A DNA stretch of 39,905 nt. Origin: an uncultured Nitrososphaerota archaeon (GTDB lineage Archaea; Thermoproteota; EX4484-205; DTQO01). Below, piece after piece: positions 1 through 39,905 of the stretch (position 1 is its first letter; the number at the start of each line of letters is the position of its first letter). The stretch is from assembly GCA_964631995.1 (NCBI GenBank), contig CAZWAU010000037.1, positions 1 to 39,905 on the forward strand, in the 5' to 3' direction. The notes under the pieces are model-generated. The model did not search any database. It was not told the origin of the DNA and was given only the letters and a program-made list of their open reading frames with translations. The translations under genes and the position numbers were made by a program.

Positions 1-665
<665 letters not shown>

Positions 666-734
666 TTCTTTCGGTCATCGTCAAAAGGGTATTTAACCAC
701 CAATGAAAATGCCATTCCGGTGCCCTGGAGCTGG

Positions 735-1445
735 TCACCTGTTCCTCAGCTTCGAGATGGCTGGAGGATTCTGCCTTATAATCCGCTCCGCCCATCCCTC
801 GATGCTTTCGTCAGGAGGCACTTGCTTCTTCAAGTAAACGCCGGTCCTGCCAGAAGCATCTCTCCTTAGCAAGACCCTCTCCCTCTCCCTGATCAGGTCG
901 ATGCTGATCCCAAGTAGCTTCGCGACCTCCACTTCAGAGCCTAGGATGGACATTTCTAAATGTCCCCTCTCGTTCGGCTCTATGAACACGAGCCTCTTGT
1001 CAACACCTCTCGTTCTCCGCTGCCCCATAACATCGGAAAGTGAGCAGATACCACCAAACTTGTAGAACTCATGTTCGAGCTTTTTGAGCTTTACGAGTGG
1101 GAATGTCACAACGATATTATTTCGTAGCTGTATCGTCGCTTTCACAGCATGCGAAGGTGTTGCCATCGTCACGAAGCGCGCCAATGGCTCGTACCCGATG
1201 TCGGAAAGCGCCAACTCAACTTTGTATGAGGGAATGACATCCATAGCGACTATGTCAATGTCGCTCCTCGCGTTTACGTCGCCACGCGCTGCGCTTCCAT
1301 GCAGAAACGGCACAACACCTCTGGCCTCCAATGAGGACATCACCTTCATGGCCTCCTGCCTTATCGCTCTGAGCATTTTGAAATGCCCTTCAGTATAGAT
1401 GACTTCGCGCAAAAGGGGCCTTCTAACAGGTTTGACTCTTGTCAT
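735..1445 (-). CDS. Pol-beta-superfamily nucleotidyltransferase domain protein
   Basis: 236-aa ORF with the motif HGSAARGDVNARSDIDIV (G[SG]...DxD minimal nucleotidyltransferase signature). Confidence 0.7.
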   Translation of the reverse strand: MTRVKPVRRPLLREVIYTEGHFKMLRAIRQEAMKVMSSLEARGVVPFLHGSAARGDVNARSDIDIVAMDVIPSYKVELALSDIGYEPLARFVTMATPSHAVKATIQLRNNIVVTFPLVKLKKLEHEFYKFGGICSLSDVMGQRRTRGVDKRLVFIEPNERGHLEMSILGSEVEVAKLLGISIDLIRERERVLLRRDASGRTGVYLKKQVPPDESIEGWAERIIRQNPPAISKLRNR

Positions 1446-1584
1446 GCGCTACTTTTCCAAATTACTGCAAACCGATCAGCTAGCTTTTAATCTATTCGTT
1501 CGATTACTTGGGAAACGCTAATATCACATCTCTAACGCCACGAAGCTCTTTGGGGAAGAAAAACTGATCCAAGATCTACTCCCG

Positions 1585-2676
1585 TTGGCACTCCTGCTCG
1601 CCACTCCTCCAGCTGCATATTTGGTGCTCCGCCTTATGAAGGCGAGGAGCGCGATCGTGGAAGCTTCCCCGATACATATCATATTACGCACGAGGGCTTT
1701 GAACCGTTTTCTGGAAGAGGCACCAAAGCGCCACCCGAGGTTGGCTTCGGTTCTTTCACAAATCTTGCTTGCATTCTTCCCGGTACTTGTCTTCCTTTTC
1801 TTCCTCCTGTTCGGCACGAACCTTCTCAACCTAGTTGGGAGGCCCTCCGAGGCGAACCAAGTTTCGCTTGTGATTCCTGGCGTCACGCTTGGCCTTCGTG
1901 AGATGCCTTACGTCATGGCAGCTCTCTTCGTGGGCGTTGCGTTCCACGAATTCGCGCATGGCATTGTTGGATCGAGCAAAGGCATACCGATCAAGTCGGT
2001 TGGCGTCGGGCTCTTCCTATCTCTTGGCTTTGCCTTGGTCGAGTTTGATGATGATGGTTTCAAGAAGGTCGACAGGGGATCGAGGATCAGGGCCATAGCT
2101 GCCGGGCCATCGGCCAACATGGTGGTATCAGCCATCATGATCCTCCTGATCAGCTTGCTTTCCTCAAGCGCCAGTGGCATCGTAGTATTGAGCGTTACAC
2201 CTCCCGCAAGCTCATACTTGAAAACATGGGATGTCATAACAAAAATCAACGGAACTGAAATGCTCTCTGATGCCAAATTCAGGTCATACATGGCATCTGT
2301 CAAGCCCGGAGACCTACTTGTTGTGCAGACGCTCGAAGGGATTTTTTATGTGAGGGCTGGGACGAACCCTTCCAACAGCAGCAGGGGCTATCTTGGTATC
2401 TCTGTAACCAGTTACATTCCAGTTCTGGAGTTCATGGGTTTGAAGGGTTCATATGACTTTGTTCTTCTCTTGAGCTGGATCAACTTGGCAAACTTGAGTT
2501 TGGCTGTTGTAAATGTCGCACCCATCGATCCTCTCGACGGCGGTAAGATTATCGATGAACTGCTTCCGGACAACAAAAAACCATTTATGAGAGCTCTAAA
2601 GCTTGCCATATTTTCTATGACGGCCATAATTCTCGTGGGGAACTTCGTCCTCTCCGCCTACAGGTTCGGCCTATGA
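1585..2676 (+). CDS. Site-2 protease family (M50) membrane metalloprotease with PDZ domain
   Basis: HEFAHG (HExxH) in a hydrophobic segment, the C-terminal motif NVAPIDPLDGGK (NxxPxxxLDG), multiple TM helices, and a central PDZ-like block (PGDLLVVQTLEG). The TTG start from the ORF track is uncertain. Confidence 0.85.
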   Translation: MALLLATPPAAYLVLRLMKARSAIVEASPIHIILRTRALNRFLEEAPKRHPRLASVLSQILLAFFPVLVFLFFLLFGTNLLNLVGRPSEANQVSLVIPGVTLGLREMPYVMAALFVGVAFHEFAHGIVGSSKGIPIKSVGVGLFLSLGFALVEFDDDGFKKVDRGSRIRAIAAGPSANMVVSAIMILLISLLSSSASGIVVLSVTPPASSYLKTWDVITKINGTEMLSDAKFRSYMASVKPGDLLVVQTLEGIFYVRAGTNPSNSSRGYLGISVTSYIPVLEFMGLKGSYDFVLLLSWINLANLSLAVVNVAPIDPLDGGKIIDELLPDNKKPFMRALKLAIFSMTAIILVGNFVLSAYRFGL

Positions 2677-3479
2677 GCTCCCGCACATGCAGCCTCTGTG
2701 GAACAGGAAATTGGAGGCACTTAATTCCCTTCACTCGGGAAACGCTTTGCGACAGCTGTTTCAGGAGGAGGTTCCTGGAAAGAGTTAGGAGGACATTGAA
2801 CAGGCTGAAGCTTTTGAATATCGAGAGCAAGCTTTTGCTCGGAGTTTCGGGAAGTTGTGAGAGCCTCGCCATGGCAAAAGCGATTTGGAAGCTGGAATCG
2901 AAGTACAAGGGTGTCCAGCTTTCCTTCGTCCATGTTTCGAGGTGGGATGATCACAAAGAGGAGGAAGCTATCGCTGGAACTTTTGAAAAACTAGGCCTTC
3001 CATTGAACTTGCTTAGAACCATCCAATTGAAGGCAAGATTTGGTTTCAATCTTCCAGACTTGGTCAAAGATGGCATCATCTCCGAGAGGGAGCTGTGCAG
3101 TGCATGCCAGAGTCTGGTGTCGGGCACCTTGACCATCGAGGCTGTTAGGTCGGGCGCTGATATCATTGTCTGCGGGGATTCTGCGGACGAACTGGCAGAG
3201 GAGGCGCTTTCCCTCCTTTGCGTTGGCAGATTTGGGAGAATGGATGAAAAGAAAGAACTCTTGGACGGCACGATTTGGTGCATCCGGCCACTCAGCCATG
3301 TCCTGAGAACTGAAGCTGAGAGCTTTCTGGATTCTTACGGGATCCATGCTAAGTACTCTTGCCCGTACAGGGGACTCCGAAGAAGGGAGTTCGCTGGATC
3401 GCTCAAGGCAATAGAAGAAAAACATCCTGGATCGGTTTTCTCAACCCTAAAATCGTTGCTAGATCTCGCGCATTCATAA
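2673..3479 (+). CDS. TtuA/NcsA-like PP-loop superfamily protein with N-terminal zinc ribbon and a degenerate PP-loop
   Basis: N-terminal CxxC...CxxC. CSAC plus SCPY cysteines match the TtuA-type cluster ligands. CGDSADELAEEALSLL aligns with GHNLDDEAET, and IRPL is present. The SGGxDS loop reads SGSCES. The start overlaps the upstream stop (ATGA). Confidence 0.6.
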   Translation: MSSRTCSLCGTGNWRHLIPFTRETLCDSCFRRRFLERVRRTLNRLKLLNIESKLLLGVSGSCESLAMAKAIWKLESKYKGVQLSFVHVSRWDDHKEEEAIAGTFEKLGLPLNLLRTIQLKARFGFNLPDLVKDGIISERELCSACQSLVSGTLTIEAVRSGADIIVCGDSADELAEEALSLLCVGRFGRMDEKKELLDGTIWCIRPLSHVLRTEAESFLDSYGIHAKYSCPYRGLRRREFAGSLKAIEEKHPGSVFSTLKSLLDLAHS

Positions 3480-3562
3480 CATGAAAGCTTGGCATCCAGC
3501 TCTTGGATGCATAGTTAAAGGCGCCTTTCCCTTGGCTATAATCACATAGATTCGGGAAAGAT

Positions 3563-3569
3563 TTTATTC
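3563..3569 (+). promoter_or_regulatory. Putative TATA box for the SRP RNA gene
   Basis: TTTTATT lies about 22-28 nt upstream of the SRP RNA 5' end at 3591. Confidence 0.4.
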
Positions 3570-3590
3570 TAGCGGAGCGTAACGATCGTT

Positions 3591-3908
3591 GGCGGCGGGT
3601 AAGGCTGGGAGGCTTGCCCTCTCCTACGAACCTGAAACGGGCAACATGCTGGGGCCAGTAACCTGAGGAGCGCGACCAAGCGCTCCAGGGGGCCTGCCTG
3701 CCACTGGGTTGAAGTCCAGCTCTGTCGGGCGAGTGCAGGAGTAGGCGCATCTGTAGGGGTGCGCCGTATCCCTAACCGACGAATGCGCCAGGCCCGGGAG
3801 GGAGCAGCGGTAAGGCGGGCTACTTTGCGCTGGCAGAAAAACTGGGCTGACTGGCGGAGGCAGGTGCTCCTGAAGAATGCTGGCCGCCATCCGAGGGAGC
3901 CGCCGCCA
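3591..3908 (+). ncRNA. Signal recognition particle RNA (archaeal 7S/SRP RNA)
   Basis: About 318 nt and GC-rich. 5' GGCGGCGG pairs with 3' CCGCCGCC. The helix-8 motif GCCAGGCCCGGGAGGGAGCAGCGGUAAGG matches the conserved archaeal CCAGGCCCGGAAGGGAGCAACGGUAGG. ORF-track entries here (3569-3925, minus strand) have non-protein-like composition. Confidence 0.85.
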
Positions 3909-4143
3909 ATTGAACAACTAAACATCCAGGTTTAAAAAAGCCCCAGCTCGAGGCCAAGTGCACGCCTTCAAATTTAGCTTATCCTTTAAAAAAGCATATC
4001 CTAGCGACTACAATAGTAACAACGTCTCAAACTAATCAAGCGCAAAATGCCAAAGCCATCATGAGCAAAGCGCAGACCATAAGATTCGGGCCGAACCGAT
4101 CAAAAACAGGTCTTGAGGAAAAAAGGATTTGTCGGTTTTTTAT

Positions 4144-4443
4144 TCACTGAGCCGATTCCTCTTGGGCTACTGAGTTTAGGTACCTGTCAAGCCTCATGTA
4201 GTCCTTAAGGAAGAGCATTCCCTTTTCAGTTGCTTCGTATATTTGCCCATTCGTGTCGGGGCTTTCCGTGATTTTCACAAGTCCACGGCTCTCGAGGAAT
4301 GTCAGATATCTTTGGAGCTGCGAGTGGCTAAGGTTTGCCTTGTACATCACATGTGTCTTCCTTGCCCCCCCTGCAGCTGCCGAGATTATTGAGGCAAGAA
4401 TCTCCAAACCGCTTCTGTTTTTAAACCTCGTTTCATTCGACAT
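4144..4443 (-). CDS. Small winged-helix DNA-binding protein (HTH_45-like)
   Basis: 99 aa. GGARKTHVMYKANLSHSQLQRYLTFLESRGLV...TEKGMLFLKDY is a typical archaeal wHTH pattern. A paralog lies at 19806-20165. Confidence 0.7.
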   Translation of the reverse strand: MSNETRFKNRSGLEILASIISAAAGGARKTHVMYKANLSHSQLQRYLTFLESRGLVKITESPDTNGQIYEATEKGMLFLKDYMRLDRYLNSVAQEESAQ

Positions 4444-4679
4444 AGCTCACACCGCGCAACCTCAAAATTGGTTTTCACTTCGCTTCTTATAAACAGTTAC
4501 CTTTAATGTTCATTTATTACTAAGTATTATTTTATGTATTGTAATTTTTTAGAAAATCGCCCTTCTCGGCTACGACTTCTCTAGCACCTTTTTATGGTCG
4601 CCCCCTCTAGTGATTTTGTCTCGAAAACGTAAGCCTTTATTAGAGAGTTCGGCAGCTCCAAGGTGGAGGCGCGTGTGTT

Positions 4680-4931
4680 TTGGCTAGCCACGCTTACGTT
4701 CTGATTAACGTTGAGATAGGGGCTGAAGGGGATGTGGTCAAGCAACTGGAGGCTAATGCAGGGGTAAGGGAGGCTTGGGTGGTCTATGGTGTCTATGACA
4801 TAGTCGCGAAGGTAGAGGCAGAGAACACAGACAAATTGAAGGAGATAATAAGCGATAATATCAGGAGGTTGGATGGCGTCAGGAACACCCTCACCCTAAT
4901 TCCAATAGAGGGATTCGAGAAGAAAAAGTAG
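4680..4931 (+). CDS. Stand-alone Lrp/AsnC ligand-binding (RAM) domain protein
   Basis: 83 aa. AYVLINVE...VVKQL..VREAWVVYGVYDIVAKVEA..TDKLKEII...IRRLDGVRNTLTLI matches the AsnC C-terminal domain pattern. TTG start. Confidence 0.75.
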   Translation: MASHAYVLINVEIGAEGDVVKQLEANAGVREAWVVYGVYDIVAKVEAENTDKLKEIISDNIRRLDGVRNTLTLIPIEGFEKKK

Positions 4932-5051
4932 TCTGAAATGGGCGCACTCGCCCTTTGCCCTAGAGGTGCACGAATTGGCTGCAACCGGCCGAACGATGAC
5001 CGGATACTGGTCAGACTACAGATATTTACCTGCTAGCAGGTGTAGCGGTGC

Positions 5052-5417
5052 ATGAAGCGCGTAGGTTCACGCGAATACCGCCGGATGCAAGAGCAGATGA
5101 TGAAGCGGATGGGGATGAAGATGGAGGAGGTCCCAGGCACCATCGAGGTTACGATACGCACACCTGAAAAGGTGATAAAGATCCAAAATCCATCGGTCGT
5201 AAGATACGAACTCCAAGGTCAGACATTCTTCCAGGTGGCTGGAACTCCTGAGGAATCTGCTTCGACTCCGTCAGAGGCGCCTCCTCTTCAGTTGCCGGAG
5301 GAAGACATCCTATTGGTTGCTCAACAAGCTGGTGCAAGCCAGGAGGATGCAAGGAAAGCACTGGAAGCAACTGGAGGAGATCTTGCGCAGGCAATAATCC
5401 TGCTTAAGAAGACCTAG
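5052..5417 (+). CDS. nac: Nascent polypeptide-associated complex protein (archaeal NAC) with C-terminal UBA domain
   Basis: 121 aa. NAC beta-barrel block (VTIRTPEKVIKIQNPSVVRYELQGQTFFQVAG) and a UBA-like tail (EEDILLVAQQAGASQEDARKALEATGGDLAQAIILL). Confidence 0.9.
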   Translation: MKRVGSREYRRMQEQMMKRMGMKMEEVPGTIEVTIRTPEKVIKIQNPSVVRYELQGQTFFQVAGTPEESASTPSEAPPLQLPEEDILLVAQQAGASQEDARKALEATGGDLAQAIILLKKT

Positions 5418-5871
5418 CTGGTCGATCTTGCCCTGATCCAGTTCTTACCTTAACTGCTACTCCCCTCTTGAAGCTGAGCATCTCCTCAGGTGAGAGCAAG
5501 GCCCTGCCCGTAGCAAGGACCCTGTCGTGGTCGTCGGTCACTATTGTTTCGTCACCCGGCCTCAGATCCGGATCGACGCTGACCACATGTCTTGCAAATA
5601 CAGACCTTCCCTGGGAAACGAACTTTCCAGCTCCCTTCTCGACCACGACCCTTTGCTTTGGAGGCAGGAAAGACCTAACGAACCTTTTGGCACATGGGAC
5701 TGTGAGTGCCAAGAGGCCTGTCGATGGCAGAACGGTAGCGAGGACCTGAGACGCCAATCTTGCCCTCCTAATCCTTCCAGTACTGGAAGAGAACTCAATC
5801 TTCGTCCTCGCCGGGAAGATGGCTTTGCCAGCGCCTGGACCGAACTGAAAGTCAGCTATCGCCCTAATCAT
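5404..5871 (-). CDS. PUA domain-containing protein (TGT C2/PUA-like)
   Basis: C-terminal PUA pattern (GAGKFVSQGRSVFARHVVSVDPDLRPGDETIVTDDHDRVLATGRALLSPEEM). I chose the internal ATG (MIRAIADFQFG) rather than the ORF-track start at 5922. It converges on and overlaps nac by 14 nt. Confidence 0.7.
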   Translation of the reverse strand: MIRAIADFQFGPGAGKAIFPARTKIEFSSSTGRIRRARLASQVLATVLPSTGLLALTVPCAKRFVRSFLPPKQRVVVEKGAGKFVSQGRSVFARHVVSVDPDLRPGDETIVTDDHDRVLATGRALLSPEEMLSFKRGVAVKVRTGSGQDRPARSS

Positions 5872-5960
5872 CTCCAACCCCTCTTTTTGGGAATAATGGA
5901 ATGTTCGGTGCTGCCTTCGCATCTGAACTACTCTCCGAAAAATTCGTACTTCTGGAAAGC

Positions 5961-6296
5961 TCAGTCCTTTATGGCCTCAAGTATCGAGACCGCATTCCAA
6001 ATACGGAGCCTCGAGTAACTTGGCATGTTCGGATCTGCCGATATGTCGTCCAAGATATGTATGGCTGTTGCGGCCTTCACTCCAGGCGTGCCCTCCGTTC
6101 CTGTGAGCTTGTCTATCGCATCTTTGACAGCTTTGCGTATGTTCCTTGGAGTTGTGTTGTCATTTGCGATTATCTGCATCACATTTATCGCATTCTTTAT
6201 CCTCTCTTCATTCTCTTGGGCCCTTTTCGTTTTCGGCTTCATGGAAGGCGCACGTACTTTGGAGTTTTCCCATTTGCTTATATCCTTTTCAAGCAA
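5961..6296 (-). CDS. UPF0147 family protein
   Basis: DNTTPRNIRKAVKDAIDKL...GVKAATAIHILDDISADPNMPSYSRLRIWNAVSILE matches the archaeal UPF0147 consensus. The true start may be an internal Met. Confidence 0.75.
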   Translation of the reverse strand: MLEKDISKWENSKVRAPSMKPKTKRAQENEERIKNAINVMQIIANDNTTPRNIRKAVKDAIDKLTGTEGTPGVKAATAIHILDDISADPNMPSYSRLRIWNAVSILEAIKD

Positions 6297-6428
6297 TCGG
6301 GCGCGACATCTGACAGGGGTTAAAATCGGGCAAAGGATTACCGCCAGTAATTTTGGATAAGGTATTTCGTCAAACCTTAAATGAGGGGAAAAATGGCCTC
6401 AAATTAACGCCGTTAAGGAAGTGGTGCC

Positions 6429-7601
6429 TTGCCAGAAGTTCGGGGAAGCGAAACGCTGAGAAAATACGAGGAGATAAACGAGAAGATAGGAAGGGGAGAG
6501 GCAACTGTTTTGACAGCCGAGGAGTTCGTTGCTGCTGTGGAGAGCAAGGGACTTGAGAAAGCTGCTAGGGAGGTCGATGTTGTCACAACTGGAACATTCG
6601 GTGCAATGTGCAGCAGTGGTGCGTTCTTGAACTTCGGCCACTCAGACCCTCCAATAAAGATGTGGCACTGCTGGTTGAATGATGTTCCTGCATACAAGGG
6701 GCTGGCAGCGGTCGATGCCTACATCGGGGCGACAGCAGCCAGCGAGAGCATGGGATTCGAGTATGGCGGAGGGCACGTCATAGAGGATCTGGTGTCAGGG
6801 CGCGAGATCAGGCTTCGCGCTGATGCATATGGAACCGATTGCTATCCAAGAAGGTACATAGAGACGACCTTGACTATCGAGGACCTTAACCAGGCTGTCC
6901 TACTGAATCCGAGAAATGCCTACGAACGCTATAATGCTGCGACAAACAGCACAAGCAGGACGATCTACACATACATGGGCACTTTACTGCCCAACTATGG
7001 AAATGTGACCTTCTCTGGCTCTGGCCAGCTAAGCCCTCTCCACAAGGACATGGGTTTCGAAACGATCGGAGTTGGGACAAGAATATTCCTTGGCGGTGGC
7101 ACAGGATATGTTATCGGAGAGGGGACACAACACTGCCCCCAGAAGCGGTTTGGGACGCTCATGGTCAAGGGAAATTTAAAGCAGATGAGTGGCCGTTACT
7201 TGAGGGGCGCGACCTTTCACAGGTATGGCCCAACAATGTACGTAGGCCTTGGTCTGCCGATACCGATCATAAACGAGAACGTTGCCAGAACAGCCGCACT
7301 TAGCGATTCGGAGATATTTACAGACCTGATCGATTACGGTGTTCCTTCGAGGGAAAGGCCCACTGTCAAGCAGGTTTCCTACAGGGAGCTGAAGTCTGGA
7401 AAGGTTCTCATCGGAGACGAAGAGGTGCATAGCTCGCCACTATCGAGCTTGAAGATGGCCAAAGAGGTGGCTGAAGTTCTTCGCGACATGATATTGGAGA
7501 AAAGGTTCTTCCTGAACAGGCCCGCCGAGCTTCTGCCTGCAGAGATGGAGTTCAAACCATTGCTGGAAAAAAGCCACGCAACGGTCGCGGTCGGGAGGTG
7601 A
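6429..7601 (+). CDS. Homocysteine biosynthesis enzyme, sulfur-incorporation type (COG1900/DUF39), without CBS domains
   Basis: INEKIGRGEATVLTAEEF...EVDVVTTGTFGAMCSSGAFLNFGHSDPPIKM...LNDVPAYKGLAAVDAYIGAT matches the DUF39 family (MA1821/MJ0100-like). TTG start is uncertain. Confidence 0.85.
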   Translation: MPEVRGSETLRKYEEINEKIGRGEATVLTAEEFVAAVESKGLEKAAREVDVVTTGTFGAMCSSGAFLNFGHSDPPIKMWHCWLNDVPAYKGLAAVDAYIGATAASESMGFEYGGGHVIEDLVSGREIRLRADAYGTDCYPRRYIETTLTIEDLNQAVLLNPRNAYERYNAATNSTSRTIYTYMGTLLPNYGNVTFSGSGQLSPLHKDMGFETIGVGTRIFLGGGTGYVIGEGTQHCPQKRFGTLMVKGNLKQMSGRYLRGATFHRYGPTMYVGLGLPIPIINENVARTAALSDSEIFTDLIDYGVPSRERPTVKQVSYRELKSGKVLIGDEEVHSSPLSSLKMAKEVAEVLRDMILEKRFFLNRPAELLPAEMEFKPLLEKSHATVAVGR

Positions 7602-7607
7602 TGGAGC

Positions 7608-7997
7608 ATGAACCTCAGGCTCGTGTACAAGCCAGAGCACATCAAGAGGCCAATCCTTGCAGAGACTGTTTTGAAGAAGAAGGTTCTACTGAACATACTT
7701 GAAGCAAAGGTTAACAGCCAGAAGGGCGAGCTCATAGTTTCTGCACCCCTTGAAGGCGAGGCCCTTGAAGACCTGATAAGGAGCTTCGAGGCTGAGGGAG
7801 TTGCTGTTGAGAAGCTCCCGCGCATAGTCGAGATCGATCAGGAAAAGTGCACTTCCTGCGGCGCCTGTATCTCCCCCTGCCCAGTCTCCGCGCTCTCGTT
7901 CAGCTCCGACTGGTCTTTGTTGCTTGACGAAAAGAGATGCGTGGGATGCAGGGTGTGCGTCGACGCATGCCCATTCAGAGCGATAAAGATGGCATGA
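7608..7997 (+). CDS. NIL domain / 2x[4Fe-4S] ferredoxin protein (MA1822-like partner of COG1900)
   Basis: N-terminal NIL-like domain, then CTSCGACISPCP and CVGCRVCVDACP cluster motifs. It lies immediately downstream of the DUF39 gene. Confidence 0.85.
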   Translation: MNLRLVYKPEHIKRPILAETVLKKKVLLNILEAKVNSQKGELIVSAPLEGEALEDLIRSFEAEGVAVEKLPRIVEIDQEKCTSCGACISPCPVSALSFSSDWSLLLDEKRCVGCRVCVDACPFRAIKMA

Positions 7998-8000
7998 ACG

Positions 8001-8789
8001 GTGACATCATTGGAGAAAATTTTTTCGAGGGGCCTTTACAGGGCAAGGAAGAGGATTGGGGAATCGAACATATTTGTCATAAGCGACATCGCGGAAGGGA
8101 TCGACGCCGCATTCAGGTCGGTAATGGAGAACAGGGAACAGCTCAAAAGCTACATAGAACTCAATCCTTCTTACAGATTTTCGCTGTACCCAGTTGAGAT
8201 CGATGAAAGGTTGCAGCCAAGGCTGGCCAGTTTGGCAGCCTCAAGCGCTTCGCTCGCGAATGTAGGCCCAATGGCCGCAATACCTGGAACCATCGCCGAC
8301 CTAGCTGTAGAGAGCATGCTCGAGCAAGGTTGCTCCGTTTCAGTGGTCGAGAACGGAGGGGAAGTAAGCGCCGTTTCAAGCATGCCTTTGGTTGTCGCAA
8401 TATATGCGGGTAAAACCCCAACTTCTGGGAAGATCGGCTTCCTTCTGGAGAGGAGCGATTTCCCAATAGGCATAGCGACGAGTTCAGCCTCAGTGAGCCA
8501 TGCGCTGAGCTTCGGTGAGGCCGATGCTGCTGTTGTTGTCTCCGATTCTGCTTCAATGGCTGACGCAGCTGCAACGCGCGTTTGCAATGAGGTCAGGGGA
8601 GAAGGGGAGGAGGAAGCGATAGAGGCCGGCCTCAGGACGGCGAAGGCGATTCCATGTGTGAGAGGTGCCCTTGTCGTGAAAGGCTCGCACATTGGCTTCG
8701 TTGGAAGCCTTCCGAAGATAGTAAAATTGCGGGGGGCTGCAGAAGGAATATTCGAGGCCTGCCTTCTCAGCGAGGCGCTTGGGACATGA
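8001..8789 (+). CDS. UPF0280 / COG2122 ApbE-like protein (MA1715-like)
   Basis: 262 aa. VGPMAAIPGTIADLAVESM...VENGGEV...IATSSASVSHALSFGEADAAVVVS matches the UPF0280 pattern. GTG start 4 nt after the upstream stop. Confidence 0.75.
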   Translation: MTSLEKIFSRGLYRARKRIGESNIFVISDIAEGIDAAFRSVMENREQLKSYIELNPSYRFSLYPVEIDERLQPRLASLAASSASLANVGPMAAIPGTIADLAVESMLEQGCSVSVVENGGEVSAVSSMPLVVAIYAGKTPTSGKIGFLLERSDFPIGIATSSASVSHALSFGEADAAVVVSDSASMADAAATRVCNEVRGEGEEEAIEAGLRTAKAIPCVRGALVVKGSHIGFVGSLPKIVKLRGAAEGIFEACLLSEALGT

Positions 8790-8858
8790 CAAAAGATGGT
8801 GCTACTTACAAGAGATAGTGCTGCTTATATCGCTCCAATAGATGTCATACTCTAGGGT

Positions 8859-9215
8859 ATGGCAGAAGTTAAGAAAATGGCAGAAGCGCTCAAAGCTGGC
8901 GCCACGATGCTCGCCGAACCCTGTCCGTCGTGTTCCTCCCCACTCTTCCGTTTCAAGTCCGGCGAGGTTAGGTGCGTGAGCTGCGGTGCAATTGTTAAAA
9001 TTGTTGGAGAGGAGAAGCCTTCGGAGGACCTTGGAAGTATTTTACAACCTTTGGAAAGGAAGGTTGTTGAGATCCTTGCCAAGGCCAGCAAAAGGCTCGA
9101 GGAAGTTGAAAGCGCAGATGTCGAAGCCACATTAGCACTGGTCGATAGGTGCCTCAGTATATTGGAGAGGATACGAAACATCAGGAAGGCTTCCAGCGTA
9201 AAAGGTGCCGATTAG
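8859..9215 (+). CDS. UPF0148 zinc-ribbon protein (autoantigen p27-like family)
   Basis: MAEALKAGATMLAEPCPSCSSPLFRFKSGEVRCVSCG is the characteristic N-terminus and CPxC...CxxC ribbon. Confidence 0.7.
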   Translation: MAEVKKMAEALKAGATMLAEPCPSCSSPLFRFKSGEVRCVSCGAIVKIVGEEKPSEDLGSILQPLERKVVEILAKASKRLEEVESADVEATLALVDRCLSILERIRNIRKASSVKGAD

Positions 9216-11486
9216 ATGCGCGGCGAAGAGGGCTACATTTCTCACCCATTCCTAAAGCCCAAGAAGATCGAGCTGAGAGGTTACCAGAAAAAAATTGCCG
9301 AAGTTTGCCTGCATGGAAACACACTCGTCGTCCTCCCTACTGGACTCGGTAAAACGGTGGTTGCGATCCTTGTTGCTGCCGAAAGGCTCCTCCTCTTGCC
9401 AGATTCAAGGTGCCTAATCGTCGCTCCCACAAAACCACTTGCCATGCAGCATTTCGAGTCCTTTCGCTCAGTTTTCAATCTTGGGGAGAAAGATTTCGCA
9501 TTATGGACCGGTGAGGTTCCTCCAGAAAAGAGGAACCTGGGCGACGCTAGGCTCGTATTCGCAACACCGCAGGTCTTGCAGAACGATATCGTCTCTGGAA
9601 GGCTCTCTCTCGAATCTTTCAGCCTCCTTATCGTTGACGAGGCACACAGAACCGTTGGCGACTACGCTTACGTATTCTTGGTCGACAGGTACATGTCGAT
9701 GGCACGCAATCCTCTCGTCGTTGGCTTGACCGCATCTCCAGGTTCGGACGAATCTAGAATAGAAACAGTTGCAAGGAACTTAAGGGCATCTTTCATCGAG
9801 GCAAGGTCTGAGAAGAGCGAAGACGTAAAGTCGTACGTCCAGTCTGTTAAGTACGAATTCGTGCCAGTCACACTTCCAGAACCCTTGTTGGAGGCAAAGA
9901 AGCTTCTCGAAGATTTTCTGAGGGAGAAGGCAAGCAATGTTTCGAAGCTGGGATTGGCACGCTTGAAGCTGCCTCTTAACTACCGGGAGGTTTCGGCTCT
10001 TTTAGCAAGGACGGCCGAAAGCATAGGCTCTGCAGGAACCGCGAAGGACAGCAGCATCTTCGAGTGCTTGAAGGACCTTGCTTCAGCGAGGAGGATCATA
10101 CTTTCTTTAGAGAGGCTTGAAACAGAAGGTGCAGACTCCTTCCTTTCTTTAATGGAGAGGCAGCAGTCTCAGAGCATGCGCAGCGGAGCTCCCATCTCTC
10201 TGAAGAGGATATTTGCCGACAGGAGGATAAAGGACGCAATCGGCCTTTGCAGACTGGCAAAGGACGCAGGATTTACGAATCCGAAACTCGACAAGCTTAG
10301 GAAGATCGTGACCTCTTGCTTCAGCGAAGGTGCTAGGAGGGTCGTGGTATTCGTGAGCTATAGGGATTCGGCAAACGCGATCCTCAGCCTCCTCAAGGAG
10401 GCACCTCCTGCAAGACCCGTAAGACTTGTAGGCCAGGCGGACAGGGTGGGAGATGCCGGAATGTCACAGGAACAGCAGGCAAAGATCATTTCTGCTTTCA
10501 GGGCTGGCGAGTACAACACCCTGGTAGCTACGCAAGTTGGGGAAGAGGGATTGGATATCTCATCTTCGGACGTCGTGATCTTTTACGAAAATACGCCTAG
10601 TGCCATTCGATATGTCCAGAGGATCGGAAGAACGGGAAGAAGCGCCCCAGGTAAGGTCTTCATCATGTACTTCGAAGGAACAAGGGACGAGGCTTATCTC
10701 TGGATCGCAAAGAGGAGGGAGAAGGCTATGAGGTCTTTGGTCTCTAGGCTCTCCCGTTCTGGCAATAACAAATCTAGGGAGCTGAGAGAGAGCAAAGGAC
10801 AAGGGGTCCTCAGCCCCTTCCTGACCGATCAGGGAGATGAGAAAAAGATCATCGTCATTGTAGATACAAGAGAATCAGGATCTGCTGTTCTCGCTGAACT
10901 CTCAAAGCTCGGCGCCGAGGTTAAACTTCAACCGCTTGAGGTTGGCGACTATGTTTTATCGGAGCGCGTCTGTGTCGAGAGGAAGACCACAAGGGACTTC
11001 GCGATCTCGATGATGGATGGTCGCCTCTTCGAACAGGCCTCGGCACTCAAGGGATACGAAAGGCCCGTCCTGCTCCTCGAGGGTGAAGAACTGTACTGCA
11101 CGAATGTTTTGCCCCAGGCCATAGCTGGTGCCCTCGCCTCCCTGGTCGTCGATTTCGGCCTCAGCATACTTTGGTCTAAGAATGCTTCTGAGACTGCGCA
11201 ACTACTTTTTGCCATGGCTCGTAAGGAACAGTTTGATAATAAATCGATGCCTAGGGTCAGGGGGGAGAAGAAGCCCGCCTCCATACCGGAGCAACAGGTT
11301 TACCTCGTGGCTGGCCTTCCGGGCATTGAGAGGACAATGGCGAAGAAGCTGCTTGAGCATTTCAAAAGTCCAGAGAGGGTGTTCAGTGCAAGTGAGAAGG
11401 AGCTTCAAGAGGTGGATGGAATAGGGGAGGTAAAGGCGAGGAGGATCAGGGAGGTTCTGGGAGCGCGCTTTGAAGAGGAGGCTTAG
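9216..11486 (+). CDS. hef: Hef: helicase-associated endonuclease for fork-structured DNA (SF2 helicase + XPF/Mus81 nuclease + HhH2)
   Basis: PTGLGKT (motif I), VDEAHR (DEAH), QRIGRTGR (motif VI), nuclease motif GDYVLSERVCVERKTTRDF, and C-terminal HhH (GIERTMAKKLLEHF, GIGEVKARRIREV). The ATG directly follows the upstream TAG. Confidence 0.92.
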   Translation: MRGEEGYISHPFLKPKKIELRGYQKKIAEVCLHGNTLVVLPTGLGKTVVAILVAAERLLLLPDSRCLIVAPTKPLAMQHFESFRSVFNLGEKDFALWTGEVPPEKRNLGDARLVFATPQVLQNDIVSGRLSLESFSLLIVDEAHRTVGDYAYVFLVDRYMSMARNPLVVGLTASPGSDESRIETVARNLRASFIEARSEKSEDVKSYVQSVKYEFVPVTLPEPLLEAKKLLEDFLREKASNVSKLGLARLKLPLNYREVSALLARTAESIGSAGTAKDSSIFECLKDLASARRIILSLERLETEGADSFLSLMERQQSQSMRSGAPISLKRIFADRRIKDAIGLCRLAKDAGFTNPKLDKLRKIVTSCFSEGARRVVVFVSYRDSANAILSLLKEAPPARPVRLVGQADRVGDAGMSQEQQAKIISAFRAGEYNTLVATQVGEEGLDISSSDVVIFYENTPSAIRYVQRIGRTGRSAPGKVFIMYFEGTRDEAYLWIAKRREKAMRSLVSRLSRSGNNKSRELRESKGQGVLSPFLTDQGDEKKIIVIVDTRESGSAVLAELSKLGAEVKLQPLEVGDYVLSERVCVERKTTRDFAISMMDGRLFEQASALKGYERPVLLLEGEELYCTNVLPQAIAGALASLVVDFGLSILWSKNASETAQLLFAMARKEQFDNKSMPRVRGEKKPASIPEQQVYLVAGLPGIERTMAKKLLEHFKSPERVFSASEKELQEVDGIGEVKARRIREVLGARFEEEA

Positions 11487-12087
11487 CAGGAATCTTTTTC
11501 CTGCGCAGAAATTCGACCACGATCCTCCTTATGTCGGCAGAAACCTGCTCAATCGATTTGCTCCCATCGACATGCCTCATCTCTCCACATTCAACCAACC
11601 TTTTGTACTCCTTGCGGACTTTGGCTAAGATTTCCCTCTTCTCGAACTTTACCTTCCTCCTCTTTATTCTTTTCAAAGCTTTACCAACGGGCACATCTAT
11701 CAGTATCGCGAGGTCCGGTGGGGGTGAGAACTTGTTGATCTCCCTGACCCACTTCGAGTCTCTCAACACAGCGCCCTGGTACGCGATGGAGGAGTGAATG
11801 TACCTGTCCGACAGGACGATCCATCCCCTTTCCAAAAGCGGCTTTATGAACTTCAGGTAGTGCTCCACCCTGTCGGCTGCGAAGAGGAGCGCCTCATATT
11901 CGGTAGGAGTGTTGCGTATCCTGTAGACGTGAAGTCTTATCACAGATCCTACCCTCCCGTAAGTTGGTTCGGCCGTATACTTGGCTCTGTAGCCTTCGCT
12001 CCTAAGCCAGTTCAGAAGAAGGTATGCCTGCGTGGTCTTGCCCGACCCATCTATGCCCTCTAGACTTATATGCACTCCACGTCGCAA
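11446..12087 (-). CDS. tmk: Thymidylate kinase
   Basis: P-loop ISLEGIDGSGKTTQ, DRY motif (LSDRYIHSSIAYQG), and lid region KRIKRRK. It converges on hef with a 41-nt overlap. Confidence 0.9.
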   Translation of the reverse strand: MRRGVHISLEGIDGSGKTTQAYLLLNWLRSEGYRAKYTAEPTYGRVGSVIRLHVYRIRNTPTEYEALLFAADRVEHYLKFIKPLLERGWIVLSDRYIHSSIAYQGAVLRDSKWVREINKFSPPPDLAILIDVPVGKALKRIKRRKVKFEKREILAKVRKEYKRLVECGEMRHVDGSKSIEQVSADIRRIVVEFLRRKKIPAKPPLQSALPEPP

Positions 12088-12299
12088 CGAAGTGACCGTG
12101 CATTGACGCCTTTACCTTGTATTTGAAGGCTGCTGTAATCTCGGCCTCTTGACCAAAAGAGCACGCCTCTCAATGGGGTCATCGGTTGTCCTTGTCTTCA
12201 GATCATCTTATCGTGCCACTTCAATTCAATTTGCAAGGTGAATTTAGCTCAACCAAACGTCATTCTGCACAAAGCAACAAGGCCAATATATCGCATTAA

Positions 12300-12692
12300 A
12301 TGCTGGAAGTTGGCATGAGTGTGCAGGTGATAATTCCCAACAGGCTTCGATTTTGGGATGGCAGCGAGTTTGAGCTCAACGATGTGTGGGTACAGGCTCT
12401 TCACGACAAGCTGAAGCACAACAAGAAGACATTGCAAGAATTCTTGGAAGAGTTTGGACTTTGGCTAAGGGGACGGTGGGAGACGAGGACCTGCTCCAGT
12501 AAATTCGGCATTCGGAAATGGGATGATTTAGATGAATTTGACTACGAAGTTTCAAAGATCGACCACGTATCGGACCTAGCCGAGATCGAGCTGTACCACT
12601 ACCTTCGGGCTTGGATTTTGGGTTTGGCATTGGGCAAGGCGGGGGGCAAAGTACTCATTCTTACGAAGGATGGGATCGTCGAATACCCCTAG
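12300..12692 (+). CDS. Hypothetical protein
   Basis: 130-aa ORF with protein-like composition and no recognisable motif. It lies at the border of an AT-rich stretch. Confidence 0.35.
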   Translation: MLEVGMSVQVIIPNRLRFWDGSEFELNDVWVQALHDKLKHNKKTLQEFLEEFGLWLRGRWETRTCSSKFGIRKWDDLDEFDYEVSKIDHVSDLAEIELYHYLRAWILGLALGKAGGKVLILTKDGIVEYP

Positions 12693-12840
12693 CATAGTAT
12701 ATGCATGGACTTTTTCGACTGAACAATATATCTGCAATAGACAGGAGCTTCAAGGAATATCTGCATCAATACTTAGCGTAAGTTTGAACTACCGATTAGT
12801 CCCATGCTGGAGAAATGTCCAATTCTTTTTTGTGCTCATG

Positions 12841-13401
12841 CTAGAAGAAAATCATCCTCCATACTTTGGGCTTGTACACCTTGTAGAATGACAACCATGC
12901 ACTTCTCAGCTATTTTGATTAACGTTCTTAGGTTGTTCGATATCTCTCGCCAAATGGGAAGTACCGATATCGTTGGAATCGACCTCAAAAAAGTAATATA
13001 GTTCAAATCACTTCCGGGTTCGCTTCCCTTCCAGAAAAGTAATCATTCAAGCGCGCTCTCAAACTCATACCTGCTTGCATAACCAATCATTTCGAATCTT
13101 GAGTCTATTATGGTTTTACACTTCCTCCAAAGGCTTTTTCTATTGCATTGAACAAATCCTCCCCAAATGAAGAGGCTACTACCTGTGAGCCAGCCAATTA
13201 GATGAGATCCAGATCATTCCATCTTTGTTGTATTACGATATACGATTCAAGACATTCTATTTGATGATCCACATCTTGTCTTATCCTTCTACCAAGTTTT
13301 TCAAGGACAAAATCTTCTATGGTCAGTTTCTTGCAGGATTCCGCTCCAATGGGGTATAGCGCTCTTCGAACATGAAGTAATATGACTACCAAGTGAATCA
13401 A
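12841..13401 (-). pseudogene. Decayed paralog of the 379-aa ORF at 36737-37876
   Basis: Minus-strand frames give EDFVLEKLGRRIRQDVDHQIECLESYIVIQQR (compare EDLISDSLGERIRPDIDHPVQCQESLIEVQQR) and, after stops and frame changes, WREISNNLRTLIKIAEK (compare NERISRNLKTIISISEK). It is interrupted by stops and shorter than the intact copy. Confidence 0.55.
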
Positions 13402-13889
13402 CCACTCGTTCTGATAGAAAAGGTGATGAGAAATCTAAATGATGTCTTTTGCCTAACTTAGCTGTAATTACGCATCATGCCTCATGAACTTCGCTATGGC
13501 TTTAGAATACCCCTATCGCTCTTTGTGCTTGCCTCCACAGCTGAAAGAGACCCTACCATTGCTCAGATAGGCATGATGCATTACCGTTGAGCTACGTGCC
13601 ACATAAAGATGTAGCTGAGCTGAGGGAGAAGATGAAGATGAGAGATTCTTGGTCAGAGATAGGACCAGACTCAAGAATGTGCTTTCATACTAGGAATAAG
13701 CAACTGAAGGAGTTGGCCTCTTCATAGAGTTGGGTATAACATGTCTTCACAGCTTGAACTAGTCGGAGCTTATCGCTAAATGACTGTCCAATGCAAGGAC
13801 ATAAAAAATAATCGGGGGAACTTTTTGCGAACGAAGCTTATCGCCCTCTGAAGGACGGACAGGAGCATGCCCTTCATTGAAGGAGAAAT

Positions 13890-13911
13890 AAAAAAATTGA
13901 TGCAAAATAAA
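13890..13911 (-). terminator. Oligo-T tracts downstream of tRNAi-Met
   Basis: The minus strand reads TTTATTTT directly after the tRNA 3' end, with a T7 run about 20 nt further on. These are archaeal-style oligo-T terminators. Confidence 0.4.
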
Positions 13912-13932
13912 GTTAGGTAGCGGGGAGTAGAT

Positions 13933-13955
13933 CTGTTCCTCGCCTTTCGGCGAGC
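13933..13955 (-). other. tRNAi-Met intron 4 (23 nt, T-loop 58/59)
   Basis: Perfect central helix GTTC/GAAC, bulges AAG and AGA, and an inner 6-bp hairpin CTCGCC-GAAA-GGCGAG. Removal gives the T-loop TTCAAAT. Confidence 0.8.
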
Positions 13956-13984
13956 TTGAACTACCGATCTCAGGGTTATGAGCC

Positions 13985-14001
13985 TTCCGCGCAGAGCTGC
14001 G
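13985..14001 (-). other. tRNAi-Met intron 3 (17 nt, position 29/30 in the anticodon stem)
   Basis: Perfect central helix CCGC/GCGG, bulges AGC and AAG, inner helix GCA/TGC, outer helix TAG/CTA-like (3 bp). Removal creates the anticodon stem CAGGG/CCCTG. Confidence 0.8.
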
Positions 14002-14014
14002 CTGCGGGCTAGAC

Positions 14015-14032
14015 CTCGCCAGCCTTTGGCTT
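14015..14032 (-). other. tRNAi-Met intron 2 (18 nt, D-loop about 18/19)
   Basis: Central helix (A)GCC/GGC(G) with 3 good pairs, bulges AGA and AGG, inner helix AGCC/GGCT with an AAA loop. Removal leaves the D-loop AGCCAGGTCTA with G18G19 restored. The outer helix is weak, so this is a relaxed BHB. Confidence 0.6.
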
Positions 14033-14047
14033 CTGGCTGCCCCACCC

Positions 14048-14063
14048 GTTTAGGGCGCCGCCT
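14048..14063 (-). other. tRNAi-Met intron 1 (16 nt, position 4/5)
   Basis: Central helix TTAG/CTAA flanked by 3-nt bulges CGA and ACG. Inner helix GGC/GCC, outer helix GGT/ACC. Cleavage after the second bulge base joins AGCG to GGGT. Confidence 0.75.
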
Positions 14064-14067
14064 CGCT

Positions 14068-14082
14068 AAGGTTTTCCCCGCT
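14068..14082 (-). other. tRNAi-Met 5' leader carrying a contiguous copy of the acceptor 5' strand (AGCGGGG)
   Basis: The minus strand reads AGCGGGGAAAACCTT immediately upstream of the tRNA. The first 7 nt equal the mature acceptor 5' strand, which in the gene itself is only assembled by splicing intron 1. Confidence 0.6.
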
Positions 14083-14105
14083 GGCTCTACGGGCTTTCAA
14101 GGTTT

Positions 14106-14112
14106 CATATAG
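14106..14112 (-). promoter_or_regulatory. Putative TATA box for tRNAi-Met
   Basis: Minus-strand CTATATG lies 24-30 nt upstream of position 14082. This predicts a transcription start at about the first base of the 15-nt leader. Confidence 0.5.
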
Positions 14113-14227
14113 ACTTTATGTTTCATGCCCTTGCCTGCTGTGTTGTAGCAGGCTTTCTCCAAGCGTTTTGGAAGAAAAATGCCCAATTATGGCCCTTTGA
14201 TCCAAGCTTGGTCTTGCCCAAAGCTGG

Positions 14228-14866
14228 TCATTGTGGGTACTTTAGAACCCAGATCTCGGTCTCCTCGGGCAGATCCTTCCTTTCAACTTCGATCGATGTG
14301 GTTTCAAACCTCTTTATTCTCTCTTTGCCCTGTAGGAAGGCGTCCACCTTCTGAAGGCGGAATGGAAGCGATGGAGTGCCGAAGTGCATCGGTATCACTA
14401 CCTTCGGCTTCACCTGGTCGACCACTATCGAGGCCTTCGCCGCATCTATCGTGAATGTCCCGCCAACCGGTATGAAAAGAATGTCAACTTTTCCCATTGA
14501 CCTCAGTATCTGTTCATCCAGTATGTGGCCCAGGTCCCCTAGATGAGCAAGAACAATGCTATCCATTCCGATCGTGAATATTGTGTTCCGCCCCCTCTTA
14601 GCACCAACTTCCTCGTCGTGGAACACGTGGATGGCTTTAACGGAAATGTCCTTGGATTTGTAGTCTCTCTTTATCGCGGTCGGGTTTCCCTTCAGGGCCG
14701 CTACGTAGTTGTGGTCTGTATGCTCATGCGAAACAAGGACGTAGTCAGCATCGACCGAGGGCATCGGATAACCGAGCTCCCTCCCGTCGAAAGGATCGAG
14801 CACAACCTTGGTCCCTTCCGCGCTAGTCAGGCGAAAACAAGCGTGGCCAAGATATTCTATCCTCAT
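14228..14866 (-). CDS. Metallo-beta-lactamase-fold hydrolase (UPF0173-like)
   Basis: MRIEYLGHACFRL...DPF...VLVSHEHTDHN (HxHxDH) and a later HFGT motif. 212 aa. Confidence 0.85.
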   Translation of the reverse strand: MRIEYLGHACFRLTSAEGTKVVLDPFDGRELGYPMPSVDADYVLVSHEHTDHNYVAALKGNPTAIKRDYKSKDISVKAIHVFHDEEVGAKRGRNTIFTIGMDSIVLAHLGDLGHILDEQILRSMGKVDILFIPVGGTFTIDAAKASIVVDQVKPKVVIPMHFGTPSLPFRLQKVDAFLQGKERIKRFETTSIEVERKDLPEETEIWVLKYPQ

Positions 14867-14888
14867 GCCTCTAAGCCCGGCCTTTTTT

Positions 14889-15092
14889 TCAGGAGAACAT
14901 GTTTATAACGATGCCGCTCGGGCACTTCTCAGCCCGGAGACGAGGCCATAACGTCGGCTCCATTGGCAAGCAAAGTTGCTTGCAAAGAGCTTCATTCACC
15001 TGTGGCCAAGCCGAATAATCGAGGGGCAGCTCCTCTTGCTCTTTATGCCTTATCGCATCAAGTACCAGGTCCCTCGGGCTTAGGTTCCCCAC
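14889..15092 (-). pseudogene. Possible N-terminal remnant of a URO-D/methyltransferase-like family gene
   Basis: A 67-aa ORF (SPRDLVLDAIRHKEQEELPLDYSAWPQVNEALCKQLCL) resembles the first ~40 residues of uroporphyrinogen-decarboxylase-family proteins. It stops after 67 aa and no remainder follows. This is a weak call. Confidence 0.25.
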
Positions 15093-15324
15093 GAGCCATC
15101 AATCGAATTTGATCGTAAATAAGCATCATGGAAGATTGACAAACAATAAAGAGCGCAAGCCTAAACACTTCATGGATAGCCGTTAAAAGGGCTCAGATCC
15201 AAACCTGGGCCAAAATTACTTAGCCCATAGCATCTTCTTTCACTATCTGCTTTCCAAATCATGCCATGGGCGCAACAGAAAGGTTCACATAGCATGCATG
15301 CAAGCGAAGGCCCAGTGAATGTAG

Positions 15325-16299
15325 TTGGTCGTTCGAATAGGCATGATCGGATGTGGTGGCATGGCCCAATCGCACATGGAGTGCTTGGCCAAGATACCGG
15401 AAGCTAAGATGGTGGCTTTTTCGGACATAGTCGAGGAGAGGGCGCGGAGTTGCGCTGAGAAATACTCAGGAAAATACTACACAGATTTCCACAAAATGAT
15501 ATCCAACGAGGCTCTTGACGCATGCTACATCTGCATACCGCCTTTTGCCCACAAGGACCAAGAGCTGCTTTGTTCAAAAAGGGGAATTCCATTCTTCGTG
15601 GAGAAGCCTGTCGCGCTAAAGATGGGGAAAGCCAAAGAGGTGCTGGCGAGTGTGCAGAAATCGCGCATAATAACACAGGTAGGGTATGTTTTGAGGTTCA
15701 ACGACGCTTTCCAAAAACTCAGACAGGCCCTGCACGAAAGGGGTGGAAGGATCGGCCTGATAGATATGCTTCGCTTGGGTGGAATTGCAGGAGACGAGAA
15801 TCATTGGTGGAGGAGAAAGGAACTCAGCGGAGGGCAACTCGTGGAGCAGTCAACCCACCAGGTCGATCTTGCAAGGTGGTTCGTTGGAGAAGTTTCATCT
15901 GTTTACGCGAAATTCGGAAGGCAACTTAACAGAGATCTTCCGAACTTCACGATAGAGGACGTTTCGACGGTCGTCATGAAGTTCAAGAATGGAGCTATCG
16001 GGACATTGACGAGCTCGTGCGCTGCGCAGGAGGGTGGCGGGTTCGGAGGGTTTACGATCTTGGCTAAGAACCTTCAGATTCTAGCATATGGAAATTATCG
16101 GCTCATCGAGGGCAGCAAGTCGACTGAATTCAAAGAAACTGTCGATCCTGTTTTGGAGGAGGACAAGCACTTTATCGATTGCGTGCAGAGCGGTTTGAAG
16201 ACGGCCATTCCATACTCTGAGGGCGTGAAGACCCTTGAAGTTACTTTAGCTGCCGTTGAGTCCGCAAAGGTTGGAAAGGAAGTCAAGTTGCCTTTGTAA
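15325..16299 (+). CDS. Gfo/Idh/MocA family NAD(P)-dependent oxidoreductase
   Basis: N-terminal Rossmann motif VRIGMIGCGGMAQSH, EKP motif FFVEKPVAL, and a C-terminal dimerisation domain. TTG start (alternative ATG at 15343). Confidence 0.85.
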   Translation: MVVRIGMIGCGGMAQSHMECLAKIPEAKMVAFSDIVEERARSCAEKYSGKYYTDFHKMISNEALDACYICIPPFAHKDQELLCSKRGIPFFVEKPVALKMGKAKEVLASVQKSRIITQVGYVLRFNDAFQKLRQALHERGGRIGLIDMLRLGGIAGDENHWWRRKELSGGQLVEQSTHQVDLARWFVGEVSSVYAKFGRQLNRDLPNFTIEDVSTVVMKFKNGAIGTLTSSCAAQEGGGFGGFTILAKNLQILAYGNYRLIEGSKSTEFKETVDPVLEEDKHFIDCVQSGLKTAIPYSEGVKTLEVTLAAVESAKVGKEVKLPL

Positions 16300-16350
16300 A
16301 GCTCTTGGCAAATAACTGGTTCGATAAGAGGGAAGAAAGGGGTACTTGAT

Positions 16351-17298
16351 TTGGTGGCGATGCCAAATAGCGACCCAATAGTACGAGCTGTCGAGAAGAT
16401 CACCCCCTCCGTTGTGAACATCAGTACCGTAAGAATGATGCGTGAGAACCTTTTCACAGTCGTTCCACTTAAGGGTATGGGCTCGGGATTTGCCATATCG
16501 AACGATGGGAGGATTCTGACGGACTACCACATCGTGGAGCAAACTCAGCAGGTCGAAGTGACACTCTCGGACGGAAGGAAATTCAAAGGAATAGTTTCAG
16601 GAAAGGATGCGAGCACCGACATAGCTTTGGTAGAGGTTCCAGCTGGCAACCTTGTTCCAGCTGAGCTTGGTGACTCTGACAAGCTTAAAGTTGGGCAGAT
16701 GGCAATCGCGATAGGAAATCCATTCGGCTTCCTTCTTGGCGGGGGACCAACCGTTACCGTCGGCGTTGTGAGCGCTCTATCGCGCACGATAAGTACGGAG
16801 GGAAGGCTTTACGAGGGCCTTATACAGACCGATGCTGCCATAAATCCTGGCAACAGCGGTGGGCCCCTCGTCGATGTGGATGGCAATGTGATCGGCATAA
16901 ACACAGCAAACATACCGTTTGCGCAGGGCATTGGATTCGCAATCCCGATAAATACTGCAAAGTATGTTGTCGAGCAGCTCCTCGAGAAGGGGCGTGTCAT
17001 CAGGCCATGGCTTGGCATCACAGGCCTAACCGTTACTAAGGAGGTCGCGACGTACTACGGCCTGCCAACGTGGAGCGGTGTCGTGCTTGCCGGAATCGTG
17101 CGGAACGGTCCAGCGGACGAGGCAGGGCTTGAGGAAGGTGACATAATTGTGCAGGTCGACGGGACCTCTGTTGAAACGATGGAGCAGCTCCAAAGGGAGA
17201 TTAGGAAAAAGAGGCCAGGCGATACTGTCGAGCTGACCGTAGTGCGCGACGGCAGGAGGCTGGAAGCCTCTCTGACCCTTCAGGAATCCCCATATTAG
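16351..17298 (+). CDS. HtrA/DegP-family serine protease with one PDZ domain
   Basis: Catalytic triad contexts TDYHIV, TDIALV and GNSGGPL. PDZ block GVVLAGIVRNGPADEAGLEEGDIIVQVDG. No obvious signal peptide. Confidence 0.9.
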   Translation: MVAMPNSDPIVRAVEKITPSVVNISTVRMMRENLFTVVPLKGMGSGFAISNDGRILTDYHIVEQTQQVEVTLSDGRKFKGIVSGKDASTDIALVEVPAGNLVPAELGDSDKLKVGQMAIAIGNPFGFLLGGGPTVTVGVVSALSRTISTEGRLYEGLIQTDAAINPGNSGGPLVDVDGNVIGINTANIPFAQGIGFAIPINTAKYVVEQLLEKGRVIRPWLGITGLTVTKEVATYYGLPTWSGVVLAGIVRNGPADEAGLEEGDIIVQVDGTSVETMEQLQREIRKKRPGDTVELTVVRDGRRLEASLTLQESPY

Positions 17299-17433
17299 CC
17301 TGGCACAGGGCTGGAAAATCCAAGGAGTGGCCAAACTGGCTTGTTCTACGTTTTAGAACACATTCTGAATGGCAAGGCCTAGACCATGGCTTTATCAGAT
17401 GGGGCTGGGCAAGTATCCCACAAGGTGTAATGC

Positions 17434-18738
17434 ATGAAGCTAAATACAATGGGCGCTTTCGCATTCGCTATTTTGCTAATTCCCGCAGCGGTCATAGCCC
17501 TAAACCTGCCTAACTTGGCATACAATTCAGAAAAAGAAAGCGGACACATCAGCTTGGTCGTCTACCAGATCGGTCTCTCGCATGTAACGATGACAGTTCC
17601 AGTTGTCTTCTCCGATTCCATGGCGACGATCTCCATTCCTTCTTCGGCAATCCCCCAGACGATAAGAGTTATGGGTGTTGAAATTGAGTCGATGAGGTTG
17701 AGGCAGAATGTGCCCCAATCGCTCCTAGTCAAGGGCGACAGCGTCGTTGTCCACACACAATCAGCATCTTACATTGGGACTTACGAAGGAATAAAGGACA
17801 ATTACCTTGTAATATTGCAAGAGGGAAAGTCGACGCTTGTTGACCTTAGCGCTATCACCGCCATAGAGGTCAGCAGGGCTGTTGCAATGGAAACGCAGTA
17901 TGGCACCATAACGCTCGAGATAAAGGCCAATGTTTCAGGCCTGCAGACCCTGAATGTTTCATTCCTGTCAAGGGCGACGAGCTGGAAACCTTCGCACTTC
18001 CTAGACCTTGAAGGTGGCAAGATTCAGACATGGGCAATCGTTGAAAGCAGCGAAAACTGGACGGACGTATCTTTGACGCTCGTAGTTGGCCAGCCCCATA
18101 TCGTTTTTGAAGGGCCAATATATGCTTACGATGGCGCTGCCTTCGCAAAGTCCAGAGAATTCAGCGTGATGGGCCTAGAGGAGTACCACGCATACAAGTA
18201 CGACAAGCCATTCACGATCTCTTCAGGTGAGACGGCGATGGTCCTGCTTTTGTCAGGAACATTGAAGGTAGAAGAGGAATACTTCTGGGCAGGAGATTAC
18301 TACCAAAGCTCCTCAACACCGGTCGAGTACGTCAACATCACTAACACTATGGACGAGCCGATACCGGAAGGAAGCATCCAGTTCTACAGGGGCAACGAGT
18401 GGGTTGGCAATGATGTGGTTCCATACGTTGCAGTAAACTCGACAGCAAAGATGATGGTTGCATATGCACACGATTTGAAGGTTGAGCAGAAGACTGTGAA
18501 GATCGAGCACCTCTCAGGCGTCGATAAGGTAACGGTCCAGGTGAAGGTCATGAACTACAAGGAAGAAGGAATCTCGATTACAATCCAGCAGACGATCCCG
18601 TACAGAGCAACGCTTGAGCTTGCAAACCCAACACCAAGGCAGGAAGGTCAGGTACTGACCTGGACCGAATCGCTCGGTCCGGGAGAGTATGAGATCATCA
18701 CATACACCTACAGCATTCCTGTAGAGAAAGCGCTCTAG
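17434..18738 (+). CDS. Secreted DUF4139-like protein
   Basis: Signal/anchor MGAFAFAILLIPAAVIA. The central pattern ATSWKPSHFLDLEGGKIQTWAIVESSENWTDVSLTLVVGQP resembles the DUF4139 signature (W.P.Y ... A.v.N.tgedW.dV.l.LvaG.P). Confidence 0.55.
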   Translation: MKLNTMGAFAFAILLIPAAVIALNLPNLAYNSEKESGHISLVVYQIGLSHVTMTVPVVFSDSMATISIPSSAIPQTIRVMGVEIESMRLRQNVPQSLLVKGDSVVVHTQSASYIGTYEGIKDNYLVILQEGKSTLVDLSAITAIEVSRAVAMETQYGTITLEIKANVSGLQTLNVSFLSRATSWKPSHFLDLEGGKIQTWAIVESSENWTDVSLTLVVGQPHIVFEGPIYAYDGAAFAKSREFSVMGLEEYHAYKYDKPFTISSGETAMVLLLSGTLKVEEEYFWAGDYYQSSSTPVEYVNITNTMDEPIPEGSIQFYRGNEWVGNDVVPYVAVNSTAKMMVAYAHDLKVEQKTVKIEHLSGVDKVTVQVKVMNYKEEGISITIQQTIPYRATLELANPTPRQEGQVLTWTESLGPGEYEIITYTYSIPVEKAL

Positions 18739-19032
18739 CTAAAGCAGAGGTTCGGGGACCGATTCCTCGATCCCAGCCTCCCCCCTTTTTACCTATGCTG
18801 TTTCCTAATGTTTCGATATAGTTCCCGAAATTCGAATTTGATCATATTTTGGAATCCAAATGAATTCAGCCAACGCGCTAGAGAAATGCACTTTTCATCG
18901 CTCATGTGCTGCTCTGCTCTTTGCTCATCAATGGATGGAGCGAACCCAGCGATGGAAAGTTTCGTTCCCCTAGAGAACCCAAAGCTTGGAGAGACCCCTT
19001 TCTCCTGGCAGGGAGAGAAGATGATTCGAGTA

Positions 19033-19629
19033 CTAAACTTCATACCTCAGGGCTTCAGCCGGGTTGAGTTTTGCCGCTATGTAAGCTGGAACCACGGAAG
19101 CCAGAAAACTGAGCATTACGCTGATCAGTATGGCGTACGCGACCCAACGGAAGGATGCGAGCGCAGCTCCTATAACTTCAGGTCTTCCTTCGTTAATATA
19201 GAAGATCCCGAGCGCTGCTCCCCAACCGGTGACGGAGCCCAACAGCCCGCCTAGAAAACCTAGGACGCACGACTCGATTAGGAAAAGCTCCAGCACATGC
19301 CTGTCCATCGCGCCCAGGCACTTTATCGTTCCTATCTCCTTGTACCGCTCAGTTATGCTCATGAGCATCGAGTTGACGATTCCAACACCGCACACGAGAA
19401 GGGCAATGACAGCCATCCAAAGCTGGTAAGCTGGGAGGGCTTCTCCCTCCGAACCTGGGTTGAGAGCGATCGTAATATCTGCCATCGTCAGGAGGGCCAC
19501 CAAGAACGCTATCCCCAAAACGACGCTTACGACCGTGATCAGGGCTCTCGTGAATCTTCTCCTTATCGATTCGAGGCTGAACCTGAAGGCCTCGCTGAAA
19601 GGAAATGTTATCTCCTGCTTTTCGGACAT
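19033..19629 (-). CDS. Short FtsX/MacB-type ABC-transporter permease domain protein
   Basis: 198 aa, 4 TM helices, and an FtsX core (ITERYKEIGTIKCLGAMDRHVLELFLIES...SVVPAYIAAKLNPAEALRYE). The extracytoplasmic loop between TM1 and TM2 is only about 20 aa. No adjacent ATPase gene. Confidence 0.8.
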   Translation of the reverse strand: MSEKQEITFPFSEAFRFSLESIRRRFTRALITVVSVVLGIAFLVALLTMADITIALNPGSEGEALPAYQLWMAVIALLVCGVGIVNSMLMSITERYKEIGTIKCLGAMDRHVLELFLIESCVLGFLGGLLGSVTGWGAALGIFYINEGRPEVIGAALASFRWVAYAILISVMLSFLASVVPAYIAAKLNPAEALRYEV

Positions 19630-19805
19630 CTGGGTTGTTCCCCCGGTTCACCATCGGCCGATGCTTAAAATATTTGCGTTTCGGTTATCTAGGCAGGCAT
19701 TGTCTTTCGATCTTGGCCTAACGACCTGAATCTGCCTCTTTGCCAGTTTCTGGGGCGAAACCTTTTCTAGAAGAACCCTTCATAAGTTCTTTTTAATGGT
19801 GAATA

Positions 19806-20165
19806 GTGATTAGCACGACCATGAGGATGGGGCCTTTCGAGAGGAAGATTGGATTGGGTGCAGGCGCTAGGCGCAAGAACAGAACTAGGATAGAGATAGC
19901 TGCCTCGATGCTCGAGATCGCAAAGCAAGGCGTGAGGAAAACGCAGCTGATGTACATGGGAAACCTCAGCTTTGAGCTGCTCCAGAAGTACTTGGAATCG
20001 CTAATGAAGGCGGATCTGATAGCGCTTCAGCAGGAAGGAAACCAGAATGTCTACAGGACTACGCAAAGGGGGCTCCAGTTCCTCAGAGATTACCAAGATC
20101 TCCAGAAACATGCTGCAGCGCTTGCTTCCAAGAAGAGCATGCTTGAGAAGTTTCTTAGCAAATGA
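19806..20165 (+). CDS. Small winged-helix DNA-binding protein (paralog of 4144-4443)
   Basis: NRTRIEIAASMLEIAKQGVRKTQLMYMGNLSFELLQKYLESLMKADLI...TQRGLQFLRDY shows the same architecture as the 99-aa wHTH protein. Confidence 0.65.
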   Translation: MISTTMRMGPFERKIGLGAGARRKNRTRIEIAASMLEIAKQGVRKTQLMYMGNLSFELLQKYLESLMKADLIALQQEGNQNVYRTTQRGLQFLRDYQDLQKHAAALASKKSMLEKFLSK

Positions 20166-20205
20166 AAACCTGAAGCAAATTTTGAGTTCCAAGATTGTCC
20201 GTAGA

Positions 20206-20889
20206 TCAGGCTTTAAGCTCCTCTACACCTCTATTGCTCGCGACATAGGCTAGGTCAGCTATGTTGCAGAAGATGCCAACCTCTACGACGCCTGGAATGA
20301 GCTTCAGCTCCTTCTCAAGTCTAGCTGGATAGCTTATCGCGCCAAAATCGACATCCAGAATGAAGTTCCCATTATCTGTGACGACAGGCCCGACCTTGCG
20401 CCCTCCTGTCCGAATCCTTCCGCGCCCTCCGATTTCACCAACCTTCCTGAGCAGGACAGTTGCTGCCATAGGCAAGACCTCGATCGGCACTGGGAAGCCA
20501 GCTCCAATGTTGTCGACCAGCTTTGATTCGTCAACAACTATGACAACGAATTTCGATGCAGAATCGATCACCTTCTCGCGTGCAAGGGCTCCTCCCCCTC
20601 CCTTTATCATCTCAAGCTTCCGATTTATCTGGTCGGCCCCGTCAACGGCAAGGTCAGGAGAGGTGCACTCTTCAAGCGAAATTACTTTGAGTCCATTCTC
20701 GATGGCCAAGTAGTAAGCCTCGTAAGAGGATGGGACCACCTCGATGTCTAGGTTTTTAGATCTTGCCTCCTGGCCCAGCATCTTGGTGAATATTGCCATC
20801 GTGCTTCCCGAACCCAAGCCGATGACCTGACCAGATGAAACATGCTTCAGGGCTGCCCTGCAGGCAGCAGCCTTCAGTTCCTCGTTCAA
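20206..20889 (-). CDS. rpiA: Ribose-5-phosphate isomerase A
   Basis: GLGSGSTMAIF, VDGADQI and KGGGGALAREKV motifs. 227 aa. 4-nt overlap with the upstream gene. Confidence 0.9.
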   Translation of the reverse strand: MNEELKAAACRAALKHVSSGQVIGLGSGSTMAIFTKMLGQEARSKNLDIEVVPSSYEAYYLAIENGLKVISLEECTSPDLAVDGADQINRKLEMIKGGGGALAREKVIDSASKFVVIVVDESKLVDNIGAGFPVPIEVLPMAATVLLRKVGEIGGRGRIRTGGRKVGPVVTDNGNFILDVDFGAISYPARLEKELKLIPGVVEVGIFCNIADLAYVASNRGVEELKA

Positions 20890-22103
20890 CTCGTGCCCTC
20901 TATTCTCGGGTATAGTTGGGAATCGAAATACACGAACCTGCTTCCATTGCTTATGCTCAACCTTGCTCCTTCGATTATGGCAGTTCCCACTAGGGCCTGT
21001 GATGGGAGAGCGCGCACAGCCTCAAGTTTTGATACGATCTCCCTCCTCTTTAACGCAGCATCTTCCGAGCTCATGCCCCTGACAGCTTCGTTTATCCTGC
21101 TTATGTCGTCAAGGCCCTGGGCGATGCTGTCGTAACCGTAGCCAACATACTCGATCCCACCTTCCCAGTCGAAACTGTCGTATGGCTTGAAGAAGTTTGG
21201 GTTATAGTGCTCAAATCCGTGCTTCTGCGTCAGGAAGTAAAGGTTCCTGTTCTTGTGGTCAGCCCAATACTCCCCCTCGGTCCCGCTCAGCTGGAGCCCT
21301 TGGTTCGTTAGGGCTGTGTTGAACTCGGAACACACCCAGCTAGTCTGGATGAAGAGCACAGATCCGTCGGACCACTCTATCGTTGCCTGGATAGCATCGA
21401 ATGCATCCTTGCCGTGCTTCGGTAGAAACTTCTTCTGACCGAATGCGACAAGCCTCCTGGGCTTTAGGCCTGTGATGAAGAAGTAAGCATCCGCGTAGTG
21501 GATGCCAATGTATTCGAACGGTGAACTTTTCTCACACCATCGCTCGAATACCTTAAGTGGCATCTCGCGTTTCTCCTCTATCCAGGCATGCCCGTGAAGC
21601 ATCTCCCCCAACTCCCCCCTGCCGTACTTGAACTTGGCAGCCCTTATCGCCCTGTCGTGGCGCTTATGGTAATCGGTTAACACGTAGATTCCCTTCTCCC
21701 TCGAAGCATCCATTATGCTGTGCGCTTCAGAAACCTTGAGGCAGAGCGGCTTCTCAACTATCATGTGGTGCCCTGCAGCGATCGCATCCATAATGACGGG
21801 CGTGTGCAGGTGATCTGGCGTAGCAACAACCACAGCCCCCTCCTCCGGTAGCTCGGACAATGCCTTCATATATGCCTCTGGATCGCTCCTTCCCGGCCCG
21901 AACTTGTCTGGATCTGGATATCCCTTGAACTCCTCACCAGGGAAGCGCTCCCTCAGCGCTATGATAGTGTCGGACCTTCTGCTTGCTACGTATATCTCTC
22001 CGACATGCCCCCTTCTCCTCTCCTGGAAGAGCGTTGGAAGTATAACATCTTGACTTATCATTCCACCGCCCACGAGGAGAACCGGCAGCCTGCTGGATTT
22101 CAT
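20886..22103 (-). CDS. Gfo/Idh/MocA-like oxidoreductase (long form)
   Basis: VLLVGGGMISQDV Rossmann start, ATPDHLHTPV, MIVEKPLCL (EKP motif). 405 aa. Translationally coupled to the aminotransferase upstream. Confidence 0.75.
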   Translation of the reverse strand: MKSSRLPVLLVGGGMISQDVILPTLFQERRRGHVGEIYVASRRSDTIIALRERFPGEEFKGYPDPDKFGPGRSDPEAYMKALSELPEEGAVVVATPDHLHTPVIMDAIAAGHHMIVEKPLCLKVSEAHSIMDASREKGIYVLTDYHKRHDRAIRAAKFKYGRGELGEMLHGHAWIEEKREMPLKVFERWCEKSSPFEYIGIHYADAYFFITGLKPRRLVAFGQKKFLPKHGKDAFDAIQATIEWSDGSVLFIQTSWVCSEFNTALTNQGLQLSGTEGEYWADHKNRNLYFLTQKHGFEHYNPNFFKPYDSFDWEGGIEYVGYGYDSIAQGLDDISRINEAVRGMSSEDAALKRREIVSKLEAVRALPSQALVGTAIIEGARLSISNGSRFVYFDSQLYPRIEGTS

Positions 22104-23470
22104 TATGATTCCCTCATTGCCTCCTCTAGTGCTTCGATGCCATCGATAACAGCGCTTTCATTAATATTTAACGGAGGACATATCTTGATCGTTGCACCAC
22201 CATATCCGACGGGAGAAAAGAACAGCAATCCCTTTTCCATCGATCTCTCAACGATCTTGAAGGCCCTTTCCTTGTATGGTTCATAGCCATCTTCCTTAAC
22301 GATGTGCAAACCTGCTACAAGTCCCTTGCCGTGTACAGCTCCTATGAAATCGTGTCTCTCCCTAATCTCCCGCAGCTCTTTGTGGAGAATTTCCCCAACC
22401 CTTCTCGAATTCTCCACCAGCCCCTCCCTTTCGATAAGCTCGATGCTTGAAAGTGCTGCTGCTGCGCAAACAGGATTGCCCGTGTGGGTGCTCGTCATCT
22501 CGCCAGGGCCATATAGATCCATCAGCTCTTTCCTCCCAATCACGGCCGACATTGGCAAGGAGCTCGTTATGCCCTTTCCGCAGCACATAATGTCTGGCGT
22601 GACGCCGAAGTGCTCGAAGCCGAAGAGCTTGCCCGTCCTGCCAAATCCAGCCTGGACCTCATCGAAGATCAGGACCACTTCGTTCCTCCTACACCATTCC
22701 GAAAGCTCCTGCACATACTCCTTTGGCGGGAAGCTGGCTCCGCCCCCGAGGTATGACTCCATGAGAACGCATGCGATGTCCGACCCATCTATGCCAAGTT
22801 TTCTTAAAGTTTCTAGGAAAAGGCTGAAGCTCTGGTCCTTGCACCTGAAGCCATCAGGAAATGGGACTTGGTAGAAGCCCGGGGGAAAAGCACCAATCCA
22901 ATCCTTCAGATGGGGAATGCCTCCTGCCATCTGCGCTCCAAGCGTCCTTCCGTGGAATGCATTCGTGAAACTTACAACGCCAATCTTTTTCTGGCTCCTC
23001 CTCCTACCGTATGTGCGGGCAAGCTTTATCGCGTTCTCGATCGTCTCCGAACCGGTTGTCAAGAGGAATACCTTGTCAAGCCCCTTGGGCGAGATCTGCA
23101 CAAGCTTCTCAACAAGCTTGGCCCTCACCTCACTCGGGAAGCAGTAGTTGTGAAGCAAACCGTGTTCAACCTGCTCCACGATCGAGCGCCTGACCTCATC
23201 CCTTCCATGTCCGCAGTTAGCAACGAGGACGCCAGAACTCCAGTCGAGCCACATGTTCCCCCACCTGTCAAAGACCTGAAATCCTTCAGCTCTATCCCAA
23301 ACGACAGGAGGCTGTCCCGTCATCGAGATGGGTTCGCACCTTTTCAAGACATCGAGTATGGGGATCGATTCCGGAACTGGGATCTTGGTGACGATCCTCC
23401 TGAACTTTGTATTTACTTTCGGCACATCCCTTGGAACCATGTTGTACGAATATGCGGGCATGCTGCACAA
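22103..23470 (-). CDS. Class III (acetylornithine/GABA-type) PLP-dependent aminotransferase
   Basis: LDWSSGVLVANCGHG, TGSETIENAIKLAR, DEVQAGFGRTGKLFGFEH, and PLP-lysine context CCGKGITSS. 455 aa. Confidence 0.9.
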   Translation of the reverse strand: MCSMPAYSYNMVPRDVPKVNTKFRRIVTKIPVPESIPILDVLKRCEPISMTGQPPVVWDRAEGFQVFDRWGNMWLDWSSGVLVANCGHGRDEVRRSIVEQVEHGLLHNYCFPSEVRAKLVEKLVQISPKGLDKVFLLTTGSETIENAIKLARTYGRRRSQKKIGVVSFTNAFHGRTLGAQMAGGIPHLKDWIGAFPPGFYQVPFPDGFRCKDQSFSLFLETLRKLGIDGSDIACVLMESYLGGGASFPPKEYVQELSEWCRRNEVVLIFDEVQAGFGRTGKLFGFEHFGVTPDIMCCGKGITSSLPMSAVIGRKELMDLYGPGEMTSTHTGNPVCAAAALSSIELIEREGLVENSRRVGEILHKELREIRERHDFIGAVHGKGLVAGLHIVKEDGYEPYKERAFKIVERSMEKGLLFFSPVGYGGATIKICPPLNINESAVIDGIEALEEAMRES

Positions 23471-23525
23471 ACGGACAAGATGTCCTATTTAAGCAGCTTC
23501 TCGTTGGAAATTTTCTTGACCAGCC

Positions 23526-24263
23526 TCAATCCCTGTTCCTCTCCATCTGTTCGAGTTCTTGGAGGAGATTTTCGACATCTTCCCTTATGCGGGAGAGCTC
23601 ATCCTCGACACCCTGTTCATTCGGTTTCTCCTCTATACTGCCAGCCCTCTTCGTTGGCTGCTCTTTAATCGCCGAGATATCTGTTGGTTTTCGGACCCTA
23701 GATTCTAGAGGCGTTATTACCTCGGCAGGTGATTGGACTTTTTCAGGTACCTCAGCGGCTTGCATAGGAAGTATCGGCACATCAATCATCTTCTTGCTAA
23801 CTGCCTGGTCGAACCCAAGCTTCCTTCTAATCGCCATTATGGTTTCATTCAGTTCCGAGATCTTTTCAGCGAATGCACCTGCCATTCTCTCCCTTATCTC
23901 CTCAAGTTCGAAAAGCTCCACGACAAGCCTCTTTCCGATAAGCTCGCGGTCAAGTTGGCGGATCTCTTCCGCGTGTTTTTTAGATAAAGCTTCGAACTCT
24001 TCGTCGTTGATTAGCCCCTGGCTATGGGAGTGCCTGAGCCTCTCTACCAGAGACTTGAGCGCTTCGATCCTAACTTCCAAGATACGAAGCTCGTCCCTGC
24101 GCGCCCTTGCCATCTCCTCAGAAACCGACCTGTCGAGCACAAGTGGATCGATCGTCGTTTTGACGCGCCTCTTGGCTTTGAAGATCGATATCGAAAGGAG
24201 GGTGGCCGAGAAAAACGGCAATACGAGAGGCAGCGGTACCGATGCCATCTTGAACGTAAGCAT
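23526..24263 (-). CDS. N-terminally membrane-anchored coiled-coil protein, function unknown
   Basis: One hydrophobic helix (VPLPLVLPFFSATLLSISIF), then long heptad-like charged segments and an acidic tail. No motif recognised. Confidence 0.5.
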   Translation of the reverse strand: MLTFKMASVPLPLVLPFFSATLLSISIFKAKRRVKTTIDPLVLDRSVSEEMARARRDELRILEVRIEALKSLVERLRHSHSQGLINDEEFEALSKKHAEEIRQLDRELIGKRLVVELFELEEIRERMAGAFAEKISELNETIMAIRRKLGFDQAVSKKMIDVPILPMQAAEVPEKVQSPAEVITPLESRVRKPTDISAIKEQPTKRAGSIEEKPNEQGVEDELSRIREDVENLLQELEQMERNRD

Positions 24264-24360
24264 ATGTGGACCTCGATATACGCGTTTCCGGGAGAGCTTC
24301 GTTTGCCTGGGTGCGTAAAAAGCTTTTTGAATACAGTAATGGACCTTCGCAAATCAAACC

Positions 24361-25461
24361 ATGCGCCGCAGAATCAAGAAGATATTCGAAAATGTTGAAA
24401 AGGATCTAGATGCCATTTTGCTCAAGAACTCTTCAGAGCCCTATGTGGATGCCAACTTCTTCTACGTTACTGGCCTGAGTAGCGGCCTGTTCGAAGAATC
24501 GATCGCGATATTATATCCAGACTTTAGTTTAGAAGTTTTGACAACGCAGCTGGAGGAGGAGAGCGCCCGAAGGGGGAGGGAGATGACAGTTACGGTCTTC
24601 AAGGACAAATCTGACCAGTTTAGCATCCTGAGGGAGAAGCTCAAGCTTGCAAAGCGCGTTGGCATCAACATGCACGGCCTCGTGAGCAGCGATCTCGAAG
24701 CGCTCAAGTCGAACTTCCCAGGCATCGAGTTCAAGGATGTTTCTGAGGCGCTTGGAAAGGCAAGGTTGGTCAAAGATGCGGACGAGATCGAGCTTTTGAT
24801 AAAGGCAGCCAGAATTGCGCTGGAAGCTTCTGAGTCTACGGTGCAGCTAGTTCGGAGGGGCAAGAGGGAGACTGAGGTTGCAGCCGAGTTGAACTACATC
24901 ATGCAGAAAAGGGGGGCGGCATCGCCTGCGTTCGAAACGATAGTTGCCTTCGGTAAAAATTCGGCCGAGGCCCACTACAGTCCGAGCGTAAAAAGAATCA
25001 GGAAGGGAGATATCGTGCTCACCGATTTTGGCGCAAAATACATGCGCTACTGCTCCGACATAACCAGAACTTATGTGTATGACAGAGCTTCCAGGCTCCA
25101 GAGCGAGATGTATGAAACTGTGATGAGAGCTAGGGAAGCTGGGCTTGAAGCGATCCGAGAAGGCGTTAATGGAAAGGATGTCCACAAGGCAGCCCAGGAC
25201 ATCATAGATGGCACGAAGTTCAAGGGCAAGTTCACTCACGGCCTGGGGCACAGCATCGGTCTCGAGGTCCACGATGGAGCGCGCATAGCAGCTACAGCAG
25301 ACATCATATTGCGCGAGGGAATGGTATTCACCATAGAACCTGGCATCTACATCTCAGGTTTCGGTGGTGTCAGGATAGAGGACGACATAATCGTAACGAA
25401 GAGAGGATACCGTTTTTTAAGCCCAACGTCTACCTCACGAGAAATCACAACTATAGCCTGA
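24361..25461 (+). CDS. M24B family Xaa-Pro dipeptidase / aminopeptidase P-like
   Basis: Metal-ligand contexts DFGAKYMRYCSDITRT, HGLGHSIGLEVHD and FTIEPGIY...GGVRIEDD. Confidence 0.9.
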   Translation: MRRRIKKIFENVEKDLDAILLKNSSEPYVDANFFYVTGLSSGLFEESIAILYPDFSLEVLTTQLEEESARRGREMTVTVFKDKSDQFSILREKLKLAKRVGINMHGLVSSDLEALKSNFPGIEFKDVSEALGKARLVKDADEIELLIKAARIALEASESTVQLVRRGKRETEVAAELNYIMQKRGAASPAFETIVAFGKNSAEAHYSPSVKRIRKGDIVLTDFGAKYMRYCSDITRTYVYDRASRLQSEMYETVMRAREAGLEAIREGVNGKDVHKAAQDIIDGTKFKGKFTHGLGHSIGLEVHDGARIAATADIILREGMVFTIEPGIYISGFGGVRIEDDIIVTKRGYRFLSPTSTSREITTIA

Positions 25462-26308
25462 GGATCTTGTAAGTTTCCTCCAGCGCCCTCCAGTAAGTGT
25501 CTGGACCACCGATATCGATATCGATCTCGTCTTTTCCAGATTTCACTGCGCAGACCTTCAAACCCCAATTGACCAAGTTCTGTATTCCGTCAGTTAATTG
25601 CCTCTCTCCTCCCTTCGATTTTTTCGTAACCTCTAGGGCCTTGAATATGGTTGGGTGGAAAACATATATCGGAATGACAGCAAGGTTCGAAGCCGGTTTC
25701 TCAGGCTTCTCAACAATCTCGTTGACCTTGAAGACTCCATCTGCTACCTCCGTGCCGCTTACGACCCCGTACTTCCTAGGATCATCAACCTCGTGCACGA
25801 TGAGGGCTGCATCGCATGAGAACTCCTCGTAAACCTTCGCCAACCTCTTCAGGTGGCTGGCTCCTTCCGAAAGTATAGAGGTGTCGCCCGCATTGACAAT
25901 GAACTCCTCGTTGCCCACGAACGGCTCAGCTCTCAGGACGGCATCGCCAAATCCCATGGGTTCGGGTTGATTAACCCATGTTATAGCAGAATTGTCGAGC
26001 TTCTGGTAAAAACTTTCAAGGCTTGTTGCCAGGTCATTCCTCCCGTGGCTCTTGAGCATCTCGACAAAACCATAATCTTGCGTGAAATGGTCCTCTATTG
26101 CCCTCTTTCCCCTTCCTACAACGAAGCAGAACTCGCGCAGCCCAAATTGGTATAGCTGCTCAAAGACAAGCTGGAGAAGCGGCTTGATGCATCCCTGTCC
26201 GTTCACATCCCTGTCGAACACAGGGAGCATCTCCTTCGGCATCTCCTTCGTGGTAGGCAGAAGCCTTGTGCCCAGGCCCGCAGCCGGAATGATGGCCTTT
26301 CTGATCAT
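25451..26308 (-). CDS. Sugar-1-phosphate nucleotidyltransferase, UTP-glucose-1-phosphate uridylyltransferase-like
   Basis: MIRKAIIPAAGLGTRLLPTTKEMPKEMLPV is the classic GalU/RmlA N-terminus. I chose the ATG at 26308. The ORF-track start at 26485 adds 59 non-conserved residues (alternative ATG at 26350). Confidence 0.85.
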   Translation of the reverse strand: MIRKAIIPAAGLGTRLLPTTKEMPKEMLPVFDRDVNGQGCIKPLLQLVFEQLYQFGLREFCFVVGRGKRAIEDHFTQDYGFVEMLKSHGRNDLATSLESFYQKLDNSAITWVNQPEPMGFGDAVLRAEPFVGNEEFIVNAGDTSILSEGASHLKRLAKVYEEFSCDAALIVHEVDDPRKYGVVSGTEVADGVFKVNEIVEKPEKPASNLAVIPIYVFHPTIFKALEVTKKSKGGERQLTDGIQNLVNWGLKVCAVKSGKDEIDIDIGGPDTYWRALEETYKILRL

Positions 26309-26410
26309 GTCAAAAGCTTGATCGCTGCTCTTCCTAAAATCTCTTGCCATACATTTCATCCATCCTCGTTTTTGCGAAACCTCTATATCGAGTCCGAAGG
26401 CATAATCGAA

Positions 26411-27537
26411 GTGAAGGTTGGTGGTCAAATCCTGGCTTATGTCATAGTATCCGCACCTGGCAGAGCATGCTTGTTTGGAGAGCAACGGTAAAACGGCCCA
26501 AATAGCACATGGATTGGTGCGGATTCTCGGTCATACCTGCTGCTGTCGACATGAGGTCGTACGTCCAAGTTAGTAGAGGTGATGATAATATGGTGGAGAT
26601 CCATTCTTTTGCGCCCTTTGATCTTTACGGGAATTTCGACCCCATCACGCAGAAGCTAAACTTGGAGAGCGACCTCAGGTATGTGCAGGCAACATTGGCG
26701 GCGCTTGAGAGGAGCGGCGTCAGGACAGCAGGGATTAGGGTCAGGTTTTTGAAGGCGGAACAGGTCGAGGAGATAAAAGGACCTTCTGCACGCAAGCTGC
26801 TCGACCTTCCAGTCAAGAAGGGGCTCTCTTCGTCTGCCGCCATCTGTGTAGCGACAGCGGCAGCGGTCGATATTTTTGCTTCAGGAAGGCTTGAGGATGC
26901 GATCGATGAAGAGGCGATGTCGAAGTACGCCAACATCGCCTACGTGGCCGAGAGGGAAATACTTGGCGTTAATTGCGGCCAGATGGACCAGTATGCGGCA
27001 GCATATGGCAGGCTTCTCTACGTGGACTGCTCAACAGCTCCTGCGAAGGTGCATGCCTTGAGACCTTCTGTAGCACTACCGATTGTGATAGGGGACACAG
27101 GGCAGCAGAAGGACACGCCAAGGATACTCGCTTGGTTGGGGAAGAGGCTTGAGGCAAGGGAAGAGAGGTTCATGGAGGGGATGAGAAACATCGTGAGGAT
27201 AGTGGAGGAAGCCAGGCGCGAGCTTGAAAGGCAGGATATGAGAAGGTCAAGGATCGGGGAGTTGATGAATGAAAACCAGCACTACCTCGACAAGTACCTG
27301 CAGGTCTCAGGAAGCTGCCCAGTTTCTCCATCGAACCTCGACCAGCTTATCCGCGCTGCCCTGGATGCGGGAGCGCTAGGAGCAAAACTTTCCGGCTCGG
27401 GTGGTGGTGGCGCCATGCTTGCTCTTACAGAACCTGGCAACGAGGAGCATGTTGCGGAAGCAATTAGGAAAGTTGGGGGAGATGCTTACATCTCGAGAGT
27501 AGCAGAGCGCGGCGTTTCAGTTGAGCACATCGGATAG
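26411..27537 (+). CDS. Galactokinase-like GHMP sugar kinase, interrupted by a 23-nt insert (exons 26411-26480 and 26504-27537)
   Basis: Exon 1, in a frame not listed in the ORF track, reads (V/M)KVGGQILAYVIVSAPGRACLFGE. Exon 2 reads HMDWCGFSVIPAAVD.... Joined, they give APGRACLFGEHMDWCGF, which matches the GalK signature APGRVNLIGEHTDY.GG. Downstream motifs are GVNCGQMDQ, PVKKGLSSSAA (GHMP motif II) and KLSGSGGGGAML (motif III). Joined length is 1104 nt (367 aa). The GTG start is uncertain. Confidence 0.8.
26481..26503 (+). other. Candidate BHB intron inside the GHMP kinase coding sequence (23 nt)
   Basis: Central helix TTGG (26475-78) / CCAA (26498-501). Bulges are AGA (26479-81) and ATA (26502-04). 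Outer helix is TGT/GCA (3 bp with one G-U). The inner helix GC/GC is weak. The insert carries an in-frame TAA. Cutting after the second bulge base restores GGA GAG CAC ATG (G E H M). Confidence 0.6.
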
Positions 27538-27546
27538 GAGGTAGTT

Positions 27547-28353
27547 TTGCTGAGGCTTGGAATCTCAACGGCACACCAGTCGATCGAGGCTCTGAAAAGA
27601 TTACTGGAAATGGAGGTTGTCGAGTTCATCGAGCTTGGAACGGGTGAATCTGAGAAATCGGAGGAAGCGATAAGAAATCTCGGAAGGAGGTCGATCGAGT
27701 TCCTGCACGGGTTACCTTTCATGGACTTTTCCACAAGGGACTTCATGTTCAATCCATGCTACAAGCCCCTTGAGGCGGCGATGGTATTGGAGAGGATGGT
27801 TGCTAAGGCTTCGCAGCTTGGGCTCGAATACAGGTTCTACGGTGTCCACGCCGGTTTGCTGGGCTCGATAGCTGGGCCTGAAAGCTTCACAATCAGAGAC
27901 AGCATAGAGGCTAGTAAAGGGATTGAGAACTTGGCCATCTTTCGGAGCAACATAAAGGAAGCTTCCAAAGTTATTCTGGAAAACATCTACGGATGGGACA
28001 GGTCGGCAAGAGCTATCGGCATGACGCAGGAAGAGATGGAGAAAATGGGCAAGCACTTTCACCTTTTGCTTGACATAGGGCACGCAGCGATCAACTTCGA
28101 GATGTATGAGGGATTGTCATTGGATGAGCTTCGCGTCGATAACCTGCCCGTCGAGGAGGTCCACCTGAGCTTCCTGAATAAAAGTGGTCCACCTCCCTGG
28201 GACCACCACGGATTTTCAGAAACGGAAGAAAACCTGCGCATAGTTTCAAAGCTTAAAGAGGTTGTTGAACTTTTTCCAGATATTCCTGTTGTGCTCGAAA
28301 TTGGAGATGAAGAGCGCGCAGTTGAGGAAACCGTGGCACGAATTTGGCGGTGA
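27547..28353 (+). CDS. Xylose-isomerase-like TIM-barrel protein (sugar phosphate isomerase/epimerase family)
   Basis: 268 aa with alternating beta/alpha pattern. HAG...ENIYG...LLDIGHA...VHLS..DHH..VLEI metal-site-like contexts are typical of AP_endonuc_2 family proteins. Moderate confidence. Confidence 0.55.
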   Translation: MLRLGISTAHQSIEALKRLLEMEVVEFIELGTGESEKSEEAIRNLGRRSIEFLHGLPFMDFSTRDFMFNPCYKPLEAAMVLERMVAKASQLGLEYRFYGVHAGLLGSIAGPESFTIRDSIEASKGIENLAIFRSNIKEASKVILENIYGWDRSARAIGMTQEEMEKMGKHFHLLLDIGHAAINFEMYEGLSLDELRVDNLPVEEVHLSFLNKSGPPPWDHHGFSETEENLRIVSKLKEVVELFPDIPVVLEIGDEERAVEETVARIWR

Positions 28354-28392
28354 CCGTGCATTGCCTCCAAGGCTGGAATAGATGTTAGGCTG

Positions 28393-29064
28393 GTGTGCAG
28401 ATTGCCCAAGATCAAGATCGACCTGCATGTGCACACTGACTTCTCGGACTCGGCAAGCGGGCTGAAGGAAGTTGTTAGCGCTGCGCTTGGAAAAGGTCTT
28501 GACGGTATAGCGATAACGGACCATGGCACATGCCAAGCCGCAAAGATTGCAATGGTGAAATACTCGAGCGAAATCTTAACGGTCCCAGGATTGGAGTATT
28601 CAACTAAGGACGGCCACCTCCTGGGATTGGGGATCTTCGAAGATCCACCGAAGGGTCTCACGGCCTTCGAGTTTTCAATCTACGTGCATGCGAGAGGTGG
28701 CATCTTGGTAGTACCTCATCCAGGTATACCCTTCTTGAGCGCAAGCGAGCGAGTCTTAAAGATCCTGAAACCAGATGCCATCGAGACCCGGAATGCTGCT
28801 GTGCCTCTTTTCTGGTGGGTCACGAGGAGGAACGAGGCACTGGCTGAGAAGCTCCATCTTCCGCAGACTGGTGGAAGCGATGCCCACAACTCTCGAAGGG
28901 TTGGGGATGCCTACACAACCATTGACTCAGACTCAAGGGAACTGCGCGATATTTTGCTTGCAATTAAGGAAGGGCGCTCAAAGCCGGAAGGAAATGCGTC
29001 CCCACTGCTCTACAGGACAGGACTTTCCCTCTCTTTTCTCAAATCGCGAAAAGAAAGGGATTAA
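28393..29064 (+). CDS. PHP-domain metal-dependent phosphoesterase
   Basis: IDLHVHTDFSD, GIAITDHGT, VVPHPG and GGSDAHN motifs (PHP His/Asp ligands). Confidence 0.85.
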   Translation: MCRLPKIKIDLHVHTDFSDSASGLKEVVSAALGKGLDGIAITDHGTCQAAKIAMVKYSSEILTVPGLEYSTKDGHLLGLGIFEDPPKGLTAFEFSIYVHARGGILVVPHPGIPFLSASERVLKILKPDAIETRNAAVPLFWWVTRRNEALAEKLHLPQTGGSDAHNSRRVGDAYTTIDSDSRELRDILLAIKEGRSKPEGNASPLLYRTGLSLSFLKSRKERD

Positions 29065-29208
29065 GAATCCAGAACTATCCAGATTTGTCATTTTCAAACA
29101 AATGGCTTATTTTGAGTAGTTTTCCAGTTTCTTGAAAGAGTGCAGTATTTTCTTCTAGAAGCCGCATTCATAAATAATATCTTTTCGACGATAGTAGATA
29201 GAATTGTC

Positions 29209-29273
29209 GGCGGGTGAAAGCGAGGAGGGCCAAATCTCGCCAATCTGAATTCTCGCTGGGGCTGACACCCGCC
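29209..29273. other. 65-nt GC-clamped structured element of unknown nature
   Basis: GGCGGGTG (29209-16) pairs perfectly with CACCCGCC (29266-73). Inside, GCGAG can pair with either of two CTCGC copies. It sits in an otherwise AT-rich intergenic region upstream of 29442. Confidence 0.3.
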
Positions 29274-29441
29274 AACAAATGAGCTTAACCAAAAATACCT
29301 AGCTTATCAGTTCATTTGTTTTTTCAGCATCATAAGAAGATGGTTGGTGATACGCCAGAGCTGGGATGTATTGTTGGCATTCGAAGGCCGAGAAATCATT
29401 CCAAAAAGATAAGAGAAGGGTAACGGCCGAATGATTGACAC

Positions 29442-30410
29442 ATGTCTCGGGCCACTGGTTACGGCGCCAAAATTGGAAAGCGCTGCCCAAACTGCTTATC
29501 TGAGGTAAGGCCCCAGGACATTTACTGCGAGGTGTGTGGCAACAGGCTTGAGGGGCAGAACGAACTCGTGATCCTCGCAAACATGGTTCAGTCCCTAGAG
29601 AAGGAGAACAGGGAGCTCAGGCGCAAAATTTGGAAGTTGAAGAGGAGGCCCTCGAGGGCATCTGGATTTGGACTCTCTTTCGCAGGTTTCGCAGCCTTAG
29701 CCTCTTCCATACTATACGAATCAAACATACTGGCTTTCATCGGCCTTGGTTTGACCTTCTGGGGAATTCTTCTTCTCTATGCTAGGCCTGCACACTATGT
29801 GAGGGGGCAGATCCTTGAGTCGGAGATAAGGACGCACTATCTTTCTCTTCGAAGGCTTTTGGACCATCTCGGATATGAAGGTCAGCCCGTTTACCTTCCG
29901 CCAAGAAGATTGGAGGAGATGAAGGGAGGAAGCATATTCATAGGCGCCGAGAGAGGAAAGGAGATGGACGACGCTCCCATTTCAGACCTTTCCGAGATGG
30001 AATTGTTCACGCTTAGGCCTAGAGGAGTCCAAGTTGTTCCACCTGGATTGAGCCTTGCCAACCTTCTTGAGGAGGAGATGGGGCGCAATTTTTCCGGCAT
30101 GGATCTTGGTTATATCTTCCAGAACCTTCCCGCCGCCATAATAGAGGGTTTCGAGTTGGCAGATGGTGTAGAGATAGAGGAAGATGGAGATGGAGTCAGG
30201 GTGAAGATCATGAATTCGATCTTCGAATTTCTTTATAGGGAGGGCATGGATGAGAGGCTCAAGGGGATCGGGTGCCCCCTGGTGAGTTCGATTGCGCTGG
30301 CGCTGACCAGGTCTACAGGACAGCCTGTTACAGTGTCGGAAACGAAGCTGGATTCTGAAAGCGGAACGATAAGCGTACTTTACAAGATGACAGGGGGAAT
30401 CGCGGCATGA
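29442..30410 (+). CDS. Zinc-ribbon / coiled-coil / 2-TM protein, function unknown
   Basis: N-terminal CPNC...CEVC ribbon, a short coiled coil, two TM helices (FGLSFAGFAALASSILY, ILAFIGLGLTFWGILLLY), and a ~200-aa soluble C-terminal domain with no recognised motif. Confidence 0.5.
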   Translation: MSRATGYGAKIGKRCPNCLSEVRPQDIYCEVCGNRLEGQNELVILANMVQSLEKENRELRRKIWKLKRRPSRASGFGLSFAGFAALASSILYESNILAFIGLGLTFWGILLLYARPAHYVRGQILESEIRTHYLSLRRLLDHLGYEGQPVYLPPRRLEEMKGGSIFIGAERGKEMDDAPISDLSEMELFTLRPRGVQVVPPGLSLANLLEEEMGRNFSGMDLGYIFQNLPAAIIEGFELADGVEIEEDGDGVRVKIMNSIFEFLYREGMDERLKGIGCPLVSSIALALTRSTGQPVTVSETKLDSESGTISVLYKMTGGIAA

Positions 30411-30619
30411 GATTTCCTTTGGCTTTCTGGGACCTGAGCCTTTGGCTTGCAGTCATTTCGATAATACTGCTTGCAACAGCAGAGTTGCTTTCACCGTACT
30501 ATGGCAGGACAGGGATCGTCCTGAACAAGAGGGTGTTAAGGTCGGTCTCTCTTGCAATGGGCATCCTTTTTCTTTTTACTGTTGCAGTGAGGGTTGTTGG
30601 CATAATCATGGGGTCTTGA
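30407..30619 (+). CDS. Small 2-TM membrane protein
   Basis: 70 aa with two hydrophobic helices. Its start overlaps the upstream stop (ATGA), suggesting translational coupling. Confidence 0.4.
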   Translation: MRFPLAFWDLSLWLAVISIILLATAELLSPYYGRTGIVLNKRVLRSVSLAMGILFLFTVAVRVVGIIMGS

Positions 30620-30675
30620 ATTTCCCAATTTTTTTGATCGTTGAGTTTAACCTAAACTTGGAAATTGGCTTTGCT

Positions 30676-32535
30676 TCATCGCAGATTGGCACAGCGCTTC
30701 CTAATGCTGAGATAGATCGTCATCATCGGGACTAATAGAATTAGCACTCCAAGAGGAAACTCTGGAACTGTGATCATTGTGTAAGAGGCCGTTGAAGTAC
30801 CAGAAGGGCATCTGTCGATCTTCGTACCACCTTGCGGACCTGGCAATAGCGTAGTTGTTGACGAACCCTGGTATGTTCGCCCGACGATTTTCGTTACCGT
30901 ATATCCTGTTGCGCCAAGTGAAGTCAGGTAGCTCCTCTTTGCCTCAAGCTTCACGTAGCCATAGCTGCTAGTAGTGGCGTCGGTCAGCTTGAACGCTATG
31001 TTTCCAGTTCCGGATTCGTAGCGCGTCCCAGATGATATGTCGCTGCCACTCTTATCTATGGTTTCTCCTGTTGTCCAGGAGCCACCTGACTTATAGCAGA
31101 GCGCAAACTTTCCACGCGATGCTGCCGTTGCAACGAACAGCATGGAGAAGTCCACAGAACCGATCGTGAAGTTTACCTCATACTTCTCGCCCAGGGCCAT
31201 TCTTGATACCCTGAATCCGAGAAGAGCGTAATCAAGTTTTATTGCAAGTGCAAGGCTGTCGGAATCGCTACCTGCCTGGAGGCCGTTCACGCCTGTCTTG
31301 CCGGCGATGTCACAAGAGCCATCGATATAGTTAAAGCGAACATTGTATGGGCTCGTTCCTGTGACGTATGCCAGGCCAATCTTGCCTCCATAATCCCTGT
31401 AGAAGGACGTAAACCTGTCACCGGCTGGGAAAGTATTGGTCTCTTCGTTTATCCAGTCAGTTGGACTGGTATCCCAAGTTCCAGCCTGCGTCTTCTTCTT
31501 GTAATAAACGTGGTTTGCAGTTGGAGAACTTGCCCAGAAGCAGTACAAAGTATTGCTTGCCGTATCTAGGCCTACAACGACCGAGGTGGGAGAACTGCCG
31601 CCCGATTGGACTGTTACCTCCGAGCTGAATGAGTTGTTAGAAGAAACGTACTTTGTGTAACGAACATTCACGGTGTCGGAGAAGCATAGATGGACATCAT
31701 CGCCCTCATTTGTTGCAGACCAAGATTGGCCATTCACATATCCGGAGGTTATTACTTCGGATGCCCAGCTTCCGGTCCACTTCCTTCCCCTTATCTGGAA
31801 TCCATTGGAGGTGTAAAGAACGAACGCATAACCTGAAGTCAATGGAACTGGGGTAACAACGGTCCCAGTGGCCGAGAAAGTAGAAAGTTGATAAGGGAAT
31901 CCTGTTGCAGCAGTCCAAGTTCCATCGATGTTGTTGTTCCTGGTCACCCAGGGATATCTGGTTCCAGCTGACGAATCGTAACGCCTGTATCCAATCCAGG
32001 CCCGACCGTCGGTAGCCACCATTATGCTCGGTGCATAATAACCTATGTCAGAGCCTCCTGCTGCTACAGCTGTCTGTTCTGCCGCGCTCCAAGTTACAGT
32101 TCCATCGGAGTTTGGAGTTCCGCGCCTGTAGTATATAGGAACATTCGCTGTTTGGGCAGTGTAGGCGTAGTGGAAGTAAGTGCCATCAAAAAATACGCTG
32201 AATTGATCGCCTGCAGTGCAAGCTCTTACCGTGGATGCAGAGCTCCAAGTCGTGCCATCCTTACTCGTCCTGAAGACAATATTTGTTCCATCAGAATAGA
32301 AGACCCAGAATCTGCCATTTGCATAGAAGATCTTGCGTTGGTGCGAGTAGGCCGTTGCATAGGAATTATAAATCGATGAAGCAACTGTGCTTGCGCTGGG
32401 TTGGGTCCAGTCGGACGAACTTGTTCCTGATAGGTCGCTCAGCGCAGGATCGGTGGCCAGAGCACCTGGAAGCATGGAGACTATAAAGATCAGAAAGGTT
32501 AGGCAGAAGGCGCTCTTCTTCTTCACGATGGCCAC
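30676..32535 (-). CDS. Secreted BNR/Asp-box beta-propeller-like surface protein with PEF-CTERM-type sorting signal
   Basis: Signal peptide (FCLTFLIFIVSMLPGALA). Asp-box-like repeats (TSKDGTTWS, NSDGTVTWS). C-terminus is TVPEFPLGVLILLVPMMTIYLSIRKR, i.e. PEF tripeptide + TM + basic tail. Confidence 0.65.
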   Translation of the reverse strand: MAIVKKKSAFCLTFLIFIVSMLPGALATDPALSDLSGTSSSDWTQPSASTVASSIYNSYATAYSHQRKIFYANGRFWVFYSDGTNIVFRTSKDGTTWSSASTVRACTAGDQFSVFFDGTYFHYAYTAQTANVPIYYRRGTPNSDGTVTWSAAEQTAVAAGGSDIGYYAPSIMVATDGRAWIGYRRYDSSAGTRYPWVTRNNNIDGTWTAATGFPYQLSTFSATGTVVTPVPLTSGYAFVLYTSNGFQIRGRKWTGSWASEVITSGYVNGQSWSATNEGDDVHLCFSDTVNVRYTKYVSSNNSFSSEVTVQSGGSSPTSVVVGLDTASNTLYCFWASSPTANHVYYKKKTQAGTWDTSPTDWINEETNTFPAGDRFTSFYRDYGGKIGLAYVTGTSPYNVRFNYIDGSCDIAGKTGVNGLQAGSDSDSLALAIKLDYALLGFRVSRMALGEKYEVNFTIGSVDFSMLFVATAASRGKFALCYKSGGSWTTGETIDKSGSDISSGTRYESGTGNIAFKLTDATTSSYGYVKLEAKRSYLTSLGATGYTVTKIVGRTYQGSSTTTLLPGPQGGTKIDRCPSGTSTASYTMITVPEFPLGVLILLVPMMTIYLSIRKRCANLR

Positions 32536-32764
32536 CTTTATTTACCATCACCATCCGTTTTTCAGAGTTCGCTCTTCATTTTTTATCCCATTTTATACAT
32601 AGTTCTCGAGCAATATTGAGTCAAAATAAAACAAATTAGAAAAATTCGCATATCGCCTTACTATCGTCGAGTTCTCCAGTGGAAGGCAGCCTGGTCACCC
32701 TCACCATTTCCACTCTGTTTTCGAGCCCTTTTGACCGCTTATGGGGACGTGCGCAAAAAAAGCC

Positions 32765-32772
32765 TTATATTT
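32765..32772 (+). promoter_or_regulatory. Putative BRE/TATA promoter of the stand-alone 23S rRNA gene
   Basis: A purine-rich AAAAAAAG tract precedes CCTTATATTTAA. No other gene lies between it and the 23S processing stem about 210 nt downstream. Confidence 0.5.
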
Positions 32773-32981
32773 AACCCGTATCATTAGGGAGGAAGTAGGT
32801 CGCTGTATCTAGTGTCGAGGCTCGATGCCAAGACGTTACGGCCTTCAGATGAGGAGTAACGCTCGGCTGCTGAAACTCGGTGGCTCGCGACCGGAGTGCA
32901 ACTCCGGATCGGAGGGTTCGGGGTGAAGGGTGCTAGCGGACCTTTAACACAATGGAGAGTCCGCGATGAGCGCCGAGCAAA

Positions 32982-33011
32982 GGTAGAAGCGCCAACTGAG
33001 TGGTCACTGGG
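32982..33011 (+). other. 5' strand of the pre-23S processing stem with BHB motif
   Basis: GGTAGAAG pairs with CTTCTACC (36580-87). Central helix is CGCC (32990-93) / GGCG (36573-76). The 5' bulge is AAC (32994-96). A ~15-bp helix follows, 32997-33011 with 36558-36572. Confidence 0.8.
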
Positions 33012-33226
33012 TGGAATACGTCCGACATGATACGCCACCTAGAGAATGGCTTGGCTCAGGCGCCGAAGAAGGGCGTGGCAAGCTGCGATAAGCCTCGGGT
33101 AGGAGCAAGTATCCTGCGATCCGAGGATCCCCGAATTGGATACCTTCCGGCGGTGCGCGCAAGCGTGCCGTTGGAACACCCGAAAGGGTGAGGTAACCCA
33201 CCGAAAGGAAACATCTGAGTAGGTGG

Positions 33227-33258
<32 letters not shown>

Positions 33259-34948
33259 ACGGCGAGTGAAAAGGGAAAAGCCCAAACCGAACCGCGCGTC
33301 GAAAGGCGCGTGGGATGTGGGGTTGAGGACCGGACCTCCTCTCTGCCTGCGAAGTCGAAGAGGCCTGGAAAGGCCCACGAAAATGGGTGATAGTCCCGTA
33401 GACGTTGGCCGGCGTGAGTTGGGTCTGAGTTCCTGAGTACTGCGCCTCGGATATGGCGCAGGAAGCTGGGAGCTATTCACTTCCAAGGCTAAATACGTCC
33501 TGAGACCGATAGCGCACCAGTACGGTGACGGAAAGCTGAAAAGAACCCCGAGAGGGGTGTGAAAAGAGCCTGAAACTAGGTGGTTACAGACGTTCACGGC
33601 CTGAAAGGGTTTGAATCCCCCAAAAGTTTCCGGTCGAGAGGCTGGAAGCGATGGGGGGCTACCAGGGTCGTGAGTTTCGTCTTGAAACACGAGCCGGGGA
33701 GTTTATGGCCGTGGCAAGCCTAAGGGGTACTATCCCCGTAAGCGTAGGGAAGCCAACTAGCCTGCAACCGCCTTAACGGCGGCGAGAGGCGGGGTAGCGA
33801 TTGCCCGTAGTCACGGCCTTAAGACTAGAAACCGAACGATCTAATCCTGGGCAGGGCGAAGCCGGGCGAAAGCTCGGTGGAGGCTCGAAGGGGTCCTGAC
33901 GTGCAATTCGGTCCTCAGACCTGGGATTAGGGGACAAAAACCAATCTAGTTCGGTGATAGCTAGTTCCTTCCGAAATGGATCTCAGTCCAGCCCGCCCGG
34001 AGGAGGTCGGCAGGGTAGAGCACTGATCGATGGGCAAGGCCTCGAAAGAGTCCACCCGTCTTTCAAACTCCGAATCTGTCGACACCGTAGATGGGCGGAG
34101 ACGGGTTCCAGGGGGTAAGCTCCTGGACCGAGAGGGGAACAACCCAGACTAGGGTTAAGGTCCCTAAATGCTGGCTAAGTGTTATTCGAAAAGGCGTCTC
34201 GACTCTCAGACAGCGGGAAGGTAGGCTTAGAAGCAGCCATCCTTTAAAGAGTGCGTAACAGCTCACCCGCCGAGAGTCAAGGCCCTGAAAATGGACGGGG
34301 CTCAAGCCAGCTGCCGATACCCTAGAGCGCAGCCTGAGGCTGCGTCTGGTAGGAAGGCGTCCGAGTTGGGCCGAAGCTGGGCCGTGAGGTCCGGTGGACC
34401 GACTTGGATTGCAGATCCCGGTGGTAGTAACAGCTAAGACAGGTGAGAATCCTGTCCGCCTGAAGGACAAGGGTTCCCCGGCAACGCGTCGTCAGCCGGG
34501 GGTTAGTCGATCCTAAGGCCTCGTTTAACATGCGAGGTCGAAAAAGGGAAGCCGGTTTACATTCCGGCACCAGGGGGGTACACGCGGTAACGCAAGCCCT
34601 CACGCTGACGCTTCGGGGCAGGTTGAGCGGGGCTGTCGCTCCGTCTAACTGTCCAAGCCTGGGAAGTACCGTAAAGGTGAGAACTAGGCGAAGGCAGGAA
34701 TGGCTTGCCGTTAGGCGAGTTCAGCTGGGCCCTGGAGCCATGGAAAAGGCGTGGGGGATGGATCCCCTCTGATCGTACCAAGATCCGACACTGGTGTTCC
34801 TGCGTGAGAAGCGCAAGGCGTCTCGGGGTATTCCACGGCGAGGGAACTTGGCAATCTAGCCCCGTAACTTAGGGATAAGGGGTGCCTGAGGCTGGGCTTC
34901 GGCTTGGTCTCAGGTCGCAGTAACTAAGGGGTCCCGACTGTTTACTAA

Positions 34949-35332
34949 ACGGGCAAAGGCACCGGCTTAATGTTCGAGATGGAAAAAAGGTAGAATTCCC
35001 CGGGGACGGAAGTTGCAAGAAAATCTGTGCCTGCTGCGTTCCAACAGACCGGACGAATTCGAAGATTTTTCAGAAATAGCAAAAAGCTCCAATGCGAGAA
35101 TAGATCGGCAGAACTTCGGATTCCTTTGGCTCAGAGATTCGTTGCGGATTTGTTTGGTGCAGAGGCACGCTGAAGATGGTGTCGTTGTAAGAATTCATAG
35201 CTTTACAGAATGCATGAAACCTGGCGCGGAGGGCTCTCGCATCTTCGCGCTCGGATTGGGTGTTGAGTTTTCCTAGAAAATCTGAGAAGTTTGTTCCGTC
35301 TCAAAGGCCAAAGGTGCGCTTGCCCGAGTAAC
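34949..35332 (+). other. 23S rRNA intron A (384 nt)
   Basis: Canonical hBHBh' motif: outer helix TGTT/AACA, central helix TACT/AGTA, bulges AAA (34947-49) and ACA (35331-33), inner helix CGGGCAA/TTGCCCG. Splicing gives GACTGTTTACTAA|AAACACAGG, the same length as the universal GACUGUUUAAUAAAAACACAGG. Confidence 0.85.
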
Positions 35333-35595
35333 AAACACAGGGAGCCGCTAGTCCGAAAGGATGTGCACGGCTCTTGAATCCTGGCCAGTGGCGGTATCTG
35401 AATCCCAGGTTCAACTGGGCCAAGGACCGCTAAACGCCCGAGGTAACTCTGACCTTGTTAAGGTAGCCAAATGCCTTGTCGGGTAAGTTCCGACGTGCTT
35501 GAATGGAGCAACGAGGGCCCCGCTGTCCCCGCCTGGATCCCGGTGAACCCACATAACGTGGCTGCACAGTCCACGATCTCCCAACGGGACAAGAA

Positions 35596-35625
35596 ATTCT
35601 CTTAGAAAACCTAGGAGAACTTGCC
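35596..35625 (+). other. 23S rRNA intron B (30 nt) between E. coli-equivalent positions 2060 and 2061
   Basis: Central helix CAAG (35590-93) / CTTG (35620-23), bulges AAA (35594-96) and CCG (35624-26), inner 9-bp hairpin TTCTCTTAG-AAAAC-CTAGGAGAA, outer helix GGA/TCC. Splicing gives AAGAA|GTCCACGTGGAGCTTTACTG, the same length as AAGAAGACCCCGUGGAGCUUUACUG. Confidence 0.8.
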
Positions 35626-36127
35626 GTCCACGTGGAGCTTTACTGCATCCTGTAGCTGGGATGTGGTCGCGGATGCAGAGTGTAGGCGGGAGCCGTTACA
35701 CTCAACCCTTCCGGGGGTTGGGAAGGCGACAATGGAACACCGCCCGTCAGTGACCTATTCTCTTACCGGGTGAAAGCCCGGGACAACTATTGGTGGGCAG
35801 TTCGGCTGGGGCGGCCCCCTCTTGAAAAGATATCGAGAGGGCCCTAAGGTCAGCTCAGACGGAACAGAAACCCGTCGTAGAGTGCAAGGGCAAAAGCTGG
35901 CCTGATTCGGTCCTGCAAAGTAGAGGACCGAAAGGCGAAAGCCTGGCCTAGCGATCCTCCATGTCCTTATGGATAGGGGCTGGAGGTGACAGAAAAGTTA
36001 CCCCGTGAGTAATTGGCTCGTCGCGGGCAATAGTTCATATTGACCCCGCGGTTTGGTACCTCGTCGTCGGCTCTTCCCATCCTGGCGGTGCATAAGCCGC
36101 CAAGGGTAGGGCTGCTCGCCCGTCAAA

Positions 36128-36223
<96 letters not shown>

Positions 36224-36557
36224 TTATCTGTTGGGAGTGCTGGTCGCTTGAGGGGAAGGTGTCCACAGTACGAGAGGAACTGGGCGCCGCGGCCTCCGGT
36301 TTACCGGTTGTCCGACAGGGCAACGCCGGGCAGCTGCGCCGTCTTCGATAAGACCTGAAAGCATCTAAGGTCGAAGCGAATCCCGAAAATAAGCGGCCAA
36401 TCCGAGAAACCATGGCAGACCTGGTAACAGGCCTGCTCTCTCGGACGAGGGCTGGGATAGTAGATCCCGTTGATAGGTGGGGGGTGTACGCGCGAAGGCT
36501 TCGGCCGACGCGTTCAGCCCGCCCATACTAATCGCCCAAGGTGTCGGGCGGAAAAAA

Positions 36558-36587
36558 CTCAGTGGCCACTCGGGCGAAACTTCTACC
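36558..36587 (+). other. 3' strand of the pre-23S processing stem with BHB motif
   Basis: Complement of 32982-33011. The 3' bulge is AAA (36577-79), between GGCG and CTTCTACC. Confidence 0.8.
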
Positions 36588-36603
36588 ATGTTCGGCTTTC
36601 CGA

Positions 36604-36609
36604 TTTTTT
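36604..36609 (+). terminator. Oligo-T tract after the 23S processing stem
   Basis: A TTTTTT run lies 17 nt after the stem and is followed by the hairpin CTAGGA-TGTCAT-TCCTAG. Confidence 0.4.
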
Positions 36610-36736
36610 ATTCTCATCTAGGATGTCATTTCCTAGAATTTTATAATTCTCCGCATTTGTCAATCTAAAGAGCGATAAAATTGGTCTTTTTCTCAGTATA
36701 ATCCTATAGAGTCATACTGAAAGCATGCATCATTCT

Positions 36737-37876
36737 CTAGGAGAAGATTGCCCTCCATACATGAGGCTCATACTCCCTGTATGAGTGTAACAATGCATCT
36801 TTCTCAGATATGCTTATGATCGTTTTCAGGTTCCTCGAAATCCTTTCATTGAATCTACTTGTCCCTATGTCTTCAGGATCAAGCTCGAAGAACAGCGTGA
36901 GGATAGCATAGTTAGCATCCCTGTTCGGCTCCCCTCCCCACCATAGGTAGACATCTGAAGGATTAACTTTGTCCTCCTCAACCAAAAGATTGCACAGATC
37001 TATTACCCAACTCCGAGGAAAGCTGTTGTAATTCCTAGAAATTATATTCTTCAGGGCTATTTCGTCCTTCTCAGGCAATTTTATGACTTTGTTTCTGAGC
37101 CAACTAATGTATTGCTCTAGAACTTTTTGAAAGTGCCTGTCCTCAACCTTAAGGGCCTCGTTAAGTTGCTCCAGAGTCTTTATCCTCCATGTTCTAGAGG
37201 CAGCGAAGACATAACCACCTTCCCAATGTCTACCCCTGAGTTTGTCGCCACTAAAGTATCTCTCCAGCAACATCTCAAACTGTTCTCTATTCATCTCATT
37301 AGCATGCCAAAACTTTTCTTTAATTCTCTTAACAAGTCTTTCATCTCCTTTAGCTTTCTTTGTTATGACAGGAAGAAGATCCTCAACGACATATGAAGCA
37401 GAACCGTAACACTCGGGGCGATACAGCCAGTTGGAGGAGATCCAAATCTTCCCATCGTCCTTCCTTTGCTGGACTTCGATCAGGGATTCTTGGCATTGTA
37501 CTGGATGATCTATATCAGGTCTTATCCTCTCGCCCAAGCTATCTGATATCAAATCCTCCTGTTTGGTAGTATACTTATAGTACTTGTAGGGATTAATGTG
37601 AGTGAAGTAGTATGCTTGCCATGCAAAGAGCCCCCGTAATAACGTTATGTCTCTGCCAAATATATCATTGAAGTAGTAACTTGTTATTTCATTTATGCCC
37701 ATCGGAATCCAATTATTTGGTACTGCCCTAATATCCCCCTCAATATCAATTGATCCACCCCTCCTTGCATTATCATATATCAGCTTCCAGCCATATATTT
37801 CCTTGTGCACTCTATTGATCTCCTTGAATAACTTGGTCCTCTCCATAACCGTCAGGATATAGGTCAAGCAAATCAT
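36737..37876 (-). CDS. Hypothetical 379-aa protein (no recognisable domain); intact copy of the pseudogene at 12841-13401
   Basis: Long ORF in a visibly AT-rich island. It is rich in W/Y/K/E, with no TM helix and no motif I recognise. The start may be the second ATG at 37846 (MERTKLF). Confidence 0.6.
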   Translation of the reverse strand: MICLTYILTVMERTKLFKEINRVHKEIYGWKLIYDNARRGGSIDIEGDIRAVPNNWIPMGINEITSYYFNDIFGRDITLLRGLFAWQAYYFTHINPYKYYKYTTKQEDLISDSLGERIRPDIDHPVQCQESLIEVQQRKDDGKIWISSNWLYRPECYGSASYVVEDLLPVITKKAKGDERLVKRIKEKFWHANEMNREQFEMLLERYFSGDKLRGRHWEGGYVFAASRTWRIKTLEQLNEALKVEDRHFQKVLEQYISWLRNKVIKLPEKDEIALKNIISRNYNSFPRSWVIDLCNLLVEEDKVNPSDVYLWWGGEPNRDANYAILTLFFELDPEDIGTSRFNERISRNLKTIISISEKDALLHSYREYEPHVWRAIFS

Positions 37877-37915
37877 CTTTTCTGAGATTCAATACTAAAC
37901 AACATAAACATTACC

Positions 37916-38314
37916 TTAAGGTATCGTTACGGCTTTAACGTATCTTCCTCCCGAAGCAGTCCTTATTGCAACCTCATAGGTTACCCCATTTCTAAAAGTA
38001 TCTAGGCTAGCGTGAAGCCTCAACCTGGCCTTTGAGCCAGAAGGTAGCTCAAGGGGAAATGGATTCTTTCCTTTTGGTATCATCTCTATACCATTTATCT
38101 CAAGAGCTACTACAGTAAGCTTTCCCCCTCCAATATTTTGAAAGCTTATGACTATCTCCGCCTCACCATCTTTGATCGTAGCATAGGCATGGTCGAATCT
38201 AAGCTCCTCGCGCCTCATGAATAGACGAACGAAGTTGGGATAGTAGGTCATCAGAGCTATCGCAAGCGCAACCGCTACTGAGGCCAAGACTAGAGTCGAG
38301 ACTAGTTTATCCAT
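37916..38314 (-). CDS. Small N-terminally anchored beta-rich protein
   Basis: 132 aa. One N-terminal hydrophobic helix (LVSTLVLASVAVALAIALM), then a beta-sandwich-like alternating pattern. Its start overlaps the stop of the upstream 531-aa gene by 13 nt. Confidence 0.5.
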   Translation of the reverse strand: MDKLVSTLVLASVAVALAIALMTYYPNFVRLFMRREELRFDHAYATIKDGEAEIVISFQNIGGGKLTVVALEINGIEMIPKGKNPFPLELPSGSKARLRLHASLDTFRNGVTYEVAIRTASGGRYVKAVTIP

Positions 38315-39897
38315 ATGTTAGAACCTCTCCTTATCGATTTTTCCTCTTGGCTTGGAGTTGAAGTGCTTTGATTGCTCGTCGTCTGTTTGTTTTGTTGCGT
38401 TTGGCTCTGACTAGAGCTGCTAGGGGTCTTACCAGAATTTGTTACATTACTCTTGGTCTTCGTTCCGCTTGATGCGCTTCCCTGGCTCGATGTCTTGCCC
38501 GTGCTGGAAGGCGCTGTCTCACTATGGAACTCGATGTTGGTCTGTTCAAACCTCTTCGCATCCTTTCCAGAGTAGTTCGGAGTTCCAACTCTGTGTACCG
38601 GATCAAGATCTCCATTAGAGTTTATTACGCGGCCATAAACTACGGTCTTGTCTGCCACCTTTACGTTCTTCATGTTCGTGCCGTAGACCTCAACATTCTT
38701 CAGCTCCACATTCTCTAGGTTTGAATACTCTACGTTGGCCTTCGTGAGCTTGGAGTTGGTCGCGTTTACGTTTATCAAGTTCGAGTTCTCAGCTTTCGTT
38801 CTTGTAAGGTTGGAATTTGTAGCGTTCACATTTCTCAAGTTGCTGTCAATGGCCGTGCAGGATGTCAGCCTGCTTCCCTGTACAGTGCTACCCACGAGTT
38901 TCGTGTTTGTGATCTCGCTTCTCGAGATGTTCGCAGAGTAGGAGATGTCGCTGCGTTCTATCCTTGAGTTGTCGACATTCGCGACGAACGTGAGGTTGCT
39001 TCTTATGATGCTGGTATTGCTGAGGTCCAAGACCCACATGAGGGTACTGTTCATTACGGTGCAGTTCAAGATGTTAGCTGAATAGGCAATGGAGCTGTCC
39101 TCGACGTGGCTTCCGACCAAGTTCACAACGCTCACCAGAGTAGAGTTCAATATCCTGCACAGGTCGATGACGCTGTTGATTATGGTCGAGCAGACGGCCA
39201 GGGAGTTCTGCAAGATCGAGTCGTAAATCATTTTGGCCGAGACGTTGCTGTCCGTAATAGTGCTACCTGCGATTGTTGTGCCAGTGCTTCTAACATTCTG
39301 GAGGTAGCTTCCCCCTACAGAGGTAAGGGCCAACCTGCTGCCTAAGACTGTTGATCCATCGACGACCGAGTGGTCGAGATATGAATCCTGAAACTCGCCA
39401 ATCCACTTGCCCGTATTGTCGGTAACGTTTACAGCCTTGCCATCAGTTCCTGTAAGTAAACCTGATATAAGACCTAGTCCAGGGATTACAAAGGCTCCAT
39501 AAAATTGGTCTAGCTTATTCTGACACACTCTTCCGAGAACTAGATCTACTTGGGGCTTATTTTGGTATATCTCGATCCCGTCTTTTCCGAGTATAAGACC
39601 AAGTTGGGCTTTCTCTTCCTTAAATACAGCTCTAATATCCGCTAAACGACCATTACAATCTCCGCTCGTGGTCTTAAATTCAACATAGAATAATATTTTA
39701 CCATCTTTCAAAACAATGGCATCTGGACCAGATACTTTTGGTCTAACTCCATTAACTATTTTAACTTCTACATCTTTTAAGCCCAGTTTTACACATGCTT
39801 TCTCGGTTTCTGATTTTAAAACCATTTCTCCAATATTTGCGAGTTCCTTAAATGTATCTTCATCATACTTAGAGCACGTTTCAAAACCCTTATTCAT
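38302..39897 (-). CDS. Hjc-like PD-(D/E)xK nuclease domain fused to a long pentapeptide-repeat region and a Ser/Thr/Gln-rich tail
   Basis: The N-terminal ~120 aa contain SGPDAIVLKDGKILFYVEFKTTSG (compare Hjc G.s..DLVA......IEVK). Residues ~150-430 have a 5-residue periodicity, e.g. NSNLR NVNAT NSNLT RTKAE NSNLI NVNAT NSKLT KANVE YSNLE NVELK. The C-terminal ~80 aa are low-complexity S/T/Q. No signal peptide. The start is 8 nt from the window edge, so the upstream context is unseen. Confidence 0.6.
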   Translation of the reverse strand: MNKGFETCSKYDEDTFKELANIGEMVLKSETEKACVKLGLKDVEVKIVNGVRPKVSGPDAIVLKDGKILFYVEFKTTSGDCNGRLADIRAVFKEEKAQLGLILGKDGIEIYQNKPQVDLVLGRVCQNKLDQFYGAFVIPGLGLISGLLTGTDGKAVNVTDNTGKWIGEFQDSYLDHSVVDGSTVLGSRLALTSVGGSYLQNVRSTGTTIAGSTITDSNVSAKMIYDSILQNSLAVCSTIINSVIDLCRILNSTLVSVVNLVGSHVEDSSIAYSANILNCTVMNSTLMWVLDLSNTSIIRSNLTFVANVDNSRIERSDISYSANISRSEITNTKLVGSTVQGSRLTSCTAIDSNLRNVNATNSNLTRTKAENSNLINVNATNSKLTKANVEYSNLENVELKNVEVYGTNMKNVKVADKTVVYGRVINSNGDLDPVHRVGTPNYSGKDAKRFEQTNIEFHSETAPSSTGKTSSQGSASSGTKTKSNVTNSGKTPSSSSQSQTQQNKQTTSNQSTSTPSQEEKSIRRGSNIWIN

Positions 39898-39905
39898 GCC
39901 TTCTG

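Follow-up and report, generated by a model that had tools for sequence, protein, structure and literature searches.

According to reviews published up to 2021, archaeal tRNA genes contain at most three introns (PMC4033280; PMC3218864; PMC8450103). Multi-intron tRNAs are known from the Thermoproteales Pyrobaculum, Thermofilum, and Caldivirga (Sugahara 2007/2008, as summarised in PMC4033280 and PMC4090602). Higher numbers appear in Supplementary Data 4 of Valentin-Alvarado et al. 2024 (PMC11291895), which has columns for a fourth intron. For Freyarchaeia Arg-TCT and Ile2-CAT, four introns were predicted and four were observed, and for Freyarchaeia Leu-GAG and Atabeyarchaeia-2 Trp-CCA, three were predicted and four observed. 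In the same table the Asgard initiator tRNA has three introns, and no initiator with four is listed. The initiator gene is also disrupted in Thermofilum pendens, whose permuted tRNA-iMet (Chan et al. 2011, PMC3218864) is broken at position 59/60, the clue to its structure being an unusually long promoter-to-gene distance. The halves of split tRNAs, as in Nanoarchaeum equitans and Caldivirga, are kept together for the endonuclease and the ligase by complementary extensions (PMC4090602).

The locus described here lies in a 39,905-nt stretch of DNA (the window) from an uncultured hot-spring archaeon related to Brockarchaeota (Thermoproteota/TACK); the archaeal origin of the window is evident from the archaeal 23S rRNA and archaeal SRP RNA that it carries (Rfam). 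On the evidence of its sequence and that of its orthologues, the locus is very probably a functional initiator tRNA-Met gene interrupted by four introns. Like the multi-intron genes of Thermoproteales, it belongs to the TACK/Thermoproteota archaea and combines several short (11–25 nt in that group) BHB or relaxed-BHB introns at non-canonical sites within one gene. It differs from them in having four introns instead of the maximum of three given in the reviews, in lacking an intron at site 37/38, and in coming from a Brockarchaeota-related lineage. Four introns per tRNA gene are shared with the Asgard archaea (Atabeyarchaeia and Freyarchaeia), which represent another phylum and for which, as far as the consulted parts of PMC11291895 go, four-intron genes appear only in the supplementary table, with no comparison of orthologues across the junctions. 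The original prediction held that three introns were the maximum and that four would be extreme; this record is outdated, as the Asgard entries demonstrate, and four introns equals, and does not exceed, the highest documented count found in the sources consulted. The gene is thus an extreme case of a known phenomenon, with a leader copy of the acceptor strand as a possible new twist. In the same sources, no earlier four-intron tRNA gene was found outside the Asgard archaea, and none that encodes the essential initiator tRNA, so that this gene is the first on both counts. With the permuted gene of T. pendens it shares the disruption of an essential initiator gene in the T-loop and BHB processing; unlike that gene, it is colinear, and the T-loop break is an ordinary intron at 58/59. 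A search for published work on Brockarchaeota and tRNA introns found nothing relevant, and the description of Brockarchaeota mentions neither tRNA nor introns.

The gene occupies positions 14067–13918 of the minus strand (150 nt). When this segment is cut into blocks of 4, 16, 15, 18, 13, 17, 29, 23, and 15 nt and the odd-numbered blocks are joined, five exons of 4, 15, 13, 29, and 15 nt yield a 76-nt tRNA, AGCGGGGTGGGGCAGCCAGGTCTAGCCCGCAGGGCTCATAACCCTGAGATCGGTAGTTCAAATCTACTCCCCGCTA. Exon 1 (AGCG, tRNA positions 1–4) lies at 14067–14064, exon 2 (GGGTGGGGCAGCCAG, positions 5–18) at 14047–14033, exon 3 (GTCTAGCCCGCAG, positions 19–29) at 14014–14002, exon 4 (positions 30–58, including the CAU anticodon) at 13984–13956, and exon 5 (ATCTACTCCCCGCTA, positions 59–73, the last base being discriminator A73) at 13932–13918, all on the minus strand. 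The inserts between them, on the same strand, are intron 1 (16 nt, 14048..14063, site 4/5), intron 2 (18 nt, 14015..14032, in the D-loop), intron 3 (17 nt, 13985..14001, site 29/30), and intron 4 (23 nt, 13933..13955, in the T-loop, site 58/59), which together make up 49% of the gene. The junction of intron 2 can be drawn at either of two adjacent bases (G|...G|G), which places it at 18/19 or 17a/18. The 37/38 site is uninterrupted. In PMC4090602, 29/30 is among the listed non-canonical sites, and introns in the T-loop, for instance at 56/57 and 59/60, are common; 4/5, 18/19, and 58/59 are absent from the short list given there.

ARAGORN recognized the joined 76-mer as tRNA-Met(cat) with a normal cloverleaf (acceptor stem of 7 bp, D stem of 4 bp, anticodon stem of 5 bp, and T stem of 5 bp). 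The joined tRNA has a CAU anticodon, an A1-U72 pair, and three consecutive G-C pairs, G29-G31:C39-C41. An A1-U72 pair and a run of three G-C pairs next to the anticodon loop are marks of archaeal/eukaryotic-type initiators and set them apart from elongator Met or Ile2 tRNAs. The coordinates 13918–14067, the exon blocks, and the insert lengths of the original prediction are exact as they were claimed, and its complete 76-nt initiator with A1-U72 and three G-C pairs is recovered by ARAGORN. The same program, which had been suggested as a check, gave a divided answer: the joined exons were called, but the unspliced locus was not, even in intron mode. Rfam likewise produced no tRNA match on the unspliced locus, either at the gathering score or at E-values up to 10. 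Such misses are expected and are no argument against the gene. Since ARAGORN and Rfam/Infernal overlook it, an initiator tRNA would seem to be missing from the MAGs of this lineage, with consequences for estimates of MAG completeness and tRNA complement.

A split or permuted gene is ruled out by the arrangement of the five exons, which are colinear and lie on one strand within 150 nt, downstream of one conserved TATA box. Self-splicing group I or group II introns are ruled out as well: Rfam matched no intron family in the region at E-values up to 10, and inserts of 16–23 nt are not ribozyme-sized. Within the 39.9-kb window, the CTCATAACC site occurs once, and there is no second, uninterrupted initiator gene and no gene for EndA or RtcB.

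Four independently assembled metagenome contigs held at ENA and JGI (L001–L004) match the 241-nt locus at 100% identity and the window overall at 99.8% or more; the locus is thus not an assembly artefact. The tRNA gene lies downstream of a gene for an MBL-fold hydrolase (14228–14866, minus strand), and the nearest named relatives of the MBL protein, from MAGs labelled "Candidatus Brockarchaeota archaeon" and "Thermoproteota archaeon", are 86% identical to it. Orthologues of the tRNA gene were collected from contigs encoding MBL relatives and from one metagenome scan with a pattern that extended from the D-arm to the anticodon and allowed 0–30 nt at two internal intron sites. About ten further distinct versions of the gene were obtained, all of them downstream of the MBL gene where the contig was long enough. 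The metagenome scan revealed no paralogous locus, every match with enough flanking sequence adjoining the MBL gene. A scan of a genome collection with a narrow exon-4 pattern matched one genome, the Brockarchaeota MAG JZ-2.bins.136, in which the sole match is the interrupted initiator gene. Synteny throughout the set is limited to the MBL-tRNA pair: upstream of the MBL gene, L005 and L010 have genes for a B12-binding protein and a URO-D family (methyltransferase-like) protein, and the window has a GFO/IDH/MocA oxidoreductase gene.

The orthologues differ in the number of introns. Intron 1 is the only intron in L010/L011 and L017; introns 1 and 4 are present in L013, L018/L023, and L021; introns 1, 3, and 4 in L014 and L019/L020; and introns 1, 2, and 3 in L005/L007 (GCA_052743815.1) and L008/L009/L012 (Brockarchaeota JZ-2.bins.136 and GCA_038852595.1). 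All four are present in the window and in a sister lineage (L015/L016/L022) with flanks about 93% identical. Wherever an intron is absent, the exon sequence runs on exactly across the proposed junction, and this holds for every orthologue. Thus, intron 2 is absent, with a contiguous and identical junction, from L010, L013, L014, L017, L018, L020, and L021. Intron 3 is absent from L010, L013, L017, L018, and L021, and is represented elsewhere by 13-nt and 17–18-nt versions. Intron 4 is absent from L005, L008, L010, and L017, with alignable versions of 20–23 nt in L013, L014, and L020. No orthologue without intron 1 was present among those found; its length varies from 16 to 22 nt, the variation being confined to the h' loop.

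The comparison with these relatives is decisive for the gene structure. From G5 to A73, the L010/L011 copy, which has intron 1 only, is identical to the predicted spliced product, and under the Rfam tRNA model the L010 copy reaches 48.8 bits, the gathering score being 29. In L017, exons 2–5 are likewise contiguous, and the sole difference is a compensatory T-stem pair. The match of these copies to the spliced product fixes junctions 2–4 without recourse to RNA structure. The 4/5 junction was placed on the basis of acceptor-stem complementarity and the conserved BHB 1. In the whole set, exon changes are limited to the compensatory replacement of A52-U62 by G52-C62 (L005, L008, and L017) and to one T-loop base (L008). 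Compared to the sister lineage, there are no differences in the 76 exon positions, three in the 74 intron positions, and none in the 15 leader positions, while flanks differ by 7.3% (P about 0.003 for the exons). Judged by these differences, the exons are under purifying selection.

A BHB consists of a 4-bp helix between two 3-nt bulges; at the canonical site, this helix takes in the first two bases of the anticodon (PMC4090602), and in this register each cut falls after the second bulge base. We applied the register to junctions that had been fixed beforehand by the orthologues. The central helices (H) of introns 1–4 are TTAG/CTAA, (A)GCC/GGC(G) with one A·G mismatch, CCGC/GCGG, and GTTC/GAAC, so that 15 of 16 central-helix pairs are Watson-Crick, with a chance probability of about 1e-8. 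Where orthologues are without introns 2, 3, and 4, the junctions observed coincide with those predicted by the BHBs.

The four motifs are not equally complete. BHB 1 is a strict hBHBh', with outer helix h ACC/GGU (formed by the leader with G6 G7 U8), H UUAG/CUAA, h' GGC/GCC, and bulges CG|A and AC|G. BHB 3 is of the same type, with h AGC/GCU, H CCGC/GCGG, h' GCA/UGC, and bulges AG|C and AA|G. BHB 2 is relaxed (HBh'): there is no adjacent outer helix, H consists of 3 bp plus the A·G mismatch, and h' is AGCC/GGCU. BHB 4 is also relaxed, with H GUUC/GAAC, an h' of 6 bp with a GAAA loop, and bulges AA|G and AG|A; its outer helix is not adjacent, and if the T stem served instead, the 3' bulge would be 5 nt long. 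Thus, when an outer helix of at least 2 bp is sought at both bulges, introns 1 and 3 have it (3-bp h, 3-bp h'), and in introns 2 and 4 it is missing at the 3' bulge. The relaxed HBh' class is known from Crenarchaeota (PMC4090602). The BHB cores of the original prediction were borne out at every insert; not all of them belong to a full hBHBh', introns 2 and 4 being without an outer helix. The three perfect helices and the D-loop helix with three good pairs were found as described, the fourth position in intron 2 being the A·G mismatch, and the orthologue-set junctions fall exactly after the second bulge base, where the cuts had been placed. The claim of four BHB introns with none at 37/38 is backed by the orthologues that are contiguous and identical across junctions 2, 3, and 4.

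BHB 1 is invariant among the 11 distinct orthologues: 92.7% of its cells are paired overall and 100% in H, and both C-G pairs of h, together with the four H pairs, are kept in 11/11. No covariation was detected in the BHB helices, which are invariant, and since BHB 1 never varies, a covariation test is uninformative. In the relatives, the h' helices of intron 4 are imperfect, and the 13-nt intron 3 has essentially no h'. No obvious likeness among the four introns of the kind that transposition might leave was seen by eye.

All four BHB cores can be drawn in one structure on non-overlapping bases, which implies that there is no obligatory order of removal. BHB 3 takes up the 3' strand of the D stem, so that no precursor cloverleaf would exist during recognition of intron 3. 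At 37 °C, the structure containing all BHBs has an energy of −49.7 kcal/mol, 23 above the RNAfold MFE of −72.8 kcal/mol, and the MFE fold of the precursor does not reproduce the bulges. We take this mismatch as a limit of the energy model, which penalises bulges that are bound by the enzyme. Relaxed motifs are cut by (αβ)2 and ε2 endonucleases, but not by α4 or α2 enzymes (PMC4090602; PMC4033280). The two relaxed motifs thus predict a broad-specificity endonuclease of the (αβ)2 or ε2 type in this organism.

Upstream of exon 1, the sequence has the features of a short transcription unit. A TATA-like box, TCTATATG, preceded by an A-rich BRE-like stretch, lies at 14106..14113 (minus strand) and does not vary among 11 orthologous loci, in whose alignment the following 23-nt spacer is variable. 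The promoter role of TCTATATG is one that we infer from archaeal promoter geometry. The spacer is followed by a heptamer, AGCGGGG (14076..14082, minus strand), that is an exact copy of tRNA positions 1–7 and is conserved in 11 orthologues, GCGGGG being invariant and the first base being A in 10/11 and G in 1/11. The first base of the heptamer, a purine after a pyrimidine, is separated from the TATA-box centre by about 27 nt, and by the same geometry it is the probable transcription start. The remaining 8 nt of the leader, AAAACCTT (14068..14075, minus strand), precede exon 1; their ACC forms h with G6 G7 U8, and their TT starts the central helix of BHB 1. In the RNAfold MFE structure, the partner of the heptamer is the 3' acceptor strand, CCCCGCU. 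With G as the first base, a G·U pair with U72 is retained, although this variant is also in line with a simple preference for a purine start. Downstream of the gene, a T-rich trailer, TTTATTTT ... TTTTTTT (13889..13911, minus strand, with T-tracts at 13911–13904 and 13895–13889), is probably an archaeal terminator. The discriminator is followed by CC in all orthologues, and by a full CCA only in L005 (L005:7047–7050, compared to 13915–13917 in the window). Most lineages thus have no encoded CCA, which is presumably added after transcription.

Two further uses of the leader were tried by hand. Cuts after heptamer position 4, 5, 6, or 7, which would make the heptamer a 5' exon and splice donor, gave no BHB, so that under BHB rules the heptamer is not the 5' exon. 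Nor is there a nested second BHB that would remove the 15-nt leader after splicing of intron 1.

The arrangement suggests the following pathway, in which we infer the enzymes, the point where transcription begins, and the order of the processing steps. A single short transcript extending from the TATA-box promoter to the oligo-T tract would contain the four mini-introns, each of which, together with adjacent exon or leader bases, would fold into a BHB. The archaeal tRNA splicing endonuclease would cut after base 2 of each 3-nt bulge, and an RtcB-type ligase would join the exons; the 5' leader and the 3' trailer would then be trimmed and CCA added. If BHB 1 is used with the leader still attached, a ligated intermediate AGCGGGGAAAACCUU-AGCGGGGU... 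is expected. Tentatively, the heptamer may serve as a surrogate acceptor strand, paired with CCCCGCU while A1, G2, G6, and G7 of the real 5' strand are engaged in BHB 1. After cleavage, it would keep the 19-nt 5' fragment, which includes the 4-nt exon 1, on the tRNA body for ligation. Strand exchange would follow, with the real, now contiguous 5' strand displacing the heptamer and exposing the 15-nt leader to RNase P. The holding logic would then be that of the split tRNAs, except that a single transcript is involved here, and that the acceptor strand itself is copied to make the tether, where the split tRNAs use an extra GC-rich extension. A literature search for a leader that mimics the acceptor strand returned nothing specific. 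If the idea is correct, the heptamer would be a built-in splint of a kind not described before, allowing an intron to lie only four bases from the 5' end. An acceptor-strand copy in the leader is a testable idea for how a very short terminal exon can be held. The 4-nt exon, the 13-nt introns of the relatives, and the motifs without an outer helix also offer substrates for testing the BHB tolerance of the endonuclease.

A different role for the heptamer should be considered, in which 14082–14076 is itself the true 5' strand of the acceptor stem, the tRNA is leaderless, and a 31-nt insert between positions 7 and 8 is removed in some other way, leaving three BHB introns and an unusual 5' element. 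The exact and conserved identity of the heptamer with positions 1–7, its location at the start predicted from the TATA box, and its pairing to the 3' strand in the MFE structure speak for this role; the mature sequence would be identical either way. Against this, the hand check yielded no BHB for any splice pair with the upstream copy, while the downstream AGCG sits in a strict and fully conserved hBHBh'. We know of no enzyme that would excise a 31-nt insert without a BHB, and consider this arrangement very unlikely.

The failure of standard finders to see the locus would also be expected of a decaying or non-functional tRNA gene full of insertions, with the working initiator encoded elsewhere. 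However, the exons are invariant save for one compensatory T-stem pair and one T-loop base, though the neighbouring protein is only 78–86% identical, and none of the 76 exon positions differs from the sister lineage despite 7.3% divergence of the flanks. Every insertion has a BHB core in the correct register, the promoter box is conserved, and the metagenome scan detected no paralogous locus. Decay is thus extremely unlikely. That the interruptions result from misassembly or a chimera is refuted, and we give it practically no weight: identity of the 241-nt locus in four independent assemblies is accompanied by recurrence of the four-intron architecture in three more contigs, those of the sister lineage with about 93% identity. 

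The history of the introns was considered on a neighbour-joining tree of the MBL protein, a single-gene tree of weak topology. One clade of this tree includes the window, L016, L005, and L008; all of these share introns 1–3, and intron 4 is confined to the window and L016. The second clade includes L010, L014, L017, L018, L013, L020, and L021, which have intron 1 and, in some cases, introns 3 and 4. The 13-nt form of intron 3 is found in both clades, and intron 4 of the window is of the same length as that of L014 and clearly alignable with it. As the simplest reading of these sequences, introns 1, 3, and 4 would predate the split of the clades, intron 2 would have arisen in the clade of the window, and introns 3 and 4 would each have been lost precisely several times. 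Alternatively, transfer or conversion between alleles may account for the distribution. Close relatives with one, two, three, or four introns at identical sites constitute a "snapshot" series of gain and loss of the kind sought by Fujishima and Kanai (PMC4033280).

An intron is also found in the 23S rRNA gene of the window (33018–36551, plus strand). A 384-nt insertion at 34949–35332, with no ORF of at least 100 aa, interrupts a conserved site, GACUGUUUACUAA|AAACACAG, and is bounded by a strict hBHBh' (h TGTT/AACA, H TACT/AGTA, bulges AA|A and AC|A, h' CGGGCAA/TTGCCCG). Removal of the insertion restores the consensus, which identifies it as a BHB-type rRNA intron, and its strict BHB implies that the splicing system is in use in the same genome. 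A second insertion relative to the Rfam archaeal LSU model, about 51–53 nt in length, is located at about 36116–36168 (plus strand), near GGGCUGUUCGCC...GCGAGCUGGGUUUAG. This insertion, for which only a weak and unconvincing BHB (CGCG/CGUG) can be drawn, may be a mini-intron or else an expansion segment. Near the 3' end of the 23S rRNA there is an additional block of about 47 nt. The region upstream of the 23S gene (32536–33017) has no 16S gene, and an opposite-strand ORF of 619 aa ends 480 nt away. Rfam detected no SSU or 5S rRNA in the 39.9-kb window, and the rRNA genes appear to be unlinked. Downstream of the tRNA gene, a segment of about 1.2 kb (12693–13917) has no ORF longer than 73 aa, and no gene was called there in the four metagenome contigs; the sister lineage aligns with this segment at about 93%.

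Follow-up and report, generated by a model that had tools for sequence, protein, structure and literature searches.

A 30-nt insert between positions 2060 and 2061 of an archaeal 23S rRNA gene as a probable spliced BHB mini-intron

The window analyzed here, a stretch of DNA of 39,905 nt, carries on its forward strand an archaeal 23S (LSU) rRNA gene of 3534 nt, compared with about 3036 nt in relatives and 2987 positions in the Rfam model. A full-length LSU alignment of the window with five complete relatives and E. coli rrlH reveals three inserts found in the window only, of 384, 30 and 51 nt, and the gene is enclosed by a pre-23S processing stem. The features are as follows:

33018-36551, + strand: archaeal 23S (LSU) rRNA gene, host of the inserts (Rfam RF02540 LSU_rRNA_archaea, 2621 bits, model positions 1-2987).
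32982-33003, + strand: 5' strand of the pre-23S processing stem, with the BHB bulge AAC (32994-32996) and the cut after 32995 (BHB geometry check).
34949-35332, + strand: sister intron 1, 384 nt, near E. coli 1784/1785 (full-length alignment, BHB geometry check).
35596-35625, + strand: 30-nt probable mini-intron, missing in 25 relatives and E. coli, identical in the metagenome contigs L108, L109 and L111, exactly absent from contigs L112 and L116.
36128-36178, + strand: sister intron 3, 51 nt, near E. coli 2564-2567 (BHB geometry check; about 36126-36176 in the full-length alignment).
36566-36587, + strand: 3' strand of the pre-23S processing stem, with the BHB bulge AAA (36577-36579) and the cut after 36578 (BHB geometry check; junction in contig L112).

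The host genome is a MAG of 294 contigs that is 83% complete; the congener G001 is 77% complete. Relatives with the same flanking rRNA sequence, as retrieved with an rRNA pattern, are labelled either Candidatus Brockarchaeota or Thermoproteota; the host lineage is related to Brockarchaeota and lies outside Thermoproteales. A search with the Hef helicase protein brought up distant bacterial matches only.

The gene was found in samples from hot springs, sediments and microbial mats. Between 50 and 77% of its words are present in DNA runs from several studies, and 23-44% in the RNA runs X10-X15 and X18, which were not counted as splicing evidence. In six relatives (G004, G009, G012, G021, G033 and G034) the UAAGGUAGC region of domain IV, around E. 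coli 1925-1931 and corresponding to about 35454-35461 of the window, is interrupted by large inserts of about 180-1140 nt. The window is insert-free at this site, which is probably one of the classical positions of rRNA introns.

Between 35580 and 35640 the window reads GGGACAAGAA, followed by the 30 nt and then by GTCCACGTGGAGC. The same region of the LSU genes of 25 relatives was aligned with the window using MAFFT, and all 25 show a clean 30-column gap, reading AAGAA|G(T/A)CC where the window has AAGAA, the 30 nt and GTCC. The alignment with E. coli rrlH places the insert between A2060 and G2061, which bears out the site named in an earlier note on this DNA. Shifting the boundary by one base in either direction produces a mismatch to the universal A2060 or G2061, so that the boundaries of the insert are unambiguous. 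Comparison with an LSU covariance model, which the note had proposed, gives 51 nt in the window around the site for 19 model positions (Rfam sub-alignment). The elements listed in the note are all found in the sequence where it had placed them; its reading of the downstream exon as GACCCC has to be corrected to GUCCAC. Position 2062 of the E. coli numbering (window 35627), usually A, is U in the window and in most relatives from the order (L003-L023), which read GAAGTCCC. The 30-nt insert is too short to code for a protein. Two other classes of element were ruled out: an intron with a LAGLIDADG homing endonuclease, given 30 nt without an ORF, and a self-splicing group I intron. Group I introns possess a ribozyme core (P3-P9) and are typically longer than 200 nt, and an Rfam scan of the window returned LSU rRNA and SRP RNA only.

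The insert and the exon nucleotides around it can be arranged into the following elements:

35587-35589, + strand: outer BHB helix, 5' exon strand GGA (E. coli 2052-2054), pairing with 35627-35629 (BHB geometry check; rrlH numbering).
35590-35593, + strand: central 4-bp helix, exon strand CAAG (E. coli 2055-2058), pairing with 35620-35623 (sequence, BHB geometry check).
35594-35596, + strand: 5' three-base bulge AAA, predicted cut after 35595 (A2060) (BHB geometry check).
35597-35619, + strand: inner hairpin, with a 9-bp stem (35597-35605 and 35611-35619) and the loop AAAAC (35606-35610) (fold, BHB geometry check).
35620-35623, + strand: central 4-bp helix, intron strand CTTG (BHB geometry check).
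35624-35626, + strand: 3' three-base bulge CCG, predicted cut after 35625, exon 2 starting at G35626 (G2061) (BHB geometry check, rrlH numbering).
35627-35629, + strand: outer BHB helix, 3' exon strand TCC (E. coli 2062-2064) (BHB geometry check).

Together they form a canonical hBHBh' motif with an outer helix of 3 bp, a central helix of 4 bp, an inner helix of 9 bp (eight Watson-Crick pairs and one G-U) and the bulges AAA and CCG, in agreement with the earlier description of the bulges, the CAAG/CTTG helix and the 9-bp hairpin. Cuts after the second base of each bulge yield AAGAA|GTCC, the sequence of the relatives and of the sister contigs lacking the intron; the junction 35595|35626 that had been proposed coincides exactly with both the BHB cuts and the gap in the relatives. 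The cut rule itself is validated in the organism by the circular junction that contig L112 shows at the processing stem.

A loose BHB geometry is found 212 times on the + strand, versus a mean of about 189 in shuffled sequences. Since it is this frequent by chance, the motif alone proves little. On the other hand, the probability that BHB cuts fall by chance on the boundaries defined by homology is roughly 5e-5 per position-and-length pair, and the exact match between cut and boundary recurs four times, for all three inserts and for the processing stem. The motifs of the two sister introns are canonical as well. The 384-nt intron has the outer helix TGTT/AACA, the central helix TACT/AGTA and the bulges AAA/ACA, with the junction 34948|35333; the 51-nt intron has the outer helix CCC/GGG, the central helix GTCA/TGAC and the bulges AAC/AAG, with the junction 36127|36179; the cuts in the processing stem are 32995|32996 and 36578|36579. 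The evidential weight lies in this exact coincidence of the BHB cuts with independently defined boundaries, and not in the motif itself. Compared with shuffled sequences the local fold has a z-score of -3.9 (0 of 200 shuffles as good). The MFE structure of the region is a near-variant and not the BHB conformer (-22.1 vs. -14.5 kcal/mol at 37 °C), so that folding energy was not used as an argument for the motif; such a discrepancy is usual for BHB motifs that are recognised by protein.

Metagenome contigs were scanned with a junction pattern allowing 0-30 nt between the exons, and ten contigs were returned. Three of them (L108, L109 and L111) contain the identical 30 nt and share 99.0% identity with the window over 689 shared exon columns. 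Five (L110, L113, L114, L115 and L117) come from relatives of 91-94% identity and do not contain the insert; two of these are contigs of 29 and 41 kb and therefore represent genomic DNA. L116 shares 98.8% identity with the window; the 30 nt are missing from it, and a variant of the 384-nt intron is kept. The 384-nt intron is exactly absent from L112, L113 and L117. In L114, L115 and L116 an intron occupies the domain IV site of the 384-nt intron (equivalent to window 34964-35294), its first ~15 and last ~39 nt being conserved and its interior divergent or of another length.

The remaining contig, L112, originates from the IMG data set Ga0124948 and consists of 3096 nt of rRNA only, with no flanking genomic DNA. 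Over the 689 shared exon columns its exons are 99.9% identical to L108, L109 and L111 and 99.1% identical to the window. It lacks exactly the 384-, 30- and 51-nt inserts of the window as well as the extra 39- and 261-nt inserts of L111, and is unbroken across all five splice junctions and across a circular junction. At the latter, located at positions 100-140 of its reverse complement, window position 36578 is joined to 32996, the 3' end of the 23S running straight into its 5' end. The flanks of this join share only about 4 nt, so that an overlap made by the assembler cannot explain it, and the join is the exact product predicted from cutting and ligating the BHB of the processing stem. After ligation, the stem would be capped by a GCGAA loop closed by G36573-C32996. 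The junction, which matches the circular 23S rRNA reported for archaea (PMC12918454), would belong either to a circular pre-23S or to a mature circular 23S. From the circular junction and the rRNA-only content we infer that L112 is derived from RNA, in which case all introns, including the 30-nt one, have been removed and the exons ligated; with this origin, the contig supports the absence of the 30 nt from an RNA product with joined exons. From about window 36335 on, where domain VI has a variable helix, the final ~100 nt of the L112 reverse complement diverge sharply from both the window and L111, which may reflect a chimeric join made in a conserved stretch, or else a strain difference or variable region.

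We estimate at about 90% the probability that 35596-35625 is a spliced archaeal BHB intron of the pre-23S rRNA. Among the alternatives, the one that survives best keeps the intron and the expectation of splicing, and takes L112 for an intron-less DNA allele. The variability of intron content among strains (L116 lacks the 30-nt intron, the window the 39- and 261-nt ones) and the divergent tail of L112 would fit such an allele. It explains neither the junction from 36578 to 32996, whose two sides have just 4 nt in common, nor the missing genomic flanks, and it implies the loss of five introns from a sequence 99.9% identical to L111; we regard it as very unlikely.

The chance is slimmer still that the 30 nt are an expansion segment, kept in the mature 23S as an extra hairpin in the peptidyl-transferase ring. 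Lineage-specific expansions do occur elsewhere in archaeal rRNAs. Here, however, the insert separates the universally conserved A2060 and G2061, sequences with 98.8-99.9% exon identity lack it with otherwise identical flanks, the BHB formed by the flanks is perfect and its cuts fall precisely on the boundaries, and L112, composed of rRNA only and bearing the circular junction, does not contain it. Moreover, in the established ribosome structure G2061 and A2062 line the peptidyl-transferase centre and the tunnel entrance, and it is therefore implausible that a 30-nt hairpin retained between A2060 and G2061 would be compatible with a working catalytic centre. The gap in the relatives, the BHB cuts and L112 thus all uphold the preference for an intron over an expansion segment expressed in the earlier note.

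Equally slim is the chance of a removal without ligation, by a process like that of bacterial RNase III, leaving the 23S fragmented at 2060/2061. Fragmented rRNAs are known from other organisms, and RtcB was not detected in either MAG of the genus, neither as a PF01139 match in a six-frame Pfam search nor by tblastn. These MAGs are only 83% and 77% complete, however, and RtcB is present in all seven relatives that are at least 90% complete; we provisionally treat its absence as a matter of MAG incompleteness. Against a fragmented product stands the continuity of L112 over the five splice junctions and the circular junction, for which ligation is needed, and no precedent is known to us for a catalytic ring nicked between A2060 and G2061. 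Finally, an assembly artefact or chimeric insertion, for which one might invoke the fragmented MAG (294 contigs) and a congener contig that stops just short of the 5' splice site, is effectively refuted already by the occurrence of the same 30 nt at the same place in three contigs from other metagenome data sets and by the 50-77% of the gene's words recovered from DNA runs of several studies.

Returning to the spliced BHB intron, we searched the genome for the enzymes concerned. The EndA domain tRNA_int_endo (PF01974) gives two matches above the cut-off, on contigs C52 and C237 (85 and 81 bits), and the two paralogous genes are compatible with an EndA of the two-subunit (alpha-beta)2 type. The RtcB frame of three genus g4 relatives measures about 984 aa, including a large internal insert, possibly an intein. 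In the proposed mechanism, exon nucleotides 2052-2064 (E. coli) and the intron would fold into the hBHBh' in the nascent transcript. Such folding could take place while the remote partner strands for helices 73 and 74 are still to be transcribed, as the motif needs about 45 nt to be transcribed and the mature partners lie 400-550 nt downstream. In the mature rRNA, the same exon nucleotides are part of helix 73, the central ring and helix 74, according to the established secondary structure. The tRNA-splicing endonuclease EndA would then cut at 35595|35596 and 35625|35626, after the second base of each 3-nt bulge, presumably early and probably co-transcriptionally; an RNA ligase would join A2060 to G2061, the 30-nt hairpin being discarded, and only after ligation would the strand enter the peptidyl-transferase ring, by refolding. 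Within this scheme, we infer which enzyme acts, when it does so and what becomes of the excised 30 nt. The intron has most likely no function of its own and would be a tolerated, recently acquired passenger.

Other inserts at 2060/2061 were sought with two patterns in a species-representative set of 185,579 genomes. The first, a 10-40-nt insert between CGGGRNRAGAA and GWCCMYGTGGAG, gave 68 matches, none of them in rRNA and all attributable to chance; the second, in which any base but A stands before the downstream exon, gave no match and is blind to introns ending in A and to exon variants. Within the limits of these two patterns, no other LSU gene was found to contain an insert at this position, and the 2060/2061 intron is confined to one species-level clade (99% identity). 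It is a recent gain, at a site and in a lineage previously without a reported example.

Intron content also varies inside this clade. The 30-, 39- and 261-nt introns are all present in L111; the window has the first without the other two, and L116 has the 39-nt intron without the 30-nt one, so that strains carry the 30-nt intron, an intron in the loop of helix 71, or both. The helix-71 mini-intron, 39-42 nt long, is located at L111:4802-4840 (after window 35488) and recurs in L108, L109, L110, L113, L114 and L116; the window, L115 and the congener G001 do not have it. It forms a canonical BHB with a conserved CCTAGAA...TCTAGG hairpin core, and its central helix shows covariation between exon and intron (GTAA/TTAT in L111, GCAA/TTGC in L116). 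It is the older of these introns, since it is found both in close strains and in relatives that are only 91-94% identical. The local alignment score between the two introns is reached by 0.02-0.24% of shuffled sequences, including those that preserve the hairpin; the same comparison reveals no such likeness in the 51-nt intron of the window or in a tRNA intron of the window. The helix-71 site lies upstream of the 2060 site at a distance of about 107 nt, and the 2060 site supplies the (C/U)AAG tetramer required for the intron's 3' end to make the central helix. The likeness between the two target sites is not significant, 7-11% of LSU windows scoring as well and a global scheme giving no signal. 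Judged from these comparisons, the 30-nt intron might be a young copy of the helix-71 intron produced by intragenic transposition, a tentative idea to which we give somewhat less than even odds. In the window's own genome, blastn-short with the 30 nt matches the intron itself only, and the TTCCTAGAA motif is mildly enriched (27 occurrences vs. a median of 7), with no further copies of the hairpin.

Two further observations concern the same gene. An insert of about 260-270 nt interrupts the domain V strand CCUCG(A/U)(U/C)GUCGGCUC in L111 (5414-5674, 261 nt), L109 and L113, at a site equivalent to about 36062/36063 of the window (E. coli about 2500) where the window and L112 have none; a strict BHB check finds no canonical BHB within 5 nt of its aligned boundaries. 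In the congener G001, contig C47 ends 4 nt before the 5' splice site (G001:C47:1 corresponds to window 35591) and the rest of the 23S is missing from the assembly, which is consistent with an assembly break at a presence/absence polymorphism of the intron.

The element is thus of a known type, a BHB mini-intron, and what is new are its site and its host lineage, its small size and strain-level polymorphism being notable as well. It extends the range of protein-spliced rRNA mini-introns beyond Thermoproteales and Desulfurococcales and adds an intron site at the heart of the peptidyl-transferase ring. Splicing must precede, or be coupled to, the folding of helices 73 and 74, which provides a handle on the order of archaeal ribosome assembly. 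Strains of about 99% rRNA identity differ in their content of the 30-, 39- and 261-nt introns, and this polymorphism, together with the likeness to the helix-71 intron, makes the population useful for studying the gain and loss of BHB introns; if the transposition reading is true, it would be an rRNA counterpart of the tRNA-intron transposition of Thermoproteales, caught at the level of strains. In practical terms, the intron splits a conserved 23S segment and thereby disturbs rRNA annotation, the design of primers and probes, and assembly.

Several known systems can be compared with this intron. Bacterial 23S intervening sequences take the place of peripheral helix tips and are excised by RNase III without re-ligation. 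The present element resembles them as a short helical insert in a 23S gene that is absent from the mature rRNA, and differs in interrupting a universally conserved single strand and in the joining of the exons seen in L112; an intervening sequence of the bacterial type, with fragmented rRNA, was ruled out by the continuity of L112 across the junction. With archaeal pre-rRNA processing stems the intron shares the motif and the cut rule, both found at the gene's own stem, whose predicted circular junction occurs in L112. The two reactions differ in their outcome, that at the stem freeing the whole rRNA and that at the intron excising an internal 30 nt. The formation of circular 23S RNA at the BHB of the processing stem has been documented across archaeal phyla (Shi et al. 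2026, PMC12918454).

Closer in kind are the classical BHB introns of 23S genes. Like these, the 30-nt intron would be spliced by proteins, belongs to the introns of domains IV and V of the 23S rRNA, and has a BHB made partly of exon nucleotides, so that the rRNA must refold after splicing; unlike them it has only 30 nt, no ORF and a different position. Such introns were reportedly described by Kjems and Garrett in 1985 and 1991 in Desulfurococcus mobilis, Staphylothermus marinus and Pyrobaculum. They are mostly hundreds of nt long and often encode LAGLIDADG homing endonucleases, the small 23S introns of S. marinus measuring about 50-60 nt. As cited in PMC2738675, 23S BHB introns have been known since that of Desulfurococcus mobilis.

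The BHB introns in tRNA genes of Thermoproteales are of the same size class, have the same splice motif and presumably use the same enzymes. Similar sequences at different sites imply that they have been copied (Fujishima 2010, as summarised in Yoshihisa 2014, PMC4090602). The present case differs in that the host is an rRNA, that donor and acceptor are about 107 nt apart in one gene, and that only one pair is seen. The nearest parallel is offered by the 16S genes of Thermoproteales, in which short (<50 nt) hairpin BHB introns occupy 7 of 13 intron loci (Jay & Inskeep 2015, PMC4496867), in agreement with the earlier remark that short rRNA introns are rare and described mainly in that group. 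Both are non-coding hairpins of a few tens of nt with a BHB at the exon-intron junctions, both are located in highly conserved rRNA segments, and in both presence varies among close strains. The intron described here is distinguished from the 16S mini-introns by its host gene, the 23S, by its site at 2060/2061 in the peptidyl-transferase ring and by its Brockarchaeota-related host.

Follow-up and report, generated by a model that had tools for sequence, protein, structure and literature searches.

A combination of substitutions behind the catalytic nucleotides of the peptidyl transferase centre in the 23S rRNA of an uncultured archaeal clade

The window, by which we mean the whole 39,905-nt stretch of archaeal DNA that was analyzed, carries a full-length archaeal large subunit (LSU, 23S) rRNA gene. 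It spans the complete Rfam model RF02540 (positions 1-2987 of 2987) and scores 2621 bits, where the gathering score for membership in archaeal LSU rRNA is 50. Three insertions, which are introns, make the gene approximately 550 nt longer than the model. Its G+C content is 57%, and the sarcin-ricin string AGTACGAGAGGAAC is present. An Rfam scan of the 39.9-kb window found no SSU (16S) or 5S rRNA gene alongside the 23S gene, either in the 33 kb upstream or in the 3 kb downstream, and the sole other RNA family was an SRP RNA. No tRNA genes were found in the 39.9-kb window. The coordinates of all features are collected in Table 1.

Base states are given in E. coli numbering throughout. They were called from a covariance-model alignment (RF02540) of positions 35626-36135 and from a MAFFT alignment of the spliced RNA with E. 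coli rrlH. Both alignments are ungapped in the three strings that an initial annotation had aligned by eye, and they return identical states and coordinates, which rules out misalignment and bears out the substitutions listed there. The formal model alignment did not recover the universal bases, and U2453 was added as a change that the earlier list had not contained.

Table 1. Positions of the features in the window and of the variant bases in its 23S rRNA gene. Arrows mark the position after the second bulge nucleotide; hyphens separate the helix and bulge segments of the processing stem.
Feature	Position in window	Strand	Remarks
SRP RNA	3593-3905		
HcyBio protein	6429-7601		
Pre-23S processing stem, 5′ strand	32982-33003	+	GGTAGAAG-CGCC-AAC-TGAGTGG; pairing read from sequence
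Archaeal LSU (23S) rRNA gene	33018-36551	+	RF02540
Intron 1, 384 nt	34949-35332	+	inside GACUGUUUACUAAAAACACAG string; BHB central helix UACU/AGUA, bulges AA↓A and AC↓A
Intron 2, 30 nt	35596-35625	+	between A2060 and G2061; BHB helix CAAG/CUUG, bulges AA↓A and CC↓G, 9-bp hairpin
U2062	35627	+	A in bacteria and 90% of archaea; both alignments
A2065	35630	+	paired with U2445 (36006); replaces C:G at end of helix 74
Strand 2445-2453, UGAGUAAUU	36006-36014	+	U2445, A2447, G2448, U2452, U2453; U2449, A2450, A2451 unchanged
A2447	36008	+	G2447A; both alignments
G2448	36009	+	A2448G; both alignments
U2452	36013	+	C2452U; both alignments
U2453	36014	+	additional change
H89 tip, 2470:2480	36031/36041 (36031-36041)	+	G2470:C2480 to U·U; model flags pair as non-standard
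U2503 and C2504	36064-36065	+	bacteria have A and U
C2554, A loop	36115	+	U2554C; both alignments
Intron 3, 51 nt	36128-36178	+	between A2566 and G2567; BHB helix GUCA/UGAC, bulges AA↓C and AA↓G
Pre-23S processing stem, 3′ strand	36566-36587	+	CCACTCG-GGCG-AAA-CTTCTACC; pairing read from sequence

The first shell of the peptidyl transferase centre (PTC) is unchanged in the alignments (G2061, C2063, A2450, A2451, G2505, U2506, G2553, U2585, A2602 and G2251-2253). U2555, U2584 and U2586 are likewise unchanged, and positions 2500 and 2501 are canonical. The alignments and the string match thus agree with the initial annotation that A2451, G2505, U2506, G2553, U2585, A2602, the P loop and the sarcin-ricin loop are intact. 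Columns 2065 and 2445 form a base pair in the covariance model that is not flagged as non-standard in the window gene, and every other locus tabulated beside the clade described below has C:G there. As read from the alignments, A2065:U2445 is a true compensated Watson-Crick pair in helix 74, as had been proposed. The U·U at 2470:2480 can be found in all nine contigs of the clade; sister lineages have G:C or U:A.

Removal of the three insertions, which the initial annotation had carried out by eye, is supported by contig L057, a sequence of 3,096 nt that is 98.9% identical to the window gene and is without all three introns. Each intron shows a 4-bp central helix and two 3-nt bulges on opposite strands (a BHB motif). 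Cleavage by the archaeal splicing endonuclease follows the second bulge nucleotide, and the junctions in L057 fit the predicted cuts in all three cases, including the junction of intron 3 (GTCAAA-GGGGAACG). The motifs were assigned by hand and checked against the L057 junctions; minimum-free-energy folds of the introns did not draw them. The boundary of intron 1 slides within an A run, and other sequences occupy the same site in relatives. Intron 2 is missing in L057, L031, L081, L096, L109 and L001 and present in L028, and intron 3 is missing in L057 and L001. In the BHB motif of intron 2, U2062 would be part of a pair in the outer helix.

The flanks of the 23S gene pair into a pre-23S processing stem, itself a textbook BHB motif with helices of 8, 4 and 7 bp, in this order, separated by 3-nt bulges. 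L057 is circularly permuted relative to the window, with the sequence of window positions 36454-36578 directly joined to that of position 32991 onwards. This junction (...GGGCGAA-CTGAGTGG...) joins both stem bulges after their second nucleotide, and the 5′ end within it is the third nucleotide of the AAC bulge. L057 differs from the window over approximately 120 nt near its 3′ end and stems from a strain that is approximately 1% different. Shi et al. (2026, PMC12918454) report that most 23S rRNA in archaeal total RNA is circular. Because the junction is exact to the BHB motif, the introns are gone and circular 23S is the dominant form, we infer that L057 is probably an RNA-derived assembly of a mature or near-mature, circularised and spliced 23S rRNA.

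A metagenome scan for variants without A2503 yielded eight further contigs (L006, L028, L031, L034, L057, L081, L096 and L109), which match the window in the 2445-2453 string, the 2061-2067 string or both and which all come from samples other than that of the window. Identity to the window gene ranges from 89 to 99%, and L028 runs collinear with the window for 4.7 kb (96.5% identity). Because L034 proved chimeric outside domain V, its use was restricted to domain V. The variant bases are the same in nine of nine sequences wherever the positions are covered, and the clade as sampled is fixed for every variant state.

The Rfam consensus structure places 137 base pairs in the 510-nt domain V exon, and these were compared among the nine sequences. 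While 112 of these pairs are invariant, 25 vary, and 14 of the variable pairs show compensatory two-sided changes that keep the pair. The H89 stem, for example, reads CGCGGG/CCCGCG, CCUGGG/CCCAGG or CGUGCG/CGCACG among the clade contigs. Domain V folds canonically, with its helices maintained via compensatory changes, and the pattern of its pairs is, at the level of the sequences compared, a signature of structural selection rather than decay. To judge from these contigs, the RNA looks expressed and functional. We consider it quite probable that the window gene is the working 23S rRNA gene of the clade, in which the nucleotides of catalysis and tRNA-end binding are kept and the layer behind them is rewired as a set. 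Besides the U·U at 2470:2480, domain V contains a few other non-standard pairs for which this explanation does not account.

The host belongs to an uncultured archaeal clade that is, as placed by its 23S sequences, sister to Brockarchaeota. In a neighbour-joining tree of the 3′ third of the 23S gene (932 columns, variant positions masked), the nine contigs are monophyletic (100% bootstrap) and Brockarchaeota MAGs are their sister group (90% bootstrap). Deeper nodes of the masked tree are weakly supported. The HcyBio protein encoded in the window shares 91% identity with its counterpart in the MAG 'Candidatus Brockarchaeota JZ-2.bins.136', in a syntenic region with 77% DNA identity over 3.1 kb, and its next-best matches are from Bathyarchaeia (69-75%). 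A search of reference genomes found no relatives of the Hef protein.

The initial annotation had described the substituted positions as normally universal, which holds for Bacteria but not for Archaea. In the counts given for 2,439 GTDB archaeal species in Supplemental file 3 of Nissley et al. (10.1101/2024.11.12.623245), position 2062 is U in 9.9%, position 2503 is A in 76.9%, C in 19.6% and U in 3.4% (other than A in 23%), and position 2504 is C in 10.0%; in Bacteria, every column is at least 99.9% canonical. In the same file, the archaeal rows that bear the labels 2447-2453 give the sequence G, G, A, U, A, A, C and were therefore taken as shifted by one. On this offset reading, which we infer, approximately 18% of archaea would have G2448, 15% U2452 and 3% A2447. 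U-to-C changes at 2554/2555 have been reported for Thermoprotei/Thermoproteota (Nissley et al. 2023; Nissley et al., 10.1101/2024.11.12.623245).

In our own scan, U2062 was found in more than 120 GTDB species, including cultured Thermoplasmatales (Acidiplasma, Oxyplasma, Thermogymnomonas and Cuniculiplasma) as well as Nitrososphaeria, Brockarchaeota, Wolframiiraptor and a korarchaeote, and nearly all of these species have A2503 and U2504. Many Nitrososphaeria ordinarily have G2448. Canonical states at 2062 and 2447-2453 accompany UC, CC or CU at 2503/2504 in dozens of Bathyarchaeia-like metagenome contigs. The positions are near-invariant in Bacteria and variable in Archaea.

These surveys also bear on the earlier reading of the joint changes at 2062/2503 and 2452/2504 as coupled. 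A general co-variation of either pair is ruled out by many counter-examples: U2062 is common with A2503, U or C at 2503 is common with A2062, C2504 is common with C2452, and U2452 occurs with U2504 too. The samples were chosen on U2062 or on non-A2503, and these are simple counter-examples rather than association statistics. The cluster of changes as such is confirmed, and the interpretation first given to it is supported in part. Since the sister Brockarchaeota have U2062 and C2554, these two states were inherited and lie outside the burst of changes specific to the clade. At 2065:2445, 2447, 2448, 2452, 2453, 2503 and 2504, the sister lineage is canonical, which places the joint origin of the remaining changes on the clade's stem. 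The differences from the sister lineage at 2447, 2448, 2452, 2453, 2503 and 2504 place the clade among divergent PTCs, which are defined by several changes in 2447-2453 and 2500-2504.

In Thermoprotei and Methanomethylicia, published divergent PTCs depart from the usual bases at as many as six positions of 2447-2453 and 2500-2504 (Nissley et al., 10.1101/2024.11.12.623245; a study that the reference given in PMC12918454 lists as Nat Microbiol 2025;10:1940). Like these lineages, the window archaeon falls within Thermoproteota/TACK and has about six changes in the same two strands with an untouched first shell. Shared features are G2447A, U2504C, the A-loop U-to-C change at 2554 and the presence of rRNA introns. 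From the Pyrobaculum calidifontis set (G2447A, A2453C, U2500C, C2501A and U2504C), however, the window gene has only G2447A and U2504C, and the clade carries G2448, U2452, U2453 and U2503 instead of the C2453, C2500 and A2501 of Pyrobaculum. The clade further differs in having A:U at 2065:2445, U·U at 2470:2480 and an unchanged U2555. With its sister position to Brockarchaeota in the 23S tree and the 91% identity of HcyBio, the clade lies outside Thermoprotei and Methanomethylicia, and neither Brockarchaeota nor Bathyarchaeia are named in the text of Nissley et al. (10.1101/2024.11.12.623245). The 2445-2453 variant string of the clade has no match among GTDB species representatives. That survey used GTDB representatives, which do not include the 23S rRNA of this clade, and the combination is therefore absent from it. 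The combination of substitutions is new; divergent archaeal active sites as such have already been published.

The nearest available 23S relatives outside the clade are the Brockarchaeota MAGs DRTY-1.bins.18 and DRTY-6.bins.80, with 76-79% identity over the domain V exon. A more extensive overlap in base states is seen with three MAGs that we refer to as B24-type Bathyarchaeia (LUCB01 'B24', JAWCPE01 JZ-2_201808_bins_182 and JAGTQM01 QZM_A2_bin_24), which share U2062, A2447, U2452, U2453, U2503, C2504 and C2554 with the window gene. They differ in having G2499 and C2500 of their own and canonical C2065:G2445, A2448 and G2470:C2480, and they are just approximately 80% identical over domain V. 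In the masked tree they fall outside the group formed by the window clade and Brockarchaeota and are not the clade's sister, so that the overlap looks convergent. This suggests convergence on a coupled module of positions 2447, 2452, 2453, 2503 and 2504. The same single base changes are also known as 23S resistance mutations from the laboratory (A2062U, G2447A, C2452U, A2503U and U2504C); there they were selected singly, whereas in the window clade the changes are fixed jointly in a natural lineage.

How the rewired shell might work can be proposed by analogy. With the first shell untouched, catalysis and binding of the tRNA ends should be ordinary. In the structure obtained by cryo-EM for the ribosome of P. 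calidifontis, which carries G2447A, A2453C, U2500C, C2501A and U2504C, the non-varying nucleotides stay in place (Nissley et al., 10.1101/2024.11.12.623245). By comparison with that structure, A2447 would keep its hydrogen bond to A2451 and lose a potassium site, and C2504 could take the flipped archaeal conformation that is allowed by a short archaeal uL3 loop. The shorter uL3 loop of the archaeal ribosome would give space for such rearrangements; uL3 itself is not encoded in the window. On the same analogy and on mutational data, U2452·C2504 may mirror the C2452·U2504 pyrimidine pair that is usual at this place. With U instead of A at 2062 and 2503, the adenine-adenine contact that serves nascent-peptide and drug sensing in bacteria would be lost, leaving peptide-bond formation unharmed.

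That the variant positions form binding pockets of PTC antibiotics, as the initial annotation stated, is established knowledge. Altered or lost binding of anisomycin, chloramphenicol, oxazolidinones, pleuromutilins and streptogramin A, at the A-site cleft and tunnel entrance, is predicted, and nascent-chain sensing would be altered. Mutagenesis of the E. coli ribosome in vitro found positions 2062, 2448, 2503, 2504 and 2554 to be flexible, with 94% activity for A2062U (d'Aquino et al. 2020, PMC7049736), and the bases at 2062 and 2503 count for drug-dependent stalling and not for bulk translation (Koch et al. 2017, PMC5499644). In E. coli, U2504C by itself is deleterious (Nissley et al., 10.1101/2024.11.12.623245). 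We lean towards fixation of the set by compensated drift, with resistance as a by-product; antibiotic evasion was also raised by Nissley et al. for their lineages (10.1101/2024.11.12.623245).

A bolder proposal, which we hold only tentatively, is that the clade has an alternative stable second-shell architecture (A2447/G2448, U2452/U2453 and U2503/C2504, with A2065:U2445 as a buttress), gained at least twice, in part by the B24-type Bathyarchaeia, and distinct from that of Pyrobaculum. If so, the archaeal active site would have several discrete, epistatically locked second-shell states, and the state of this clade would abolish the A2062-A2503 nascent-chain and drug sensor together with most drug pockets of the A-site cleft.

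That the substitutions are an artefact of misalignment, sequencing error or chimeric assembly has a negligible probability in our estimate, given that two independent ungapped alignments agree, that the bases recur in eight other contigs from different samples, that the collinearity with L028 extends over 4.7 kb at 96.5% identity and that the one chimeric contig is affected outside domain V only. It is also very improbable that the gene belongs to a divergent second rRNA operon or is a pseudogene, with a canonical copy at work elsewhere in the genome. The 23S gene does stand alone, with no 16S or 5S gene in the 33 kb upstream or 3 kb downstream, as might be expected of such a copy. However, unlinked single rRNA genes are common in archaea, and separated arrangements were noted by Shi et al. 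(PMC12918454). The variant states are moreover conserved across contigs that are 89-99% identical, and the first shell is intact. Conservation in the clade, the 14 compensated pairs and L057, as a spliced and circularised contig of RNA type, led us to reject both a pseudogene and an artefact, and they support the view of the initial annotation that the rRNA is functional and not decaying.

If the gene is the working 23S of the clade, the cause of its rewiring can be sought in selection as well as in compensated drift. The set could have been selected against natural PTC inhibitors made by co-occurring microbes, as an intrinsic multi-drug resistance genotype, although we regard this as rather unlikely. 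C2452U confers resistance to anisomycin and chloramphenicol in halophilic archaea and Sulfolobus, and A2503U and changes of A2062 confer resistance to the pleuromutilin, oxazolidinone and 16-membered macrolide classes, both of which speak for such selection. Resistance to anisomycin, linezolid or chloramphenicol is likewise conferred by G2447A, U2504C and others (Nissley et al., 10.1101/2024.11.12.623245), and the recurrence of A2447, U2452, U2453, U2503 and C2504 in the B24-type Bathyarchaeia is compatible with repeated selection. Convergence could equally mean epistatic constraint, however; for each of the states there is an archaeal group, with no known link to antibiotics, that commonly carries it, and the changes at 2065:2445 and 2470:2480 lie outside the drug pockets. 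Adaptation of the active site to temperature, as proposed for U2554C/U2555C in Thermoproteota, appears improbable. C2554 is present, and U2554C/U2555C is reported to stabilise the large subunit (Nissley et al. 2023); but C2554 was inherited in this clade and U2555 is unchanged. The relatives found in the protein search belong to the MAG series JZ, DRTY and QZM, which we take, from their names alone, to be hot-spring samples, and this would fit a role of temperature. Against it, the clade-specific changes mostly run from G/C to A/U (C:G to A:U, G:C to U·U, G2447A and C2452U), and the G+C content of the rRNA is just 57%. Compensated drift remains the reading towards which we lean.

From natural ribosomes with altered shells one can learn where the oldest catalytic RNA tolerates change; such ribosomes are also ready-made scaffolds for ribosome engineering and let intrinsic insensitivity to drugs be predicted. 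The clade adds a third, different solution beside the two archaeal classes that have been described, and it does so from a lineage that has neither cultured members nor a 23S rRNA in reference genomes. Nothing is overturned by this finding, as each position was already known to vary in Archaea and the bases critical for catalysis are untouched.

A link between U2062 and A2065 and the adjoining 30-nt intron was also considered and rejected, as the same bases occur in L031, L081, L096 and L109, which are without the intron, and as U2062 is widespread in archaea that do not carry it.

The 23S rRNA gene of the window is also represented by a 3.1-kb metagenome contig, L057, in which the introns are absent and the order is circularly permuted. 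When the whole contig was compared with positions 32991-36578 of the window, the 3' and 5' ends of the rRNA were found to be joined precisely at the bulge-helix-bulge cleavage sites of the processing stem. Judged from its sequence, L057 appears to be the assembly of a circular 23S rRNA molecule.

Intron content varies among the close relatives: the 30-nt intron occurs only in the window and in clade contig L028, and the intron 1 site of L096, another clade member, holds a different sequence from that of the window. L028 (reverse complement) represents a strain with 96.5% identity to the window and contains an additional insertion of ~257 nt directly 5' of CCUCG, at approximately position 2497/2498 (E. 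coli numbering; equivalent to window ~36059-36063), which adjoins the variant nucleotides 2503/2504. Insertions of ~400-1000 nt directly 5' of CGAUGUCGG, around position 2500, can be seen in many Nitrososphaerales 23S genes (L139, L163, L173, L176, L180, L182, L191 and L193, among others), where the flanking active-site strings are still canonical.

In helix H89, a U·U replaces the G2470:C2480 pair in all nine clade contigs (window positions 36031 and 36041), whereas sister lineages have G:C or U:A at 2470:2480. Combinations of some of the variant states were also observed in other lineages, namely U2062, G2448, U2503 and C2504 together in a korarchaeote (L230, Kor1), U2062, G2448 and U2503 in locus L116, G2448, U2452 and U2503 in locus L009, and U2062 with U2503 in Aciduliprofundum/DHVE2 (L142/L171/L211).

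Supplemental file 3 of the preprint by Nissley et al. (10.1101/2024.11.12.623245) gives the archaeal rows labelled 2447-2453 as G,G,A,U,A,A,C, and these rows therefore seem to be shifted by one position relative to the E. coli numbering of the bacterial rows. Five archaeal 23S rRNA contigs (L172, L198, L236, L237 and L246) were found in MAGs labelled as bacterial, namely Deltaproteobacteria, Campylobacteraceae, Acetothermia, Chthonomonas and Chloroflexi, and are probably binning contaminants.

Within the window (1-39905), no 16S or 5S gene linked to the 23S gene was found, and ARAGORN predicted no tRNA genes. A protein search with the Hef-type protein recovered no close relative among GTDB representatives. 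The two ORFs listed inside the rRNA gene are presumably spurious.

Other features of the window and their coordinates
Feature	Position	Strand	Details
Archaeal SRP RNA	3593-3905		RF01857, 114.7 bits
HcyBio homocysteine-biosynthesis gene	6429-7601		Top hit from a Brockarchaeota MAG (91%)
Hef-type helicase/ERCC4 nuclease gene	9216-11486		Long
Listed ORF	33238-33690	minus	Inside rRNA gene
Listed ORF	34063-34470	minus	Inside rRNA gene

What the first reader, a model, noticed from the sequence alone, without database searches (positions are those of the whole stretch)
38302..39897. Fusion of an Hjc-like PD-(D/E)xK nuclease domain to a ~280-residue pentapeptide-repeat region and an S/T/Q-rich tail
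The N-terminal domain carries the resolvase/restriction-type core (helix with Glu, then SGPD-x14-EFK). The centre is an uninterrupted run of roughly 50 five-residue repeats of the [STAV][NDK][LFVM]xx type. In proteins such as Qnr and MfpA, repeats of this type form a right-handed quadrilateral beta-helix that mimics B-DNA. A nuclease tethered to a DNA-shaped rod is an architecture I do not recognise from described families. It could be a decoy or anti-defence factor, a defence effector, or a structural protein. It lies in a visibly AT-rich island and is translationally coupled to a small anchored protein.
Basis: partly seen in the sequence, partly recalled or inferred. Interest (0 to 1): 0.65.

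Follow-up and report, generated by a model that had tools for sequence, protein, structure and literature searches.

The report
Truncated nuclease-fold/pentapeptide protein of Brockarchaeota
The ORF is real and does join a restriction-endonuclease-like fold to a long pentapeptide beta-helix, but it is the cut-off 3' part of a much larger, unannotated, membrane-associated protein found only in Brockarchaeota-type archaea, and the "nuclease tied to a DNA mimic" idea is only weakly supported.

Summary
The 531-aa ORF (38302-39897, minus strand) is confirmed. It has a 49-pentad pentapeptide-repeat beta-helix, an S/T/Q-rich tail, a 13-nt overlap with a 132-aa single-pass membrane protein, and GC lower than the rest of the window.

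The N-terminal ~110 residues model as an alpha-beta-beta-beta-alpha-beta core. Its best structural matches are nearly all PD-(D/E)xK nucleases, at weak E-values. D59/E73/K75 are present here. Across the family the two acidic residues are kept but the Lys is not.

The ORF is not a complete protein. About 10 relatives carry 300-850 further N-terminal residues, and one intact 1385-aa form starts with six TM helices. In this strain the ORF begins inside a multi-copy sequence at the contig end, while 96%-identical sister strains read on upstream.

The family has 23 hits among 1.84 billion representatives. It always precedes p132 and a conserved 380-aa protein, and the only named sources are Brockarchaeota/Thermoproteota MAGs.

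The pentapeptide module is missing in several intact relatives and its net charge here is +3, so it looks like a spacer rather than DNA-like. No defence, viral or adhesin family matches. One clade adds a tightly coupled TGT-like gene.

Function and cellular compartment remain unresolved.

The parts
38302..39897 (-). 531-aa ORF. It is the 3' part (nuclease-fold domain + connector + pentapeptide helix + tail) of a gene that is 550-1385 aa long in relatives.
39866..39905 (.). Multi-copy sequence at the window end. It contains the ATG and codons 1-11. It is an assembly breakpoint in three assemblies and the point where 96%-identical sister strains diverge (39872).
   Evidence: Depth rises from 17 to 67-97 (run X1) and from 13 to 142-214 (X6). 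A 181-nt contig in X7 has depth 124 against about 12 for the genome. Loose ends differ between contigs. An in-frame TAG lies 5 codons upstream in L001.
39562..39870 (-). PD-(D/E)xK-like (restriction-endonuclease-fold) domain, aa 10-112.
   Evidence: AF2 secondary structure H13-37, E43-47, E60-64, E67-76, H82-93, E99-104, E107-112. Foldseek hits.
39673..39723 (-). Putative active-site stretch D59 ... E73-F-K75.
   Evidence: Read from the sequence. Family alignment: Asp in 9 of 10 sequences covering that column, Glu in 9 of 11, Lys only in P0001 and P0002.
39358..39561 (-). Connector, aa 113-180. It holds the most conserved motifs of the family: N113/P115 and GLGLISG...VTDNTGKWIGEFQDSYLDH.
   Evidence: Invariant columns.
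38623..39357 (-). Pentapeptide-repeat right-handed quadrilateral beta-helix: 49 pentads, aa 181-425, about 12 coils.
38302..38622 (-). S/T/Q-rich low-complexity tail, aa 426-531, ending RGSNIWIN. The last 13 nt overlap the start of p132.
   Evidence: (pLDDT <50)
37916..38314 (-). p132: one N-terminal TM helix followed by a domain of about 95 aa. It is translationally coupled to the big ORF and is 71-86% identical to its relatives in the other loci.
36737..37876 (-). p379: conserved soluble partner with no known domain. It is the most widely retained gene of the module. The start is probably at M11.
33018..36551 (+). LSU rRNA gene, convergent with the module. The same neighbour lies downstream of the module in L003 and L008.

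Best explanation
The ORF is the surviving 3' portion of a lineage-specific (Brockarchaeota/Thermoproteota) multidomain gene.

Architecture of intact relatives, in order:
- an optional six-TM anchor plus an acidic region of about 230 aa;
- a ~280-aa 'N-ext' domain;
- a restriction-endonuclease-fold domain;
- a conserved GLGLLSG...DSYLDH connector;
- an optional pentapeptide beta-helix;
- an S/T-rich tail.

The gene is always co-translated with a small single-pass membrane protein (p132) and followed by a conserved 380-aa soluble protein (p379).

Shown:
- the domain map;
- the truncation of the window's copy at a multi-copy repeat;
- the optional status of the pentapeptide module;
- retention of the two acidic residues and loss of the Lys;
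- the conserved 13-nt coupling to p132.

Inferred:
- The conserved working core is N-ext plus the nuclease-fold domain.
- This core is held at the membrane by p132 and, in long forms, by its own TM segment.
- The pentapeptide helix is a rigid spacer or scaffold of about 6 nm between that core and the tail/p132. It is not a DNA decoy.
- The core most likely binds or cuts nucleic acid at the membrane. The grounds are its fold and, in one clade, a tightly coupled TGT-like base-exchange-type gene.
- The window's copy lacks N-ext and any anchor of its own, so it is either a decaying remnant or a reduced variant that still pairs with p132.
For: Family and architecture. An exhaustive HMMER search of the N-ext + mid-domain profile found only 23 hits in 1.84e9 representatives, including P0013 (1385 aa), P0011 (969 aa), P0010 (550 aa) and P0002 (816 aa). 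The tblastn domain map of about 30 loci shows the order BIG -> p132 -> p379.

Truncation. Three assemblies end within 16 nt of the ATG. Depth rises 4- to 16-fold over 39852-39905 and the flanks differ between contigs. Sister-strain contigs continue in frame as ..AVYYKEEFETKYDEDTFKEL, while the window strain reads *NSEGMNKGFETCSKYDED.

Fold..

Residue conservation..

Pentapeptide module optional. L012, L019, L030 and L033/P0010 go straight from the mid domain to p132. The module is vestigial in L004, L015 and L017.

Charge. Net +3 in the window's pentapeptide region.

Coupling. The 13-nt overlap is present in five loci.

Membrane association. P0013 has six strong TM segments with K/R-rich alternate loops. 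p132 has an N-terminal TM helix.

TGT-like partner. A 280-aa gene abuts the big gene in L004, L012, L031 and L033 and is 84-87% conserved. Its only matches are Pfam TGT (E 0.0012-0.26) and NCBIfam TgtA (E 0.019).
Against: - The nuclease-fold model is only moderately confident (pLDDT 67-85). No PDB match reaches E<1e-3. Only two unnamed BFVD matches do.
- A sequence profile of the domain hits nothing in the PDB except a chance-level dCache domain (E 0.018).
- The Lys of the triad is not conserved, so catalysis is doubtful.
- The cellular compartment is unresolved. Six TM helices and the positive-inside rule put the rest of P0013 outside the cell. The stand-alone forms have no signal peptide. 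A weakly hydrophobic segment (Kyte-Doolittle hydropathy (KD) 0.85-1.23) might be a seventh TM helix.
- The TGT-like hits are below the curated cut-offs, and that gene is absent from the window's clade.
- p379 and N-ext have no recognisable fold or family.
- No RNA data were found.
Confidence: 0.4

Rival explanations
1. Envelope or surface protein. The long form is a membrane-anchored cell-surface protein. Everything after TM6 (nuclease-fold domain, beta-helix, S/T-rich tail) would lie outside the cell. The beta-helix would be a rigid stalk, the tail a glycosylated linker, and p132 a co-anchored partner. The nuclease fold would be a structural or binding module.
For: - P0013 has six strong TM helices. 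The K/R-rich loops 23-41, 90-104 and 148-172 fall on one side. The 67 residues after TM6 carry net charge -9.
- The region after the TM helices in L003 holds NST/NKT/NTT sequons and a G/S/T-rich linker.
- The family has a 100-aa S/T/Q-rich tail.
- Its modules evolve quickly and are mosaic.
- There is a precedent for a pentapeptide-repeat domain on the non-cytoplasmic side of a multi-pass membrane protein: the luminal domain of SV2 (PMC8145042).
Against: - The stand-alone forms P0005, P0010 and P0012 have no signal peptide or TM helix and sit next to a cytoplasmic-type TGT-like gene.
- N-glycosylation sequons are not enriched (14 against 10.3 +/- 2.8).
- No S-layer, adhesin or pilin family matches.
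- p379 has no signal peptide.
Confidence: 0.27
2. A cytoplasmic, active PD-(D/E)xK nuclease is tethered to a B-DNA-shaped pentapeptide rod that acts as a decoy for DNA-binding proteins, serving defence or anti-defence.
For: - The nuclease fold.
- A full D/E/K triad in the window protein and in P0002, and D..DIK in P0011.
- The beta-helix matches MfpA, Qnr and AlbG structurally.
- The module has lower GC than its flanks in every locus checked.
- The gene shows mosaicism and frequent decay.
Against: - The pentapeptide module is dispensable in the family.
- Its net charge is +3 here and -9 in P0013. That is variable and not strongly acidic.
- Scores against the Qnr and MfpA models are far below the cut-offs (16.3 against 240; for P0002, 11.2 against 360).
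- The Lys is not conserved.
- There is no PADLOC hit, no viral relative of p379, and the neighbours are housekeeping genes.
Confidence: 0.1
3. In this genome the ORF does nothing. It would be a pseudogene remnant left after a repeat insertion or recombination removed the 5' half. The open frame and the ATG would be fortuitous.
For: - The ATG and the first 11 codons lie in a multi-copy sequence, and an in-frame stop lies 5 codons upstream.
- The big gene is visibly decaying elsewhere. L003 has a frameshift and an in-frame stop. L030 has a deletion and a frameshift. L004, L015 and L017 have lost the helix.
- p379 stays intact throughout.
Against: - The 531 codons remain open.
- The 13-nt coupling to p132 is intact.
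- The sequence is identical in independent assemblies.
Confidence: 0.2

Closest known systems
Pentapeptide-repeat proteins (Pfam PF00805/PF13599; HetL 3du1, MfpA 2bm4, QnrB1 2xtw, AlbG 2xt2)
   Same: - Five-residue repeat with a hydrophobic centre.
- Predicted right-handed quadrilateral beta-helix.
- Passes the Pfam gathering scores.
   Different: - Embedded in a 500-1400-aa multidomain protein.
- Net charge near neutral, not acidic.
- Far below the cut-offs of the Qnr, MfpA and HetL equivalog models.
- The module is optional within its own family.
Archaeal Holliday-junction resolvase Hjc and other small PD-(D/E)xK nucleases (2eo0, 4tkd, 2wiw; RecU 1zp7)
   Same: - alpha-beta-beta-beta-alpha-beta core.
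- Asp at the start of strand 2.
- E-x-K on strand 3 in the window protein.
   Different: - No sequence-level match to any Hjc or PD-(D/E)xK profile or PDB chain.
- An internal domain of a large protein, not a ~130-aa dimeric enzyme.
- The Lys is not conserved in the family.
Multi-pass membrane proteins carrying a pentapeptide domain: SV2 luminal domain (PMC8145042); HglK of Anabaena (from memory, not checked here)
   Same: An N-terminal polytopic membrane anchor followed by a pentapeptide beta-helix, as in the long form P0013.
   Different: - No sequence relationship.
- Here a nuclease-fold domain and N-ext lie between the anchor and the helix.
- Archaeal and lineage-specific.
- The membrane side is unresolved.
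TGT-fold base-exchange enzymes (tRNA-guanine transglycosylase; DNA-modifying DpdA)
   Same: - In the short-form clade a 280-aa gene abuts the big gene. Its only matches are TGT models.
- It has PDSYTY and CxCxxC...HNL motifs. Their resemblance to the TGT catalytic Asp and zinc site is from memory.
   Different: - Scores lie below the curated cut-offs.
- No queuosine/preQ0 synthesis genes or other Dpd genes were seen nearby.
- Absent from the window and from L003.

Membership tests
Pentapeptide-repeat protein superfamily (PF00805/PF13599) | At least 8 contiguous pentapeptides and a profile score above the gathering cut-off | tested here: met
   49 pentads in one register. PF00805 scores 36.4 against a cut-off of 20.2; PF13599 scores 39.9 against 38.
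Pentapeptide-repeat protein superfamily (PF00805/PF13599) | Right-handed quadrilateral beta-helix | tested here: met
   The AF2 model has pLDDT 76-93 over aa 245-420. Foldseek matches HetL, MfpA, Qnr and AlbG at E 3e-6 to 1e-3. This is a prediction, not an experiment.
Qnr/MfpA/AlbG-type DNA-mimicking topoisomerase protectors | Membership of the curated equivalog models | tested here: not met
   The NCBIfam Qnr model scores 16.3 against a cut-off of 240. MfpA appears only for P0002, at 11.2 against 360.
Qnr/MfpA/AlbG-type DNA-mimicking topoisomerase protectors | Strongly electronegative, DNA-like surface of the helix. The requirement itself is from established knowledge of MfpA. | tested here: not met
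   The helix region has 20 K/R and 17 D/E, net +3. P0013 has net -9 over 250 aa.
Qnr/MfpA/AlbG-type DNA-mimicking topoisomerase protectors | Stand-alone ~180-220-aa protein that dimerises tail to tail | tested here: not met
   The helix is an internal module of a 531-1385-aa protein. Dimerisation cannot be tested with these tools.
Hjc (archaeal Holliday-junction resolvase) | Sequence match to the Hjc family or to solved Hjc chains | tested here: not met
   No Pfam hit for aa 1-180 at E<=1. phmmer and profile searches of the PDB find no Hjc.
Hjc (archaeal Holliday-junction resolvase) | Small homodimeric stand-alone enzyme | tested here: not met
   The domain lies inside 550-1385-aa proteins in every complete relative.
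PD-(D/E)xK (restriction-endonuclease-like) fold superfamily | alpha-beta-beta-beta-alpha-beta core fold | tested here: met
   Secondary structure and pLDDT 67-85. Nearly all of the top 50 PDB hits, and most of the named BFVD hits, are PD-(D/E)xK proteins. E-values are weak: 7e-3 at best in the PDB and 4e-4 in BFVD.
PD-(D/E)xK (restriction-endonuclease-like) fold superfamily | Conserved catalytic D ... (D/E)-x-K | tested here: inconclusive
   D59, E73 and K75 are present here and in P0002. The Asp is kept in 9 of 10 sequences and the Glu in 9 of 11. The Lys column reads A, E or T in the others. P0011 has D-I-K two residues earlier. P0030 lacks all three.
Known anti-phage defence systems (PADLOC-DB 2.0) | Match of any component to a defence-system model | tested here: not met
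   No hits for the big protein, p132, p379 or P0013. P0010 gives one chance-level ZorC hit, E 0.035.
Provirus or mobile element | Viral relatives, an integrase, or att-type repeats around the module | tested here: inconclusive
   - p379 has no relatives in IMG/VR, and the 22-nt core of the repeat is absent there.
- No integrase appears in four annotated neighbourhoods.
- L003 has a direct duplication of the LSU 3' end flanking 12.3 kb that contains the module.
- The module has lower GC than its flanks.
S-layer, adhesin or archaeal pilin families | Profile match, or a class III signal peptide on p132 | tested here: not met
   No Pfam or NCBIfam hits for the tail, the region after the TM helices, or p132. 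Only the L005 ortholog has K-A before the hydrophobic stretch; the window has K-L. The pilin signal-peptide rule used for this comparison is from memory.

The most novel reading that the evidence does not exclude
The module (BIG + p132 + p379, with a TGT-like gene in one clade) is a previously unseen archaeal membrane-coupled system that acts on nucleic acid. In long forms, an envelope-exposed acidic loop would sense an external event such as virus attachment or DNA entry. The signal would pass through the TM bundle to a cytoplasmic restriction-endonuclease-fold effector, held on a rigid pentapeptide rod next to p132. The TGT-like enzyme would mark self nucleic acid by base exchange.
Probability: 0.12. 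Interest if true: 0.8.

Novelty: new variant of a known kind. Interest (0 to 1): 0.42.

Why it matters
Both folds are well known. Their combination, the wider architecture (TM anchor, N-ext, nuclease fold, pentapeptide rod, S/T tail) and the conserved three- to four-gene module have no described counterpart.

They appear confined to one uncultured archaeal lineage. Only 23 hits turned up among 1.84 billion representative proteins.

If the nuclease-fold core is active at the membrane, this would be a new kind of archaeal nucleic-acid-handling or conflict system. If the protein is surface-exposed, it would be the first clue to the cell envelope of Brockarchaeota.

For annotation there is a practical lesson. 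The 531-aa ORF should not be taken as a complete protein.

Tried and rejected
- **Sequence searches of the N-terminal domain.** Pfam, NCBIfam, PHROGs, PADLOC and the PDB gave nothing. A 13-sequence profile against the PDB gave only TlpA dCache at E 0.018-0.044 with a poor alignment. I treat this as chance, because two structure libraries agree on PD-(D/E)xK.
- **First AF2 run.** The whole protein with 5 sequences left aa 1-208 below pLDDT 50 and was useless for the domain.
- **Second word-indexed homolog search.** Run with the mid-domain profile, it returned only 6 fragments.
- **Viral origin.** p379 has no relatives in IMG/VR. The mid-domain alignment was too variable for that scan. The repeat core is absent from IMG/VR.
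- **N-glycosylation sequons.** Enrichment as a test for surface exposure was not significant.
- **Charge bias.** Bias around the weak hydrophobic segment and around the p132 TM helix was tested to settle topology. The result was inconsistent between orthologs.
- **CRISPR repeat idea.** I considered that the multi-copy 35-40-nt sequence at the window end is a CRISPR repeat. I rejected this because unitigs of 181-266 nt that run through it have 3-10 times the genome depth. That means a longer repeat.
- **Second p132 set in L004.** A second 642/132/303-aa gene set in L004 looked like a paralogous copy of the module. BLAST shows it is unrelated.
- **RNA runs.** None were available.
- **Sister-strain junction.** Its 30-mer is in none of the fetched loci, so the upstream part of the sister allele could not be read.
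Full report
**1. Observation**

The ORF at 38302-39897 (minus strand) is 531 aa long.

Pfam finds Pentapeptide and Pentapeptide_4 above their gathering scores. Laid out in fives, residues 181-425 form 49 pentads without a register break. The hydrophobic centre position is 62% L/F/V/I/M/W/C against 17-28% at the other four positions.

AF2 models aa 245-420 as a regular beta-helix with pLDDT 76-93. Foldseek matches that model to HetL, MfpA, Qnr and AlbG.

Other points also hold:
- The tail, aa 426-531, has 37 S/T in 106 residues and is modelled as disordered.
- The stop region overlaps the start of a 132-aa ORF by 13 nt. This also explains the conserved C-terminal ...IWIN.
- The three genes at the window end have 42-45% GC against 50.5% for the window, and lower GC3.

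**2. The ORF is a fragment of something larger**

The host is an archaeon: the window holds an archaeal LSU rRNA and an SRP RNA.

Homologs are very few. The complete ones are much longer. P0002 has 816 aa and P0005 has 626 aa, both with about 300 extra N-terminal residues.

An exhaustive HMMER search with that N-terminal extension plus the nuclease-like domain found only 23 proteins among 1.84 billion representatives. These include P0013 (1385 aa), P0011 (969 aa, cut by a contig end) and P0010 (550 aa).

P0013 has this order of modules:
- six strongly hydrophobic segments, aa 4-193;
- an acidic region of about 230 aa;
- a further ~125-aa segment, which begins with the weakly hydrophobic stretch discussed in section 6;
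- a ~280-aa 'N-ext' domain;
- the nuclease-like domain;
- the pentapeptide helix;
- the S/T tail;
- the ending ...RGSNIWIN.

The window, L001 and L002 all stop within 16 nt of the ATG. Contigs from public runs show why:
- Depth over 39852-39905 jumps from 17 to 67-97 in run X1 and from 13 to 142-214 in X6.
- Many contigs share only 39866-39905 and have different flanks.
- In X7 a 181-nt contig through this stretch has depth 124, against about 12 for the genome.
- Contigs of about 96%-identical sister strains follow the gene to 39872 and then continue for at least 1.2 kb (X2). In the gene's frame they read ..AVYYKEEFETKYDEDTFKEL, which resembles the family at that point.
- The window's strain reads *NSEGMNKGFETCSKYDED, with a stop five codons before the ATG.

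In this strain, therefore, the 5' part has been replaced or interrupted by a multi-copy sequence. That sequence also supplies the start codon.

**3. The 'Hjc-like' domain**

Sequence methods find nothing.

With a 13-sequence alignment of the domain, AF2 gives pLDDT 67-85 for aa 10-110. The order of elements is helix 13-37, strands 43-47, 60-64 and 67-76, helix 82-93, then strands 99-104 and 107-112. D59 sits at the start of the second strand and E73-x-K75 on the third. That is the canonical layout, as I know it from the superfamily.

Foldseek results:
- Against the PDB no hit is better than E 7e-3. Nearly all of the top 50 are PD-(D/E)xK proteins: Hjc from three archaea, BpuSI, PrfA/RecU, orthomyxo- and bunyavirus cap-snatching endonucleases, tRNA-splicing endonuclease, Cas4 and HsdR.
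- Against BFVD there are two unnamed hits below 1e-3. The named hits include PD-(D/E)xK nucleases, VRR-NUC and resolvases.

I accept the fold with moderate confidence.

Residue conservation is mixed:
- The first Asp is kept in 9 of the 10 sequences that cover that column.
- The Glu is kept in 9 of 11.
- The Lys is present only in the window protein and P0002. The other sequences have A, E or T in that column.
- Most of the others have D-[IV]-E; P0011 has D-I-K shifted by two residues.

This fits either a divergent active site (BamHI has E-x-E; from memory) or an inactivated binding module.

**4. The pentapeptide module is an accessory**

The tblastn domain map of about 30 loci shows three states:
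- Helix present: window, L003, L005, L006, L007, L014, L018, L021 and L027.
- Helix absent, with the mid domain running straight into p132: L012, L019, L030 and L033 (P0010 ends after three pentads with ...LWIK).
- Helix vestigial: L004, L015 and L017.

Its net charge is +3 in the window and -9 in P0013. Scores against the Qnr, MfpA and HetL equivalog models are far below their cut-offs.

A B-DNA decoy should be conserved and acidic, and this module is neither. A helix of about 12 coils (roughly 6 nm, taking 4.8 A per coil from known PRP structures) used as a rigid spacer fits better.

**5. Partners and setting**

BIG -> p132 -> p379 is the conserved order.
- p132 has an N-terminal TM helix and is 71-86% identical to its relatives in the other loci.
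- p379 has 53 clusters, all 45-100% identical to the window's copy and all unnamed. None has a Pfam, NCBIfam, PHROG or PDB match.
- The only organism names attached to p379 relatives are Candidatus Brockarchaeota and Thermoproteota MAGs.
- Runs holding the window's sequence are hot-spring and sediment metagenomes.

In the short-form clade, a 280-aa gene abuts the big gene with no gap in L004, L012, L031 and L033. It is 84-87% conserved. Its only matches are TGT models below their cut-offs.

Neighbours are ordinary metabolic and ribosomal genes that differ from locus to locus. No integrase or known defence genes appear. Even so, the module has lower GC than its flanks everywhere I checked.

In the window, L003 and L008 it lies next to the 3' end of the LSU rRNA gene. 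In L003, a direct duplicate of about 215 nt of the LSU 3' end and its downstream flank brackets 12.3 kb that contains the module.

The modules have different histories:
- The window's mid domain and p379 are closest to L003 (67% and 71%).
- Its helix is closest to L007 (82%) and L006 (76%). Its p132 is closest to L006 (86%) and L020 (85%).

The big gene is often damaged. L003 has a frameshift and an in-frame stop, and L030 has a deletion and a frameshift. p379 stays intact.

**6. Compartment**

Six TM helices with K/R-rich alternate loops, followed by a strongly acidic stretch, put the remainder of P0013 outside the cell.

Against this, the stand-alone forms have no signal peptide and sit beside a cytoplasmic-type enzyme gene.

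A conserved, weakly hydrophobic segment (Kyte-Doolittle hydropathy (KD) 1.23 in P0013, about 1.16 in L003, 0.85 in P0011) could be a seventh TM helix that would reconcile the two. Flanking charges do not settle it. I leave this open, at roughly even odds.

**7. Explanation and rivals**

My best reading (confidence 0.4) is a lineage-specific, membrane-associated module:
- The conserved core is N-ext plus a restriction-endonuclease-fold domain. It probably acts on nucleic acid.
- p132 is a co-translated membrane partner.
- The pentapeptide helix is an optional spacer.
- The window's copy is a 5'-truncated allele.

Rivals:
- an extracellular envelope protein (0.27);

**8. Comparison and novelty**

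The protein is a member of the pentapeptide-repeat superfamily and, at fold level, of the PD-(D/E)xK superfamily. It is not a member of Hjc, Qnr/MfpA, any PADLOC system or any adhesin family.

The architecture and the operon are undescribed. Literature searches turned up no such fusion, and the PRP review records archaeal sequences as about 2% of the superfamily.

I rate it a new variant of known kinds, of moderate interest. It is limited by the truncated state of this copy and by the lack of functional evidence.

Noticed in passing
window 39866-39905 (continues beyond the window end): A multi-copy sequence with 4-16 times the depth of the adjacent gene. It is shared by many contigs with different flanks in several hot-spring and sediment runs. 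Unitigs of 181-266 nt run through it. It is probably the end of an IS- or MITE-like repeat, and its identity is unknown.
   Followed up: partly
window 33018-36551: The LSU rRNA gene spans 3534 nt but covers all 2987 positions of the Rfam archaeal model. About 550 nt are therefore extra (introns or expansion segments). No long sense-strand ORF lies inside it.
   Followed up: no
L003 5311-5525 and 17784-17947: A direct duplication of about 77 nt of downstream flank plus about 140 nt of the LSU rRNA 3' end brackets a 12.3-kb segment. The segment holds an ATPase_2/DUF234 gene, an RDD gene, the module and an NTase gene. It looks like an att-type footprint of an island inserted at the rRNA 3' end, but no integrase was seen.
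   Followed up: partly
L004 9158-10000; L012 4538-5377; L031 7585-8427; L033 7086-7928: A 280-aa gene directly abuts the short-form big gene and is 84-87% conserved. Its only matches are TGT/TgtA models below their cut-offs. It carries PDSYTY and CxCxxC...HNL motifs. It may be a divergent base-exchange enzyme (DpdA-like?).
   Followed up: partly
L006 6263-7210 (hit at 6800-7063): Downstream of p378, a further ORF running off the contig has N-ext similarity (31-43% identity). This suggests tandem paralogous copies of the big gene.
   Followed up: no
L008 3950-4081 (-) and 4570-4695 (+): Isolated fragments of the mid domain and of the p379 C-terminus lie between the module and the LSU rRNA gene. 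They look like a decayed second copy.
   Followed up: no
window 38210-39000: The pentapeptide/tail/p132-start block has several-fold higher contig depth than the rest of the gene in runs X2 and X4. The block is shared at >=90% identity by several strains or paralogs, which fits its separate recombination history.
   Followed up: partly
L003 14025-14732: A 235-aa nucleotidyltransferase-fold gene follows p377 in L003 (MTPAP-like central domain, E 5.6e-5; NTP_transf_2, E 0.004). It is not present in the window.
   Followed up: no
window 3593-3905: Archaeal SRP RNA (Rfam RF01857, 114.7 bits).
   Followed up: no
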